A stretch of DNA of 64,000 bases from Naegleria gruberi. Taxonomy: Eukaryota. Of the stretch, positions 1-64,000 are shown piece by piece. The DNA lies in assembly GCA_000004985.1 (NCBI GenBank), contig GG738845.1, one strand, 5' to 3'. Position numbers and translations under genes: made by a program. Each line of letters opens with the position of its first letter. Positions within the stretch are counted from its first letter, which is position 1. The notes below the pieces were generated by a model. That model made no database searches. It was given only the letters and a program-made list of their open reading frames with translations, and was not told the origin of the DNA.

Positions 1-360
1 ATGATCACTCAAGGAAGACTTAAACGTAGTAGAAAAGTTAGAGGTGTCATGGAAAAGGAGCCAGATTTCAAGAAGGCTACTGTAACTTTATATGAACCAG
101 TAGATTTGGGATTCAGTGATGAATTGAAGATTGAATTGGCAAGAAACTATGATAAGCGTTTGAATGCCAAACTCAAACAAGCCAGAGAAGCTGCCGAAAA
201 GATGAAGTCTGAATCTGGAGTCAATAACGAAAATGAGGCCTCTGAAGAAGAGCAAATGAAACAAATGGAAGAAGCTCACAAACAAATGGAAGAAGCCAAA
301 GCCAGAGCAAGACAAAATAAGGATCAAGCCGCTGAAGCTGTTGAAGTGAAGGATAAATAA
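1..360 (+). CDS. 3' end of a gene that starts upstream of the window (119 codons to TAA at 358-360). Lys/Glu-rich C-terminal tail. Product not recognised.
   Basis: Open frame from position 1 with no upstream stop, ending in a charged low-complexity tail. The ATG at position 1 is probably coincidental. Confidence 0.4.
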   Translation: MITQGRLKRSRKVRGVMEKEPDFKKATVTLYEPVDLGFSDELKIELARNYDKRLNAKLKQAREAAEKMKSESGVNNENEASEEEQMKQMEEAHKQMEEAKARARQNKDQAAEAVEVKDK

Positions 361-458
361 AGGATATAGGCATTGTTACAATTTTGAAATAATTCACAAT
401 AAATTCAGTTTAAGTATGTTAATTAGAAATATTTTGTAAGAAATGCAGAATAAATTAT

Positions 459-931
459 TTAATTTGATTGATTTTCTTCGAATAATCCAATCATGTGACC
501 ATCTGGAGATCTTAGTGCAGCAACTTTTCCATGGGATGGATATTTAATTGGTCCATCTAGAATAGCACCCATCTCTAATAATTTATAAATTGTCTTATCC
601 ATTTCATTTACATCAAAACACAAGAATGGTGAATAGCCGGTTGTACTGGATGCTTCTCTTTTTCAAAGTTAAATCAATAATATGGACTATTGTGTACAAA
701 CCCTTCAACTTTATTCAAACATACTTTCATATGTCCAGATTGTAATTCTGCCCAATGCTCTGTTGAATGATTTACTGTCATGCCTAATCCCTCCGAATAA
801 AATTTTACAGATTTCGGAACATCTTTTATCAGAAGCATAACATTTTTGAGGGAAGCGATTTTTTTAGACATTTTTTTAGTATTTGATTGGTTTGTTGTAT
901 CTGTTTGTTTAAAGATGAATCTAATTTTCAT
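459..931 (-). CDS. Small VOC/glyoxalase-fold protein, about 142 aa. Two exons (931..702 and 657..459) with a 44-nt intron 658..701.
   Basis: Minus-strand ORF 931..674 ends at an in-frame stop immediately after a GTTTGT donor. Splicing to AG at 658 restores the frame: ...KVEG|EASSTTGYSPFLCFDVNEMDK...GHMIGLFEENQSN*, which resembles a glyoxalase/bleomycin-resistance fold C-terminus. Confidence 0.5.
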
Positions 932-1000
932 CTTTAAGATTAAAGCTTCAATTTGATGGAAAAACCAACAAAAAATTAAAATAAATTAATATCAAAAAAA

Positions 1001-3913
1001 ATGAATAACCGTGGTGGTTCCCCATCACACCAATACAAAGAAAATAATTCGTCTGCCAAGAATTTCAATCAACAGCGAACAATGTATTCTGATAACAATG
1101 ATAACCATGATAGCAGATATTCTTCTAGTAGGAGGGATGATTCTAGAAGATTCCATGACGATCATCACAGTAGTTATCCAAACGAAAAAAGAAATAATGG
1201 ATATCCACCATCAAGTAGTAATTATAGAGGTGGAAGAGGAGGATCTAATAGTCGTTATAGTAGTAATAGCAATCGAGGTTATAATAGGGGGAAGTACAAC
1301 AATTTTGGCTCACCACAAAGATCATCCAATTATCAACACAATCAATATGATGAATTTTATCAATCATCAAACTATTCCGAACCAATGTACAATTATCCAG
1401 TGGATAGCTCTGCATATTATTCTTATCCATCAGCTTCCTCTCATTCTTATAATTCGAGTTTGTACAAACCTAACGAAACAACGCCAAAAAATGTTGACAC
1501 CAGATCTCCGAGAAAGAATGATTCAACTCATCCAGAAGATTATGTGAACACATATCATTACCTTCACTATCCTCCTTACTATCCTCCAAACTACTATCCT
1601 CCTTATTATCCTCCAAACTATCCTGTTAATAATGCACCTCCACCTCCTCCTTCATCTTATGATTCAAGAAAATCTGAAAATAGAAGAGATTGGAATGAAC
1701 AAAATCAAACTAAAAGTGACAATATGCCAACTCAAGATACAAAAGTAGAACCCAATACGAAAACTGATTTACCAAATGAAACAAAAGAAGTTGAAAAGAT
1801 AATAGAATCTAATGAAACACCCAGGGATCCAAGAATATTCCCATATTCTAAAGTTGAGACTCTAGAAAAAAATGAAATATTTTCCCAAAGCACTCTATCC
1901 ATCAAACGATCAGAATATTTTTCTCAAATCAAGAAAGTTTCCACTCTTTTAATTCCTTCACTATCCATTGACGCTAAACTCATATCTAGTGAAAGCGATT
2001 ATATTAAGAGCTTGAAAACTAAAAAACAGCCAAAAATTATAGTAACAGAAATACCAAAGGAGTATGTTTCGATTTCTCTAGAGGATGCAATTAAAACAAC
2101 AGGATCAGTTGTACAATTTGAAGCATATTTCAAAAAGGATTCTAACAAGATTGAATCTGCTTGTGTGGTCTTCTCAGATTTTGAAACATGCAAGAGATCT
2201 GTTAATGAACTAATAAGTGACTCTGATATTAAATTCAAGATTCAAAATGACTTTTATGGACTAATTCAAGAAAAATTTACTTCTAATCCTGAGTTTGAAA
2301 GTCTTAAACAAAGAGAAATGGATAAGAAAAAAAAGGAAACGAGAAAAGAGGTGAAAGAAGAGGAAAGCCAATATCAAGACTATAACAACGTGCAACAACC
2401 TTATGAATATTATCAATATCCACCTTATCACCAATACTATCAATACTACCAAATGTATACACAGCCTTTCTTCCAAATTCGAATTAAAACCAAGTACGGG
2501 GAAAAGAAGGAACAAAAACTTTATGGAGTATTTAAAGATTATTACTGCACACATTTTTACTATAGTAATGGGGAATTTCATGTGGAATTTGGTGCTGCTG
2601 AAGATATGGAAAGAGCATTTAAAAAGCTTCACAATCACGTCGTTTTAGGACATGTTATGGAGCTTGAGCGAAATTGCGAATCTTATACAACAGAGAAACC
2701 CTCACTGGTAGAACAAGCAAGTGATCGTATTAAGCTAAAACTAAGAGATCAATTAATGACAAAATTTCAAAGTATCTATGTGAAACAAGTGAAACAAATG
2801 TTAGAATATCAAAAACAACAACAGAAAACAAATGATTCCAATAAGAATATAATATTAGAAAAGGTAAAGCGAGATTTAGAGGAAAAAGAAAGGTTCGAAG
2901 AAAAGTTCATAAACTCAAACGAAGAAGATGAGGAAGAAAAGAGTGGAAAATTTAACGATGAAGATGAGGAATATAATTCAAATGATGAAATGAGTGATAC
3001 TCATGTAGAAAGTGAGCACCTTATGAGTGACTATGAAGAGCTCGAACCAACACCAAATAGTACTGAACTGCCTTCACAAGCTCACACTTCCATTGAAAGC
3101 GAGGAGGAGGAATACAAATTTGAAGACGAGGAAGATGCAACAAAAATTACCAAAAAAAGGAAGCATCAAGAAATTGAAATTCAAGAAAAAAGGAGGACGC
3201 CAATAACCAATGACACTACCAAAATTTTAACAAAGGAAGAACTTGAACTAGAAGACAAACTGTCTCAAATAACTGATGGCTGCTCAAAACTGAAAGGTCT
3301 TACATTAGAAAAAGTCAGACAAATGAAAGAGGTTAAAAAACCAGTCTCTAAGGAGGTGGTAAAATCCATGATGTACGATACTTTGAGAAAGGTAGAACTT
3401 GAGGGCACCAAAAAGATAACAAACGAAAGCAGAAAACATAGAGCAGAATCAAGAAGAAACCTTAAAAGTAATCAACTTGACACTAGAAAGAAAAATCTCA
3501 AATTTGCTAAATCTCCAATACACGATTGGGGTTTATTCGCGTTGGAAGATATTGAACAAGGCGAAATGGTGATTGAGTATGTGGGGGAGGTAATAAGAGA
3601 AGCCCTTTCAGATATTAGAGAAAAAAGATATGAACAAATAGGCATTGGTTCAAGTTATTTATTCAGGTTAGATAATGATCTTATTATTGATGCTACAAAG
3701 AGAGGAAATTTAGCAAGATTTATTAACCATTCTTGTGATCCGAATTGTTGTGCCAGAATTATTGAGGTTGACAAACAGAAGAAAGTATGCATTTATGCTC
3801 TGAGAAAGATTCTTGTAGGCGAAGAGATTACTTATGATTATAAGTTTCCAATTGAAGAATCTAAAATTCCATGCAAGTGTGGCTCTCAGAAATGCAAAAA
3901 ATGGCTTAATTAA
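1001..3913 (+). CDS. SET1: Set1-type histone H3K4 methyltransferase (970 aa, single exon). Tyr/Pro-rich low-complexity N-terminus, two RRM-like regions, C-terminal N-SET/SET/post-SET.
   Basis: The C-terminus [26 protein letters not shown]...GSSYLFRLD...[73 protein letters not shown] is near-identical in pattern to yeast/human Set1. [19 protein letters not shown] repeats at 1560-1630. Confidence 0.85.
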
Positions 3914-3967
3914 ATTGATTTTTTTACAATGAATTTTATTATAGTTAGTTTTTACAAAATGTTACAA

Positions 3968-4672
3968 TTATTTGACGGAGAGAGTCTTGGCCTTTTCGAC
4001 AGCCTTCTTCTTAATATTGTTGGCAAAAAGATCAGAACCATCCTTAGATACATAACCAATGAATAATGGATATAATTCACTCTTTGCATCTGGGAACGGA
4101 TGGCTAGGATTCTTCAAGAAAGCATCAGTGGCATCTAGTTTACCACCAGCATATTTCAAAATAGAGTCCTTTCCACCAGGGTGATTCTTCAAGAATGAAG
4201 TAACATTATAAACACGATTGAAAACTATGATCCAACAATCATCAGCCTTGTCATGTTTAGCAATTTCTGTTGGAGTGAAGAACTTGCTGTGCTCTTCTTC
4301 ACGAAGGGTACCAACAATGTAATCTTCAATTTCAACAAAGGCTCTTTCTGGATGTTGAATTCCATAGAAACCACCAGTAGCATCACCACCAGAATTACGA
4401 ACAATAACATCGCCACCAGGATGAGATGGTGCAAATTTAGTCAGATCATAGACTTTGTTATCAATAATAACCCACAAATCATCCATAGAGTTGTGTTCGG
4501 CAACTTCTTTACGGGTAATTCCCATTCTATTTGTGTGTTGAATTTCATCAACTTCATTGGTTGCGCTTTCATCAGCAGCTTCCTTGAAGAAAACAAAATA
4601 AATGACAACCAAAACAAGACCAACAGTGATGCCTAGACCAATTGGAGAGGTAAGAAGAGCAAGTAAAGACAT
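3968..4672 (-). CDS. Membrane-anchored protein with two tandem cytochrome b5-like heme-binding domains (234 aa).
   Basis: N-terminal hydrophobic segment (LLALLTSPIGLGITVGLVLVVIYFVFF), then two copies of the cyt-b5 signature (…FAPSHPGGDVI… and …LKNHPGGKDSI…), each preceded by W/DLTKF-like motifs. Confidence 0.75.
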   Translation of the reverse strand: MSLLALLTSPIGLGITVGLVLVVIYFVFFKEAADESATNEVDEIQHTNRMGITRKEVAEHNSMDDLWVIIDNKVYDLTKFAPSHPGGDVIVRNSGGDATGGFYGIQHPERAFVEIEDYIVGTLREEEHSKFFTPTEIAKHDKADDCWIIVFNRVYNVTSFLKNHPGGKDSILKYAGGKLDATDAFLKNPSHPFPDAKSELYPLFIGYVSKDGSDLFANNIKKKAVEKAKTLSVK

Positions 4673-4929
4673 TTTTTTTGTGTGGAGTTTTTTGATTCAA
4701 AAAGTAAATGATAAAAAGAGGAGTGCGAATATCTTTGTAAAAAGATGAGATTAGGTGAAACCATTCAGTTTCTAAGAATTTGTTAATAACAACGTAATGA
4801 CACTTATTTTTATTACTGATATTAAACAGAGAATTAGAAATTGCTGAATAGTTTGAAGTGTGTTTTGGCGCTAATTATCAGGATCTTGTTTGAAAAAATG
4901 GCGCCAAAATACTTACATTTACAAAAAAA

Positions 4930-7285
4930 ATGAAGAAGCAACACCACGCCTACACACTGAGATGTGATGACAAATATCATCGATTGGATATTAATATTGT
5001 TATATCCCACAAATTTTTAGAACACAACAAGAAATCATGCTTGGAACACCCATTAAGGCATGAGTTTTGCATTGAAGAGGACAAATTCTTACTTTTCATG
5101 GAACACAGAGGAAGAATTAATGATGATGATGAAAAAAGATCGACTGTGTCGGAACTTATTCAAGAGTATAGAGAAGAACGTAAAAAGAATCCATCACTCT
5201 TTAACAAGGCTGATGTTGATGGTAATCTTCTGAGGGATCGATTGGCAGCTTTAAAAGAAATGGGCCTTCGATACCAAATATTATACACAGAAATTAGTGA
5301 AGAAATTGAAAAAATTGTAAGTTAAGATTGAATGTTGATATTGAACAAATCAGAAAGAAGAAATGGAAAAGGAAAAAACTGAAGAGGAGAAGTTGATTAG
5401 AATTAAAAAACAACGAGAGAAGAAGGTTGTCAATTCTAAACTTCCCATCAATCGACAACAAACCATAATCTACTCTTCAGAACAAAGAATACAATTCAGT
5501 CCAAAGGTTGAAATTACAGTATCAGGTAAAAATTTTGGACCAACTGTGCTCACCAGTAGAGAAAAATATCTAGCTGACACCTCTCCGGTGCTAATGGTAT
5601 GTTTTTCAAATCTTTTACACTAATTTTTGAAAAGAAAATATTGGAAGAAACTCTCGAAAAGCAAAACGAATCTGAAGAAAAATTTAAACAAATTTCTTTT
5701 CATGAGCTAGATAAGCAGTATAAGGATTTCAAGTTATATGATTGTTTCCATCCAGACACATTCAAGAAATTTATATTATTTGCCGAAAATCCCAACCTCA
5801 AACAAAAATACCATTCAATATTAGAAAGGCAGACAGAAGTAAACACTGAAAATGAGAACAATATTTCAGAAGCCATAAAACGATTGCAAGAGGTAAAAGA
5901 AAACCATTTAAAACGGTTCGAAGAAAACATTTCACGATATAAGAATGAATTAGAACAAACACTGGAGAAATGTAAGGAGTTTGATATGGAAAAGCTTAGA
6001 TTATTATATGAAGTTCACAAGTATAATGAGCTTGAAAAAGTTGACAGCCTATTAGAGGCAAGAAAGAAAGATATTGAGGCTTTCTTTGAGGAAGAAGAGA
6101 AGAAAACAAAAGAATTGTATGCAAAACAGCAAACTTCAAGAAGAACTCAAATATCAGGGGACTTGGTTAAATGTGAAAAACTATTGAGTGAAATTTTTCC
6201 CTCTGAAACAATTGTTCCATTATTGATTCTATCAGATATTTTGGAAGTTACAGAATTGAAAAATTATTGTATTCAAGCTGTTACTGAAAAGTTTGGGGAG
6301 CATGTTTATAAGGAGGCTCTTGGTTCGAGAATTATGGCAGAAACAATGACACAAATTTTGAGTCAATTACCTGTAGAAAAATTGAAAGAACTTAAAACTA
6401 CATATGGATTTCATTTCCAAAGATCGGCTGTTGAGAAGGAAATTGATTACAGGAAGGGAATGTTTGCAGATGAGTATAGAGAAAAATCAGTGGAGGAATT
6501 AATGCTTTTCCTTAAAAGAGGTGTAGTATTTCCAGATGTTTTAATGGCAGAGCTAGAAAAAAGAAAAGAGAAGAAACCATATGTTTCCCTCAATACTGAG
6601 CGTTGCTCCCCATTTTTGTTAATTGATGATGATTATTTGACAGTACATTTAAAAGGGCAAAAGAGATATTCTTGTGTTCATGCTTCACATTCGCTCAATT
6701 TTCAAGGGTGGGCAAAATGGTATTTTGAGGTATCAATAGAACAATTTGATGAATCATTTGGATCAAGCATTTCAATTGGGTGGGATGTTGAGAGAACTGG
6801 GTGGGATGGGCCTATTATTGGTCTCACACCTGGTTACAGATCTCAATTTGGATACAGTTGGCAGTCTGATGGGTGTAAGTAGTCATTAATTAAGTTTATA
6901 ATGAAAAATCAAAACAGTACTTCATTTCTATGGAAAGGGAATGTTTATAGGAACTAAGTTTGTTGCTGGAGATGTGATTGGATGTGGAATCAATCAAATT
7001 AAGAAAAAATTGACATTTTACAAAAATGGGGAAAAGATAACCCTAATTAAAAAAGAATCTAACAGAAGGGTTCAGGAAATCAAATATATCACTATTCAGG
7101 ATGAGAGTTACGAATTATTCCCTGCAGCATGTTTGTATTCAACAAAGAAAAATTCTGATTGTACAGTGAGATTTAACTTTACAGGACCATTCATTGGACA
7201 ACCAAAACATTATGAAGCTTATGGAAGTGAGAGACAAATCTTGAAACAACAAAAACAAATCAAACAAGCACTTCAACTTAATTAA
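4930..7285 (+). CDS. BTB (T1/KCTD-like) plus SPRY domain protein, about 745 aa. Four exons: 4930..5316, 5354..5596, 5635..6874, 6918..7285.
   Basis: GTAAGT/GTATGT donors and AG acceptors join the ORFs 4930-5325, 5363-5623, 5599-6882 and 6941-7285 in frame. Exon 2/3 junction gives VEITVSGKNFGPTVLTSREKYLADTSPVLM|KILEE (T1-type BTB pattern). Exon 3/4 junction gives …YSWQSDG|LLHFYGKGMFIGTKFVAGDVIGCGIN (SPRY core). Confidence 0.6.
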
Positions 7286-7455
7286 AAAAAAGCTTTTCTT
7301 CTTTTGAGGTTTTAAGAAGAACAGACATGAGTATTTTTCTGGCCACTTTCTTATTAAACGACTTGAGGGGCGCTGTGCTTATTCCAGCCAAAAATTTTGT
7401 AATGATGAGCCGTACTGTTGTTCTCGTTTAGTGGGATAGTTTTAAAAATATTTAT

Positions 7456-9209
7456 TTAGAGTTTTTTCCAGATGGTCTTAACTTCCATGAACAAGTCAAC
7501 TCCAAAAGTACTTAATTCAACAGCAATACCAGACTTTTTACGGGTTGGCCATGGGCATTGACAGAGACAAGGTTGAGAGGCTGTAAAAAATTATTGGAAT
7601 AATTCAATCATGTTATAATTAATAAAAACTTACAATTCAACCACAAAGAACCAACAACCAATTGACGTCCAACACGTTCTAATCTTTCATCACTTCCTGA
7701 CATGACAGCAGCGGCCAAACCATATTCAGTATTGTTGGCCATTCTAATAGCCTCTTCTTCAGTTTCAAATGGTACACCAACACTCAAAACAGGACCGAAA
7801 ATTTCTTCCTTCCAAATGGTCATATCTTCAGTAACGTTGGCAAAGATGGTTGGGGCAACAAAGAATCCCTTAGTTGGATCTTGAGCAGCAGCCTTTTCTG
7901 GTCTACCACCACCAACAAGACAAATAGCACCTTCCTTCTTGGCAGTTTCAATATAATTCATAACCTTATCATATTGAATCTTTGATACTTGAGCACCATG
8001 AGAAACAGACTTGTCAAAGAGAGAATCACCAGTAACAATCTTTCTAGTTCTTTCAACCAATTTATCCATCAAAGATTGATAGATAGACTTGTGAACTAAG
8101 AGTCTTGAAGTGGCAGAACAAATTTCACCCTTATTAGCAAAAATACCTCCAACAATGGATTCAACAGCCAAATCAATATCACAATCTTCGAAACAAATAA
8201 TTGGACTCTTACCACCCAATTCCAAATTACAACGAGTCAAATTTGGAGTACAAGAGGAAGAAACTTTCAAACCAGTTGCCAATGAACCAGTGAATGAAAC
8301 CTTCTTAATACGTGGATCACTTGTCAACAAATTACCAATCTTGTAACCATAACCAGCAACAATATTAATAACACCTGGTGGGAAGATATCCTTAATATAT
8401 TCACCCAAAACAAGAGTGGTCAAACTAGTATATTCAGATGGCTTGAAAACACATGAACAACCAGTAATCATTGCAGGACCCATCTTCCACATTAATAATA
8501 ACAATGGATAATTGAATGGCAAGATTGAAACACAAGGTCCAACAGATTCGAAAACAATACGATTGGACAAACCATGTTTTTCACTTTCATGATGTTCATT
8601 GGTGTAACCATCCAATTTCTTTTGAACATATCCAGCAAGTGATGCATAATATCTGAGAGTATTACAACACTCATCAACATCAGCTAATGATTCAAAATAT
8701 GTTTTACCATTGTTTTGAGTTTCCAAAGTGGCCAACTTTTCCATATTTTCTTGCATCTTATCGGCAAGTTTGTTCAAGCAAGCAGCTCTATTGAATATTA
8801 GGTTATCAAAATATTACACTTATTAACACACAAACCTTTCGGAAACTGGTGTATTCTTCCATCCTTCAAAAGCATTGACAGTACTTTGAACAGCAGAACG
8901 AACTTGTTCTTCAGAGGCTTGAGTGATCAAACCGATTACCTCTTCGGTGCAAGGATTGACAACAGGAATATACAATTCATCTTGACTTGTTGTTCCTTCC
9001 TCAGATTCTCTTGAAACAAATTGGTTGTTGATGAGGGAGTGATACTTTGTAAGAGACATTGTGATGCGTTTTTTTATTGGTGGATGAACCGGTTGGAATG
9101 GTGAGACGAGTTTAAAAAGAGGCCGAGGCGAAAATTTCACAGTGTATGATGATTGGATGCACCTAGACAGTAACTCAGAGTTACAGTTTACAAAGAGTTG
9201 TAGGTTCAT
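7456..9209 (-). CDS. Aldehyde dehydrogenase superfamily enzyme, probably mitochondrial. Three exons: 9209..8836, 8787..7634, 7580..7456. An alternative start is Met at 9059.
   Basis: ALDH motifs: ELGGKSP, catalytic-Cys region GEICSATSRLLVH, GSLWLN. Splices (GTTTGT…AG and GTAAGT…AG) restore the frame. The last exon encodes …PWPTRKKSGIAVELSTFGVDLFMEVKTIWKKL*, the C-terminal ALDH consensus with substitutions. The 50-aa leader upstream of Met-9059 is basic and hydrophobic. Confidence 0.75.
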
Positions 9210-9397
9210 TATTCATTTGCCCTAAGAACTACTACACCTTTAACTTTAACAAGAGATTAAAAAGGAATATCTCTTTAACAATTTAATTTAAAGAATCTAA
9301 TATGCAAAAACAGTCACAAACATTGGTGTTTTCTTTCACCACTAACCAATAAGGGATATTAATACAACAAAAAGATTTTTTTTAATAAATATAAAAA

Positions 9398-10518
9398 ATG
9401 ACATCACCAGTTACCAAACAATTTCCGAATCTCTTTTTTGATTTACATTCAAATGAAGAGGAACTCATTGAACAGATCAGGTTTGTAGATTTTAAATTAT
9501 CTTTAATCACCTTTACAGACATGAATTTACCACTAACTTTTTTGAAAAAGTTTCCGAGGTTAAAATCAAAAGATTAACAGGAGGAATAACAAATAGAATT
9601 TACAAAGTGGATGTCAATGATAAACAGGTTTTATGTAGAATTAATGGATTATGTACAGAAAAAATAATTGACAGAGATGTAGAACTTTTCCACATGCAAG
9701 AAATGCACAAACACGGTCAAGGCCCACAAGTCTATTGTGTTTTTAAAAATGGTTACGTTTATGATTTTATTGTTGGAGAATGTACATCTACTGCTGAATT
9801 AATGGCTGATAAAGCTGAAAAAATAGCTGAAAAGCTTGCAAATTGGCACAAGATGCAAATTGACAAGGAAGATAGAGCTCCAGTACTTTGGAAGCTTATT
9901 AACAAATGGTTAGATAATACCAAAGCTTTTGAATGGAGTGGAGAAAAGAAAGTCAATTTTGAAAAATGTAGGTTCGACATGGTTGTAGAACAATGTGAAA
10001 GGTTACAAAAAGAAATTTTTGCCAGTAAGCCTAACACTGTTTTGGATCCCAAGGATTTAAACCAAGTTTTGGATTTATTTTCTATTGGTTTTTGCCATAA
10101 TGACTTGTTAGCCCTCAATGTATTGTACAATAAGGATGATGACTCTGTACATTTCATTGATTATGAGTATTGTGGATATAGTTTCAGAGCTTTTGACATT
10201 GGAAATCATTTTGATGAATATGCAGGATTCTCATTAGATAAGAAAGACTACCCAAGCACTGAAATTCAAACTAAATTTATCAGAAAATACCTTGAAACCT
10301 TGTATGAAGGTCCTCCAAGTGATATATCTGATCACCATGTAGAAAAGTTCAGAAATGGAGTTACATTGTTTGCTTGTATTGGTCATCTCTATTGGGGTGT
10401 TTGGGCTATTAGTCAAGCATATTACTCAGATATTGATTTTGATTATTTACAGTATGCAAAAGGAAGATTTGATTGGTATTTTGAAGAAATACAAAATGTA
10501 GATTTTGCTAATTTGTAA
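9398..10518 (+). CDS. Choline/ethanolamine kinase. Two exons: 9398..9480 and 9519..10518, with a 38-nt intron.
   Basis: Exon 1 is MTSPVTKQFPNLFFDLHSNEEELIEQIR. The spliced sequence is …HEFTTNFFEKVSEVKIKRLTGGITNRIYKV…. Downstream are Brenner/ChoK-like motifs (HNDLLALNVLY, IDYEY). Confidence 0.8.
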
Positions 10519-10559
10519 TATCAGAAATAATAATAAATACTAAAAAATATTATGAAAAA

Positions 10560-11300
10560 ATGAACAATAATGTTTCCTCTGTAACACTACATCGACATGA
10601 GGACGAAGAAGATGAATCCAGTAATATTTTGGAGGAAATATCAAGAGTACAACATTTTACTAACGAACCTGAGGTGGAATACGATAGGTTTCCTTCTGGT
10701 TCAAGTATTTCTCTGCCTTCTCAACATTACGGAACAAGCAACGAATTGAAACATAATTCTCTTTTAATAACGTCAAACAAATTATTTCAAGCCAATAAGC
10801 CCCATAAACTGCAAAGAAATGCTGTGATTTCCAATGCTTTTACTTGTGCCATTTCAGTTTTGTTAATAATATTATGCATTATTCTTCCGTTTATTCCTTT
10901 TTATCAATTTATTGATATTAGCACTACATATTATGTCACCTCTTTTATGATTGTATTTTTGCCAGTATGTGTTGTACTTTTTGTGACAAGTATTATTGGT
11001 ATGATAACTTTCAAAACGAGTAAGGACTACATCAAGAGCTTACATATTGGATATATTTGTTCTTTATTGTTTATTGTCTTTTTGAATTCAATCTCTATTG
11101 CAATAATGTTCATTTCAACAGAACCAAATTATCACTTTAATAGCTATTTGAGTTTATCTGTTTCTGTTGTTGTTCTGAATATTCTTATTGCTACTTGGTC
11201 AACAATAATGATAGTCATCACAATTATTAGAATGAGGAAAGAATCGTTTGAATATCAATATGGAAAACAGGCAAAGCCTCAGGTTAATCTATTAATTTGA
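10560..11300 (+). CDS. Hypothetical four-TM membrane protein (246 aa).
   Basis: Long ORF in AT-rich DNA with four clear hydrophobic helices. No recognisable family. Starts only 41 nt after the choline-kinase stop. Confidence 0.45.
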   Translation: MNNNVSSVTLHRHEDEEDESSNILEEISRVQHFTNEPEVEYDRFPSGSSISLPSQHYGTSNELKHNSLLITSNKLFQANKPHKLQRNAVISNAFTCAISVLLIILCIILPFIPFYQFIDISTTYYVTSFMIVFLPVCVVLFVTSIIGMITFKTSKDYIKSLHIGYICSLLFIVFLNSISIAIMFISTEPNYHFNSYLSLSVSVVVLNILIATWSTIMIVITIIRMRKESFEYQYGKQAKPQVNLLI

Positions 11301-11326
11301 AAAATACATAGAATTTTGGAAGTAGA

Positions 11327-13561
11327 TTAATCGCCAGGTTTTTTATGGAATACAAGAGAGAGCTCCCAAAGCTCATTGGAACGTTTAGTATTTTGTGTGC
11401 CACCAAAAAAGTAGGTTTTTGTAAGCTTTTGTAAAGAAATGTCAGCAGGCATTCTCAACATTATTGGATCGCTATTTTTGTCTTGATTTGCTGGATGCTC
11501 GTGCAAATATTTGGAAACTTGATGTTTTGCTAAGGATGATAAATGTTGCTTTTCGAAAGGCCTATAAGTATTGCAAGAAATATGAGAATAAAAATCTGAA
11601 GCAGCCATATGTTTGTATCGATGAGTTGGTAGATCAGTTGTGCTGTTCCAATTATCTGAAATATCAATCCAAACATTTGCTAATAAATCCAATAACCAAA
11701 CTCTGTCATTGATTTTTCTTGTATTTCCTTTCAATCCTCCAAATACCATTATTCTATTTCCCCAAACGGTTGCAGAATGACCATACAGAGAGCCATCCTT
11801 GAATGGTCCTTGAATTTTTGGTATTTTGATCTCTTGCCAAAAGAAAGACCGTGTGTCCAACGACCAAACAGAATCTTCAATTTCATTGGCACCGTTCATT
11901 CCTCCAATAATGATTATCTTTGAATCAATGACACTTGCTGTATGCAGAAATCTGGGTGATGGTTTTGGTAATACGGGAATAAGGGGAATCCAGAAATTTT
12001 GAGACCTACTGAAAACATACAAGTCATCTAATGCTAAAAAGTTCGACCCTTCTCCTCCATGAATAAACAATAAATCATCTTTCACTGCACACACTGAATG
12101 CATTCTAGGTGTTGGTTGACCTTTTACACCATTACTGTTCGATTTGCTTAAGCATTTCCAAATAGGAAATGGATCAGGTTTAAATATCCATAAGTCATTA
12201 TATAGTGTTCTACTATCAGAATCACCTCCTCCAAAGATGCACATAGTATTCGAATCAAAAACACCAGCACAATGCCCAAAACGTTTTTCTGGAATGCTGT
12301 GGTTATGCAATGGGTCAATCATAACCTTCATCCATTTTTGTAACCCAACCTCAAACAACCATGTCTCACTAGAAGAACCACAATTTGTAGATCCTCCAAA
12401 TAAACACAATTTTCTTTTGGAAGGAAAAGCTATTAGTGATCCCGAGTTTGTTGGAGGAGGAGATTCATTGAGCATTAAGCTATCCATTGTTTCAAATTCA
12501 TAACGTTCTCCAAATTTAGTTCCAACAGGTTTTTCAAGCGTTTTCTTTGATTCTTTCTGAATAACCTTTGACCATTTAACACTATTCATTGATGCTTCAA
12601 TAAAACTATGATTAATTTGAGTGTCATTGACACTTGGGGAGATTTTACCTTCAAGATGATTTGTTAGAGAAATTGTATGGGAAAATAAATTACGGAGGGA
12701 GTCTCTAGAAAGAGGATTGCTAGGGACATGGGAAAGAGTGGAATTTAAATTGATCTTATCCATCAAATTGGAAGAGTTAAGGTCAGTAACGGTTTTTTTT
12801 AAATCCCCTGATTCTTTTCTTTCCAATTTTTGGGTGGGCACTGCATTAGTTGTTTTTCTTGGCTCTAATTTTAATAGGGTAAATCTCCCACTATTAGATA
12901 GTGTTTCAATTTCTATTGGGACAGTATTGTCATAGGAGTTTTTTGTGGTCCATGCTTGATCTTTGAAAGACCTATTCATTGGGCTTTTAGAGATGAGAAC
13001 CACTGAAGAAGAGTTGCTTTCCGGGATTTTTATGGGTTCGGGAGCTTTTGCATGGTTATTTTTCTTTGAAAGAGAGGAAATTTCTAGCTCACTAAAAGGT
13101 TCAGTAGGTTTTTTCCTGAATGAGATTGAGTTTTCATTATTTGGCTGAAAACTAACATCCTTCTTTCTAATAGGACTGAGAGGAGTTTTCTTGATAAACG
13201 TTTCTTCCTCAATAACTAGTTGAGGTGATTTACTGGTCGATCTTCTGTTGTCACCTTTAGGTGAAGATATGGTTAAACCAAATAATCCTTTCTTTTCAAT
13301 TTTAATAGGATTTAATTTTTCATCATTTGTTTGCTTGTTTTTTTCTTCATCATTTTGAAAACTGGACCTTAATTGATTCCTTTCATTCCGATTATACTGT
13401 CCACTTTTCCTGTTGTATTCCATCTCCACCCGTTCATCATTGTTACTTGCATCCAGAAAGATATTTCCAACTTGAATTGTTGGATTTCCACTCGGAGGTC
13501 TAATATCAAAATTACCGTTGATTGAGGGATGTTTCAAACTTGATGAAGACCTCTTTCTCAT
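11327..13561 (-). CDS. Kelch-repeat protein (744 aa). Ser/Asn/Lys-rich disordered N-half, C-terminal Kelch beta-propeller.
   Basis: Repeated GG/W/Y kelch blades: LLFIHGGEGS…WIPL, IIIIGGMNGA…FWQEI, IMVFGGLKGN…VWLLDL, YFFGGTQN…. Confidence 0.7.
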   Translation of the reverse strand: MRKRSSSSLKHPSINGNFDIRPPSGNPTIQVGNIFLDASNNDERVEMEYNRKSGQYNRNERNQLRSSFQNDEEKNKQTNDEKLNPIKIEKKGLFGLTISSPKGDNRRSTSKSPQLVIEEETFIKKTPLSPIRKKDVSFQPNNENSISFRKKPTEPFSELEISSLSKKNNHAKAPEPIKIPESNSSSVVLISKSPMNRSFKDQAWTTKNSYDNTVPIEIETLSNSGRFTLLKLEPRKTTNAVPTQKLERKESGDLKKTVTDLNSSNLMDKINLNSTLSHVPSNPLSRDSLRNLFSHTISLTNHLEGKISPSVNDTQINHSFIEASMNSVKWSKVIQKESKKTLEKPVGTKFGERYEFETMDSLMLNESPPPTNSGSLIAFPSKRKLCLFGGSTNCGSSSETWLFEVGLQKWMKVMIDPLHNHSIPEKRFGHCAGVFDSNTMCIFGGGDSDSRTLYNDLWIFKPDPFPIWKCLSKSNSNGVKGQPTPRMHSVCAVKDDLLFIHGGEGSNFLALDDLYVFSRSQNFWIPLIPVLPKPSPRFLHTASVIDSKIIIIGGMNGANEIEDSVWSLDTRSFFWQEIKIPKIQGPFKDGSLYGHSATVWGNRIMVFGGLKGNTRKINDRVWLLDLLANVWIDISDNWNSTTDLPTHRYKHMAASDFYSHISCNTYRPFEKQHLSSLAKHQVSKYLHEHPANQDKNSDPIMLRMPADISLQKLTKTYFFGGTQNTKRSNELWELSLVFHKKPGD

Positions 13562-13614
13562 AATTTTTTTGTTGATTTTGAAAACTGTAGATTTTGGCGG
13601 TTCAAAAACAAAAA

Positions 13615-14037
13615 ATGCAACAAGATCCCAATCGTAGGAACATCACTCGTCATTACAACCCAAAGGAAACATGTTATCATCTTATCGGAGACTTTAAGTT
13701 GCTTTCTCCGTGGAATAAATTTAAAATTAATATTATTCAGCTTAGAGCAGAGTGGGGTATACTTTCCCACAATCTATCACAACAACAAACGTTACATAAT
13801 AATTATAAATTTTCTGATCCACACCACAATGTGGCTTGGAGAGAGATGTATCATCCACAAGTAGTGAAATCAATGAGAAATAGAGTCAAGACTTGGATTA
13901 AAATTACTTCTTTTTTTTCAGCAATTTCTCTCTTTGTGGTCTATCCTATTGTTGAAAAAACTTTAGAAATTGAAAGAAAGAGGAGAGATCTTTTCATTTC
14001 TCAAAGAAATACCTTCATAAAAGAGAAGTCTCTTTAA
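13615..14037 (+). CDS. Hypothetical small protein (about 140 aa) with one C-terminal hydrophobic segment.
   Basis: The ORF track starts at a TTG (13594). The first ATG is at 13615. No family recognised. It sits 53 nt from the divergently oriented Kelch gene start. Confidence 0.3.
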   Translation: MQQDPNRRNITRHYNPKETCYHLIGDFKLLSPWNKFKINIIQLRAEWGILSHNLSQQQTLHNNYKFSDPHHNVAWREMYHPQVVKSMRNRVKTWIKITSFFSAISLFVVYPIVEKTLEIERKRRDLFISQRNTFIKEKSL

Positions 14038-14240
14038 TTTTTTAATGAAATAATCAAAATAGAAGGTGATTAGTGAAATCTCTCTTTGCACCTATGGTAA
14101 AAAACGAATTTAAATGATGTAAATTCTTCTTCAACAATAAAAAGCAAATATTGTTTCAAAAAAAAATTCGAACATTTCACCAAGAAAAAACGGAATTTGA
14201 AATCGTGACAATTGCTTTTAATATTTGAAAATATAACACA

Positions 14241-15149
14241 ATGGCTAGTGATGAATTAATATGGTCAATTTTAGACAAATCATTTTGTTCATTTAAGAAC
14301 AAGGCAACCGATAAGAATATGTGCACAAATCCTATGAATGTGGATGGTCAATGTAGAATGGTTTATTGCCCATTAGCAAATAGTAAATATTCAACAGTAG
14401 TTGAAAAGAAAGGCCGCTTGTATCTATGTATAAAAACACCGGAACGTATGCACTTACCAAGTAAAATGTGGGAAAAGATTTTAATTTCTGATAACTATCA
14501 ACAGGCACTGAAGGATATTGATTATCATTTGCAATGGTGGGATCATCAAAAGATTAACAGAGTAAAGAAAAGATTTACAAAATTGTACTTGGTACTGAGA
14601 AGAATGAGAAAACTTAGAAGCAAAGTACAACACAAGATTAAGACCGTCAATAGAACCTTGGAAAAGCGATTGGAAAAGAGAGAAAAGAGAGCTGAAGAAG
14701 TTGCCAGAATTGAACATACAATAGAAAGAGAATTGTTGGAAAGATTAAGAAATGGTGTGTATGGTGATCTCTATAAGAAGAAGATTAAACAAAATGAAAA
14801 AAAGAAGGAAGAAGAAACAGAGGAAGAATATAATATTGATTTGGTTGCTGACTCCGATGATGAAGATAATTTTGACCCAGATAATCTGAATAAGTTTGAA
14901 TTGGAAGAAGAGAATGAACAAGATATCGAGGATATGTATGCTGATTTAGAAAATAGTTACAGTGACGATGACAACACAAGTGTTGGATCTTCTGCATCTC
15001 AGGCTGATATGGAAGATTTAATGAAAGATTTACAAGACTCTGATATTAGAAAGAGAAAACGTGACAATAGCCGATCCAATTCAAAGAAAGTCAGATATGA
15101 TTATGAACGGGAATACGAACAAGTTTCAAACTCTAATTTACAACATTAA
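14241..15149 (+). CDS. MAK16: Mak16, a 60S ribosome-biogenesis protein (302 aa).
   Basis: N-terminus MASDELIWSILDKSFCSFKNK…CPLANSKYSTVVEKKGRLYLCIKTPERMHLPSKMWEKI matches the conserved Mak16 N-domain. Acidic C-terminal tail. Confidence 0.9.
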   Translation: MASDELIWSILDKSFCSFKNKATDKNMCTNPMNVDGQCRMVYCPLANSKYSTVVEKKGRLYLCIKTPERMHLPSKMWEKILISDNYQQALKDIDYHLQWWDHQKINRVKKRFTKLYLVLRRMRKLRSKVQHKIKTVNRTLEKRLEKREKRAEEVARIEHTIERELLERLRNGVYGDLYKKKIKQNEKKKEEETEEEYNIDLVADSDDEDNFDPDNLNKFELEEENEQDIEDMYADLENSYSDDDNTSVGSSASQADMEDLMKDLQDSDIRKRKRDNSRSNSKKVRYDYEREYEQVSNSNLQH

Positions 15150-15211
15150 ATTGATTATTTTTAATTTCAAAATACATTTGTTTTCATTATTTTGTTGAAC
15201 TTAAAATTTTA

Positions 15212-18200
15212 ATGTTAAAAAAAATGGCATCTATTCAAATCGGTGGTTTTCTCTTCGATGATGAAAAACCGGAAGCAAAACAACAAACAACTGCGACTTC
15301 GAATAATTTATTAAAAAAGAGAACATTAGATTCCTTCATAAATGATAAGACGAAAAAAGAGATTGAACAAAAAGAAAAACTTTTTCTAGGTGCTTCATCT
15401 TCTTCTGTTAGACAACAGTCAACCGTTCCTGGCGGAATAGCAATGGCAATGAGAAGTAAAAATATTGGGAATGATAAAAAACATCATAATAACAACAATA
15501 ATAATATGCCAAAATCAGTAGAGGAATTAACAAAAGTTTCACAAATTCCTGCCAGAAGAACAAAAACACCAAACGAATCAATTGTTCAAGATGGAAAGGA
15601 GGAATTCTCTGCTGTTATTAATAATGATCTTTTTTGTCCGGAACCACTTTCATCATTTTCTACTCAACTATCACCAATAGTTATTTCTACTCTAACAAAT
15701 CAAATGGGAATTGAAAGGCTAACAAAAATTCAAACAAGAGCACTATCACCAATTTTAGGAAAGTCAAACGTATTGATGAAATCAGAAACAGGCAGTGGTA
15801 AAACATTGGCTTATTTGATTCCATTAATAGAAATGTTATATAGACAATCCTTGGAGAAAAAGATATCACGTGATGATGGCACATTTGCAATAATTTTAGC
15901 TCCAACAAGAGAACTTTGTGTGCAAGTTGATAAAGTTCTAAAAAAGATTACCTCCTCGCTAAATTTTATGGTATGTGGTGGAATTATGGGTGGTGAAAAA
16001 AGAAAGAGTGAGAAGGAGAGATTAAGAAAGGGTGTTAATATCCTAGTTGCAACACCTGGAAGGTTAGAAGATCACTTGAGAAGCACTCAATCATTCAAAT
16101 GTGACAAGGTAAAATACTTAATTTTGGATGAGGCTGATATTTTACTTGATTTTGGATTTGAAGAAAGAGTTAAGAATATTTATCAAATGTTAATTCAGAG
16201 AAAGTTACAAAACCCATTGATATCTCAAAATCAAACTGAAAAGACACTTTCTGAATCTATACAAAAAGTTTTAGTGAGCGCTACTCTCCATTCAAAGATT
16301 CAAACTTTGGCACAACAAATTGACGTTGTAAATGCACTTTACATTGGTCATGGAAGTGATGGAGAATTTATTGAGAAGGTTTTCAATTTAATCACTGACA
16401 AATTGCCTTCAAATATATTTACAATTCCAGCTCACTTGACTCAATATGCTATTATTGTACCTCCTCAATTTAGACTTGTAATGTTGGCTGGATTTTTGAG
16501 ATCAAAGACCATGAGTGAAAGTTTAGAGCAAGAACCAGGAAAAATAATTGTATTTTTATCATGTTGCGACTCTGTTGAATTCCACTATAATTTCTTTAAA
16601 TACTTCCAATCCAAATTTAAATTTATTAAGGAAGTCGTTCAAACAACTCAAAAGAAGCGTACTGGAGCAATGGAAACAGACTATAGCGAAGATGCTTTTA
16701 GACAAATGGTTAAATATGAGACTGACGAGCCACTTATTCACGTTCCATTATTTAAATTGCATGGAGATATTGAACAAAAAGAAAGAACCAATATCTTTAA
16801 ACAATTTAGTGATGCAAAAGAAGGTGTTTTATTTTGTACAGATGTGGCCGCACGTGGTTTGGATTTACCATGTGTAAAATGGATTGTTCAATATGATCCA
16901 CCTGGTAATCCAAAAGAATATTTACATCGTATTGGTAGAACTGCTAGAATGGGTGTTAAAGGACATGCTGTAATGTTCCTTCATCCTCATGAAGAGCTCT
17001 ATAAGAAACTATTGGAAAAGTACAAGTTAACTATTCATGAAATTAAGGGTGAAACATGTTTGGAATCGATTATTCTTTCATTCCGTAGGAAATCGATGAG
17101 AGATCCAATTGAAGCAGCTGCTTGGTTACAAAATATTTTTGAACAAGAATTGGTAAATAGTGGAAAGGAAAATACTGAATTATATTCTTTGGCTGTTAAT
17201 GCCTACTTCAGTTATATCAAATATTACAGTACCCACGGAGGTGATGTCAAGTATATTTTCCATTTGAATAACTTACATTTAGGTCATTTAGCCAAATCTT
17301 TCGCTCTTAAAGATTCTCCTTCAAAGATTAAGGAAAGACAACAGACTCTTGGTGTAAAGCCTCTCTCTGTAAAAAAACAAGAATTGGAAACTGTTTATGC
17401 AATGAAGGACAAATTGGGCAAAAAAGAATTTTTAAGAAGACTGAAAGATATTAGAGGTAGTAGCTCTATCAAGTCTAAAGACAACAAGAGAAAGAGAGAC
17501 GATGAACAAGAAGAAGAGAATAATGAACAAGCTGTAGATGAGTCAACCAAAGATGAGGGATATGAAAGCTTCTCTGATGACGATGATAATGAACAAGAAG
17601 ATATAGGAATGACTGAGAAGAGTAGCAAAAATCCACAACAACCTCCTGTATTGAAACCAAGTACTGGTCCAGTAACTCTGAGGTTCAACAAGAATACAAA
17701 TGGAGGGAATAAGGTAGTTTCATTTGGGAAGCCAAGTAATAGTGATGGCACTGAGGCTTCAACCACTGTTGGTAGCTTCTCTTCTAATTCCATTCCAACC
17801 TCAGGCTCTTCTACAAATAAGACTCAAACAGCCCAAGAAGCAAAACCAAAATTGGCTACGAATAACGGTACTACACCTGCTACAATGGGTGATAACACCT
17901 TGACACCACTTCAATTAAGACAAATGGAATTGAAAAAGAAAAAGTTGACACCAAATGAACGTATGAAGTTGTATCGTGACTATGAAAAGGGTAAAGTACA
18001 ACCATCTCGTCCAAAGATTGTAATTCCAGAAGGATTAAGAAAGAATAAGAAAAAGAATGAAAATGATTCTGGTATGGGTGTATCTTTTGATGAAAGCAAA
18101 GTTATTTCCAAACCAATCACAGAATATGACCAACTTTTAAGTAGATATGCTGGTAATGAAAGTACCAGAACGGGTAGAATGATGATGAGTTCAACCAGCG

Positions 18201-18328
18201 AATTTGATGCCTCTGTTCCAAATTCTAATAGAATGAGGTTGAATCCTGTAGATGATACCCCTAAAAGAAATAATTGGCATGGAAACAAGAAGGGAGGAAA
18301 CAATTATAATAAGAAGAGAAAATATTAA
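15212..18328 (+). CDS. DBP7: DEAD-box ATP-dependent RNA helicase, Dbp7/DDX31-like (1038 aa, single exon).
   Basis: Q motif, motif I SETGSGKTLAYLIP, Ia PTRELCVQV, II LILDEADILL, III VSATL, VI HRIGRTARMG. Long basic/acidic C-terminal extension. Confidence 0.85.
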   Translation: MLKKMASIQIGGFLFDDEKPEAKQQTTATSNNLLKKRTLDSFINDKTKKEIEQKEKLFLGASSSSVRQQSTVPGGIAMAMRSKNIGNDKKHHNNNNNNMPKSVEELTKVSQIPARRTKTPNESIVQDGKEEFSAVINNDLFCPEPLSSFSTQLSPIVISTLTNQMGIERLTKIQTRALSPILGKSNVLMKSETGSGKTLAYLIPLIEMLYRQSLEKKISRDDGTFAIILAPTRELCVQVDKVLKKITSSLNFMVCGGIMGGEKRKSEKERLRKGVNILVATPGRLEDHLRSTQSFKCDKVKYLILDEADILLDFGFEERVKNIYQMLIQRKLQNPLISQNQTEKTLSESIQKVLVSATLHSKIQTLAQQIDVVNALYIGHGSDGEFIEKVFNLITDKLPSNIFTIPAHLTQYAIIVPPQFRLVMLAGFLRSKTMSESLEQEPGKIIVFLSCCDSVEFHYNFFKYFQSKFKFIKEVVQTTQKKRTGAMETDYSEDAFRQMVKYETDEPLIHVPLFKLHGDIEQKERTNIFKQFSDAKEGVLFCTDVAARGLDLPCVKWIVQYDPPGNPKEYLHRIGRTARMGVKGHAVMFLHPHEELYKKLLEKYKLTIHEIKGETCLESIILSFRRKSMRDPIEAAAWLQNIFEQELVNSGKENTELYSLAVNAYFSYIKYYSTHGGDVKYIFHLNNLHLGHLAKSFALKDSPSKIKERQQTLGVKPLSVKKQELETVYAMKDKLGKKEFLRRLKDIRGSSSIKSKDNKRKRDDEQEEENNEQAVDESTKDEGYESFSDDDDNEQEDIGMTEKSSKNPQQPPVLKPSTGPVTLRFNKNTNGGNKVVSFGKPSNSDGTEASTTVGSFSSNSIPTSGSSTNKTQTAQEAKPKLATNNGTTPATMGDNTLTPLQLRQMELKKKKLTPNERMKLYRDYEKGKVQPSRPKIVIPEGLRKNKKKNENDSGMGVSFDESKVISKPITEYDQLLSRYAGNESTRTGRMMMSSTSEFDASVPNSNRMRLNPVDDTPKRNNWHGNKKGGNNYNKKRKY

Positions 18329-18514
18329 ATATCAAATACTAGCATTCGAAAAACAATTTAATTTTGTATTTTAAATGTGCTCGCAAGCTGGTTGTATTTT
18401 AATAATACAAAAAGTTGTCTTCCGGATGTTGCTCGGTAGTTGTCTTCCTCTCATTAATAAAAATTAATTAAAAAAAATACAACATTCATCATCTTCCCTC
18501 TTTTTTAAAATACA

Positions 18515-20252
18515 ATGAGCGGCTTGCAATTGTTGAACCCAAATTCTGATTCTGCTAATATTTCTGAAGCTCGTCTGATAAATATTGCTGCTGCAACTTC
18601 AATTCAAAATCTTCTTAAAACCAATATTGGACCAAGAGGAACATTGAAAATGTATGTAGAAAAGTAGTAATACATTATCCGAATAATAATATTTAATAGG
18701 TTGGTCAGTGGTGCTGGTGATATCAGAATCACAAAGGATGGATCCATTCTTCTCAATGAAATGGTACGTTTTATATTATGAATTGTCATAATTAACTTAT
18801 TTATGTGGTAATTAGCAAATTCAACATCCAACAGCAGCCCTTATCGCTCGTACTGCCACAGCACAGGATGACATAACTGGAGATGGTACAACAACAACAG
18901 TTTTATTAATCGGTGAAATGTTACAACAGGCAAACAGATTCTTGATGGAAGGATTGCACCCATCTGTTCTTATTGAGGGTTTTTATTTGGCTAAAGCCGA
19001 AGCCAGAAAATTCCTCGAAACATACAAGGAAGAAATGAAAGAAAAAATCAAGATTGACCGTGAAGTTTTAATTAGTGTTGCTAGAACTGCTCTCCAAACT
19101 AAATTATATCCAGAACTCGCCAATCAAATGGCTGATATTATTGTTGATGCTATCAAATGTGTTCAAATTGATAATCGACCAATTGACTTATTCATGGTTG
19201 AACTTATGCACATGCAACACAAGATGGATCTTGAAACTAGATATGTCAATGGTTTAGTTTTGGATCATGGTGCTCGTCACCCAGATATGAAACGTGAAGC
19301 TAAGGATTGTTATATTTTAACATGCAACGTTGGTTTGGAATATGAAAAATCTGAAGTTCACTCATCTTTCCAAGTCAACAGTGCCGAAAAGAGAAAACAA
19401 CTTGTCGATGCCGAAAGAAAAGTTGTTGATGATAGAGTTCAAAGAATTATTGATTTAAAGCACCTAGTTTGTGGAGATGATCCATCTAAGAACTTTGTTG
19501 TTATTAATCAAAAAGGTATTGATCCTATCTCTCTTGAAATGTTTGCTAAGGCTGGTATTATTGCTTTGAGAAGAGCAAAGAGAAGAAATATGGAACGTTT
19601 AACTTTGGCCTGTGGTGGTGTTGCTATCAATAGCGTTGAAGAAATGGCACCTGACGTTTTGGGATATGCTGACCATGTTTATGAACAAGTTATTGGTGAA
19701 GAAAAATATACTATTGTTGAAGGTTGCAAGAATCCACACAGTTGTACAATTTTATTCAAGGGACCAAATAAGCACACTATTGCCCAAGTGAAGGATGCAG
19801 TCAGAGATGGTTTGAGAGCTGTCAAGAATGCTATTGAAGATGGTGTTGTCATTCCAGGAGCTGGTGCTTTTGAAATTGCTTTAAGTGCTCATTTATTGAA
19901 ATATGCCGACTCTGTTCAAGGTAGAGTTAAGTTGGGAGTTAAATGTTTTGCTGAAGCTCTTTTGGTTATTCCAAAATCTCTTGCTCAAAATTCTGGTCTA
20001 GATACCCAAGATATCTTGATTAAGCTTCAAGAAAAACACCAAAAGGGACAACCAGCTGGTTTGGAAATTTATTCTGGTGAAGCTATTGATCCAATTCAAG
20101 CAGGTATTTTGGATAACTTTATTGTAAAACAACAAACACTGGAAGCTGCCACATTTACTGCCACTCAACTACTCTATGTTGATGAAATTCTCAAGGCAGG
20201 TAGAGCCCAAAAACCAAAGACAGAAGAACAAGATATGGAAGATTTCGAATAA
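18515..20252 (+). CDS. CCT6: T-complex chaperonin subunit zeta (CCT6). Three exons: 18515..18651, 18700..18763, 18816..20252.
   Basis: MSGLQLLNPNSD…NIGPRGTLKM|LVSGAGDIRITKDGSILLNEM|QIQHPTAALIARTATAQDDITGDGTTTTVLLIGE… with GTATGT/GTACGT introns of 48 and 52 nt. Matches CCT-zeta throughout. Confidence 0.9.
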
Positions 20253-20449
20253 ATTTAAATAATAAATTATTTTCTCAAACAGCCTGTTTAATGATAGAAA
20301 AACGGAAGAACTAGAAGTAACTTGTTTGAACAATTATGAAGAGATTAGGTAGTGGCACCAAGACATGTTCTGTAATATTTACCAAAAGTTCATAGAGTCG
20401 CATTGCTTAACTCTTGACTGTTTATTGTGCTTCTATCAGGAAAATGGCA

Positions 20450-21551
20450 TTAACTTTCAGCATCCTTAATTCCTTCATTTGAAATTTGATAGATTGCTTC
20501 AGCCTCTGGTAAAGAAGGTGAGTCATAAACCTTGCAAACACGTTGTTCTGCTCTTCCTTTTCTCAAATAAAGTCTAGTGGTACTAGCATGAGCAAGAATA
20601 TTACCTCCAACAGGTTTTTTGGGATCGGCTGTGAACATTGAGGCTCCAGATGGATCAGCTTGTACTTGATTTGTAATAAACACAGCAACATTGAATTCCT
20701 CAGCTAACTTCATCAAACTAGACAAGTATTGACCTAGTTTTTGTTGTCTCTCACTCAACTCTCCTCTTCCACAATAATCTACTCTAAAGAGGGCTGTAAC
20801 ACTGTCAACTATGAGTAATCTGAATGTGTCCTCAGCAAATTTCGAAGTCAATTGAGGCAACAATTGGAGCTGGTGATCGCTGGTGTAGGCTCTTGCAACA
20901 ACAATGTTTGAGAGAACATCTTCACCATTCAAGCCAAACCTTTCTGCAATTGGTCCAATTCTCTCAGGTCTAAACGTCCCTTCCGAGTCAATAACTGCAA
21001 CCTTTCCACTTCCTCCACCTTGAGATCTTGGTAATTGAGCAGTTACGCACAAAGTATGACACATTTGAGTTTTACCAGTTCTAAATTCGCCAAACACTTC
21101 TGTAATTGACATGGTTTCAATCCCACCTCCAAGTAAAGTATCTAAAACGCTTGATCCAGTAGTAATTCTAATAACCTTCTTTCTTTTTCCCATAAAATCA
21201 ATTCCTGAAACGAATCCACTAAAACTAATCTTTGATGTTGCTTCCAAAATCTTGTCAACTTTAGCTTCACTCAACCCCTTGATGGCACACAACTTTTTAC
21301 GTGTTCTCATCATGATTGATTCCACAGTGTAAATTCCAGCCTCCTTCAACTGGTTCATTATGAAAAGGCTTCGTCAATATCAAGATACTTACCTTTTTAA
21401 TATCGGCTGCACCAATTCCAACCTCTTGAAGTTTGTCGATAAGGCTCCAACTTTGCTCATCTGAATCAGCACAAGCCTCGGTTTCTTCTTCTTGATTAGT
21501 TTCTTCTTCTTCCTCTTCAACTTGAGACTCTTTCTGCTTTTGCTTTGCCAT
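20450..21551 (-). CDS. DMC1: Dmc1-type meiotic recombinase (RecA/Rad51 family). Two exons: 21551..21392 and 21349..20450, with a 42-nt intron.
   Basis: Walker [63 protein letters not shown]. These signature positions agree with Dmc1 rather than Rad51. Exon 1 encodes an acidic leader plus the HhH region …GIGAADIKK|[11 protein letters not shown]. Confidence 0.8.
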
Positions 21552-22112
21552 ATTTTGACTAGTGTTTGGTTTGTTTTTTTTTGAAATGACTATTCTAATC
21601 AGCTACACATCTCTTTAAATAGTCCCAAAATGCGCGTAAAATTACAAAAGATTGTATTCTTTCATTGTGAAAGCCTTACTTCACACAACAAGCCTAAAAT
21701 AATTTCCCTCCAAAATGTTATCACTTTCAATGTTCTCCATTCAAACAGAACAATCTGCCATCCGAGAGTTGCTTGGAAGGTCTATTAATTGTGTCGTCCT
21801 CATTAACCCTAATAATAATTTAATAATTGCTTAAAAAATTATCTTACGAAGTTGCATGCAGTATCTCCTTATTGTTCATATATTTCAAAATATAATGAAT
21901 TATAGATTGGATAACATTAATATTTAAACGTATTTCGTACCATGAAGGTTGATCAACTAGGAACTATGCATTGCTTGTTGCACACAAAATAATTCTATTG
22001 TTTCACACTCTAACAGTGATTTTGAATCACCTTCAATAGATCAGTCAATGTGTTGGAATACTCAAATCTCTCAAATTTCAGTCAACAACTAAATTAAATC
22101 AAGCTCAAAGAA

Positions 22113-22547
22113 ATGATTTACACTGGACAAGAACTGTTTTTAAAGCAATTAAATGAGCCAGCGATATCAGATTTGATCACTAGTAGTAATATTCAAAGGT
22201 GTAAGCCTATGGTTAATTTTAAAGATCTGGAATCATTTATTGGATTAAATGAAAGTTTACAAGATAGATGTGATCCAATTTCTGTTTTCTATGAGCCCTA
22301 CTCTGAAAAACATTTATCCTTTTCATTCCCAATCCCTTATTGTTCTATTCAAGACTCTATCAAAGTTAAGAAAATCACTAATGTAAATGTATCTACCATT
22401 AATTTGAATGCAAGTAATGAAACAACAAACGATCCTAAGAAAACAAGAAAGAATTTAAATATGAAAAATCCATTGCCACCCAACTCCAATTCCATCACTT
22501 TCACGACACGTGTGTTATCCAGAAATCTCCTTCCCCAAACTCAGTAA
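22113..22547 (+). CDS. Hypothetical ORF (144 aa), low complexity.
   Basis: Only an ORF in the 1.2-kb Dmc1-Sec16 intergenic region. No domain recognised. It could instead be 5' UTR or promoter sequence. Confidence 0.2.
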   Translation: MIYTGQELFLKQLNEPAISDLITSSNIQRCKPMVNFKDLESFIGLNESLQDRCDPISVFYEPYSEKHLSFSFPIPYCSIQDSIKVKKITNVNVSTINLNASNETTNDPKKTRKNLNMKNPLPPNSNSITFTTRVLSRNLLPQTQ

Positions 22548-22760
22548 CTGAGGGGAAAAACATTTTTTTACACTATCAGGACAAACACAATTTACAAACA
22601 CAACAAACAGGTAATGCAGGAACCTTATCAAAATGGAAATATAAATAAAATCTTGAATTAGGATTTACAATTAATACTATTAATAATAAAATATTATTTC
22701 AGATTTTGTAAAGTGTGCTGACGACAATAATTCGTCATCTTTTTTTAAAAAACAAAAAAA

Positions 22761-25700
22761 ATGAGCGAATTATTTGAAACCAGCAATCAAGAAGATGATT
22801 TGTTCGGGAACAGTGGTGAGGACTTCTCATCCTTTTTGCAACAACCACTTTCGAAACCAATAGGACAAAACACGGAGTTGGTTTCTGAAATGCATAGTAT
22901 TTCTTTATCCGATACTGTGGTTAACCACCCAACACACATTGAACAGGAGAATGACCAACAGGAAAACAATGATCAAATCGTGCCTTCTTATGAAACTGTC
23001 AAAGAAGAAAAAGAAGAAGAACCCCATACTACTCTTCAAGATGATGGAAAAGAATTTAATTCCGAACCGGTAAACAATGATTTAGGTTTTAATGGTGAAG
23101 ACGATTTATTCGGTGGATCAACCAGCAATGTACAGGATTTTGGTAGTATGATACTAATGCAACAAACACCTCCGATAGTTGAACCACATATTGCACCCCA
23201 AGAAATTGTTCCTCCAATTGTTCAAACTTATTTAAATCAGGAGAGTGCCATTCAACACCCTGAAAGTACCCATCCTATAATTTCATCTCCAACTATTAAT
23301 ACATCTTTTCCTCCAAATAGCGTTCCAACACTCAATCAATCCATCATTGTAAACAATAGTAGTGGTGCTACATCAAGTACTTTGAGCCCACCTCCTTTGC
23401 GTTCTACAAATAGTACCTCTTCAATTTCTTCCAGAAATAGATATGTGAATAGTTTCGGAACACAATCCAGATCTGCCTTCACTTTACCTGTTTCTAGCCC
23501 ACCAAGTGGTACTCCAACAAACATCAATCCTCAAACTCCTCCTATGGTGAATACTGAAAGAGTTGTTACAAGCACTCCCCCATATGGAAATTTAAGCAGT
23601 AGTTCTGTTATTCCTCAATATCCTCCAGTGGTTAATGCAATTAATTCAACATTGCCTCAACAAGTTCCAACTCCAACAAATGATAATCACTTTGCAAATC
23701 ACTATTCCAACAGCCAAAGCATGATTCCACTTAACAATAGATCTGCTGTTATGGAAGGATACTCTTCATCACCTCCACCTTTCCAAGGTAGACAAACACC
23801 AACCCAATTTGCAACTACAACTAATGGATTGGTAAATAACCCAATGATTAATAATGGACAAATGGTGAATAACTCATTGATGAATCCTGCTACAGTGAAC
23901 AATCAAAATATAAATCATTTGAATGGTAACTCAATGATGAGCCAATCAACTATGAGTAATATGGGGATGAATAATGGACAAATGATGAATAATTATGGAA
24001 TGATGAACTCTACAATTAACAATGCTCATCCAACTAATTTCATGCCTAACAATATGAATAATTCCATGAATATGATGAATCACCCACATTCCAACAGCCC
24101 AATGATGATGAATAACCCAATGAACCAATACATGAACCCAATGATGATGAATAATTCAATGATGCAAAGATCAATGTCTCCAAATTATCAACAAAATCAA
24201 ATAATATCTAGACAAATTTTAGATCAAGAAATTGAGTTACGTAAAACATATCCAAAACCAATATTTTGCTTTTCATTTGGTGGAAAGATTATTACATCTT
24301 TACCTACTATTAATCCACACTCGCAACCATCAAACAGCTTTGTTCACCAACAAAGAAATCAAGCTCTATACTATCAACCAGGATTATTTAAAGTGCAAAA
24401 ATTGAATCAATTAATTAATTATAGGTCCAGTATTATCAAATCATTGGAGGATTATCCAATCACCAATATTTCTCAACAATTTGATGAAAATAATTCAAAC
24501 AACATTAATATTTTGTTGGATCAATTGGTTAAATATATGAACTTGAAAATATATGAAAAGCAACAAGCCCTTATCCAAGATAATGACGAAAAGTGTATGG
24601 GAGAAAAAATGTTATGGGATTTGGTTAAAATTGTAAGCAAATATGTAAATGGCAATGTGAACATGGTAACTAGTGATATTAATTCCCTTCTTACTGTTCT
24701 AATTAATAACGTACCAACTGAATTACCAATTAATTCAGAAAATGAACAAACCTCCTTCAATGAGGCGGAACATGTTGTCAGTATTCAAAATTTGTTAATC
24801 AATGGCCAAATCAAGCAAGCTTGTCAATATGCACAAACCAACAAGATGTGGTCTCACGCTATACTTTTGAGTAGTATGATTGATAAACAGACATATCAAC
24901 AAGTAGTTTCCACTTTTGCCAAATTGACTCTCAACTTGGGTAGCCCACTTCGTACTCTGTATTGTACATTTGCTGGAAAGCCTTTGGAAGCATTTGAATC
25001 AAACAACTCTGTCAATGTTGATCAATATGGAAATCAATATACATTACAAACATCTCAAAACGAGCAACAACAATTAGAGAAAATGTCCTCTCAGTGGCTA
25101 CAAAATTTATCCATAATGTTTAATAATAGACAAGGTGCTACCAGTCAATCAGTAATTGAAAAGATAGGAGATATGTTGTGGAAGGATTGCTATCAAGTCC
25201 CTCAGTCTCACTTTTGTTACATGATAGGTGACTTGAGTGCTATTGTATCAGCATTTACGATAGCATCTAATTATCAAGCTGCAACTTCAAATCAATCATC
25301 CAAGGAAAATATTCAGCAACAATCGCAACAAGCAATGATTGCAATTTCCAATATTCTCTCCACTAGTATTGTAAATAAGAGAGTAATTTTATTAGGTGGT
25401 GATAATAAGAGAGATCTTAGACATTATATTAACGAAGAAACAATTCAATTGTCAGAGATTTTTGAATTACTTAAAGCAATTATCACTAAGAATTGCTTGA
25501 CAGCTGTCCAAGAACAAAATACCCCTCCAATATCAATGATTATTAATTCATCATTGTTAACCTACAAGTTGGTATATGCATACTGCCTTGCTGATTTTGG
25601 ATTCTTGGAAAAGGCAAATGAGTGCTGTGATTATTTGATTGAAATTGTGAAGAGAACTCAGCAATCTATGAAGTTCAATAATTATTTCAAACTCCACCTT

Positions 25701-26633
25701 CAAGAGCTCAAAAATAGAATTATTGAAAGTAATAGACTTAACAATATAGTAGTACCTCAAAGGAAACCAACCTCAGGTGCAGCTAATAATTCAGGGGTAA
25801 CGGGATGGTTCATGAAGGGTTTAGAGAGCATAATCCACGGTGGAGATAGTCCAACAACTCCAGTCGAAAGTACAACTACCCTCATTCAAACCAATACAAT
25901 CAATACCAACTCAATGATACCAAACAATAATATTCCATCCCAACAACAGCCTAATTATCACAATACCATTGGCCAGGGTATTCAAGCAAATCCAATTCGC
26001 TCATCTACACCAACTAATATGATTTCTACTCAGCCTTCTTATCAATCATCTACTCAAACCCCACCACCCTCAACTCACACACCTCAACCACCTTCCTATC
26101 AAGCAACATCTATTCAAACTCCACCACCTTCCAATAATACTCCTCCACCAACCTCCACACCTCCAGTCAACCAAGCAATTAATAATACCTATGCTGAAGA
26201 AGGAAGTGGTGTTGGTGGTTGGTTCAAGAGTTTGTGGGGAGGAGGAAGTAAAGCAAGTAAGAAAGAAGCAAACATTGGCAAGAAGAATGAATTTTATTAC
26301 GATGACATAAAAAAGAGATGGGTAAGAAGAGGTCAAGAGAACGAAGTTGAAGCACAGGTCCAAGCTCCTCCACCATCTCTCTCTGCAATCTCTTCCACAA
26401 CCCTCCAATCTGCTGCCTCACAAATGAGAGGAGGTGCTGGTAGATATGTAAACATGTTCAGTGGCCAACAACCCACAAGTAATCCACCAATGATGTCAAA
26501 TATGCCTCCACCAATGATGGGAAATATGCCTCCAAGTAACCCAATGACGGGAAATATGCCTCCACCTTCCTTTGGTACAATGCCATCATCTAATATTATG
26601 CCTCCATTCTTCAATCCTAACACCAATAATTAG
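22761..26633 (+). CDS. SEC16: Sec16-like COPII ER-exit-site scaffold (1290 aa). N/Q/S/P-rich low-complexity flanks.
   Basis: Central conserved domain with …KQACQYAQTNKMWSHAILLSSMIDKQTYQQVVSTFAKLTLNLGSPLRTLYCTFAGKP…, as in Sec16 CCD/ACE regions. Long NNGQMMNN/PPPS tracts. Confidence 0.7.
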   Translation: MSELFETSNQEDDLFGNSGEDFSSFLQQPLSKPIGQNTELVSEMHSISLSDTVVNHPTHIEQENDQQENNDQIVPSYETVKEEKEEEPHTTLQDDGKEFNSEPVNNDLGFNGEDDLFGGSTSNVQDFGSMILMQQTPPIVEPHIAPQEIVPPIVQTYLNQESAIQHPESTHPIISSPTINTSFPPNSVPTLNQSIIVNNSSGATSSTLSPPPLRSTNSTSSISSRNRYVNSFGTQSRSAFTLPVSSPPSGTPTNINPQTPPMVNTERVVTSTPPYGNLSSSSVIPQYPPVVNAINSTLPQQVPTPTNDNHFANHYSNSQSMIPLNNRSAVMEGYSSSPPPFQGRQTPTQFATTTNGLVNNPMINNGQMVNNSLMNPATVNNQNINHLNGNSMMSQSTMSNMGMNNGQMMNNYGMMNSTINNAHPTNFMPNNMNNSMNMMNHPHSNSPMMMNNPMNQYMNPMMMNNSMMQRSMSPNYQQNQIISRQILDQEIELRKTYPKPIFCFSFGGKIITSLPTINPHSQPSNSFVHQQRNQALYYQPGLFKVQKLNQLINYRSSIIKSLEDYPITNISQQFDENNSNNINILLDQLVKYMNLKIYEKQQALIQDNDEKCMGEKMLWDLVKIVSKYVNGNVNMVTSDINSLLTVLINNVPTELPINSENEQTSFNEAEHVVSIQNLLINGQIKQACQYAQTNKMWSHAILLSSMIDKQTYQQVVSTFAKLTLNLGSPLRTLYCTFAGKPLEAFESNNSVNVDQYGNQYTLQTSQNEQQQLEKMSSQWLQNLSIMFNNRQGATSQSVIEKIGDMLWKDCYQVPQSHFCYMIGDLSAIVSAFTIASNYQAATSNQSSKENIQQQSQQAMIAISNILSTSIVNKRVILLGGDNKRDLRHYINEETIQLSEIFELLKAIITKNCLTAVQEQNTPPISMIINSSLLTYKLVYAYCLADFGFLEKANECCDYLIEIVKRTQQSMKFNNYFKLHLQELKNRIIESNRLNNIVVPQRKPTSGAANNSGVTGWFMKGLESIIHGGDSPTTPVESTTTLIQTNTINTNSMIPNNNIPSQQQPNYHNTIGQGIQANPIRSSTPTNMISTQPSYQSSTQTPPPSTHTPQPPSYQATSIQTPPPSNNTPPPTSTPPVNQAINNTYAEEGSGVGGWFKSLWGGGSKASKKEANIGKKNEFYYDDIKKRWVRRGQENEVEAQVQAPPPSLSAISSTTLQSAASQMRGGAGRYVNMFSGQQPTSNPPMMSNMPPPMMGNMPPSNPMTGNMPPPSFGTMPSSNIMPPFFNPNTNN

Positions 26634-26695
26634 TTGGAATAAAATGCAAAAAATAATTGAATAACAAAACTTCAATCAAAAAAAATACCAGCACA

Positions 26696-27277
26696 ATGCC
26701 AAAAGTAAGAGAATTAAAACACCACGAACAAAAGCTATTAAAAAGAGTTGATTTTTTAAATTGGAAGTCGGATGGTGTCACTCCCGAATATAAGGAATAT
26801 ATCTTAAAAACCATTCAAAAATACCAATTAAAAGATCAGAAGGAATTTTTTAATTACCAGAGAATAGCAACACAAATCAACAACACATTAAATAGTATTA
26901 AAGAATTAGATGATAAAATTTATAGAGACTTTAAAGTTGATCAATTAGTGATGCTTGGTAAAAAATTATTTGATATGGGAATTTTGGATTCGGAAGCAGA
27001 AATAGAAACATTAAAAAAGATAACTGTGGGTAGATTGTGCAGGAGAAGAATCTCGTATCTTCTCAAGGTTTTACACTTCTCTGAAAGTGTAAGATTGGCT
27101 AATTTGAATATTCAACATGGCCATATTAGGATTGGACCAGAAGTTGTCAAAGATGAAGCATTCCTTGTTTCAAGAAATCTTGAAGATTTTATTACTTGGA
27201 CAAACAAATCAAGAATCAAATCAACAATTCGTAAATTTAATGAGACATTTGATGATTTTGAAGAGCTACAAGAATAA
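26696..27277 (+). CDS. IMP3: U3 snoRNP protein Imp3 (S4-domain), about 193 aa.
   Basis: MPKVRELKHHEQKLLKRVDFLNWKSD… plus S4-like RRISYLLKVLHFSESVRLANLNIQHGHIRIGPEVVKD. The ORF-track start at 26657 is a TTG. The true ATG is at 26696. Confidence 0.85.
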   Translation: MPKVRELKHHEQKLLKRVDFLNWKSDGVTPEYKEYILKTIQKYQLKDQKEFFNYQRIATQINNTLNSIKELDDKIYRDFKVDQLVMLGKKLFDMGILDSEAEIETLKKITVGRLCRRRISYLLKVLHFSESVRLANLNIQHGHIRIGPEVVKDEAFLVSRNLEDFITWTNKSRIKSTIRKFNETFDDFEELQE

Positions 27278-27470
27278 AATTAATTCTACTGATTTTCCTT
27301 CTCTCAAAATATGTTATCTTCACAAGTGCTAGGAAGGTGATTAGGGTTGCTCTATTGATTTCTACCTGCATCCCTTGGAAAACCATACGGAAACTTGAAC
27401 ACACGTCTTGTAGAACAATGTTCATTTTGAATGAAGCAATATTCTGAAAACAAGGCATATTGTGATTATT

Positions 27471-28691
27471 TTATATTTTACAAGAATTCAGGTATTGTCT
27501 TAATTCAGATTCAAGATCAGAAGCAGAAGGTCTGTCATGCATGACAGGATCAACCATGGCCATTAGAATGGCTCTCAGCTCTAAACTCATGGTTGCTGTA
27601 AGTTTTGCAACAAGTGGTCCCCAATCAGAGACTTTACATTGAGGATTTCTGGATGTGGCACTTTCATAAAAATCTGTGAAAACTTTTGGATTCATCAAGT
27701 ACAAAACAGTAGCTCCAAGCGAAAAAATATCTGCCTTTTCGTCAAAATATTTACATCCATCAATTTCTGGTGGTTTGAACATGGGCTCCAAATATGGAAG
27801 ATCATGTTTCAAATACTCTTGTCCAATAACATCAAACAGGCGATAAGCCTCTCTTTTGAAATGAACACAGTATTCGAAATCCTGAAGAACAAAACAAAGA
27901 AAGTTTTGAGATAGTTTTCCTCCTCTTCTTCTTACATTAGATGGACTCACATGCAAATGACAAACATTTCTCTTGTGTAGAAATCTTAGAGCACTTGCTA
28001 TGTCTAAAATTAAAAGACATACTGTAGTTTCATCCCATATTAGATCTTGTTCAATATTTTCTAGAGACTCCATTTCACAGTATATATTGTTATTGAATAA
28101 TATGAATGGTAATTGTTTGGAATAATCAGAATGAGAAAGAAGTAGGCCAATTATGTATTTCTCATTCTTTGTCAATTGTTTTAGTATTGTATTGCTTGCA
28201 ATGGAATACATTGTAGAATTGTTATTAGATTCACCAATATATTTCAACACTTTTCTGTTGAACAAAATACTTGTTGTTTCTGTGGAAAAAGTTGATGTTA
28301 AATTGTGTTTTGTCTTTGAGTGTTGATATTCAATGGACGATTCGATGGCAAAATCTGTTTTTTCTTTTTCGTTTTGGTTGGCCTTTCTGATAGGGCTATA
28401 AAGGGCTAGTCTCGTTGAAAGAACAGATATTAACAATAAAATGGAATCTAAATCTGTAGAGCTGAATTCCTTATGATACAACCGATAATTCTTAATAAAT
28501 ACAGTGGATTCTGTTAAAGTCTCAGAGTCCTCATCTCTTCCTGGTGTGCAAGTTTTGAAGGGACATGCATCCAAGATAAGTAAATGAATTTTGGCCTTAT
28601 TTACAATTAGAGCCATATTCTTTGTTTTGTTTTCGACCTCGTCCATGGAAATATTGGAATTCATTAAATTATTTACCAAAGAACTTTTCAT
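27471..28691 (-). CDS. Protein-kinase-like protein, predicted catalytically inactive (406 aa from Met-28691). The open frame continues without an ATG up to 28859.
   Basis: Kinase C-lobe pattern …ILDIASALRFLHKRNVCHLHVSPSNV… (HRD replaced by HLH), DFG replaced by DFE (VLQDFEY), ADIFSLGATVLYLM. No glycine-rich loop visible. Confidence 0.55.
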   Translation of the reverse strand: MKSSLVNNLMNSNISMDEVENKTKNMALIVNKAKIHLLILDACPFKTCTPGRDEDSETLTESTVFIKNYRLYHKEFSSTDLDSILLLISVLSTRLALYSPIRKANQNEKEKTDFAIESSIEYQHSKTKHNLTSTFSTETTSILFNRKVLKYIGESNNNSTMYSIASNTILKQLTKNEKYIIGLLLSHSDYSKQLPFILFNNNIYCEMESLENIEQDLIWDETTVCLLILDIASALRFLHKRNVCHLHVSPSNVRRRGGKLSQNFLCFVLQDFEYCVHFKREAYRLFDVIGQEYLKHDLPYLEPMFKPPEIDGCKYFDEKADIFSLGATVLYLMNPKVFTDFYESATSRNPQCKVSDWGPLVAKLTATMSLELRAILMAMVDPVMHDRPSASDLESELRQYLNSCKI

Positions 28692-28894
28692 GACTATTAA
28701 AGTTTTGAAAAGATCGGATCCTAAATTTTCCCAATCATCCTCATCATCTGATCTAACTTGAGAAAAGAAATAGTTCTTTCCAAAAGATTGAGCACAACCA
28801 TCAATTGATATGTAAAAGTTTTGGAAAGGCCATCCACCTTGGCTTGCAATTGATTTGAACTATTCTTGTATGAGACAAGTAACAGAAATAAAAC

Positions 28895-29758
28895 TTACCA
28901 ATGATATTTTGAATCAGTCATGGAGATTAAGTTTTTCATTATGGAATGAAATGAGATAGAAATGTCATTCTTTGTTGTTTCCTCATTCAAACAATCACTA
29001 ACAAACTGAAACACACTGCTCAAAACTCCAAGAAGCGATTTTTTGCTGCTACGAGGAAGGGAATCTGATATTTGTTCCAGCAAAATATCCAATGATTTGT
29101 CATTTGTAACGTTTGATGATTCCTCTTCCATTTTCGTTGCTAGTACAGACAATTGTTGAAAAATTGATTCTTCGAATAATTCATGATGTTTCAAGTTTTG
29201 ATCAAAACTTGAAAGATATATACCCAAAGCGCAACAAAAGGAATCAACCTCGGATTTTCGGAAAGGGGTTGAATCGAGGATGTGATTAAAATGTTTCTTT
29301 TCCTGCAATTGTTGACCCATGTTGGATAGGTATTGGGTTAATTGTTTGATAAGAATTTCAAATTTATCTTCATCCGATAATTCCTCACATTCGTTGACAT
29401 CATCAATAAATTTACATAGACTCTCCTCATGATGTTTACTAACCCTCTTTTTGAGCCTTAATTTGTTCAGTGTTAAGGGAGAGGGTTTTGGAGTTTGATG
29501 TAAGGATTGGATCGTATTTTGTTGTTTGGTGCTTTTTGTTGGGAATGATCCAAGCTTTTCCAAATTATCATTACTGCCACGGTTTTGAATTGGTATACCA
29601 AACATAATGGTGAATCTGTCCAAATGGTTTTTTGGTGAGTTAACAGATGTAGGTGATAGATTTGTTGAGAGTTTGTGTGAGAGTAATAATGGAGAGGTGT
29701 TCTCCCTTGTTGGAGTGTTTCCAACAAATGTCTTGGAGGTATGTTTGTGGAGACTCAT
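28895..29758 (-). CDS. Hypothetical protein (about 287 aa), Ser/Thr-rich N-terminus. Possibly the 5' part of the kinase-like gene.
   Basis: Long minus-strand ORF. The track start at 29764 is a GTG. The first ATG is at 29758. It ends at TAA formed by the TGG|TAAGT sequence, which is also a perfect splice donor. Confidence 0.4.
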   Translation of the reverse strand: MSLHKHTSKTFVGNTPTRENTSPLLLSHKLSTNLSPTSVNSPKNHLDRFTIMFGIPIQNRGSNDNLEKLGSFPTKSTKQQNTIQSLHQTPKPSPLTLNKLRLKKRVSKHHEESLCKFIDDVNECEELSDEDKFEILIKQLTQYLSNMGQQLQEKKHFNHILDSTPFRKSEVDSFCCALGIYLSSFDQNLKHHELFEESIFQQLSVLATKMEEESSNVTNDKSLDILLEQISDSLPRSSKKSLLGVLSSVFQFVSDCLNEETTKNDISISFHSIMKNLISMTDSKYHW

Positions 29759-30120
29759 CAGCACCTCCTTTTTAAACGTCTTGGAAATATTTTGTTCTTA
29801 TTATACCACAGTGCTATCAATAATGGAAGAAATTGTAACGGTTGGAGGGTAGTGTCTGTAAGGCGTTCAAATAAGGGTGTGGATTAATTTTTTAAGAATT
29901 AAAATTCATTTATCTAAAAATTAAAAAATTACATATTTTGCGCTACCCAATTAATTAATAATTTTATTTGAAAATTATTCAAGAACTGTTTGAACTTTTC
30001 CCATTTCTATTGAAAACATTCTGGTAATTCAATATTCCACTAATTTAAAAATATCGAAACTTTTTTTAGGAAATCTATTTACAAATTTATTTACATTTTT
30101 TAAATTTTCTTTTTACACCT

Positions 30121-30375
30121 CTATTTCTTCTCCTCAAAGGCTTTCATGATTTCATCAATCTTCAACTCTTCAGTGGTTGCTGATTGATGTTTTGGTTTTG
30201 AATCTCCGAGAAAATCATCCATAAAACTCATGGAGGAGGTTGTTGAGGAAGCACTTTCGCTTGGTTTAACATTATTATTGGAGCTAAAAAAATCTCCCAA
30301 CTCATCACCTAACTTATTATGTGGTTGAGTGGTTGGTGTAGAGTTTGATTGAGTGGTAAAATTGAATTCTTCCAT
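30121..30375 (-). CDS. Small acidic Ser/Thr-rich protein (84 aa), unknown function.
   Basis: Isolated ORF with an ATG start, flanked by AT-rich intergenic DNA. No family recognised. Confidence 0.3.
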   Translation of the reverse strand: MEEFNFTTQSNSTPTTQPHNKLGDELGDFFSSNNNVKPSESASSTTSSMSFMDDFLGDSKPKHQSATTEELKIDEIMKAFEEKK

Positions 30376-30564
30376 ATCGAACAGTGTAATTGACTCTTTT
30401 TTTCTTTGCTTATTTTTTTAGTTACTTTATATTGACAGCATGACGTGATAGATACATTTTTGGTTTGAATGTTGACAAAAGTATTTCTTACTTGTATTCT
30501 TTACAAAATAAAACTTGAAATAAATATGAATCATTGAAAAATTTAAAGTTGTTGTTTATTGGAT

Positions 30565-31870
30565 TTATTTCTTATTCCAAGCATCCATAACTTGTTTCAT
30601 GGTTTCTCCGAGTCTGGCAGGAGATCTGGAGACGACAACACCAGCATCTTCCAAAGCCTTAATCTTTGATGGAGCATCACCCTTACCACCACTGATAACG
30701 GCACCAGCGTGACCCATTCTTCTACCTGGTGGAGCAGTAACACCAGCAATGAAACCAACAACTGGCTTCTTAATTGGGTGATTCTTTAAGAATTCGGCAG
30801 CATCTTCTTCAGCTTGACCACCGATCTCACCAATCATAATAATACCTTCAGTTTCAGGATCATTCAAGAACAAATCCAAAACTTGAATAAAGTTAGTACC
30901 ATTGAATGGATCACCACCAATACCAATACAAGTGGATTGTCCCAAATTGACAGCAGTAGTTTGGGAAACAGCTTCATAAGTCAAAGTACCGGAACGAGAA
31001 ACAATACCAATCTTACCCTTTCTGTGAATGTATCCAGGCATGATACCAATCTTGGATTCTTCAGGTTTAATAACACCAGGACAATTTGGACCAACCAAAC
31101 GAATGTGCAAATTGTTTCCGTATTCAGGAGCAGAAGGAACCAATTTACGGAACAATTCAAGATCTGAACCCTTTCCAAGAACAGCATTACCCTTTGAACC
31201 AAAAGATGGTTTAAAGATTTCATCAAGAGTCATTCCTTGGGCAACTTCATCAGCAACTTGACGTGGTGCACCATATTTACGGAACATTTCCAAGTTCTTT
31301 TCATTGAGAGCTTGCTTGACAATGAGCCTGTGTTGTTTCCAATCATTATCATCATAAATTTTGTTTAAAGATTATTTTGATTGAATCATCATAATTTTCC
31401 ATATTTTCCAAGTAATTTAATAAATTCCAATTAATAATAATTGCTATTACTTACATATCATGTTGAGGAATACCTTCAGTAATACAAACAATCAATGGCA
31501 TTTCGGCTTCAATACTTTCCAAAATAGCTTGGGCAGCACCAGAAGGTGGAACGTAGATAACACTGGCAGAAGCACCAACCTTTTCTCTAGCTTCCTTTAC
31601 ACTAGCAAAGATTGGAAGGTCCATGTTTGGGTGAGTTTGACCACCTTTTTGTGGGTGAACACCACCAACCATCTTGGTACCATATTCAATAGCTTGTTTG
31701 GTGTGGAAAGTACCTTGCTTACCGGTAACACCTTGGCAGATAACTCTGGTATTCTTGTTGAGGAGCAATGTTCTCTTTTGAGTATTCTTAGTTAGGAGTT
31801 GTTGAACAATGCTGGCTTGAAGAGCAGATTTCTTGTTGGTGTTTTGGAAGAGTGATTTAGAGAGAAACAT
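30565..31870 (-). CDS. Succinyl-CoA synthetase (succinate-CoA ligase) alpha subunit, with a mitochondrial-type presequence. Two exons: 31870..31455 and 31327..30565, with a 127-nt intron. About 392 aa.
   Basis: CoA-binding domain [31 protein letters not shown]…[13 protein letters not shown], then [13 protein letters not shown]…[14 protein letters not shown]…[40 protein letters not shown]…MGHAGAVI (catalytic His loop). The ORF-track start at 31936 is a TTG. The ATG is at 31870. Confidence 0.85.
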
Positions 31871-32255
31871 TTTTGGATTATTTTTTATGAGTCCTCTTTG
31901 AGACTTCTCGTTTTCCAAGATCAAAACCAGAGTCAATTATTCAGTCTTTATTCTCCATGTTTAATTAAACAAAAGCTTTTATTTGCGCCATTTCACTTGT
32001 TACAATTATTGCTCTCTTTTTAATACAACAAGGAAGTTGTAGGATTCCTTTTTGATTGTTGGAGGACCCATTCCACTTACCAAATTGTAAAATAGTTGAA
32101 TTAATATTTGTGAAAGTTTTAAAAATTTGATATTATTGTATGAAAAGATAATATGATGAGTATTGTCAATGGCAGTAAACATGCTTGTTGATGAAATTCA
32201 AAAGAATGAATTTTGGATGGTTGATGTTTTCAATAAATAATTAATAAATAAAAAA

Positions 32256-35200
32256 ATGCAGCGAAGTGCTAGTGTAAGACAACCTCAAAGTCAAGCAGTA
32301 AACACTTCATCACCTTCATCAAGAGGAAGAAGCAGCTCTAATATTTCAACATCATCATCAAAATATGAGGACAAATTAGCTGCTGAGGAGGATATTTTAA
32401 ATTCCGTTTCCAATATTTATTTTCAAGATGTACAACAGGACGAATCTGGGAAAGGGGTTGACCTTGTGGAGTTAATTTTATCACAACCAACTGTGGATTT
32501 AACTGATGAAGCATCTATCCTCACAGAGTTAAATAAATATGAAAAAGTCTTGGGGGTTGTAAATAACAGACTTGGTAAAACTGTGATGAATAACTATAAT
32601 TCATTTGTTGACGGAATGACAAATGTGCAAGAAGTTGGAGCCGATTTAACAATGACTTCACTCATGTGTAGAAATGGTAGAAAAAGAATTAAAAAGGCCC
32701 AAGAAGATTTGGTAAAAGGTGGTTTAATGATTGTGGCACAGTATAGAAAAAAAAAATCTCTCAAGGTAATTATTCCTATTATATTTATTTAAATTATTAA
32801 AACGTATAGAATGTGGAACACTATTTACAAAAAATCAAAGAGGTTGTAGATTCTGACAAGGAAATGAATCAATTATTGGAGGATGGAAATTTCCCTGCTG
32901 CTATAAAACTAATGATCGATCACAGACAATCTGTTTTGAGTATGAATCAATTTTGTTGCATTCAACAATTGGATAGAAATATTAAAAATGTTTATCAAAG
33001 GATGGAGGCTAAAATGAAGGAAGCTCTTCTCTCTTTGTGTGCCTCTTTTGATAATCTTTCATATGAGAGAATTTTAGTAGCGTATGTATATTATTACACA
33101 AGTTAATTTTCTAATTCAATGAATAGATCAAAAGAGTTATCGTTGGGTGAAATATCATCAGATATTACAAAGAATTATACTGATGCTGTTGACCAATTAC
33201 TAAAAGAGGTTGTCCTTTCTTTTGCCATGCAAAATCCAAAAGTTCAAAATATTGAAAGTCTTGTCAAGTAAGTTTTACTATTATTCCTACATATGACATT
33301 TTTTTTAGAATGGATTATCAAAATCTCTGTAAGAAAATTCACTTTGATCATGTACTATCCTCACTTTTCAGATCATTGAGTACAGTCAGTGATATAATGT
33401 ATAATTACTATCAAATGTATGCTTGGCACTTGCAAGAAAAAGAGCACTTGAAGGATTATGATTTTAAAGTAACAAAAACAAATCTTGACCAGTTCAGAAA
33501 AATACTTTGGGAAAACATTCAAAAAAAGATTTCTGTATTTTTAGAATCTTGTGATCTTTCCCATTTCAAAATTGACAAGTTTTTACAAGTCTTTCACTCT
33601 GTTAATATGGTAAGTGTAGGAAAATTTGATTAATTAATGATCATTATTGAAAGCTTTGTCAATTGGGTGAAGAGTTCAGTCAAAGCAATTGCTTTAGACT
33701 TCAACGAGCCATTAATGCAAAAAGTAATTCCTACTTTACTCATTATCACAAAGATATTTTGGAAAATATTAAAACAATGGTAGAGAATGAGAATTGGCAA
33801 CAATTGGACTCTGTTATTTTTAATATGAATGATATTCCAGAGTTTAGGTCCAAATCAAACAATGCCCTTGATAATTTAGGAAATGTCTACGAGGAATATT
33901 CTAAGAAAGTAAGACAATTTTTAAAGTCAAATGATCGTGATAGTAACCCTTTCAAAGTTGCTTTTGATAAGGGATCATTCTTAATGACACTTGGCAATGA
34001 CCAAGAAGAGGAGAAAGTTGATGATTATTCTTCATCCTCCTCATCATCATCTGAGGAAGAAGATGAAGAATATGTAAATAAGAAAAAACAAAAAAAGAAG
34101 AAAAAGAAGGATTTGGAAGTCTATACAAATGTTTCCTTGACAATGTTAAAGAGAATGGGTGTTTATATTCAGGCTATGGAGGTGCTGCAACCAATATGTC
34201 TCGATGTATTCTCTTCATTCACTACATTGTTCAAGTTTTATGTAAGTTTTTGGAATTTCTACTTGGTAATAATATGAATAATATTTTCCAGTTATACATT
34301 GTTCATGCTTTATTTGCAAACATTTCACCAAATACTGTCAGTTCAACAGTTATTAATCTTGATGAAGATTTTAATTATCCTGAAAATGACACTCGAGTTT
34401 CAGAATCTCTTCAAAAAACGTTCAAAAACATTCGAGAAGAATTAAACAAGTGTGCCAAAGACAATAATAATGGTGAACCATTCTTTAAAATACCAAAAGT
34501 ATCACAAATGATCAACATTAGGCAACCACCATTGTTTGGATTGTATGAGAGATCAATTGCTGCTGAGAGTTTGACCTTCCTCTATAATGCCGTAGAAAAA
34601 ATCATTGAAAAGAGAATGGAAGAATTAATACCAAAGAACAAGAGATCCAATGCTAGCCAATTTTTGAAATCAATGAAATCAGCCACGGAAGAAGTGAAAG
34701 ATTGCATTTATGGAAGAACAGTTAAATATTTACTCTTTGATTTCCCTTATATGGAAAAGTATCCTGACAAGATTGCCAACTGCAAGTATCACATTCAAGT
34801 AATGGGAGATCAATGCAACAAGTTTGTTTTTGAACTAAGAGATGATATTAAGAAATTCTTCTCTATCAAATTACAAACAATTGATGATAGATTACCAGAA
34901 AACTCTATCAATTGCTTGTGGGATCTAGCTGTTAAATATGTGATTGATGTTTTGGTTGAAGGTTTCTCTCGAGTTAAGAAATGTAATAATGAAGGTAGAG
35001 TCCTCATGCAACTCGATCTTCAAACATTTACAACAGAACTTCAAAGAATGGTTCCAAGCTCTCTAATTGAGAAAAATAAGGGTTCTGTTCCTCATGTAGC
35101 CATAGCTCGAAGCTACATTCAGGCCTACTATGAGCAAAATGAGAGCGATCTTTTGGAATGGGTAAAAAAGAATGTACATCACTTTACTGTAAAACAAATG

Positions 35201-35773
35201 GCTGCAATTGCCACTTTAAACTTTGGGGCTAATTTGAAAAAGAATGAACTGAAACAATTGACCTCCCAAGTGGAGCAATTGGCAACATCTTTGAAAATGC
35301 AAAAAGAACACATTCACTTGATGGAAAATTCTACAGATGAAAATACATCCCAACATGAAACCCATGCCACATCTGCAGTAAAGGAAGAGTCTGGATTCTC
35401 ATCCATGATTAGATCAGGATCATTTGCCTCCACTAAAGAGTTACTTTCCTCACTCACAAGAAGTGGCAGCTCAACAACAATAGCCAAAGACTCACAACCA
35501 AGAATAAGCACCGAATCCAATAACTCCTCCACTACAATATCTTCATCAACAACAGCAAATAACCTCTCCACTCCAGCAACCTCCAATACATCAAGAACAA
35601 GCATTGATTCCCAATCAAGACCAAGTTTTGAATCCCCACACAAACAAAGTATAACATCTGCTACAACTGATAAGATGAAAAATTTATTCCAAGGTGGTAT
35701 GAGTTATTTGAAGAGGGCACCCACAGCAACTAATAGTAATCCAACCCCTACTACAAACAATACTAATAAATAA
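32256..35773 (+). CDS. Large multi-exon gene (about 6 exons, roughly 1050 aa) encoding a Vps54/syndetin-like (GARP/EARP tethering complex) protein. Assignment is tentative.
   Basis: ORFs 32256-32765, 32813-33089, 33127-33268, 33310-33608, 33652-34259 and 34291-35773 are linked by GTAA/GTATGT…AG introns of 40-50 nt. The N-terminal region LTELNKYEKVLGVVNNRLGKTVMNNYNSFVDGMTNVQEVGADL… fits the Vps54/syndetin N-domain pattern. The C-terminus is Ser/Thr-rich. Confidence 0.45.
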
Positions 35774-35901
35774 ATTGTCAATTTATTTCACAAGCTAGTT
35801 ATTTCACAGACCAATGTAATTTGTCAAATTAATTCAAAAATTTGTAACATGACCGAAAAATTCGCGAAAAAAAATATTCCTAAACAAACAATACTGATAA
35901 A

Positions 35902-36744
35902 ATGGCTCACGCTTGGCACGGTAAGTTTTCTAAAACACGAAATATTTATTAAATTGGTGTTTACATTATTTAGATTTGAGTAAGTAATTTTATTTTAATG
36001 AAACGTATTTGATAGAATTGTGATATTTATTTAAATAGGTGTAAGTTTCCCTTTCATGAATTTAATATTAAAACTTTTAAATAGTGGAGATGTGAAGGTG
36101 GTGAAGACGTTGATGAAAACGACCCAACCAAGTTCAATGCTCTCATTGAAATTCCTATGGGTTCAAAGGTTAAGTATGAATTAGACAAGGATTCCGGTCT
36201 CTTGAAGGTCGATCGTATCCTCTCTTCTTCAGTTGTTTATCCTTCAAACTATGGTTTTATTCCACAAACCCTTGGAGATGACAATGATCCAGTAAGTAGA
36301 AAACATTCACCGTTTTGATAACTGTTTATTTCATCATGAATGCAACAACAATAGCTCGATGTTTTAGTCTTGATGCAACAAGCTGTTGCTCCAATGATCT
36401 TCTTGAGAGCCAGACCAATCGGTGTTATGGGTATGATCGATCAAGGAGAAGGTGATGACAAGATTGTTTGTGTTCACTGTGATGATCCAGAATACAGCCA
36501 TTATACCGACATTTCTGAATTGCCACCACACAAGTTGCAAGAAATGCGTATCTTCTTTGAAGATTACAAGAAGTTGGAAAAGAAGGTTGTCCAAGTCACA
36601 GGATTCCAAGGTTCTAAGGCTGCTCGTGAAATTGTTGCTAAGGGTATCAAGACTTACCAAGCTTACATCAAGGAAAAGGAAAAGGCTGGTGAATCGCTCG
36701 TCTCCCCAAAGCTTCAAGCTTATAAGACTTTCTTCAGTGATTAA
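35902..36744 (+). CDS. Soluble inorganic pyrophosphatase, family I prokaryotic/plant type (about 200 aa). Three exons: 35902..35920, 36098..36291, 36355..36744.
   Basis: MAHAWH|[65 protein letters not shown]|[38 protein letters not shown]… Introns of 177 and 63 nt. Confidence 0.85.
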
Positions 36745-36899
36745 ATAACATCCTATCTAGATCAATAATAATATTAATTCAAATTGACCCAATAAATATT
36801 ATTAAATATCATTTATTTAATTTTGAACGATCGAATTCAAAAAATCTAAACTTCTAAACAAATTCGTTTCTATTTAAATAGTTTTAATTTCAAATAAAA

Positions 36900-37624
36900 A
36901 TGTCATATGGTTCAATAGGCAATAGCCCACACATTTTACATGCAGCATGTAATGTCCCACATTTGGGCCTCGTAATGTATTCTATCAACTCTAGTGTTGT
37001 TACCAAACAACAAAGTCAATTCGTTAGAAATATTTTCGAAAAATTAGTGGTTTCGAACACAAATTCTTCAGGAAAACAAACTTTCAACTCATCAGATAAC
37101 TATGTACACGTGTTAAACAAGAACGGAATGTTGTTTATGTGTTACTCACCAAAGGGAACGAAGTTTAGAGTGGTTTATAACATGTTAGATGATTTGGATA
37201 TGGAATTAACAAAAATACCTCGACTTATCAACGCCAACAAGAATGATATTTTAAATATTATGAAGGAAACTGTTGTAAGTTAATTTCATTGGAAGAATGT
37301 TCATTAATTTCAAAATAGCTCTATTATAATGATCCAACAAATGATAAAATTACAAACCTCCAAAAACAAATTGATTTAAATAAGGACAAGATGATTCAGA
37401 ATATTGACAAGGTATTAGCCAATAGTGATTCCATGAATGTGTTGATTTCTCAAACAGAAGATATTAAAGAAAATGCTGCTCTCTTTGAGAGAGGTGGAAA
37501 AAAGATGAAAAGAAATATGCAATTTCGTCTCTTTCTCATTGTTGGTTTGATTGTATTGATTTGTTCTGTTGTTTTGGGTATTGCTATTTTATTAATAGCC
37601 TTGAAAATTGCTGGAAAGATTTAA
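36900..37624 (+). CDS. Longin-domain R-SNARE (VAMP7/Sec22-like). Two exons: 36900..37274 and 37319..37624, with a 44-nt intron.
   Basis: N-terminal longin-like fold. The spliced sequence is …KETV|LYYNDPTNDKITNLQKQIDLNKDKMIQNIDKVLANSDSMNVLISQTEDIKENAALFERGGKKMKR followed by a C-terminal TM (FRLFLIVGLIVLICSVVLGIAILLIAL). Confidence 0.75.
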
Positions 37625-37835
37625 CATACCATTATAAAGTGAAATATTAAATTCTCATCTCGAGGAGTGGTCTGGTGACCTAACCAGCAAGTTATCTGCA
37701 TTCATCATCTTAAAAAAAAATTGCTTGGGTAAGGCTCCATCATGCATCATTGAAACATCAATCTTGAGAAGGATCTGCATAAACTCAACAATTACTCCCA
37801 CCACCATCTAACACCACCCTTAATATCTATCCACA

Positions 37836-38450
37836 ATGTATAATAATATTCAACCATTTTTTCCAACCTCAACCCTAGTCATGATAAATACAGCAACGAT
37901 CAATCATCAAGAATGTGCAAAATATGATGTTTTATTCAACTTACAAAATACTTATTTTGCCACCTATAAGGAAGAATCAATGGAGGAGCTGTTAAAGGAG
38001 GGTTTCCAAAGAATTTCAAAAGACGGCTTTAATGTTATTGGAAATTCAAATGTCTCTAATTCTCAATTACTCCTTCCATTGGTTGGTCTATCAGACTCCT
38101 TAATCAATGTAAATACCGAAAAGCTAGAAACAATGGAAGTTTGTAATTGTCAATCCCCGATTAATAATAAGGTTGAGACTCCACCATTGATAGCTAGTGC
38201 AGGTTCTTCATCTCCAAAGAAAAAAAAAAAGAAAACGCCACCATCAGGTTTTTCAGATTTCAAATTGGAAAACCCTGTTGAGCGTAAGAGGAAAAAGCCG
38301 TCTGCAACAATAGTTGTACCTTCATCTGGAGAAGGAAGTTCTGACCAGGTTGATGGGATTGTTGAAATTGATATCTCAAAATATCACCCAAGAAGAAAGC
38401 AAAGAAATTATGACCACATGCTAGCTCAATACAAACTCACCAAAAAGTAA
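37836..38450 (+). CDS. Hypothetical protein (204 aa) with a basic K-rich stretch.
   Basis: ATG-initiated ORF between the SNARE and HCS genes. Poly-lysine tract SPKKKKKKTPP. No family recognised. Confidence 0.35.
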   Translation: MYNNIQPFFPTSTLVMINTATINHQECAKYDVLFNLQNTYFATYKEESMEELLKEGFQRISKDGFNVIGNSNVSNSQLLLPLVGLSDSLINVNTEKLETMEVCNCQSPINNKVETPPLIASAGSSSPKKKKKKTPPSGFSDFKLENPVERKRKKPSATIVVPSSGEGSSDQVDGIVEIDISKYHPRRKQRNYDHMLAQYKLTKK

Positions 38451-38491
38451 AGCATGAATGCTTAAATTTCAATGACATTTAATTGTGGAAT

Positions 38492-39923
<1,432 letters not shown>

Positions 39924-40463
39924 GATAAAAATACAAGAGGAAATTCTGATCAGTTAGCAAACGAGTCTAGTAATGAGCAAGGGAATTGGGTAACAACCAA
40001 GTGTCAAACTTGCAAGGAGAAAATTGTGTTTTTTTTTTCAAAGTAGCGAGAAAGAAGCGCGAAAACATGGAAGAATTTATTTGGGAACGATCCGGGGAAT
40101 TTGTTGCTGATACTGCAAGAGACTCAATGCAATTGGATCTCTTCTTGGATCATGTCACAACAAACCACATCCATATATTTAATTTATTAATGTCAATTCC
40201 TTAACAAATTGAAGTAATTACATGTAAAACCAAATAATAATCGGACCATTTTGTTCTTTTTGAATTTTATGGAACATTGTTGGATTATGGAAGGATTTCT
40301 TATTGGATGACTTGATGCAATATTTGGAACTGGTGCACGGAGTTGCACGATTACAGAAGGGAAAAAGTCTTTTTTTATTGTGACTGCAAAATTATTTTGT
40401 AAACATTTGTTCAGTTAACTTAACTGTAGAACCTGCTCAGCTTCAAATTCTTTATTAAACGTA

Positions 40464-43400
40464 ATGATTGTAGAAGTGGATGACAGAGTACAAACTGCTA
40501 TATTGCCCTATTGGTTTCTGCTCAACGACCACTTTGATCAAACTTTCATCATTTTAATAAGGTGGGAAATTCTTAACGTTAAAAAAATGCTTAACAACAC
40601 TACAGTGGGAAGGGAAGGACAATCAAATGTTAATAAAATCCCACCCCCTGTAGTAGTATTTAAAGAAAGTGAATTAGTTGAAGATGTCCATTCAAACCCA
40701 TTACAACATGAATATGATGAAATAAATCCAGAACCAAGTCTCCGACGAGAATATTTACAAAGAAAAAAAGAGGAGGAGTTAATTAAAAAACAACAAGCTC
40801 TAAGGCTTCTTCTCAAGTCTGAGGAGAAGAGGAAAAAGAAAATTCATAAAACAATTAATTTAAAAATGGAAGTGGTAAGTTTGTCAGAAATAATCATTAC
40901 TTAAAGTGTTAGGAAAGAGAGAGGATAAAAATGGAAAATGTAGAGAAAACCCTTGACAAGTATTCACTCTTGAAAAGGATAGAAGAAGCTAGAGAATTTG
41001 ATGTAAAGAAAAAGATTTCTCTCCTACAACACAATTCCTTCAACGTATACATGTCGAAAGTTAATCTTGTAAAAAAACTAACTGAAATAGAAGGTGAGTA
41101 TTTGTGTGAAGAATATTCTAACTAGAGTCAGTTAAGGAACAAATAGGAAACCTTTCAATTGAGCTAAAGAATGAGGAGAGTACAGAACAATTGGACAATG
41201 ATAATCAAAGAAGCTATGACGAAGTTAAAAAACTTGCTGTACAACAACAAAGAACAATTATCAAAAATACCATTTGTAAGAATAGAGAGCTTGCTTCAGG
41301 GACCTTTGCAAGTAATTTGGAAAGTCTTACCAGAGTCTCCGAAATGGAGGAAGAAAATGAAATTGAAGAAAGTTTGAATCAATACCTCAAGCCTGCAGTC
41401 GATCATAGATATCAATCTACCATACAGTCTCATGTGAACTCTGAAAAAATCAACAATGGTGTTATTAATTCACTTATTGAATCAAAGAAGAGAGATATTA
41501 CAAAGACGTACGAAAAAAAAATATTTGACACTCATTTGGAGAAGGTCAAGAAATTAAAATATGCTGCGGAAGTTGTAGGAATGAATCCTGATGATATTCA
41601 ACAATTACTAGAATTACCAGCTGAAGAATTTGAGACTGATATTGGCGTAGCTGATGCAGAAATGGACAGTATAAGAGTTGAGATATTTAATTTGGAAAAT
41701 AAGAGAAGGCAAAACCAAGCCAATCATGTTCAAAGCAAGGTCGAGTTGAAGGATGTTATTGAAACTATGGAGCAAAAGAAAAAGCAAACTAAAATTCTCA
41801 TTCCCGAATTGAGGCAAGAATTGCAAGAAAGAAAGGAAGAAGCAAGTAAATATGAGGAGGAGTATGGAGGAATTTCTCTCACTACCATGGACAGAATAAC
41901 AACAGAAAATTTGAATGAAATTCAAAGAATCAAATCCAATCACCAAGAATTGCAAAAAGATATTCAAACAATGGTAAAATCAAAGAAGGATGGGTTAGAA
42001 AGCGAAAAAAAAGATTTAGAGAATGAGGCTAAAGAAATTGATCGTAAATGCAATGAATGGGTACAAAGGGTAAAAGATTTAATGGAAAAGGACAAACAAC
42101 GAGGTATATTCTTAAAAAATTTAGAAAAGAGCATTGAAACATTGAAACATGAATGCGAGAACTTTGTTTCCAACTTTGAAATTAGAAAGAAAGAGACTCA
42201 TCTTAAATGTAATGAAAAATTCTCCGAAATGCTCCTTTATGAACAATTACAACCAATTTTGGAAAAAGCCAAAAAGTTTTACTCACTCGAGGTATCACAA
42301 AGAAGCAACGAAAACTCCTCTCTAATTGAATCCCTTCAAAAAAGAAAGAAAGATCTTGAAGACCAAGTGCTTGAAACTGAAAAATCAATCAAGAAATGCA
42401 TTGATGATGCCACATTTATGAAGTCCATAGCATTCGATAGTATTCATCTTCCTCATAGCATTTTATCCAGGTTTTTGGAAGAGAAGAAGAATCTACTTCC
42501 TGAATGGATGAAATTAATTGAAACCAAAACAAAGATTCTTGCTCAACAAGCAAGTAAGCCATTCATAGAGAATCAAAAAACTCTCTGTGTACTTGATAAG
42601 TTTGCTGATTCGATATTGATTAAAGATATTTTCAGCTCAACTATCGGAGTTGTTTCAAGCCCTGATGATATATTTGAACGAGAATCAGATCTTGAACGAA
42701 TTAAGAAGGAAGTTGTTAAACAAACATTCCAACAACAAAGATTGGCAAAATTTTTACAAGAACTCGTTAATTCGTACGAGAAGAAACGTTATACAAAAGA
42801 ACCTAGAAAAGTGAAACTTGAAGAGCAAAATCTTATTAAGGATATTGCAAAGAAAGTAGAAGAATTGAAGAAGAAACTTGAGGAGAAGAAGGAAATTGAG
42901 TCTGATAGCGAGGAAGAGAGTGATTTAGAACATGACAGCGACTTGGAATCGTCCTCAGAAAGTGAATACTTTAGTGATGAAGAAAATGAGGAGCAAGACT
43001 TAACAATTCCAACCTCTGTAAATGTTGTACAATACGAAGTGTCAAAGATTGTTGAATCAATCAAAATGTCAATTCACTCTAAGATTAATCCAGAACTTGA
43101 GTTTGAGCACCCAACACCAGAAGCCAACTTTTTATCAAAAACATTTTTCAAGAGAAAATCATTGTTACAAGTTTTTTCAAGCAGAAGAAAGGAAGTTCAA
43201 GTTAGAGAGAAGTCAAAAATACTGAACTATTCATTCCTCAAATGCGAAAATGTAAAGGGCAAGAGTCAAGCTAAAGAAAGAGTCTTTTCAAGAATTCAAA
43301 ATATTAGATCAATGCTATCAGAATATGTTGACCTGAAGAGAGTAGATGGAAAATTGGAAAGAGAAGTTTTACCAAATATCAACGCACAAAAACGATACTT

Positions 43401-43587
43401 GGAGGTAATCAAGGAAAATATTACCAGGAATGAGACTCTTAACAAGGAGACTGCCACACCACAAAAGGTCAAACAAGGGATTAACCAACTCAGTGAAACT
43501 AACATAGATCCTGCTCATATTGAAAGTTTAAAGAGCAAGTCATATTCATCACTTCCTGTAATCCGTCCATCATCTTTTGGATTGTAA
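40464..43587 (+). CDS. Large coiled-coil protein (about 1018 aa), function unknown. Three exons: 40464..40874, 40913..41093, 41126..43587. The 5' start is uncertain.
   Basis: In-frame joins via GTAAGT…AG (38 nt) and GTGAGT…AG (32 nt). The track start of the third ORF at 41191 is a TTG. Long heptad-rich E/K sequence and an acidic Ser-rich stretch (DSEEESDLEHDSDLESSSESEYFSDEENEE). Confidence 0.5.
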
Positions 43588-43676
43588 AAGAGAATGTCAA
43601 AATTGAATAACTGCAGGTTGTATGAAGCAATTAAAATAAAATTAAAAATAAAATTTTTTAAATTTAGAACAAAAAA

Positions 43677-45072
43677 ATGTCCACAAAGCATAAGAAGAAC
43701 GACGACGACGAATTAGCTGATTTTGATGAAGACTTGCAAACAAAACCAACAACAGCCTCTGCTGGTGATAAAAAAGCCGCTAATAGCAAGGGATACTCAT
43801 CAGTCAACAGCTCTGGCTTCAGAGATTTTGTTTTGAAACCAGAAATTTTGAAGGCCATAGTTGATTGTGGTTTTGAACATCCTAGTGAAGTCCAACACGA
43901 ATGTATTCCTCAAGCTATGATTGGAAGTGATGTACTTTGCCAAGCTAAATCTGGTATGGGAAAGACAGCTGTCTTTGTCATTTCTGTTCTTCAACAACTC
44001 GAAACTATCGAACCAAAAACAATGTGTGTCATTCTTTGCCATGCCAGAGAATTGGCTTATCAAATTTGTCAAGAATTTAACAGATTCTCTAAATATCTTC
44101 CAGATGTTAGAGTAAAATCTTTTATTGGAGGTATCAATATTAAGACTCACATCGAACAATTGAAGAGTGAAACTCCTCATGTTGTTGTTGGTACTCCAGG
44201 TAGAGTTTTACAATTGGCCAAAGATGGTCACTTGAAGCTCGGTAATGTTAAATATTTTATTGTTGACGAATGCGACAAGGTTTTAGAGTCAGAAGAAATG
44301 AGATCCGATATGCAAGAGGTTTGTTTCATCAATTTTTCTTTCTGACTGATCGTTCCCTATTTCCTCTTTTAACAATAATAATTCATAGATCTTTAAAAAG
44401 ACTCCAAAGACCAAGCAAGTCATGATGTTCAGTGCCACCCTCTCCACAGAAATGCGTTTGACTGCCAAGAAGTTCATGAATCCAAGTTCACTCATGGAAG
44501 TTAAGGTTGACAGTGACTCTAAGCTTACACTTCACGGTCTTCAACAATACTTCATTTTGCTTAAGGAAGAAGAAAAGAATGGAAAGTTGTTGAGCTGGCT
44601 AGATGCATTGGAATTCAATCAGGTTGTTATCTTTGTTAGAACTAAGAATAGAGCAGAAAAGCTAAAGGATATCTTAGAAAAGAATGGATTCCCTTGCTTG
44701 ACAATGCACTCTGATATGTCTCAAGACGAAAGACTCAAACAATATCAATCATTCAAGAATTTCGAAAAGAGAATTATGATTAGTACTGATTTGCTAGGAC
44801 GTGGTATTGATATTCAACGTGTCAACATTGTATTCAATTATGATATGCCAGATGAGCCAGACTCTTACTTGCATAGAGTTGGTAGAGCTGGTAGATTTGG
44901 TACCAAAGGTTTGGCCATTTCATTCATTTCCTCAGATATGCCATCCAAGATTGGATCCTATGAAAGAACCATCAATGATCAAGAAGTTTTAGAGAACATT
45001 CAAAAGCGTTTTGAAGTGAAGATCAAGGAAATGCCAACCCAAATTGATGTTGGTACTTACATGACATCATAA
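43677..45072 (+). CDS. SUB2: Sub2/UAP56 DECD-box RNA helicase (TREX mRNA export/splicing). Two exons: 43677..44318 and 44389..45072, with a 70-nt intron.
   Basis: [55 protein letters not shown]…, DECD box ([10 protein letters not shown]), …DMQE|[19 protein letters not shown]…, [19 protein letters not shown]. Confidence 0.9.
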
Positions 45073-45122
45073 ATTGTTACCCTAGTTAAGACAAATAAAT
45101 ACATGTTATTTTAATAGATATT

Positions 45123-48100
45123 TTATTGCTTTACAACATATTCTACTAATGTTTGGGAAATTGGAAGAGTCAGTAAAGGCGAAGAGTCCGATTCCATTGA
45201 TTTTTGTACCAATAGTTTTTGTGCTTCAGAAATCTTTCCAAATTCCAAATAAATCCTCAACAACGAATTAGGATCGCATTGTTTTACCAGCCAGTTTGGT
45301 AAGTAACATTCCTCTCTTTGAATGTATCCACTTTGTAATTCTTGATAAATAGTTCTAATTGCGGAAGAGGCAAATAAATAACCTGTAGATGCATTATTAT
45401 ATTTGTTCAACTTCATTCTGAGTAAATTCCACATCTTCTTAGAAGTACCACTAGTGTTAATATCACCACTTTCACAACATTTTTTGGTTAATTTTGAGAA
45501 CAAGATACACATTTCTGGAGTAGTCAATTTACATGCAGAGGCTACCATAAAAGCTTTTTCAACAGTTTCATAATTTCCAGATAAGAATTGTGAAATAATA
45601 TCTATTGGATTACTCAAAAGTACGAGAGAAAGTATGTTAAATGAAGGAGTTTTCTTTTGGGCCTGAAGAATAAAAAGCTTTGATGATGATAGCTGATACC
45701 TCTTTTCCAGATGCGATAGAGTAATAATGTGAGGTTTTGTAAATGTCAAATCTTGTTCAACTTGCATTTGATCATCTCTAATTCTTTTTAGTGGACTAAT
45801 TGCCCTATCCATGGATTCTTCGTCACTGCGTGGATAAAGGAACCATTGATTGTTTTCTGAAACAGTTTTCAAAGCATTGAGAGCAATCAAGAAGCATTCA
45901 GTTTGCTTTTGAAGATAGGCTTCAAGAATTTCAGCATGACAATCGTTAGGAGTTGCAGAAAATGGAACAATTCTTATTTGACTTTCTATTCTTCTTCCCA
46001 ATTCGTAAATGTACATTGCTGCCTTGTTGTAATCTCCTCTATGAATGTTGTAAGAGTAAAGGAGATGATAATAAGTGAAAACAGTATTTAGTTTTTGTGT
46101 GTGTTCTTCTAGAAGTGTGTAATTTCCTGATCTGGATCCATTTGTACACAATACCTTAACATGGGATGTGCCGATATTGGCAAGTCTAATACTGAGATCA
46201 GCGTATTTGGCTCTTTCATGAAGTAAGTCATTGACATCATTTCTGCTTCCACTAAATGGTAGTTCACAGAGCATATTACCAAAATATTTGCATTGTTCGG
46301 TGCTATAGGCAGCCAAATCACAAAGAGTACCCACAAACTTTCTCAAATCCGATTTCTTTCTTTGGATATCATTTTGTGAGTTTAGAGAAACATATGCCAT
46401 GTCAAAGCGTTCAAAGTGTATACAGAGAGAAAATAGTACACTATACAAAATACTAATCTCTTCCGTAGGTATCAAATCACTGTCAGCTTCTGTTAGGGAG
46501 AGATTGATAAACTCCAAAGCTAATTCTGGATGCTTTTCACATAACTGCCTAATATAATTATAGTAATAGAAAAGAAGAGATATTTTCACACGATCTTCAA
46601 TTGTTTGATTATTCAAAGTAGGTTCAACTTTCCAGTAAATATTCATCAGTTTAAATAATGCCAATGTTTCCTGATCTCTTTCTCTATTACTAACACCAAT
46701 AATTGCACATCGCAAAAAGTTTTGCTTTGCTCGAGATAGATCCCCCTCTTGTAAATTTGCAAGGGCCAAGTAATGATAGGTGAGAGGGAATGAAGAGTCA
46801 TAACTTTGAAGGAGCAAGCAGTATCTCTTTAAAGCGCCATATGCTTGCCAATTTAATAGATATTGGGCTATTTCTACAGTGTTTCTTTGGGCTTTGTTGC
46901 TTTCATAGTCCACCAAAATAACACGTTGAATTATCATCAAGCTAATATTAGTTACAAGATAGGAAAGGGGTGGCTGTTCTAGATTTGTTTGCAACTTTTT
47001 CTTAACTTCGTGTTCAGTCAATAACATCTCAATAAAATATTTAGTATCAATGGTTGGGGAAGGATGAGTGAGAAGAAAATCAGCCATATTCAGTTTGGAG
47101 TTTGAAAGGGAGACAGCCAAGTTTAAACTGTTTGTGCTTGATTCTACAATTCTATTGCAAAGCCACCACGCCAAATGGTAGCTTCTAAGTAAGGAGTAGC
47201 AAGTGTTTGCTTCAATATTGTTGTTTTCTCCATTTAAAGTTAATAGACCAGCAATTTCAATAAAAATGCATAACTGGCACAAGAGCTGATATCTTGACTC
47301 TAAAATTTGTATTGAAGAAGCATTAATCAATTGAATAAGAATAGAGTTATCCATTGAAATCAAGTCCTTCTTGGATTCTATTTCAGAAACCATTAAAGTA
47401 CGTATTATGTAATTCAAAATAGAGGATACAGGTGTATTTCTAATGGCTGACATTCTATCAATTAATCCGTTAACAAAAAGCTTCTTGTGATGGCTTTGTT
47501 TAAAGTCTTTGATGAGAGTGTCTGGCGTGTCGCTGTTATGGTTTGAAAGACCAGAAACAAGCTCTGTAGCCATTTTTCTGGCAATTATTGCAGGATTGTC
47601 GTTTGTAGACTCTTGTGAGAAATAGTATGGTAGTACAGTAAAGGTAGATAATAACTCAGATGCTGACTTATCAATAAAGTTCAAAATTCTAAAGAATTCT
47701 ACAAGGTCCCTAGAGAATGTTGATCGTTTGGAGATACTTTCTTTGATTTCTAAATTGTTAGCCAAAAGAAGGTAGTTTCTACTTCCCCTCAAAGATTGAT
47801 TGGCTGTTTGTTGAATAGATTCTAGTATATCAAGTTGACGGAGCAAACAAATTGATTGGTTATACATTACGGCAGGTGTGGAATTCATGAAAACAAAGCC
47901 AGTTGGTTGATTTAAACTTGATATACGTGCTAAGGTTTGCAAAAATTCCAACCAGGTTTGAATTTCAATTTTAGACTCAAGAACGTTTCTCTCTAATAAA
48001 TCTTTTGTTGTGATTTCTGCCCTTTTTTGTGAAATGGTGTATTCAATGGCATATTTGATTTTGTCTGACCAGTATGCGTCATTAATATAAGTAAAGGGAA

Positions 48101-49778
48101 TTAATGGTTTATCCTCGGTTATGCCTAATTCTAGCGTTAGAGAATGTAAACTATCTTTTGGATAGAATGGAACTATAGATCTGAATAATAAGTTCGAATT
48201 TAACTGTAATCTAGTTGTAGAGGTAAATAAAAACTGCTCCACATATGAGCCAATATTTTTTGAATTACTATAAACATTTCCGTAAAACTTAGATACTCCA
48301 CTAGATAATTGTGAATGTAATGTACGGGCAAAACACCAAGCAGAAGGTTGACAAGAATCACTCAATAAAGAACCATAGGCAATAGTATATGAAATATTTG
48401 CATTTTCTTCCAAGTTAGATGTGTAATCTCTAATTGACCAAATACCCCATACAGTACCATTATATAAAGAATAGCTAATAAGATTGGAAAATAAGTTCTT
48501 TCTTTCCCGCTCTACTGAGAAAATATCTTTTGGAAGAAATTCTGAAGAAAAACACTTGACATTTTCAACTCCATTATATGTAATGTCAAATGAATTGTCT
48601 TCACTAAATGTCTGAAAACCAAATACTGTAAATTGTGTTCTATCATTTTGTGTGCCACTTGCAATAATTTGGAATGTTGAATCATCACTTTCTTTTGTTA
48701 TTTTTAGAGGAAGGGAACAAAAGTTAATATCATTAATTCCATCATTGTGAAGATTAATTTTCAAAAGTTTCAAATTATTTGCTGGAAGTATCTCTCTACC
48801 CAGTGAGACACTGGTGTCACTATCTTCTTTCCAAATAAGAAGGCTTCCATCCCTATGCAAAGAGGCAATAATGTTGAGTTGATTTTCATAAAGGCTTAGA
48901 TGTTGTACTGATACCGTAAGATTTTTGAAAACCTCTTTAAGATTCTTCTCAGAAGATTTGTTTGAAAACCAGTTCCAAGAAGATGAGGTTTCAAACAAAA
49001 AAGTGTTATGAATAAAATTTGATCCATCTCTAATAATTCTTAAAAGATTGCCATTAGCTAGACCCACAATAACTGCTTGTGAATCAATTGCACAAAGACA
49101 AGTTGGAAAATGTTCAGAATAAGTCTTGAAAAACTCCATATTATTGCTATCCTGAGATCCGCTTCCAAATAATCCGTTAAAGATAGATTTTTGTTGTAAT
49201 CTATTGTAGGTTCCTTCAATTTCTTGGTCTGAAGTACCAATATTAAATGAGTCAACTTGAAGATTGTTTTCTGTAATTCCTTCAATAAAACTCTTCTCTT
49301 TCTTGTTGATGCTCAAACAAAATAATGTTCTGTTAGAAGATAAAAGCCAAATTACTATTCCTCTTGAAGTTTGCTTGATGGATGTACCTGGCAGAAAAAT
49401 CGAATTTTCGGGTGATTTGATGACTAAAGTTTTGGTACATGAAGTGGCTTTAAAATCTAGTTCATGTAATACAAGATCTCCACCAATGGTTTGCCTATTT
49501 TGTGTCTATATAGAAGTCTATTTAAATACTTACCAAACCAAATTTTTCTCTAAATTATTATCCACAAACGAGAAACTTCCAGAATCACATTGCACACCAA
49601 CATTATCATGAAAATGAGCAGATTTGAGCATATTTTCATAATAATAAGAATTAACCATGTTGTTAGCTCGTTCACTATATTCTTGTAGGTATAATATTTG
49701 TTTGTTATTGTCGGCACTTTGATGGCCAAAGGCAAGATGACTTGCGGTTGGTAGAAAGAGTGGCACTTCCGCAAACAT
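45123..49778 (-). CDS. Very large (about 1538 aa) N-terminal beta-propeller plus C-terminal alpha-solenoid/TPR-like protein, possibly a Nup120/Nup160-type nucleoporin. Two exons: 49778..49534 and 49494..45123.
   Basis: A 39-nt GTAAGT…AG intron joins MFAEVPLFLP…EKNLV-W-QTIGGDLVLHELDF…SINKKEKSFIEG… in frame. Secondary-structure pattern (beta-rich N-half, helical repeat C-half) inferred from composition only. The family call is a guess. Confidence 0.5.
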
Positions 49779-49979
49779 TTTTCTATTTTTTTAAAACAAA
49801 CAAATAAACAAGATTATTCCCAGCGTGATTGGTGTTTAATAATTTACACTTGCCATCTCTTCAAGTTATTTATTACATGCTGACAGCATATTAGCACATT
49901 CAAGATTAATTTATTAAACCTACTAATAAAGATTCTCAAGATTTTGTGAGTGTGGATACACCAACTATTAACAAAAAAA

Positions 49980-52900
49980 ATGCAGGCATCCCCGAAAGCA
50001 GCAAAGGAACGAATTAAGGTGTTTGCAAGATGTAGACCAGTAATCGAAGAAGAAAAAAAAGGGAATGATTGTAAATCTTGTGTAGAAATAAAAGGAAATG
50101 AAATTAAAGTGAGCAGACCTAATCATCAGCCTAAAACATTTTCTTTTGACGGAATTTTTGGACCAGATTCAACCCAGGAGCAAGTTTTTAAAACTGTGTC
50201 CTTGGATGCAATTGAGGTTAGTGTGATGTTTTTGGACGTTCTAACAAGAAAAGGACGTTTTTAATGGTTATCACTCTACAATATTTGTGTATGGACAAAC
50301 CGGTACTGGCAAGGTATGTAGTAACACTGATTGAAGACTTATTTATTTAATCATACCAGACAGTAAGTTTTAGAATTATTCCAGCCATTCCTATTCTTTC
50401 CAGCATACTCTTAGCAATATTGATGATTCACAACCAGAGGAACATGGTTTAGTACCAAGATGTGTACAAGAAATATATAGACGAATTGATAGTGATATCA
50501 ACAATGAATACCGTGTCAGAATGAACTATCTTCAAATTTATATGGAAACACTGCAGGACTTGCTGCAGCCTGACCACAAAAATCTGCAAATTAGAGAAGA
50601 TCCAGAACTTGGTATTTATGTATCAGGAATTTGTTTTAGAGATATCAAAAATTATGAAGAATGTATTAAATATTATAGAGAAGGCGATGTAAATAGAGTA
50701 ACAGCACTAACAAAAATGGTAAGTTTGGCTGGAATATGTATTAACAAGTTTAGAATGCGTCCTCGAGTAGAAGTCACTCTTGTTTAATAATTAATATACA
50801 AAAGTCCAGTAAGTTGAATGGAAGAGAAGAATTGGAGGGATTGGAAAAAAAGAAGGTTACAACTGCAAATTTATTTCTTGTTGATCTAGCTGGAAGCGAA
50901 AGATTGAAAAAAACAGAAGCTGAGGGTATAAGAAAAAAAGAAGCCAACTATATAAATCTTTCACTGACAACTCTTGGAATTGTGATTCATAGTCTTGAGG
51001 CAAATCATATTCACATTCCCTTCAGAGATTCAAAATTGACAAGATTATTACAGGACTCACTTGGGGGAAATGGAAAAACAAGAATAGTTATAACAATAAG
51101 TCCAAGTATTATCAACAGCCAAGAAACTATTGGAAGTTTAATGTTTGGTGAAAGAGCCATGAATGTGAAAACAGTTGCAAAGGTCAATGAGGCTGTGGAC
51201 TATCGAGCATTATATCTTAAGACAAAAGCTCAATTAGATTCATTAGAAGAAAAATACTCTGAACTTGAGGAAGACTACTTGGATATTACAAATGAAAATG
51301 ATAAAATGGATATTGAGATTGATTCCCTGCTAGAGGAAAATAAGAAACTTGTTAAAGAAAAAAAGATTTTGGAGAAAGAAAAAGAAAAGGAGAAGGAGAA
51401 AATCGTTTCTTTGATGAAGGGGGATCTTTTGGATTTGGAGAATCAACATGAGAAAGATATTGCAGAACTGAATGACAGACTTCTTTCTGTTTCGAAAGAG
51501 TATGAAAATGATTTTCAAAAGAAAGAGGAAAATTTAAAGAAAATACTTTTTGAAAAGGATAATGATATTGATAGGTTAGAACTATTAGTTCAAGAATTGA
51601 CAAGTGATAAAACATTTTTGGAGGCAGAATTCTCAACTAAAGACAAAGAAATTGAAAATTTAATTGCTTCAACACACCAAATGGAAAGAGATTTGGAAAC
51701 GGCCTCATATCTATGTATTAGAAGAGAAAATGAGCTGGAACAAGTTCAAGAATTAATTCAACAATTGGAAAAACAAATAACTACATATAGAGAAACAATT
51801 GGTAAAAACGTTGATGAAATTGAATTGTTGAAAAGAAAGATTCTTTTTAGTACTGAAGAAATGGAGAATGTGACAAGGTTGAAACAAGAAAGAGAAGCAG
51901 AATTGGAAAAAGAAAAAAGATTTAATAACCAACTTAAGGATGATATTGAATTGTTAAATAATCAAAATACCAAATTGGAGGAGAGACTTGAGTTTGAAGT
52001 GGCTGACAAGGCTCTCCAAAAAGAAATGTTTAGAGAGATTTCAGACAGAGAGTTGCTGAAAGAAAGAAAAATATTGGCAATTACTAAAGAACAGCATCAA
52101 GTTGAACTGGAACAAATGGAGGTAAATATTGAAAAGCTCACAAAAATGGTTAACGAAAAAAATGAAGAAATTGAGGAGAGAGGAATTGATATTGACAAGT
52201 TAAAATTGATGTTGTTCGAAGAACAAAGAGAAAGGGAAAACGACAAAATGGAACTACTGTTAGAACAGGAAAAACAAAGAACTGAAAAGGAGTCTATTCT
52301 TATTGAACTGCAATATTACAAAGACAAGATCGAGGAATTCACCTCCAAAGTTTTCAGCACACCTAATAACACAACTATTATTAATATAGTAGAAGAAACA
52401 AGTGACCCAAGTTCAGTTTTACAAACTCCTCCAACCCCAATGATAGAAAAAGTTCCAATTTTTGATTTTGGAAAAATAGTTAATGTTCAAACAAGTATTA
52501 TCAAACGACATGAACATCAATTTTTCTCTCTGATAATCAAAAACCTCATTTCAGAGCAACAAAGAGATAAGTTAGTTTTGGTAATTAACAAATTAACGAA
52601 AGAAAAAGAAGGATTACAAAAAGAGCTCCAAAAGATCGGATATCAATTAAAGGAATTGCATACTGATATTTCAGAGTTGTTTGCTAACTCTAGATTCCTC
52701 CATGATGACTTGAAATCAACATCAGAATTGTTTGGAACAAACCTCCATCAAACACTGTTCGAAAAGCAAGGTCATTCAAGGAGTTTTGATGTTATTAACG
52801 GAGAGCTAAAAGACTTAAAGTTCATCTCTAAAAAGTTTAGGGATGAAAGCCCAGATGAGGCAGCATTTGATGCCATAAACTATATGGTATGGGCTCTAGA

Positions 52901-54173
52901 ATATTCTCATCCTTATTCGTCATTGTCTGACAATCTTCTGGGAGAAGAAAATTCCAAAGAAATTATCAAATCTCTGCTTGAAGAAAGTGAGAAGCGGGTG
53001 AAGTCGTCCAGTAAAACCTCTGCCGAACACACTCTAGAAATTGACTGCATATGGAAGCATGTAAAGAATTCATTGGACTGTTTTTATGATTCGTCAACAG
53101 ATAATTACAAAACTGTATTGAAAGAACTGGACTGTGAAGAATACTACAAGTTATACAATAACTTTATCAGAAAGAAAAATGCAACAATTGAACTGGAGGA
53201 ATTAGCTGAACTGCCATATTCAATTTATGAAATACTATCCGATTCCAGAATCATGGTCTCTAAGACAAGAAATAATTGTTCAGAAAATTCTGACATGTTT
53301 AGATTAATGTCTTTCTGGTTCTCCATGAGTAGTAAATGTCTTAAAAAGGTTTTGAACAGAGAAGAAATCAATCACAAAGCAGGGGTGTATTTAATGCACG
53401 AGTTTATTCATCTCCTTCATACAGTTAGAAATGTTTTATATCTATTTGATTGTTCGGAAAGAGACGTTTTGATTTACAAATTGGCTCTTCATGGATGTGC
53501 TTCGAAATTATCTAAGTTTATTAACTCTAGTGAAGAAGTAAGAAGAGAAATGGAAGATAGAATCGCGTCATATGAAGAATTGAGAACAAGAACTGAGGCG
53601 GCACTTGTGATACAGAGATTTTACCGAAAGACAAAGAGAAGAATGCAAGAAGACTTTATTCGAAAGCAAAGAACCGAATTGATAGCCCAATCACAAGCTC
53701 AAATGGTAAAGATCAGAGAATTACAAAAATCCGAGTTGACCTTTAAAGCTAGCGTGGGAAAGCAAATTGCGGACACAGGAAGAGTTCTTATCAAACAAGG
53801 TGTATCTGAACTGGATCACATTTTCAATATTCTAAAGGCGTATTTTTTATATGGAGATGATGATGATACACCCTTAACACCCTCCTCTCCAAGAACAAAT
53901 ACCTCCAGAGCTAATAGTATTATTTCACCAAACTCGCCAGTATTAACGACACCAGAAAGAAATAGATCTGGAAGCCTTTCGCCCTCGCCACCAAATCCGT
54001 TAAGGGAAAATTTTGGGGGAAGACCAAAATCAACCGTTTCAAGAGCATACAGCAAAAGGTTCTCTGAGGTTGATGTGGCAGAAATTAATGACATTCTCTC
54101 CAATACTAAAGTTTCTCCAACAGCAAGAAAAGTCTTGGAAAAGTCTTTACCCCCAAACATGACAAAAAGGTAA
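49980..54173 (+). CDS. Kinesin-like protein with an N-terminal motor and a very long coiled-coil stalk/tail (about 1326 aa). Exons: 49980..50225, 50263..50322, 50413..50718, 50805..54173. The last intron is uncertain.
   Basis: Motor motifs IKVFARCRPV, FSFDGIFGPDSTQEQVF, GYHSTIFVYGQTGTGK|HTL, …LVDLAGSER (switch II), HIPFRDSKLTRLLQDSLGGN. The ORF-track starts at 49950 (GTG) and 50814 (TTG) are alternative codons. Confidence 0.7.
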
Positions 54174-54264
54174 AGCAACATAGAAAATAAGCTATGGAGG
54201 TTAAAACCATTTTCTGAATAAATAATAACATATCATTTATCATTTAAAAAATATTTCGCACCTC

Positions 54265-55656
54265 ATGAAGTTGCTTCTTGCTTACTTAATTATTTTTCTA
54301 GCAGTTGTTAGTAGAGTTATTGCTTCATCAGGTTGTATTCTCAACAGAGATGGTAACTGTGGGATGACATCAAATGCCGCTGGGGAATTGCTTCTATCTG
54401 TTGATCCAAAACAACAATTTAACACTTTTATTAAATCATCATCTGTGGGAAATAATGGGGAAGTTATCTGCAGTACCCCTAATAGTTTCATTTCCAATCC
54501 GTTATGTAAGGAAAGATGGTTTAGAAAAGCACAACACGATAAACAATTTGCCTCCAATTCCCTAAAACTGAGATGTAATATTGATGTTGTTAGGGGCGAT
54601 TGTCAAATTGGAAATTTGCATTTTCCTCCAGAAAATCAATATAAGTTCTATCATAATGATAATCAAGAAACTCATATCTGTTCATCAATCCAAGGCTACT
54701 ATTCAAATCAACTTTGTAAAGAAAAATGGTTTAGAAAATTAACATTATCCCAGCACTCACTTCTTCCTACTAGTGAAACAAGCATTCCATCCTCAATTGT
54801 TTCTCATGAGGTCAATAACATTATTGCTATCAGTTCAACTTCTCAAACCCCATCTGATGTAATTGATTTAGCGGCTTCAACTACGAACAATGTTGAACTC
54901 ACCAATGAACCTCATTTTAATACTGATCTCACTCACGACTATGATATAGTTACAGAGTTGGCAGAGGCTTTTGAGAACAATGATGAAGATGATGAGTTTG
55001 ATGAATTGGAAATTGATGACTCAGACGAAACAGATGTTGATGAAGGAACTGAACTTGTTGAGGAATTACAAAGTGAGGATTCAAACGAAACAGATATTTC
55101 AGAGGAAGAGATTCAAGAAAATGCTAATGACAACACTGGAGATGATTTTAATAATGAAGAAGAAATTGACAACAAAGAAACTTATATTGAAGAGGAAGCA
55201 GAATCCGTATTTGAAATTGATGAAGAGGACAATGTTGTCCACAATGCTGCCGATAAGCCAATCCCTTCTAATGAAATTACTAATTCTTATACCAAGGAAA
55301 TTGAAAAAACACTAAAAGAAATAATTCCCTACATCAAGAACAAACCAAAAATTGTAAATTCTGTACCATATATTCAATCCGCTACAAACGTTTCTGGCTC
55401 AATTGGTAAGGTAAACATCAAAACAGTAATTAACACTGGAAATATTAAAAATAATAGACATCACCACAAAAGGATTTCCAAAAAAAACCAAAGAAAGCTG
55501 CCACGTGTGGGACGCGAGAGAAATGAAGTGAATCAAATTACTAAAGCTGTGAAAGAAATTGAAGAAAATTTGAAATCAAGAAAATATATTGAATCCAGAA
55601 AAGAAGAATTGAAGAGGAGATTTAAAGAATTCCTTCTTAATTCACTCAGAGTTTAA
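54265..55656 (+). CDS. Secreted protein (463 aa) with a signal peptide, two Cys-containing CKE[RK]WFRK repeats, a Ser/Thr-rich linker, a highly acidic D/E block and a basic C-terminus.
   Basis: MKLLLAYLIIFLAVVSRVIASSGC… signal. Repeats …ICSTPNSFISNPLCKERWFRKAQ… and …ICSSIQGYYSNQLCKEKWFRKLT…. DEDDEFDELEIDDSDETDVDEGTE… then KNNRHHHKRISKKNQRK. Confidence 0.55.
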   Translation: MKLLLAYLIIFLAVVSRVIASSGCILNRDGNCGMTSNAAGELLLSVDPKQQFNTFIKSSSVGNNGEVICSTPNSFISNPLCKERWFRKAQHDKQFASNSLKLRCNIDVVRGDCQIGNLHFPPENQYKFYHNDNQETHICSSIQGYYSNQLCKEKWFRKLTLSQHSLLPTSETSIPSSIVSHEVNNIIAISSTSQTPSDVIDLAASTTNNVELTNEPHFNTDLTHDYDIVTELAEAFENNDEDDEFDELEIDDSDETDVDEGTELVEELQSEDSNETDISEEEIQENANDNTGDDFNNEEEIDNKETYIEEEAESVFEIDEEDNVVHNAADKPIPSNEITNSYTKEIEKTLKEIIPYIKNKPKIVNSVPYIQSATNVSGSIGKVNIKTVINTGNIKNNRHHHKRISKKNQRKLPRVGRERNEVNQITKAVKEIEENLKSRKYIESRKEELKRRFKEFLLNSLRV

Positions 55657-55700
55657 TAATATTTATTAAGAATAACTGTCACTCTAATTGAATAAATTCT

Positions 55701-56528
55701 TTATTTGGTAATCAAGTAAGGAGTATCTTTTGGAAGGTAGGTAATATTTTTTGCATTTGATAGTGTACTTGCAATTTCCTTACTAGCTTCAATTTTTCTC
55801 AATTCAATTAAACCAGAACCTGATTTGGTCATTGCATTAGATATCATTTGAGCAGCTATGGCTTCTCCTTCAGCCAAAATAATAGCTGCCTCCTTTTCGT
55901 ATTTTGATTTTTCAACAATAAAAGCTTGTCTTTCAGCTTCTTGCTCTGCTACTTGTTTCATTTCAACAGCTCTTGTAAATTCCTTACTAAAACTCAAGTC
56001 AGTAATTGAAACATCAACCAGATCAATATGGAATTTTTGTAATGCTCTTTCTCTGACCATTTTTTGTATTTCCTTTGAAATTTGTTCTCTTCTCTGTATA
56101 ATTTCTTCAGCCTTGTATCTAGCAATAACAGCCTTCATGACTTCATTTCCGACAGATGGTAAAATACGTTCATCATAATCTCCACCAAGATCTTTATAAA
56201 TAACTGGGAGTTTTTCGACAATAGGACGATGTAAAACTCTCAAAGTAATATTTACAGTTTGTAAATCTTTTGTTCCAGTCTTGGTTGTGATTTCTCTTGG
56301 ACGAACACGTACATCAAAAAAGATTGGTTTTTGGATGAACGGAATTTTAAAGTGGGTTCCTTCCCCAGCAACATAATCATCACGAATACCACCATTTACA
56401 TAGTCCATAAGAATAGCTCTCTCTCCTCCATCCACTGTGTACAAACAAGATAATCCCAATCCTAAAACTGCTGTTGAAGCAAAGGTAGCATATGTCATGC
56501 CTTTCAAAAGTTTGTCCAAAGCTTGCAT
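55701..56528 (-). CDS. PHB2: Prohibitin-2 (PHB domain, mitochondrial inner membrane), 275 aa.
   Basis: N-terminal TM, then DGGERAILMDYVNGG…FKIPFIQKPIFFDVRVRPREITTKTGTKDLQTVNITLRVL…QVAEQEAERQAFIVEKSKYEKEAAIILAEGEA. Collinear with PHB2. Confidence 0.9.
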   Translation of the reverse strand: MQALDKLLKGMTYATFASTAVLGLGLSCLYTVDGGERAILMDYVNGGIRDDYVAGEGTHFKIPFIQKPIFFDVRVRPREITTKTGTKDLQTVNITLRVLHRPIVEKLPVIYKDLGGDYDERILPSVGNEVMKAVIARYKAEEIIQRREQISKEIQKMVRERALQKFHIDLVDVSITDLSFSKEFTRAVEMKQVAEQEAERQAFIVEKSKYEKEAAIILAEGEAIAAQMISNAMTKSGSGLIELRKIEASKEIASTLSNAKNITYLPKDTPYLITK

Positions 56529-56599
56529 TTTCCGAGAATATTTTTTTAGAAAATTTTGATTGAATTTTCAATCAATAAATTATTTAATAAACCAATTGT

Positions 56600-57560
56600 T
56601 TATTGCAAATGAAATGGCAAGGTAATTGATTTTCCTTTGTAATTTTCTAAATTTTCTCCAGCAAAAGACACAAGAGGAGAAATTTCACACAATTCCTTCT
56701 TGCAATCTCCAATAATGTTTGCTCCTGCTCTTTCAAGGTACTTGGTGTGGAGCACGGATACATCCTTTCTACAGGTCTCTGGTGAATCACTATTGTTTTG
56801 ATTAGGAGCGTTTTTGAGAGGGGAAAATTCAGATTCTCTTTCTACTTGGAAAATTGTAATAGAGTTGGCAAATTCAACAATGTCAAAATTGAACAATTCA
56901 AGCTTTACACCTGCTTGTTTCTTCTTTTCTCCTGAATTGATATCAATAGATTCGATATCCTTCTTTGCAATGTGATAGAGTTTGTGTGTATTTAAAATTT
57001 GAGCACATTTTTCTAAAAAGTCCAAAGTATAGAAAAAGTTAACAATATTTCCAGCATTGAATGAAAGTTGTCCAGTTGTTTGATCAACACTTTCAGCCAT
57101 TTCCTTTGTAATTTCACTGTATTCCACAACATGGTATTTTCCATTTCTCAAAGCAAAAACGCCAACTTTTTCATGAGGCTCTCTTTTTGGAACAACCTTA
57201 GTTCCAAAATCTACACAATTCTTTACGCAATGTCCAACAAATTTTGGATCTCCAACCTTAACAAGTATGTTATCGACACAATATGAATGAATATATTTGA
57301 TTCCTCTCTCCTTCATATGATCTAACATTCCATATTTTGCCAAAGCCTGGTACACTCCTCCATTACCATTTGGTGCAGTAGCTATCAAATTTTTTTCTTG
57401 CAACATTAATTTTCCGTCCATAGAAAAGCATGGAAGAGTACCTTGTTGGAAGAATAAAATTTGGTCTTGACANNNNNNNNNNNNNNNNNNNNNNNNNNNN
57501 NNNNNNNNNNNNNNNNNNNNNNAGTTCAAAGAGCTCCTTTATGGATGTTTGTGATGACAT
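56600..57560 (-). CDS. UAP1: UDP-N-acetylglucosamine pyrophosphorylase (UAP1/QRI1), interrupted by a 50-N assembly gap.
   Basis: MSSQTSIKELFE… before the gap. After the gap: …GNGGVYQALAKYGMLDHMKERGIKYIHSYCVDNILVKVGDPKFVGHCV…VVPKREPHEKVGVFAL…VVEYSEI. The N-terminal catalytic part (L(X)2GXGTXM, DGQ motif) is missing because of the gap. Confidence 0.8.
57473..57522. other. Assembly gap (50 N) inside the UAP1 coding region.
   Basis: Run of exactly 50 'n' characters. This is a conventional scaffold-gap placeholder of unknown true size. Confidence 0.99.
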
Positions 57561-58107
57561 TTTTTTTTAAATATTAAATAATCCCACAAAATTCTTCCAG
57601 ATGGCTTGTGGGCAGTGTTTGATTTTGCTCCCAATTCAAATGGCTGCATGATGTCGTTTATTATTGGAAATTTAATTTGGAGAATGATCATCAAACAACA
57701 AATCCCAACACAATCAACTGCCAATAAGAAATCAACTTCAATTTCTATCTACTCCGTAAATAATATGACAACCTCTTTTATTAAATTACTAGAATATTCT
57801 GACAATAAGAAAAATACACTCAACCTTATTATGTCAAATTCAAAACTCATCCAATATCTAAACTCTAGTTCCAAACACAAGTACTTTGCTTCTCCAATAC
57901 TCTTTACTCCATCACAAACTACTTTAATTACCAAACATGCATCCCTTGTTAAAATCAAAACTCACACCAGTTTTGCTATTCATTAAAGGAAATACAAGAT
58001 CCACCAAGGAAAATTAAGATATTCAAAATTACTCATTATTTATACTCTACTTAAACTTTAATTATAAAACAGGCCACAAAAGACCATTAGACATTGAAAA
58101 AGCAATA

Positions 58108-58968
58108 CTAGACTTCCGGAAAAGTCAAAAAGAAATAAAAAGGCGCCTTTTTAAAAAAGTGGTTTGAAAAATGTTTGAGCAATTTTTGAAATTTGTTTGA
58201 GCATAATTCAAGAAATGTTTAAACCTTTCCTGCACATTTATTGAAGCTTTCTTTTTCCTGATGTCAACATTTTCTTTACTGCATTTGCTGAAGTTGAAAG
58301 GTTCCCTAATCTTGCTGATTCTATTGTTGATGGAACGGAAGATGTTGAGGAAGTGGAAGAAAATCTTAATGAAACACCATATTCTGAATTAAGCATAAAA
58401 CAGGAACAAGAAAAAAGTGTGAAACAATTAAAAATCCAGAAGAGGAAGATCTGATTTGAACATCACTCCACCCAGAAAGAGAAAAAACCTGAACCTTATC
58501 AAAAAGAAAACAATCATCAAATCATCATGCCAAGAAAAGTTGAGGAGCTCAAAAGACCAGAGCTTTCAAAAGATTTCGTGATTGATGTAAAAAAATCCAT
58601 CAAAACTACAGTGACCCGAGATGGTGACATTCAAAAACCTTGGATCTCTTAAGGAATTGGTGGATTTTTTGGAAAAGGATATAGTTAAGAAAGAGAGTGA
58701 GTTCAGAAGTTTGAGGGCCCTTGGGGTTTTTTCAGCAAATACTTGAACGTTTTGAGAGTTGAGAAGTAATTAATCATTCTTGAGGAATTGTTTGAAAACA
58801 GTTTGAAAGTTGCTCAAGATTTTCTTGAACAAACTTTGGATGTGTTTCAAGTAGTTTTTAGGTAAAAAAGGCACCTTTTAGGCACCTTTTAGGCGCCTTT
58901 TTGCAAATTAGCGTGAAAGTACCTTAAAAAAGTCGACTTTTAGCAAAACTTTTTCTGGAAGTCTACTA
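58108..58968. mobile_element. About 860-bp non-coding element bounded by long imperfect terminal inverted repeats (MITE/foldback-like relic). It contains the 'A' repeat.
   Basis: 58108-58230 (…gacttccggaaaagtc…aaaaaggcgccttttt…gtttgaaaaatgtttgagcaa…) is the reverse complement, with indels, of 58790-58968 (…ttgctcaagattttcttgaacaaac…aaaaaaggcacctttta ggcacctttta ggcgccttttt…ctggaagtctac). Only a 41-codon degenerate ORF lies inside. Confidence 0.4.
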
Positions 58969-59335
58969 AAGAAAAAAATGAAAAAAAGAAAGTCTATTAA
59001 AAAAGAGTTGTACTAAGAAATCAAAAAAAGAAAATCTGAGAATATTGGTTAACTATTAATTGATCTTGAGTTAATGATGATGATTAAATATAAATGTGTA
59101 CATTATTTGTCAAACCTGTTCCAGAAAACCTTAAGGCTTCATTCTTTTGAATTGTTTATACTTTATCAACTTGACAGAAAGTACAAAAAACATCAAAAAA
59201 AAAACATTTCTAAAACCATATAAGCTTTTTATTGTGATGCAATAAATTGTCTGTTGCTTTTTACGTCATTGTATTCTTAAAGTTGACCAATTATCTTCAA
59301 GCAGCTCAAGATTTCTCCTCAAACTGACTCAGACA

Positions 59336-60185
59336 GAGGGGATGGAAAATCCTCGATCCAAATCCCACGCGGATCAGTCGGATCCAAGATTCCAATAAAA
59401 ACGTGAATCCTGGATCCGGATTATCCGATAGATTCAACACAAGGATTTTTTAAAAATTACTTAATTATTGTTGTTTACACTTGCTTTAACCGAAAAACAA
59501 TCTAGTTCTTCGTAATAAATTGTGAAATTTCTTGTAATGTCTGATAATTGGTAAGTTTCTTAGTTAACAGCAAAAGTTCTAAGCAATACTCGATACTCTG
59601 AAAGCTTATCGCTGCGGCTTAGTGCATACAATTTACCTTGTTTCAATATTATCAGTTCATCATTTAAATTAATATCTTCTGATTCATTAAATTGAGAAAG
59701 TATTTGGGAAGATAATTAACTTGTTTCTGAGCAAAGTTGTAATTGTTTTTGTTTGTCAAATCTTCTAGCTCTTACCAACATCACACGAGTACTTATTTGC
59801 AAAAGTAAGATGTCATCTTTTTCCATAAACATAGATACAAGTCTTGATTTTAATTCTTTAGCATCTTTACCAATTCCTGAGAGTGGATTTTCTAGTAAAT
59901 CATAGCTCTTTGTAGCATTAGATATTTTACAATTTGAGGGGAGAGTAAAGTAATCATCACGAATTGGACAATAGAACTTTTTCTTTTGGGTTGATTGGTT
60001 GTGGTGATGTTTCTCTTTATTTATTAACGTTTGAAATTGTTCCATTAAAAATTGGAAGTGCAATCCTGGATTATCGGTTCCATCTTTTGAAAGATTTTAG
60101 AAAAAGATTCATTGTTTATTAAAAAATAATCCTTCCCATCCTCCTCCAAAACGTGAGATTTGGCTTTAGGATTTTCCATCCCCTC
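59336..60185. mobile_element. About 850-bp element flanked by a 37-bp terminal inverted repeat (core GAGGGGATGGAAAATCCT) and enclosing a 115-codon ORF (59716..60063, minus strand). Candidate non-autonomous DNA-transposon relic.
   Basis: Left end 59336-59372 gaggggatggaaaatcctcgatccaaatcccacgcgg. The reverse complement of the right end 60149-60185 is gaggggatggaaaatcctaaagccaaatctcacgtt. That gives 18/18 core identity and about 31/37 overall. No obvious target-site duplication. Confidence 0.4.
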
Positions 60186-60435
60186 CTTCAACACTAATTC
60201 TTCTATTTCTACTAGTACGTTAATTGCAATTACTTATTTTATAATTTTATCAACAACAAAATAAGATGTCGTTTCTGAAATACTAAGTTTATTCTATTAC
60301 ACGCGAGTAGATTAATTCGCAAGAATAATAATAATGATTGAGGATATCATTAATCAACTTTTGTATAATATATAAACTCTAATACTTCAAAGATTTATAT
60401 CCTTTAAAGCAGGTTCCAAGGTTGATTCACTCGTT

Positions 60436-60600
60436 GGTATCTCAATCCTTGAGCTTTTAATTCATTTGTCTTATTTTATTATTTTATTATTTTGTGAGTT
60501 TAAAAACACTAATACTTCTAATAGTTGCAACTACTAGCCCAAAAAACCATCTAATCAATTCAAAAAACCTTAAAAACCATAAAAACAAAAAATACTGAAA
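60436..60600. repeat. Dispersed repeat 'B', copy 1 (direct repeat of 62068-62340).
   Basis: ggtatctcaatccttgagcttttaattcatttgtcttattttattattttattattttgtgagtttaaaaaca…tctaatagttgcaactactagccc…accatctaatcaattcaaaaaacc matches copy 2 at about 85-90%. Confidence 0.6.
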
Positions 60601-61208
60601 TATCTGAAAACTTGATAACTAATTCTCTATAGCTTCAATCAATCTTTACATAAGCAACATCAATCACACCACCAAAATCGCAGTAAGCGTTAAGCTTATG
60701 TAGGTTTATTGTAAAAACAATAAAATAAGTGTCAACTAACAAATTTCTCATTTGCAAAAATGGTACATTTCAATAGAAATTTCGGATTTAGTAAGTCAAT
60801 AATTTTTTAATAATTTATTATTTTATTGGATTTCATTTGATCATATCTAATTTGGTGAGGTCAAATGACATTTTCATTTGGATAGCTTTTGTAGTATTGT
60901 TTGGTAGTGGATATCACTATCAAGAAAAGATAGGATCATTTGTTGAGCTGGTTTTTTAATCAAATATGTGAAAATTCTAACAATTTTATATATGATTTGT
61001 GTGTTTATTTAATTTTTTAAATTTAAAGCACTGCTAATGCCAAGGCGATTAGTGATTGATTTTGAAAGCAATTAATAGATCATCTGAATTTTCTATTGAC
61101 AGAAACGTATTTTAGTAGTTCAGTTCTACCTAGTTGTAATAAACACCGGAAATTTATTTATGTTTTTAACATTAAAAGCTGAAAGTAGTAAAATGATGAT
61201 ATTTGAAA

Positions 61209-61235
61209 TATATATATATACACATATATATATAT
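61209..61235. repeat. (TA)n / (TATACA) microsatellite.
   Basis: atatatatatacacatatatatatat. Confidence 0.7.
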
Positions 61236-62067
61236 TTTAATTGATGTTTGACAAACATATCCACCACATGTATGAAAATTCGTATTTTTCATTGAAATAC
61301 TAATAAATTTCTATTTTAATTACTGCCAATTCAAACAGGCAACAAACGACACACATTATCACATTATCAGACATTGTAATAGCAAATGCTAAACCTTTTG
61401 TTGTTTATAATATGTGAAATCTGTAGACAGAAAAAAATGAAACACAGTTTTTAAGAAGAAATCATCGAAAAACTCAAGTAAAATGAAGAATAGAAAATCA
61501 CTTTTAAGGGGTAAAAAATTTAATCTGAATAGATAAATGAATTTGCGAGGAATTATGATGAAAAGGATGTAGTGAGAATGGGATTTGATAAAGAGATAAG
61601 TAAAAAACATGATGAGGAGTATGATGAAGAATAAAAGAGAAATGATTTTTCTAACATAGATAAATATAATTTTTGTTCACATATATTCACCCAATAATTT
61701 ATCAAAACAATAAAATACCCCAAATCAATTCTCATATCACAACAAAATAAATTGTAAAAATATACAAAAATTATATTCAAACTCGAATTTAGATCTACAG
61801 TATTTCAGAAACGACACTTTATGTTGTTGATAAACCTATAAATTTGGATTTTTAGTTTTTTACAATTTTATATGATTTGTGTTTATTTAAAATTTACGGT
61901 TAGAGAGGAATTTTGGATATTATAGTACACTCGTTGTTGAGGTGTTCTTTTTGTCATCATCAGTAAGTGTAATCAGTATGGAGATTCTAGTTGGATATTA
62001 TTGACAGCAATTACAAAAAGTACTTGTTATTATTATAAGACAACAATGGATTAGTGGGATAGTTAAG

Positions 62068-62340
62068 TGGTGTCTCAATCTTTGAACTTTTAATCTATTT
62101 GTCTTAATTTATTATTTTATTATTTTGTGGATTTAAAAACAGAGATTTATCCAAAAAGCCAAGCCAAAAATTCAACCAGATTGTCCTTTTTAAAAAGCCA
62201 TATCCAAAAAAAGCGGTTTGGGATAGATATTGGATATTAATATACTCTCCTTCTAATAGTTGCAACTACTAGCCCATTAAACCATCTAATCAATTCAAAA
62301 AACCATAAATTAGAAATCCAATAAAAACACAAAATAATAA
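62068..62340. repeat. Dispersed repeat 'B', copy 2, with an about 95-bp internal insertion relative to copy 1. A shorter 'C' repeat pair lies nearby (60975-61025 and 61855-61895).
   Basis: ggtgtctcaatctttgaacttttaatctatttgtcttaatttattattttattattttgtggatttaaaaaca[insert]ttctaatagttgcaactactagccc…accatctaatcaattcaaaaaacc. Confidence 0.6.
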
Positions 62341-63173
62341 AATAATGTTATTATTATTTGTTTGAGAATTAAAAATTTCAATTTATACGAGACAACAATT
62401 TGTTCTTAAGAGAATAAAATTTGAAAACCATATTCCACACAATATTGTTTTATTGTTGGAAAGTTTGATACTATTTTTCTAAATAATAACAAACTCAGTA
62501 ATTAGTGGAGATGTTATTAATTAACTAATTGATAAAATTAATCGGTGAAAGATAATAGAACCTAATATTTTGACCATATATTCTGGAATAATCGTTCAAA
62601 TACAGCAATACACAACCAACGTTTACCTTTTCAATATCTCTCCTTTACGAATTAGACAAAAGCATGCCTGTACTAGTTATAAACAATCATAAATAGTTTT
62701 CAAAGAAAACCAAGTTGGTGATGTTTAATTCGAAAGTGTATTGAAGAAAGTGTTTACATGAATTACTTAGAGAATTGAAATAATTAAAAAAGGAAAAACA
62801 AACCAAGCCTTATACAAATATTTAAAATTAATTCATCATGCATTTTATATGTATGATGATGTGGATTTAAAAACGAAACAATCTACCAACACTTTACAAA
62901 TAGTAAAATCAAAACTAAAAAATCATTAGAAATGTTGGAGGAGTGGGATGATATTTTTGAGGATATCAATAATACAAATCTTAGTATTACCATTTTATTT
63001 TCATTGTCTATATGTTTTGCCTACACTTTTGTATTATCGAATTATTTAGAGAAAAAGAATTGTAATTTTCAAAATATATATATTAACGATTGTATTTACA
63101 ATGGTAATACAAAGTAAATGGATTTTGTTTGGCGGAGGAGTCGTGTGGGATTTGGATAACAGATTTTCCATCG

Positions 63174-63430
63174 CATCATGCTAAGAAAAGTTGAGGCCTA
63201 AAAGACCAGAGCTTTCAAAAGATTTCTTGATTGATGTAAAAAATCCATCAAAACTAGGATGGTGACATTTAAAAACCTTGGATCTCTAAGGAATTGGTGG
63301 AAAAGCATATAGTTAAGAAAGAGAGTGAGTTTAGAGGTTTGAAGGCACTTAGGGTTTTTTCAGAAGTAATTAATTATACTTGTAAAAAAGGCGCCTTTTA
63401 GTAAAACTTTTTACGGAAGTCTAAAATAAC
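63174..63430. repeat. Second copy of the composite A+R repeat unit (copy 1 is 58522-58968). It carries internal deletions and lacks the left inverted arm.
   Basis: catcatgctaagaaaagttgagg…agaccagagctttcaaaagatttcttgattgatgtaaaaaatccatcaaaact…ggtgacatttaaaaaccttggatctct…agttaagaaagagagtgagtttagaggtttgaaggcacttagggttttttcag…aaaaaaggcgccttttagtaaaactttttacggaagtctaaaat is collinear with 58522-58735 plus 58862-58968. Confidence 0.6.
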
Positions 63431-63772
63431 CATTCAAACTTTAAACAACAAACACCAAAATTCAAAAACACCTCTTTAATACTTTTGACAATAATATTAT
63501 TAAATGTATTACAAAGGTTTTTGAATTCACAAGCCCATTAAATTTCAAAATCAAGTTGTAAATGATGGTGAATGGTATTTCTGATATTTCGCACACTTGG
63601 TCATTTTTATCGTTGAGTTATTATTTATCTTTCCACCTTTCTATTTCGGCATTCCCTTCCAATTAGACTCTAGTTTTGTCCAATCATCACGTCCAATAAT
63701 AAATAATAAAATAATATTTTTATTTTAAAAAAAAAATCTCCAACAATATCCATTCATCACCAACCACAAAAG

Positions 63773-64000
63773 ATGGATGAATTAATTCCTGTTATTAATC
63801 GTTTACAAGATGTTTTTTCAAATATTGGTTTGAATGATCTTGCACAAATTGATCTTCCTCAAATAGCTGTTGTTGGTAGTCAAAGTTCCGGTAAATCATC
63901 AGTTTTGGAAACCATTGTAGGACGAGACTTTCTCCCTCGTGGCTCAGGCATTGTTACAAGAAGACCTCTTGTTTTGCAATTAATTAATGTAAAAAACGAA
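63773..64000 (+). CDS. Dynamin-family GTPase, N-terminal 76 codons (Dnm1/Vps1-like). Continues beyond the window end.
   Basis: [73 protein letters not shown]. This is the canonical dynamin G1/P-loop N-terminus. Confidence 0.85.

Follow-up and report, generated by a model that had tools for sequence, protein, structure and literature searches.

Non-autonomous transposons with terminal inverted repeats (MITE-like elements, such as the Tc1/mariner-derived Stowaway type with its TA targets), nested graveyards of transposable elements in the compact genomes of protists and fungi, pseudogenes (processed or unprocessed) of lineage-specific families and small regional centromeres, such as those of Plasmodium, diatoms and Cyanidioschyzon, are the closest described systems to a gene-poor block in a 64,000-nucleotide stretch of Naegleria gruberi DNA (hereafter the window). 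The N. gruberi genome measures 41 Mb with roughly 5% repeats (PMC6125883, Table 1). These are mostly unclassified and known transposon classes account for only 0.28%. For CENP-A and CENP-C of Naegleria, only imaging has been reported (bioRxiv 10.64898/2026.08.18.745565).

One unit of the block, termed E1, resembles MITE-like transposons in that it is short (857 bp), has a sharp terminus at three ends, subterminal motifs and TA at every end, lacks a transposase and has a truncated copy nearby. Its inverted repeats are however imperfect (60–68% identical, with indels), and it is larger than classical MITEs and contains a relic ORF. As in graveyards of transposable elements, truncated element types abut in one permissive intergenic site, appear to be similar in age and are without intact coding capacity. 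The block nevertheless differs from these in being very small (5.3 kb), in holding four families only and in that a second unit, E2, carries a relic that looks like a cellular orphan gene and not like a transposon protein. The E2 ORF aligns over a conserved core yet is disrupted, as are pseudogenes of lineage-specific families, but unlike ordinary pseudogenes it lies between 34-nt inverted repeats, and these contain the start codon of the ORF itself. Finally, the block is a gene-free stretch of a few kilobases on a gene-dense chromosome that is AT-richer than coding DNA, as are small regional centromeres, although its AT enrichment is no greater than that of ordinary spacers and nothing connects it to kinetochore proteins.

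Results

Setting and coding content of the block

A codon-usage score trained on the long ORFs of the window was used to call coding-like ORFs, which cover approximately 80% of the window. The first-pass annotation had proposed that a gene-poor block of 6 kb interrupts this gene-dense region as its only compartment of the kind. The block proved real, spanning 57561–63772 (6,212 bp) with a longest stop-to-stop ORF of 134 codons, and is the sole long non-coding compartment of the window. The distance of 26–190 nt given for genes elsewhere was too narrow, as measured spacers reach roughly 0.7 kb; outside the block the longest non-coding gaps measure 682, 586, 495, 490, 465 and 444 bp. A prohibitin encoded in the window is identical to XP_002683453.1 (N. 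gruberi NEG-M, nuclear DNA).

The block occupies the spacer between UAP1 and dynamin, two housekeeping genes that are divergently transcribed (Table 1). The assignment of UAP1 as a flanking gene holds for its UDPGP part, while the start placed at 57560 rests on 12 residues only; an assembly gap of 50 N (57473–57522) lies inside UAP1, 40 bp from the block. The spacer on the UAP1 side is probably the promoter and 5' region of that gene and the spacer on the dynamin side is probably the dynamin promoter.

Within 57539–63709 only two short ORFs, 58245–58451 and 59719–60096, are coding-like, and the roughly 3 kb between 60186 and 63141 contain none. The 134-codon open frame (57582–57983) scores 0.068 per codon compared to 0.16–0.45 in real genes, is accordingly not coding-like and gave no homologue in a protein search. 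Eight ORFs in the block score 9 or higher against 0.7 expected, and the top score of 26.9 compares with a maximum of 18.5 across 300 shuffles. An intact protein-coding gene was rejected, as the 134-codon frame is not coding-like and both coding-like relics carry stops and frameshifts.

Searches for tRNAs in the block returned none, and there was no Rfam match at the gathering score or at E ≤ 1. In all six frames no Pfam family was found at E ≤ 0.1, and nothing resembling a transposase, a reverse transcriptase or an integrase was detected at this threshold; DDE, hAT, MULE, PIF and other transposase domains were likewise absent. Comparison of the block DNA to phage and plasmid collections gave no matches. 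The GC content of the block is 28.5% versus 30.3% in other spacers, and that of the core at 60186–63141 is 25%, ordinary spacers of the window spanning 24–35%. An integrated viral element or foreign island was discarded on the account of this spacer-like GC content and the lack of PHROGs or Pfam hits, and the term "accessory island" that had been applied to the block is unsupported, there being no foreign or viral signal.

Table 1. Features of the block and its flanks (positions in the window).
Feature	Position	Strand	Description
UDPGP/UAP1, C-terminal part	56600–57472	minus	left flank of block
UAP1-side spacer	57561–58108		548 bp; A/C-rich on + strand
E1	58109–58965	+	857 bp; terminal inverted repeats of ~45 nt (58109–58155, 58925–58965)
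Proposed inserted DNA	58109–63423		5,315 bp; inverted E1-type termini TAGACTTCC ... GGAAGTCTA
Predicted empty site of the proposed insertion			...GCAATAC-TA-AAATAACC...
Perfect 14-nt palindrome AAAAGGCGCCTTTT	58138–58151		inside left E1 repeat
Palindrome relatives	58866–58879; 58928–58941 (AAAAGTCGACTTTT); 63386–63399
E1 relic ORF	58245–58743	+	~166 codons; TGA at 58452–58454, +1 frameshift near 58650
Tandem AGGCACCTTTT half-palindrome	58869–58901	+	beside right E1 end
E2	59336–60185	minus	850 bp; 34-nt inverted arms 59336–59369 / 60152–60185
E2 pseudogene	59563–60176	minus	belongs to a small family of uncharacterised proteins
E3	60238–61842		~1.6 kb; AT-rich (25% GC); inverted arms of ~47 nt
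E3 arms	60238–60284 vs 61799–61842		87% identical over 47 nt (blastn, E 1e-7)
Repeat B, copy 1	60435–60602	+	85–89% identical to 62068–62344, direct
(TA)n tract	61208–61235		(AT)6-ACAC-(AT)6, read directly from the sequence
Repeat B, copy 2	62068–62344	+	100-bp insertion relative to copy 1 (alignment)
Solo E2 arm, third copy	63142–63177	minus	adjoins A2 start
A2	63174–63423	+	5'-truncated, internally deleted copy of E1 right half
Dynamin-side spacer	63424–63772		349 bp; without repeats (blastn self-comparison)
Dynamin_N	start 63773		right flank of block; dynamin start confirmed

Repeats and inverted-repeat units

The repeats reported earlier were all recovered by blastn self-comparison and alignment, and so were the two elements of approximately 860 bp, E1 and E2. 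Terminal inverted repeats that stop at a definite point are formed by the E1 ends, the E2 arms and the E3 arms. All repeat pairs are 84–89% identical. Both the A and the B pair are direct, and their copies follow the order A1-B1-B2-A2. Within the window the repeats are restricted to the block, being absent from 1–57500 in blastn and motif scans, and viral, metagenome and prokaryote collections yielded chance matches or none. No copy was thus found outside the block, neither in the remaining 57.5 kb nor in these collections, which counts against transposition as opposed to local duplication; the repeats may be unique to this locus, the outcome that the first-pass annotation gave as refuting its reading.

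The inverted ends of E1 start with TAGACTTCC, and in an alignment of the three ends similarity begins exactly there, the flanks being unrelated. In a scan of the window this terminal motif was found only at 58109 (+), 58965 (−) and 63423 (−). A2 in turn ends in the E1 terminus GGAAGTCTA, and its similarity to E1 stops exactly at that point. In direct orientation 58523–58735 and 58925–58965 match 63174–63363 and 63383–63423 at 84–88% identity (blastn, 84% over 213 nt with E 8e-60 and 88% over 41 nt). Indels of 1, 2, 9 and 10 nt separate the two copies, a pattern without coding constraint. TA adjoins every E1 end, although it is not separable from the repeat itself and is possibly part of it.

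With up to 2 mismatches the palindrome AAAAGGCGCCTTTT has 4 matches, all in the block, against 0.47 expected, and none of 100 shuffles reached 4. The AGGCACCTTTT array next to the right end was reported by Tandem Repeats Finder with a period of 11, 3.0 copies and 95% matches. The relic ORF of E1 has no start codon, scores 0.27 per codon over 58245–58451 and is frameshifted by a 1-nt indel relative to A2; homologue searches gave no match.

Of the block, 5.3 kb lie between E1-type ends. In an alignment of 57 columns the left and right ends of this segment agree at 39, and the perfect palindrome is shared. Without the segment a spacer of 897 bp remains, which exceeds the largest spacers elsewhere only slightly and therefore suggests insertion of the segment.

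The arms of E2 are 88% identical/complementary to each other and each holds an ATG followed by roughly 11 codons (MENPxxKSH). Across the window the arm motif was matched 3 times, with 0 expected. Transposon ends do not usually contain a start codon, and its presence in the arms is in keeping with the inverted duplication of a gene's 5' end. The 8-mers that flank E2, CTCAGACA and CTTCAACA, are a candidate target duplication but agree at only 5 of 8 positions.

Out of the relics in the block, only the E2 ORF has homologues and it also has the highest coding score (26.9). From the ATG at 60176 it shifts frame into 59719–60096, and an in-frame TAA precedes 59563–59715. Two proteins, P0135 (E 6.4e-6) and P0136 (E 3.7e-5), are both 42% identical to it; they are distant homologues, uncharacterised, intact or near-intact and encoded on two environmental contigs, and the homologue on contig L014 is without flanking inverted repeats. 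The conserved core of the family reads KEKH..K.YCP.R...F.L.....ISNA...Y. Compared with these homologues the E2 ORF lacks 14 residues and is interrupted by a frameshift and an in-frame stop. In a protein database that contains the annotated proteins of N. gruberi none of the block ORFs was matched, and the ORFs other than that of E2 have no homologue.

E3 encloses copy 1 of repeat B and the (TA)n tract. A target-site duplication was looked for at its flanks and none was seen.

Discussion

Proposed history of the block

The sharp ends of E1, the subterminal palindromes and the bracketing of 5.3 of the 6.2 kb fit decayed, nested remnants of non-autonomous DNA transposons. We accordingly favour, at a probability of roughly 0.55, that the block is decaying non-functional DNA in the divergent promoter spacer of UAP1 and dynamin, made up of non-autonomous elements and pseudogenes. 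The description "transposon graveyard" is supported in part: the block is made of inverted-repeat-bounded units and truncated copies, but no transposase was found, no copy turned up outside the block in the window or the collections searched, and part of the block consists of dead genes.

The spacer would originally have been about 0.9 kb, into which one or more non-autonomous cut-and-paste elements of the E1 family may have inserted at TA. Their terminal inverted repeats presumably start TA/GACTTCC, and the 14-nt palindromic subterminal motifs are likely transposase binding sites. The DNA now bounded by E1 ends covers 58109–63423. This segment would then have gained, or already carried, E2 with its dead orphan gene, E3 and the duplicated 170–280-bp repeat B, and at some stage the truncated A2, which is seen joined to a solo E2 arm, may have arrived. 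These events appear to be of similar, moderate age with neutral drift since, because the repeat pairs are 84–89% identical and the relics have one stop and one frameshift each. The block encodes no transposase, and any mobility would have relied on an enzyme encoded elsewhere.

For annotation this means that a hole in a gene-dense region of N. gruberi corresponds to decaying repeat and pseudogene DNA and not to a missed housekeeping gene. As ordinary genomic debris the block will not surprise specialists; it does add four unclassified repeat units with their limits and consensus ends. If the E1 family is dispersed, its termini and palindromic motif could point to the responsible transposase, and should the locus carry methylation or CENP-A, its clear limits would make it a convenient test case.

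Alternative explanations

It is also conceivable, if rather unlikely, that no mobile element was involved and that one or two small lineage-specific genes between UAP1 and dynamin were duplicated, partly inverted and pseudogenised locally. The inverted repeats would then be local inverted duplications, for instance of the 5' end of the E2 gene, and not transposon ends. This is consistent with the confinement of all repeats to the block within the window, the ATG and 11 codons in the E2 arms, the cellular-looking orphan family of the E2 ORF with its L014 homologue that has no flanking inverted repeats, and the absence of a transposase from the block. All pairs show similar divergence (84–89%), as could result from one complex rearrangement. 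A single tandem or inverted duplication does not however produce the order A1-B1-B2-A2 in which both pairs are direct. Termini that are sharp at three sites, the subterminal palindromes and the half-site tandem array also argue against such a history, as does the position of E1 ends at both borders of the insert, outside which the remaining spacer is close in size to the largest elsewhere.

It is improbable that the block holds real unannotated genes or a long non-coding RNA, spliced or small and lineage-specific, in which case the apparent pseudogenes would reflect errors of the Sanger assembly or missed introns. The coding-like signal above that of shuffles, the homologues of the E2 ORF, the two corrections that suffice to open each relic and the assembly gap close to the block are in line with this. 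Direct reading however identified no GT..AG intron of plausible length that mends the E2 frameshift or the in-frame stops. The missing start codon of the E1 relic, the A1/A2 indels, the block ORFs that go unmatched among annotated N. gruberi proteins and the 3 kb free of coding-like ORFs weigh against it as well.

Highly doubtful is the reading in which either the 5.3-kb segment between E1-type ends is the remnant of a new kind of cargo-carrying DNA transposon of Heterolobosea with two orphan ORFs or the block marks an unmapped Naegleria centromere. In the former case the orphan ORFs would be the element's own genes in place of a known transposase, one of them belonging to the KxYCPxR...ISNA family.

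A functional role in the chromosome, for instance as a replication origin or as a small regional centromere, is very unlikely for the block. No other gene-free stretch occurs in the 64 kb, the block lies between divergently transcribed genes, its core has a GC content of 25% and centromeric DNA of Naegleria is unmapped (bioRxiv 10.64898/2026.08.18.745565). That GC content is nevertheless within the range of ordinary spacers, Tandem Repeats Finder gave no satellite or other distinctive signature, and 5% repeats in a 41-Mb genome (PMC6125883) imply many such blocks as opposed to a few dozen centromeres.

A decayed LTR retrotransposon, with A1 and A2 as LTRs and the 4.2 kb between them as dead gag-pol, is barely credible and largely refuted: direct repeats of 250–440 bp that are 4.6 kb apart and span roughly 4.9 kb overall are of the right size order, but no reverse transcriptase, RNase H, integrase, protease or gag was found in six frames at E ≤ 0.1 despite a divergence of only about 15%, the A copies neither start with TG nor end with CA, and 58109–58155 forms an inverted repeat with the right end of A.

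A minor feature is the TA microsatellite noted in the first-pass annotation, which is present as a short, interrupted tract that falls under the Tandem Repeats Finder threshold.

Gene content of the block and its setting

Coding potential was evaluated with a codon log-likelihood score trained on 17 long ORFs from the window. Coding-like ORFs covered 80% of the window, and the three largest uncovered stretches (3,613, 1,267 and 706 bp) all fell within the block at 57561–63772 (6,212 bp), where two short coding-like ORFs are the sole separators between them. Outside the block the largest uncovered stretches were 682, 586, 495, 490, 465 and 444 bp. The gene-poor block described in the first-pass annotation is thus real, but the spacers of 26–190 nt claimed for the remainder of the window were understated, as actual spacers reach roughly 0.7 kb; the contrast with the block is still roughly ten-fold. 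The block is flanked by UAP1 (UDPGP domain, minus strand) and dynamin (Dynamin_N from 63773), which are transcribed divergently, and its longest ORF spans at most 134 codons. The window itself is eukaryotic, with long ORFs that encode SET, Kelch, DEAD-box, Sec16, Nup120 and kinesin domains at a GC content of about 33% throughout. The prohibitin ORF at 55701–56528 on the minus strand is identical to N. gruberi XP_002683453.1/EFC50709.1 (scaffold of 1,555,553 bp) and shares 91% identity with prohibitin from N. fowleri.

Repeat structure and the E1 family

All repeats named in the first pass were recovered by blastn self-comparison and alignment, and within the 64 kb they are confined to the block. 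The two elements of roughly 860 bp reported to be bounded by inverted repeats correspond to E1 and E2. The TA microsatellite is present as a tract at 61208–61235, which is however short, interrupted and below the TRF threshold.

Inverted-repeat units and associated repeat copies in the block
Feature	Position	Length	Description
E1	58109–58965	857 bp	inverted ends of ~45 nt
E2	59336–60185	850 bp	34-nt arms, 88% identical
E3	60238–61842		arms of ~47 nt, 87% identical
B copies	60435–60602 and 62068–62344		differ by a 100-bp indel
Solo third E2 arm	63142–63177		directly abuts A2
A2	63174–63423		E1 right half, 5'-truncated and internally deleted; same terminus as E1

In alignments, the similarity between the three E1-type ends (both ends of E1 and the right end of A2) starts exactly at TAGACTTCC, with unrelated flanks. 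A 14-nt palindrome, in the form AAAAGGCGCCTTTT or as a variant, is present in each of these ends (58138–58151, 58928–58941 and 63386–63399). Variants included, it occurs four times, always in the block, whereas 0.47 occurrences would be expected by chance. The variant AAAAGTCGACTTTT differs from AAAAGGCGCCTTTT by two symmetric substitutions that preserve a perfect palindrome, a hint that selection or templated repair has acted on this motif, for instance via a dimeric binding protein. Three half-sites in tandem adjoin the right end of E1. The hairpin potential of the E1 ends was not significant (z-scores of -1.9, -0.3 and 0.1). A2 is 84–88% identical to E1, from which it differs by indels of 1, 2, 9 and 10 nt. 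Over 57 nt the E1 interior at 58189–58245 weakly resembles the intergenic spacer at 29960–30014 (77% identity, E 5.6e-5); this could reflect either a very small piece related to E1 or chance similarity of AT-rich sequence.

Relic reading frames and the E2 protein family

The block contains 8 ORFs scoring at least 9, as compared to 0.7 expected from shuffled sequence, and the best of these scores 26.9 against a shuffle maximum of 18.5 (n = 300). On the plus strand of E1, 58245–58451 and 58455–58649 share a frame with a TGA between them, and 58615–58743 follows after a +1 shift caused by an indel of 1 nt, which A2 lacks; this relic has neither a start codon nor a homologue. On the minus strand of E2, an ATG at 60176, located within the arm, opens 43 codons before a frameshift leads to 59719–60096, and an in-frame TAA splits off 59563–59715. 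By inspection both relics are pseudogenes, and no plausible GT..AG intron mends either.

None of the coding-like fragments of the block had a protein match in word-indexed searches, and Pfam searches with single fragments returned sub-threshold noise only, far below the cut-offs (Guanylate_kin, E 0.036; URGCP, E 0.001). The block ORFs had no match in PDB sequence searches or in PHROGs, and no identical sequence to any of 10 block ORFs and ORF variants was found in a collection of 15 billion proteins. When 1.84 billion representatives were searched exhaustively with HMMER, the central E2 ORF had two homologues, both uncharacterised and each 42% identical to it, namely P0135 (235 aa, E 6.4e-6) and P0136 (185 aa, E 3.7e-5). 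The core common to all three reads KEKH(W)N...K(Y/F)YCP(I/L)R...F.L....(K/R)ISNA...Y..L, of which the copy in the window lacks 14 residues. The family has no relative in Pfam, PHROGs or PDB, and its AlphaFold2 model was unusable (mean pLDDT of 45).

Origin of the block

The E1-type inverted ends bracket 58109–63423, that is 5,315 bp, and the remaining 548 + 349 = 897 bp only somewhat exceed the 444–682 bp of the longest non-coding gaps in other parts of the window. Most simply read, a more or less ordinary spacer gained some 5.3 kb of additional DNA that has E1 ends as its limits. We favour, with a probability of roughly 55%, a reading in which non-autonomous inverted-repeat elements, now decayed, form a cluster together with pseudogene debris. 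E1-family DNA would have been inserted by cut-and-paste into a normal spacer, followed by nesting, truncation and duplication, and the empty site would then read ...GCAATAC-TA-AAATAACC.... The structures, their confinement to the block, the sharp E1 termini and the disrupted ORFs are observed; that transposition took place, that TA was the target and that the steps followed in this order is inferred. The earlier description of the block as a transposon graveyard is partly supported: it agrees with the sharp termini and the decayed inverted-repeat units, but no known transposon protein was found in six frames at Pfam E ≤ 0.1. In how it works, E1 resembles non-autonomous TIR elements such as MITEs; it is not assigned to a specific superfamily, as the TA that its ends abut may be part of the repeat and no transposase is known.

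Local duplication and inversion of small orphan genes, with no mobile element involved, is the main alternative, though less probable. The start codon contained in the E2 arms and the similar divergence of all repeat pairs favour such a history, but the A1-B1-B2-A2 arrangement (A1 being the right half of E1) and the architecture of the E1 ends argue against it. The block has no known coding or RNA function: no tRNA or other RNA gene was detected in it with ARAGORN or Rfam, even at E ≤ 1, and its six full-frame translations contained no Pfam family at E ≤ 0.1. Unannotated genes in the block are considered improbable, and a centromere or origin is more improbable still. An LTR retroelement, which has next to no probability, was rejected on the same empty six-frame Pfam search and on direct repeats whose ends are not TG..CA.

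Repeats are reported to make up 5.1% of N. gruberi (PMC6125883, Table 1), and only 0.28% can be placed in a known class of transposon (bioRxiv 10.64898/2026.06.24.734286). 5mC in this species is sparse and concentrated on repeats, only a small fraction of them being classifiable as known transposons (bioRxiv 10.1101/2025.04.15.648976). A scaffold of 1.5 Mb is therefore expected to contain 5 kb or so of repeats that fit no known class. The block, taken as a cluster of decayed elements, is unremarkable debris in the genome and of some use for annotation.

Related sequences outside the window

Comparison of block sequences to viral contigs gave no match or, for a 17-mer, five matches consistent with chance. 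The search pattern of the E1 end matched four metagenome loci, none of them similar beyond the pattern, and two scans of prokaryote genomes returned no copy. Viral, phage or plasmid similarity was absent from searches of PHROGs and from phage and plasmid blastn. A foreign island was rejected, the block having 28.5% GC compared to 30.3% in other spacers (range 24–35%).

Prohibitin was the only gene in common between the window and two contigs of relatives, L003 (N. fowleri-like) and L004 (Willaertia magna). UAP1, dynamin, kinesin and a 463-aa ORF were also queried on these contigs and none matched, indicating that N. gruberi and these relatives differ in the order of genes next to prohibitin.

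In run ERR1078381, which was deposited as a metagenome, a contig (L001/L002) is 99.8% identical to window 55235–57077 of N. gruberi NEG-M over 1,845 bp; the sample thus contains DNA of N. gruberi or of a near-identical strain. P0136 is encoded on another contig of this run, L014 (k127_196992 of ERZ929261; 3.5 kb, 32% GC). The protein collection contains no N. gruberi twin of the neighbouring ORF on L014, so L014 may or may not derive from N. gruberi. No E2-like inverted repeats were found on L014. Its E2-family ORF (369–1128) is likewise divided over two frames, with the break near 571–578, and the N-terminal 69-aa ORF of the pair aligns to the N-terminus of P0135; the split is either an assembly indel or the mark of a second decaying family member. 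The neighbouring ORF (427 aa) has a weak F-box-like match.

UAP1 and kinesin gene models

A gap of 50 Ns at 57473–57522 interrupts the UAP1 coding region (56600–57560, minus strand), and the reading frame differs on its two sides. The C-terminal 290 residues cover only positions 128–339 of the Pfam UDPGP profile, its C-terminal two thirds. Partial coverage together with the frame change indicates that the assembly lacks some 170 codons of the N-terminal part, and owing to the gap the start at 57560 rests on 12 residues. The kinesin ORF at 50814–54173 (plus strand, 1,119 aa) begins at position 219 of 327 of the motor-domain profile, which places the first two thirds of the motor in at least one upstream exon and implies that the gene has an intron.

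Follow-up and report, generated by a model that had tools for sequence, protein, structure and literature searches.

A possible decayed non-autonomous DNA transposon enclosing an orphan gene in a repeat island of Naegleria gruberi

Towards the end of a 64,000-nucleotide stretch of Naegleria gruberi DNA (contig GG738845.1, assembly GCA_000004985.1; we call the whole stretch the window, and all positions refer to it), a segment of 850 bp (59336-60185) begins and ends with inverted copies of the same short sequence. Is this segment the trace of a mobile element, or did its repeated ends arise in another way? The NEG-M genome of N. gruberi is heterozygous. The species has DNA transposons, its classified transposons are few, and most of its repeats are unclassified (PMC6125883, PMC12344493, PMC3164196); an element of the MuDR type has been reported (PMC3164196), and repeats make up about 5% of the genome (PMC6125883, PMC12344493). 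An earlier note had proposed a non-autonomous DNA transposon or MITE-like element. Our best explanation, to which we give about even chances, is a similar one: the segment would be what decay has left of a non-autonomous cut-and-paste (class II) DNA transposon with terminal inverted repeats (TIRs), of no assigned superfamily.

The argument starts from the two ends of the segment:

59336-59369, plus strand: left terminal inverted repeat (L), GAGGGGATGGAAAATCCTCGATCCAAATCCCACG, found by repeat finding, 18-mer counts, a pattern scan and nhmmer
60152-60185, minus strand: right terminal inverted repeat (R), identical to L at 30 of 34 positions, including all of the outer 18 nt

Repeat finding paired L and R as 34-nt arms with 88% complementarity and 782 nt between them. 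Their outer 18-mer, GAGGGGATGGAAAATCCT, occurs at exactly two sites in the window, one on each strand, and these are the outer ends of L and R, which bears out the 18/18 core described earlier. When up to 3 mismatches were allowed, 0.07 matches were expected and none of the shuffles attained two. The inverted pair is thus far above chance, and chance is excluded. An nhmmer search with a profile of three copies, the third of which is introduced below, returned L with an E-value of 8e-11. The TIRs had previously been given as 37 bp long, with about 13/19 identity after the core. The inverted repeat as such stands, but a base-by-base count over positions 19-37 gives 12/19, and similarity ends at about 34 nt. 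Further inward, the inverted similarity reached a score of 55, as compared with 49 ± 7 in shuffles, and was not significant. L and R are themselves G+C-rich, in an AT-rich region, and form no part of a low-complexity tract, so that the earlier reservation about such a tract falls away.

Inside the terminal repeats, both ends carry clusters of a short motif:

59370-59427, strand not assigned: left subterminal palindrome of 58 nt, its 23-nt arms (83% complementary) set around a 12-nt loop
60061-60078, plus strand: right subterminal copy of the palindrome's right arm, AATCCTGGAT..TATCGG, in direct orientation and inside the right-end GGAT/ATCC cluster

The left 130 nt contain 13 GGAT/ATCC tetramers and the right 130 nt contain 6, as opposed to 1 in the 590-nt interior, and with a window mean of 0.9 per 130-nt tile both subterminal tiles rank at the top of the window, for a motif that was picked post hoc after inspection of the ends. 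Most of the excess at the left end stems from the palindrome, which is rich in GGATC/GATCC. Folded as single-stranded DNA, the palindrome has a predicted energy of -19.6 kcal/mol (z -3.0), and 0 of 200 shuffles were as stable. The 10-mer AATCCTGGAT is found exactly only at 59406 and 60062 and is thus common to both ends, in direct rather than inverted orientation. In hAT, CACTA, P and Mutator elements, clusters of subterminal motifs are a typical feature. A reading in which the TIRs, with the left palindrome taken out, run on to about 130 nt was considered and rejected as not significant.

The segment lies in a setting that differs from the rest of the window. The window is nuclear DNA, and its ORF at 18918-20249 matches, at 100% identity, a predicted N. 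gruberi protein encoded on a contig of 1.56 Mb. As far as about 57.5 kb, genes lie densely, with long ORFs in the standard code and 32-36% G+C. From there to 63.7 kb it holds no long ORFs, has 26-32% G+C and contains several old local repeats; it is within this part that the element is found. An assembly gap of 50 N (57473-57522) adjoins this island and breaks a UDP-N-acetylglucosamine pyrophosphorylase-like gene (ORF 56600-57529, minus strand). By eye, no N-terminal half of this gene could be seen to the right of the gap, and the assembly is therefore probably missing sequence beside the island. The repeats that touch on the following are:

58523-58965 and 63174-63423, strand not assigned: repeat A1/A2, 85% identity over about 213 nt and 88% in a 41-nt tail
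60435-60602 and 62068-62344, direct: repeat B1/B2, 86-89% identity, to the right of the element
60238-60284 and 61799-61842, inverted: 47-nt pair, 87%

A2 is without about 180 nt that are present in A1. A1 itself is a possible pseudogene (ATG CCA AGA...), the upstream frame being open from about 58230 except for one stop, and features an intron-like stretch of 39 nt, GTGAGT...TTTTTTCAG, that is kept in A2; its conceptual peptide had no homologues in a word-indexed search. A palindrome, AAAAGGCGCCTTTT, with the variants GGCACC and GTCGAC, recurs at 58138, 58866, 58928 and 63386. At up to 2 mismatches these are 4 occurrences as compared with 0.47 expected, all of them within the gene-poor island, and partial copies lie at about 58877 and 58889. 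This palindrome might form a hairpin, or it might serve as a terminator or as a binding site for a protein. Rfam and tRNA scans returned nothing relevant. In sum, decayed duplications form a mosaic across the 6-kb island.

At the far side of this island lies a further copy of the terminal repeat:

63145-63177, minus strand: third and more diverged terminal copy (T3), in the orientation of R and abutting repeat A2

The earlier note had seen an 11-nt fragment (gattttccatc) recurring at 63156. This recurrence is real and was understated, since it belongs to a third copy that is 28-35 nt long as matched. The three-copy nhmmer profile returned T3 with an E-value of 9e-10. The pattern GATGGAAAATCNNNNANCCAAATCNCAC has exactly three matches in the window (L, R and T3) as compared with 0.00 expected; being derived from these same copies, it shows that the rest of the 64 kb holds no lookalikes and is no independent test of T3. 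Independently of the pattern, the 25/33 identity between T3 and R was reckoned at a probability of about 0.01 for the whole window. Neither the pattern scan nor the nhmmer profile found further terminal copies in the other 60 kb, and the terminus pattern had no match in JGI metagenome, IMG/VR and prokaryote genome collections, which are not expected to hold N. gruberi.

In pairwise alignments of L, R and T3 over 200 nt inward and 200 nt outward, similarity was no higher than in shuffled controls. The three copies are hence alike only over the core of about 34 nt, which marks them as a discrete repeated unit and not as parts of a segmental duplication. A unit of about 34 nt that keeps the same limits in three unrelated contexts is what one expects of transposon termini or of another short functional motif. 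At its outermost bases T3 departs from L and R, and the A1/A2 homology includes the last four bases of T3 (CATC); the end of T3 may thus be a rearrangement breakpoint. T3 has no subterminal motif cluster, with three GGAT/ATCC tetramers when those inside the repeat are counted. A junction with repeat A common to L and T3 was suggested by an in-register 8-mer (TTGAGGAG) and by a Smith-Waterman score equalled by 1 of 300 shuffles, but it was rejected, as nhmmer and a second alignment test lent it no support.

All three copies contain ATG GAA AAT, from which short ORFs run inward at 59342-59398 (plus strand), 60180-60046 (minus strand) and 63171-63046 (minus strand). Their peptides begin MENPRSKSH..., MENPKAKSH... 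and MENLLSKSH... and diverge wholly after about 10 residues. By our own count from the nhmmer alignment, the substitutions among L, R and T3 are spread over the codon positions as 3, 3 and 3. With no third-position bias and with peptides that part so early, these ORFs are probably coincidental. A conserved coding 5' end (MENP..KSH) as the nature of the 34-nt unit was rejected for the missing third-position bias and for want of N-terminal homology, the similarity of the MEN-type peptide to the orphan family described next being not significant.

What lies between L and R is not anonymous non-coding DNA:

59716-60063, minus strand: ORF of 115 codons from a TTG, or 109 from the first ATG at 60045
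59464-59715, minus strand: in-frame continuation of this ORF past its stop, with two further stops

The reading frame described earlier is upheld, but its 115 codons depend on a TTG start after bacterial rules; in a eukaryote, the first ATG at 60045 gives 109. The codon score is 0.125 in frame, as opposed to -0.55 and -0.62 out of frame, and the stop-free run of 126 codons falls in the top 0.3% of shuffles. Pfam returned nothing at E ≤ 10 except a chance-level DUF hit, and a word-indexed homologue search gave no hits; the ORF is no transposase. The earlier statement that the ORF has no recognisable domain thus holds for Pfam, but two significant distant homologues exist. They were the only matches of an exhaustive phmmer search over 1.84 billion representatives, namely the orphan proteins P0121 (235 aa, E 5e-6) and P0122 (185 aa, E 3e-5), both from metagenome contigs. 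In IMG sample 3300059473, P0121 has a neighbour of 788 residues. When P0121 and P0122 were searched against the window with tblastn, the sole site was 59779-60033 on the minus strand, with E-values of 1.5e-11 and 1e-10. The family core, K[YF]YCP[IL]R..[YN]F.L....[KR]ISNA[KT][RK][ST]Y..L followed by A..L.[SN]RL..M, is present in the window ORF, and a three-way alignment has 24 invariant columns. By its codon bias and its homologues, the ORF is real coding sequence, and the element therefore holds coding sequence of an orphan protein family.

An N-terminal region of about 70 residues, present in the family, is missing from the window copy. The continuation past the stop contains two further stops yet still scores as coding-like (extended frame 0.114, as opposed to -0.63 and -0.85), which suggests that it is probably the decayed C-terminal part. 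Judged from the sequence, the window copy is shortened and probably decaying. The P0121/P0122 family contains no Pfam domain; no solved relative came out of a profile search against the PDB, and scans of JGI metagenome and IMG/VR contigs gave no relatives. An AlphaFold prediction of the ORF was too poor for a fold search (mean pLDDT 55). A second copy of the ORF upstream of T3 was considered as well and rejected, as tblastn found none.

The locus of P0122 (ENA ERZ929261 contig k127_196992) is the only readable locus among the relatives. It has 32% G+C and an F-box-like neighbour; the terminal repeat is absent there and inverted repeats occur at chance level only. The orphan gene family is thus not visibly transposon-borne. 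At 369-1128 of this contig, the P0122 gene is split into ORFs of 69 and 185 codons that overlap in different frames and that, combined, match the full length of P0121; this indicates that the contig has either a frameshift or a sequencing error, or else contains an intron that went unrecognised. The ENA sample from which P0122 stems also contains N. gruberi-like DNA that agrees with the window at 99.8% identity. Exact look-ups of the ORF and its neighbours for other strains or an empty site found none on record; the one match was a prohibitin contig, 99.8% identical to the window, from a metagenome in which N. gruberi-like DNA occurs. Contigs from ENA and Logan (run ERR1078381, project PRJEB11402) are 99.7-99.8% identical to window positions 55235-57077, and this "metagenome" sample hence contains N. 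gruberi or a very close strain.

Does the segment also bear the marks of having moved? The earlier note had named target-site duplications as a check. At the 59336/60185 boundaries none was found when all lengths of 2-12 bp were compared and the boundaries were moved by as much as 4 bp; the best candidate, CTCAGACA/CTTCAACA, is 8 bp long and matches at 5/8. This is well under the 88% identity of the TIRs, and erosion is possible but must then exceed that of the TIRs themselves. The TA, TWA or TTAA duplications of Tc1/mariner, PIF/Harbinger and piggyBac elements are absent, the flanks reading ...GACA and CTTC..., and the pair L/T3 has no duplication either. In the window we found neither a transposase-encoding partner element nor a transposase remnant, be it in the six frames of 60186-63144, which gave no Pfam domain, or elsewhere. 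Inside the segment, the missing transposase and the lack of any other Pfam domain are what is expected of a non-autonomous element.

Compared with known systems, the segment shares with non-autonomous TIR transposons and MITEs the short TIRs at both ends, a small size, the lack of a transposase, an AT-rich interior and a repeat-rich intergenic location. Unlike these, it has no target-site duplication and no demonstrated multi-copy family. The earlier proposal is accordingly kept in part: TIRs with a perfect outer core, subterminal clusters, a missing transposase and a third terminus speak for it, but the target-site duplication is missing. "MITE-like" is a loose term here, as the segment differs from MITEs in carrying recognisable coding sequence and, with 850 bp, is at or above their usual size.

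Elements of the hAT (Ac/Ds) type likewise have short TIRs and clusters of short motifs in both orientations within subterminal regions of about 100 bp. Such motif repeats are seen here at both ends, for a motif chosen post hoc, and the best duplication candidate has the hAT length of 8 bp. The end of the segment presumably resembles that of Ac (GGATGGGAAAATCCCG), a lead rather than a test. Unlike hAT elements, however, the segment matches at only 5/8 in this duplication and has no hAT transposase or dimerisation domain. The YARNG start of hAT TIRs can be read on the left alone, if two bases are added (CAGAG, from 59334); on the right the sequence is AGGAG. Pack-MULEs are similar in that inverted repeats bracket a non-transposase gene or gene fragment, and many MULE ends begin GAG or GGG, as does the terminus here. 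MULE TIRs, though, usually measure 100 bp or more as opposed to 34 bp here, and their duplication of 9-11 bp is absent (3/9, 3/10 and 2/11). For want of the duplication, the segment thus cannot be placed in hAT, Mutator/Pack-MULE, Tc1/mariner, PIF or piggyBac, and for MULEs the length of the TIRs disagrees as well. We tentatively file the segment in the general class of non-autonomous TIR elements, with no superfamily.

The missing duplication leads to the question whether the repeats could have arisen with no transposition at all, by small-scale duplication or repair that copied a short sequence two or three times, partly inverted, and bracketed the orphan gene by chance. The three copies all lie within 3.9 kb, with none in the other 60 kb, and they share the island with other old local repeats (A1/A2, B1/B2 and the inverted pair); together with the exact abutment of T3 on the start of A2 and the lack of both a duplication and a transposase remnant, this is in agreement with such local rearrangement. 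Local duplications, however, normally bring along variable flank, whereas all three copies share only the limits of about 34 nt. The other repeats of the island are 40-220 nt long and AT-rich, in contrast to the G+C-rich 34-nt unit, and the motif clusters at both ends would be left unexplained. We hence regard local rearrangement as rather unlikely.

A discrete unit next to a real gene might also be regulatory or protein-binding DNA of that gene, the 34-nt unit and the GGAT/ATCC clusters then forming, for example, a promoter or 5' element with a matching counterpart downstream. R precedes the ORF by about 105 nt on its coding strand, the enclosed ORF is real coding sequence, and an inward ORF starting MEN(P/L)..KSH occurs in all three copies, so that ATG GAA AAT might mark the start of short, fast-evolving genes. 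However, the even spread of substitutions over codon positions gives no sign of selection on the peptide, the short ORFs opened by L and by T3 are unrelated beyond 10 codons, and the N-terminal peptide has no significant similarity to the orphan family. The related gene on the P0122 contig, moreover, is without the motif, and we consider a regulatory origin quite improbable. As L and T3 are also inverted, and their inner halves are slightly more alike (26/31), one could instead draw the borders of the element from 59336 to 63177, as a decayed autonomous transposon of about 3.8 kb with R as an internal or nested terminus. Against this stand the six frames of 60186-63144 without a Pfam domain, the lack of a target-site duplication for the L/T3 pair, the missing subterminal cluster at T3 and the far better pairing of L with R through their 18/18 outer core; such a larger element thus appears very unlikely.

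For the non-autonomous element bounded by L and R, we infer the following course from the repeats, the motif clusters, the discrete unit and the coding origin of the ORF. A transposase encoded elsewhere would have recognised the 34-bp TIRs and the subterminal motifs rich in GGAT/ATCC. Supplied in trans, it would have excised the segment and then reinserted it at its present site. T3 would be what survives, at one end, of a second family member whose interior differs or has been lost. The gene inside the segment is a shortened and probably degenerating member of an orphan Naegleria-type family, and would be present as a captured or accessory gene.

One may go further and speculate that the cassette is what moves in a Naegleria transposon family that is as yet undescribed, and that the family's only gene, for the orphan K[YF]YCPxR...ISNAKRSY protein, has a part in this mobilisation. 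We give this very little credence; if true, the protein would not be a passenger but a new transposition or DNA-binding protein that recognises GGAT-rich ends. A small orphan gene family exists in any case, and one of its members, apparently decaying, lies between inverted repeats. Apart from this family, the element would be a fairly ordinary relic of a familiar type. N. gruberi is a key free-living discoban, and a curated TIR family would improve the annotation of its repeats and genes. Such a family would also aid the reading of the methylated, heterochromatic islands that have been described in N. gruberi (PMC6125883, PMC12344493).
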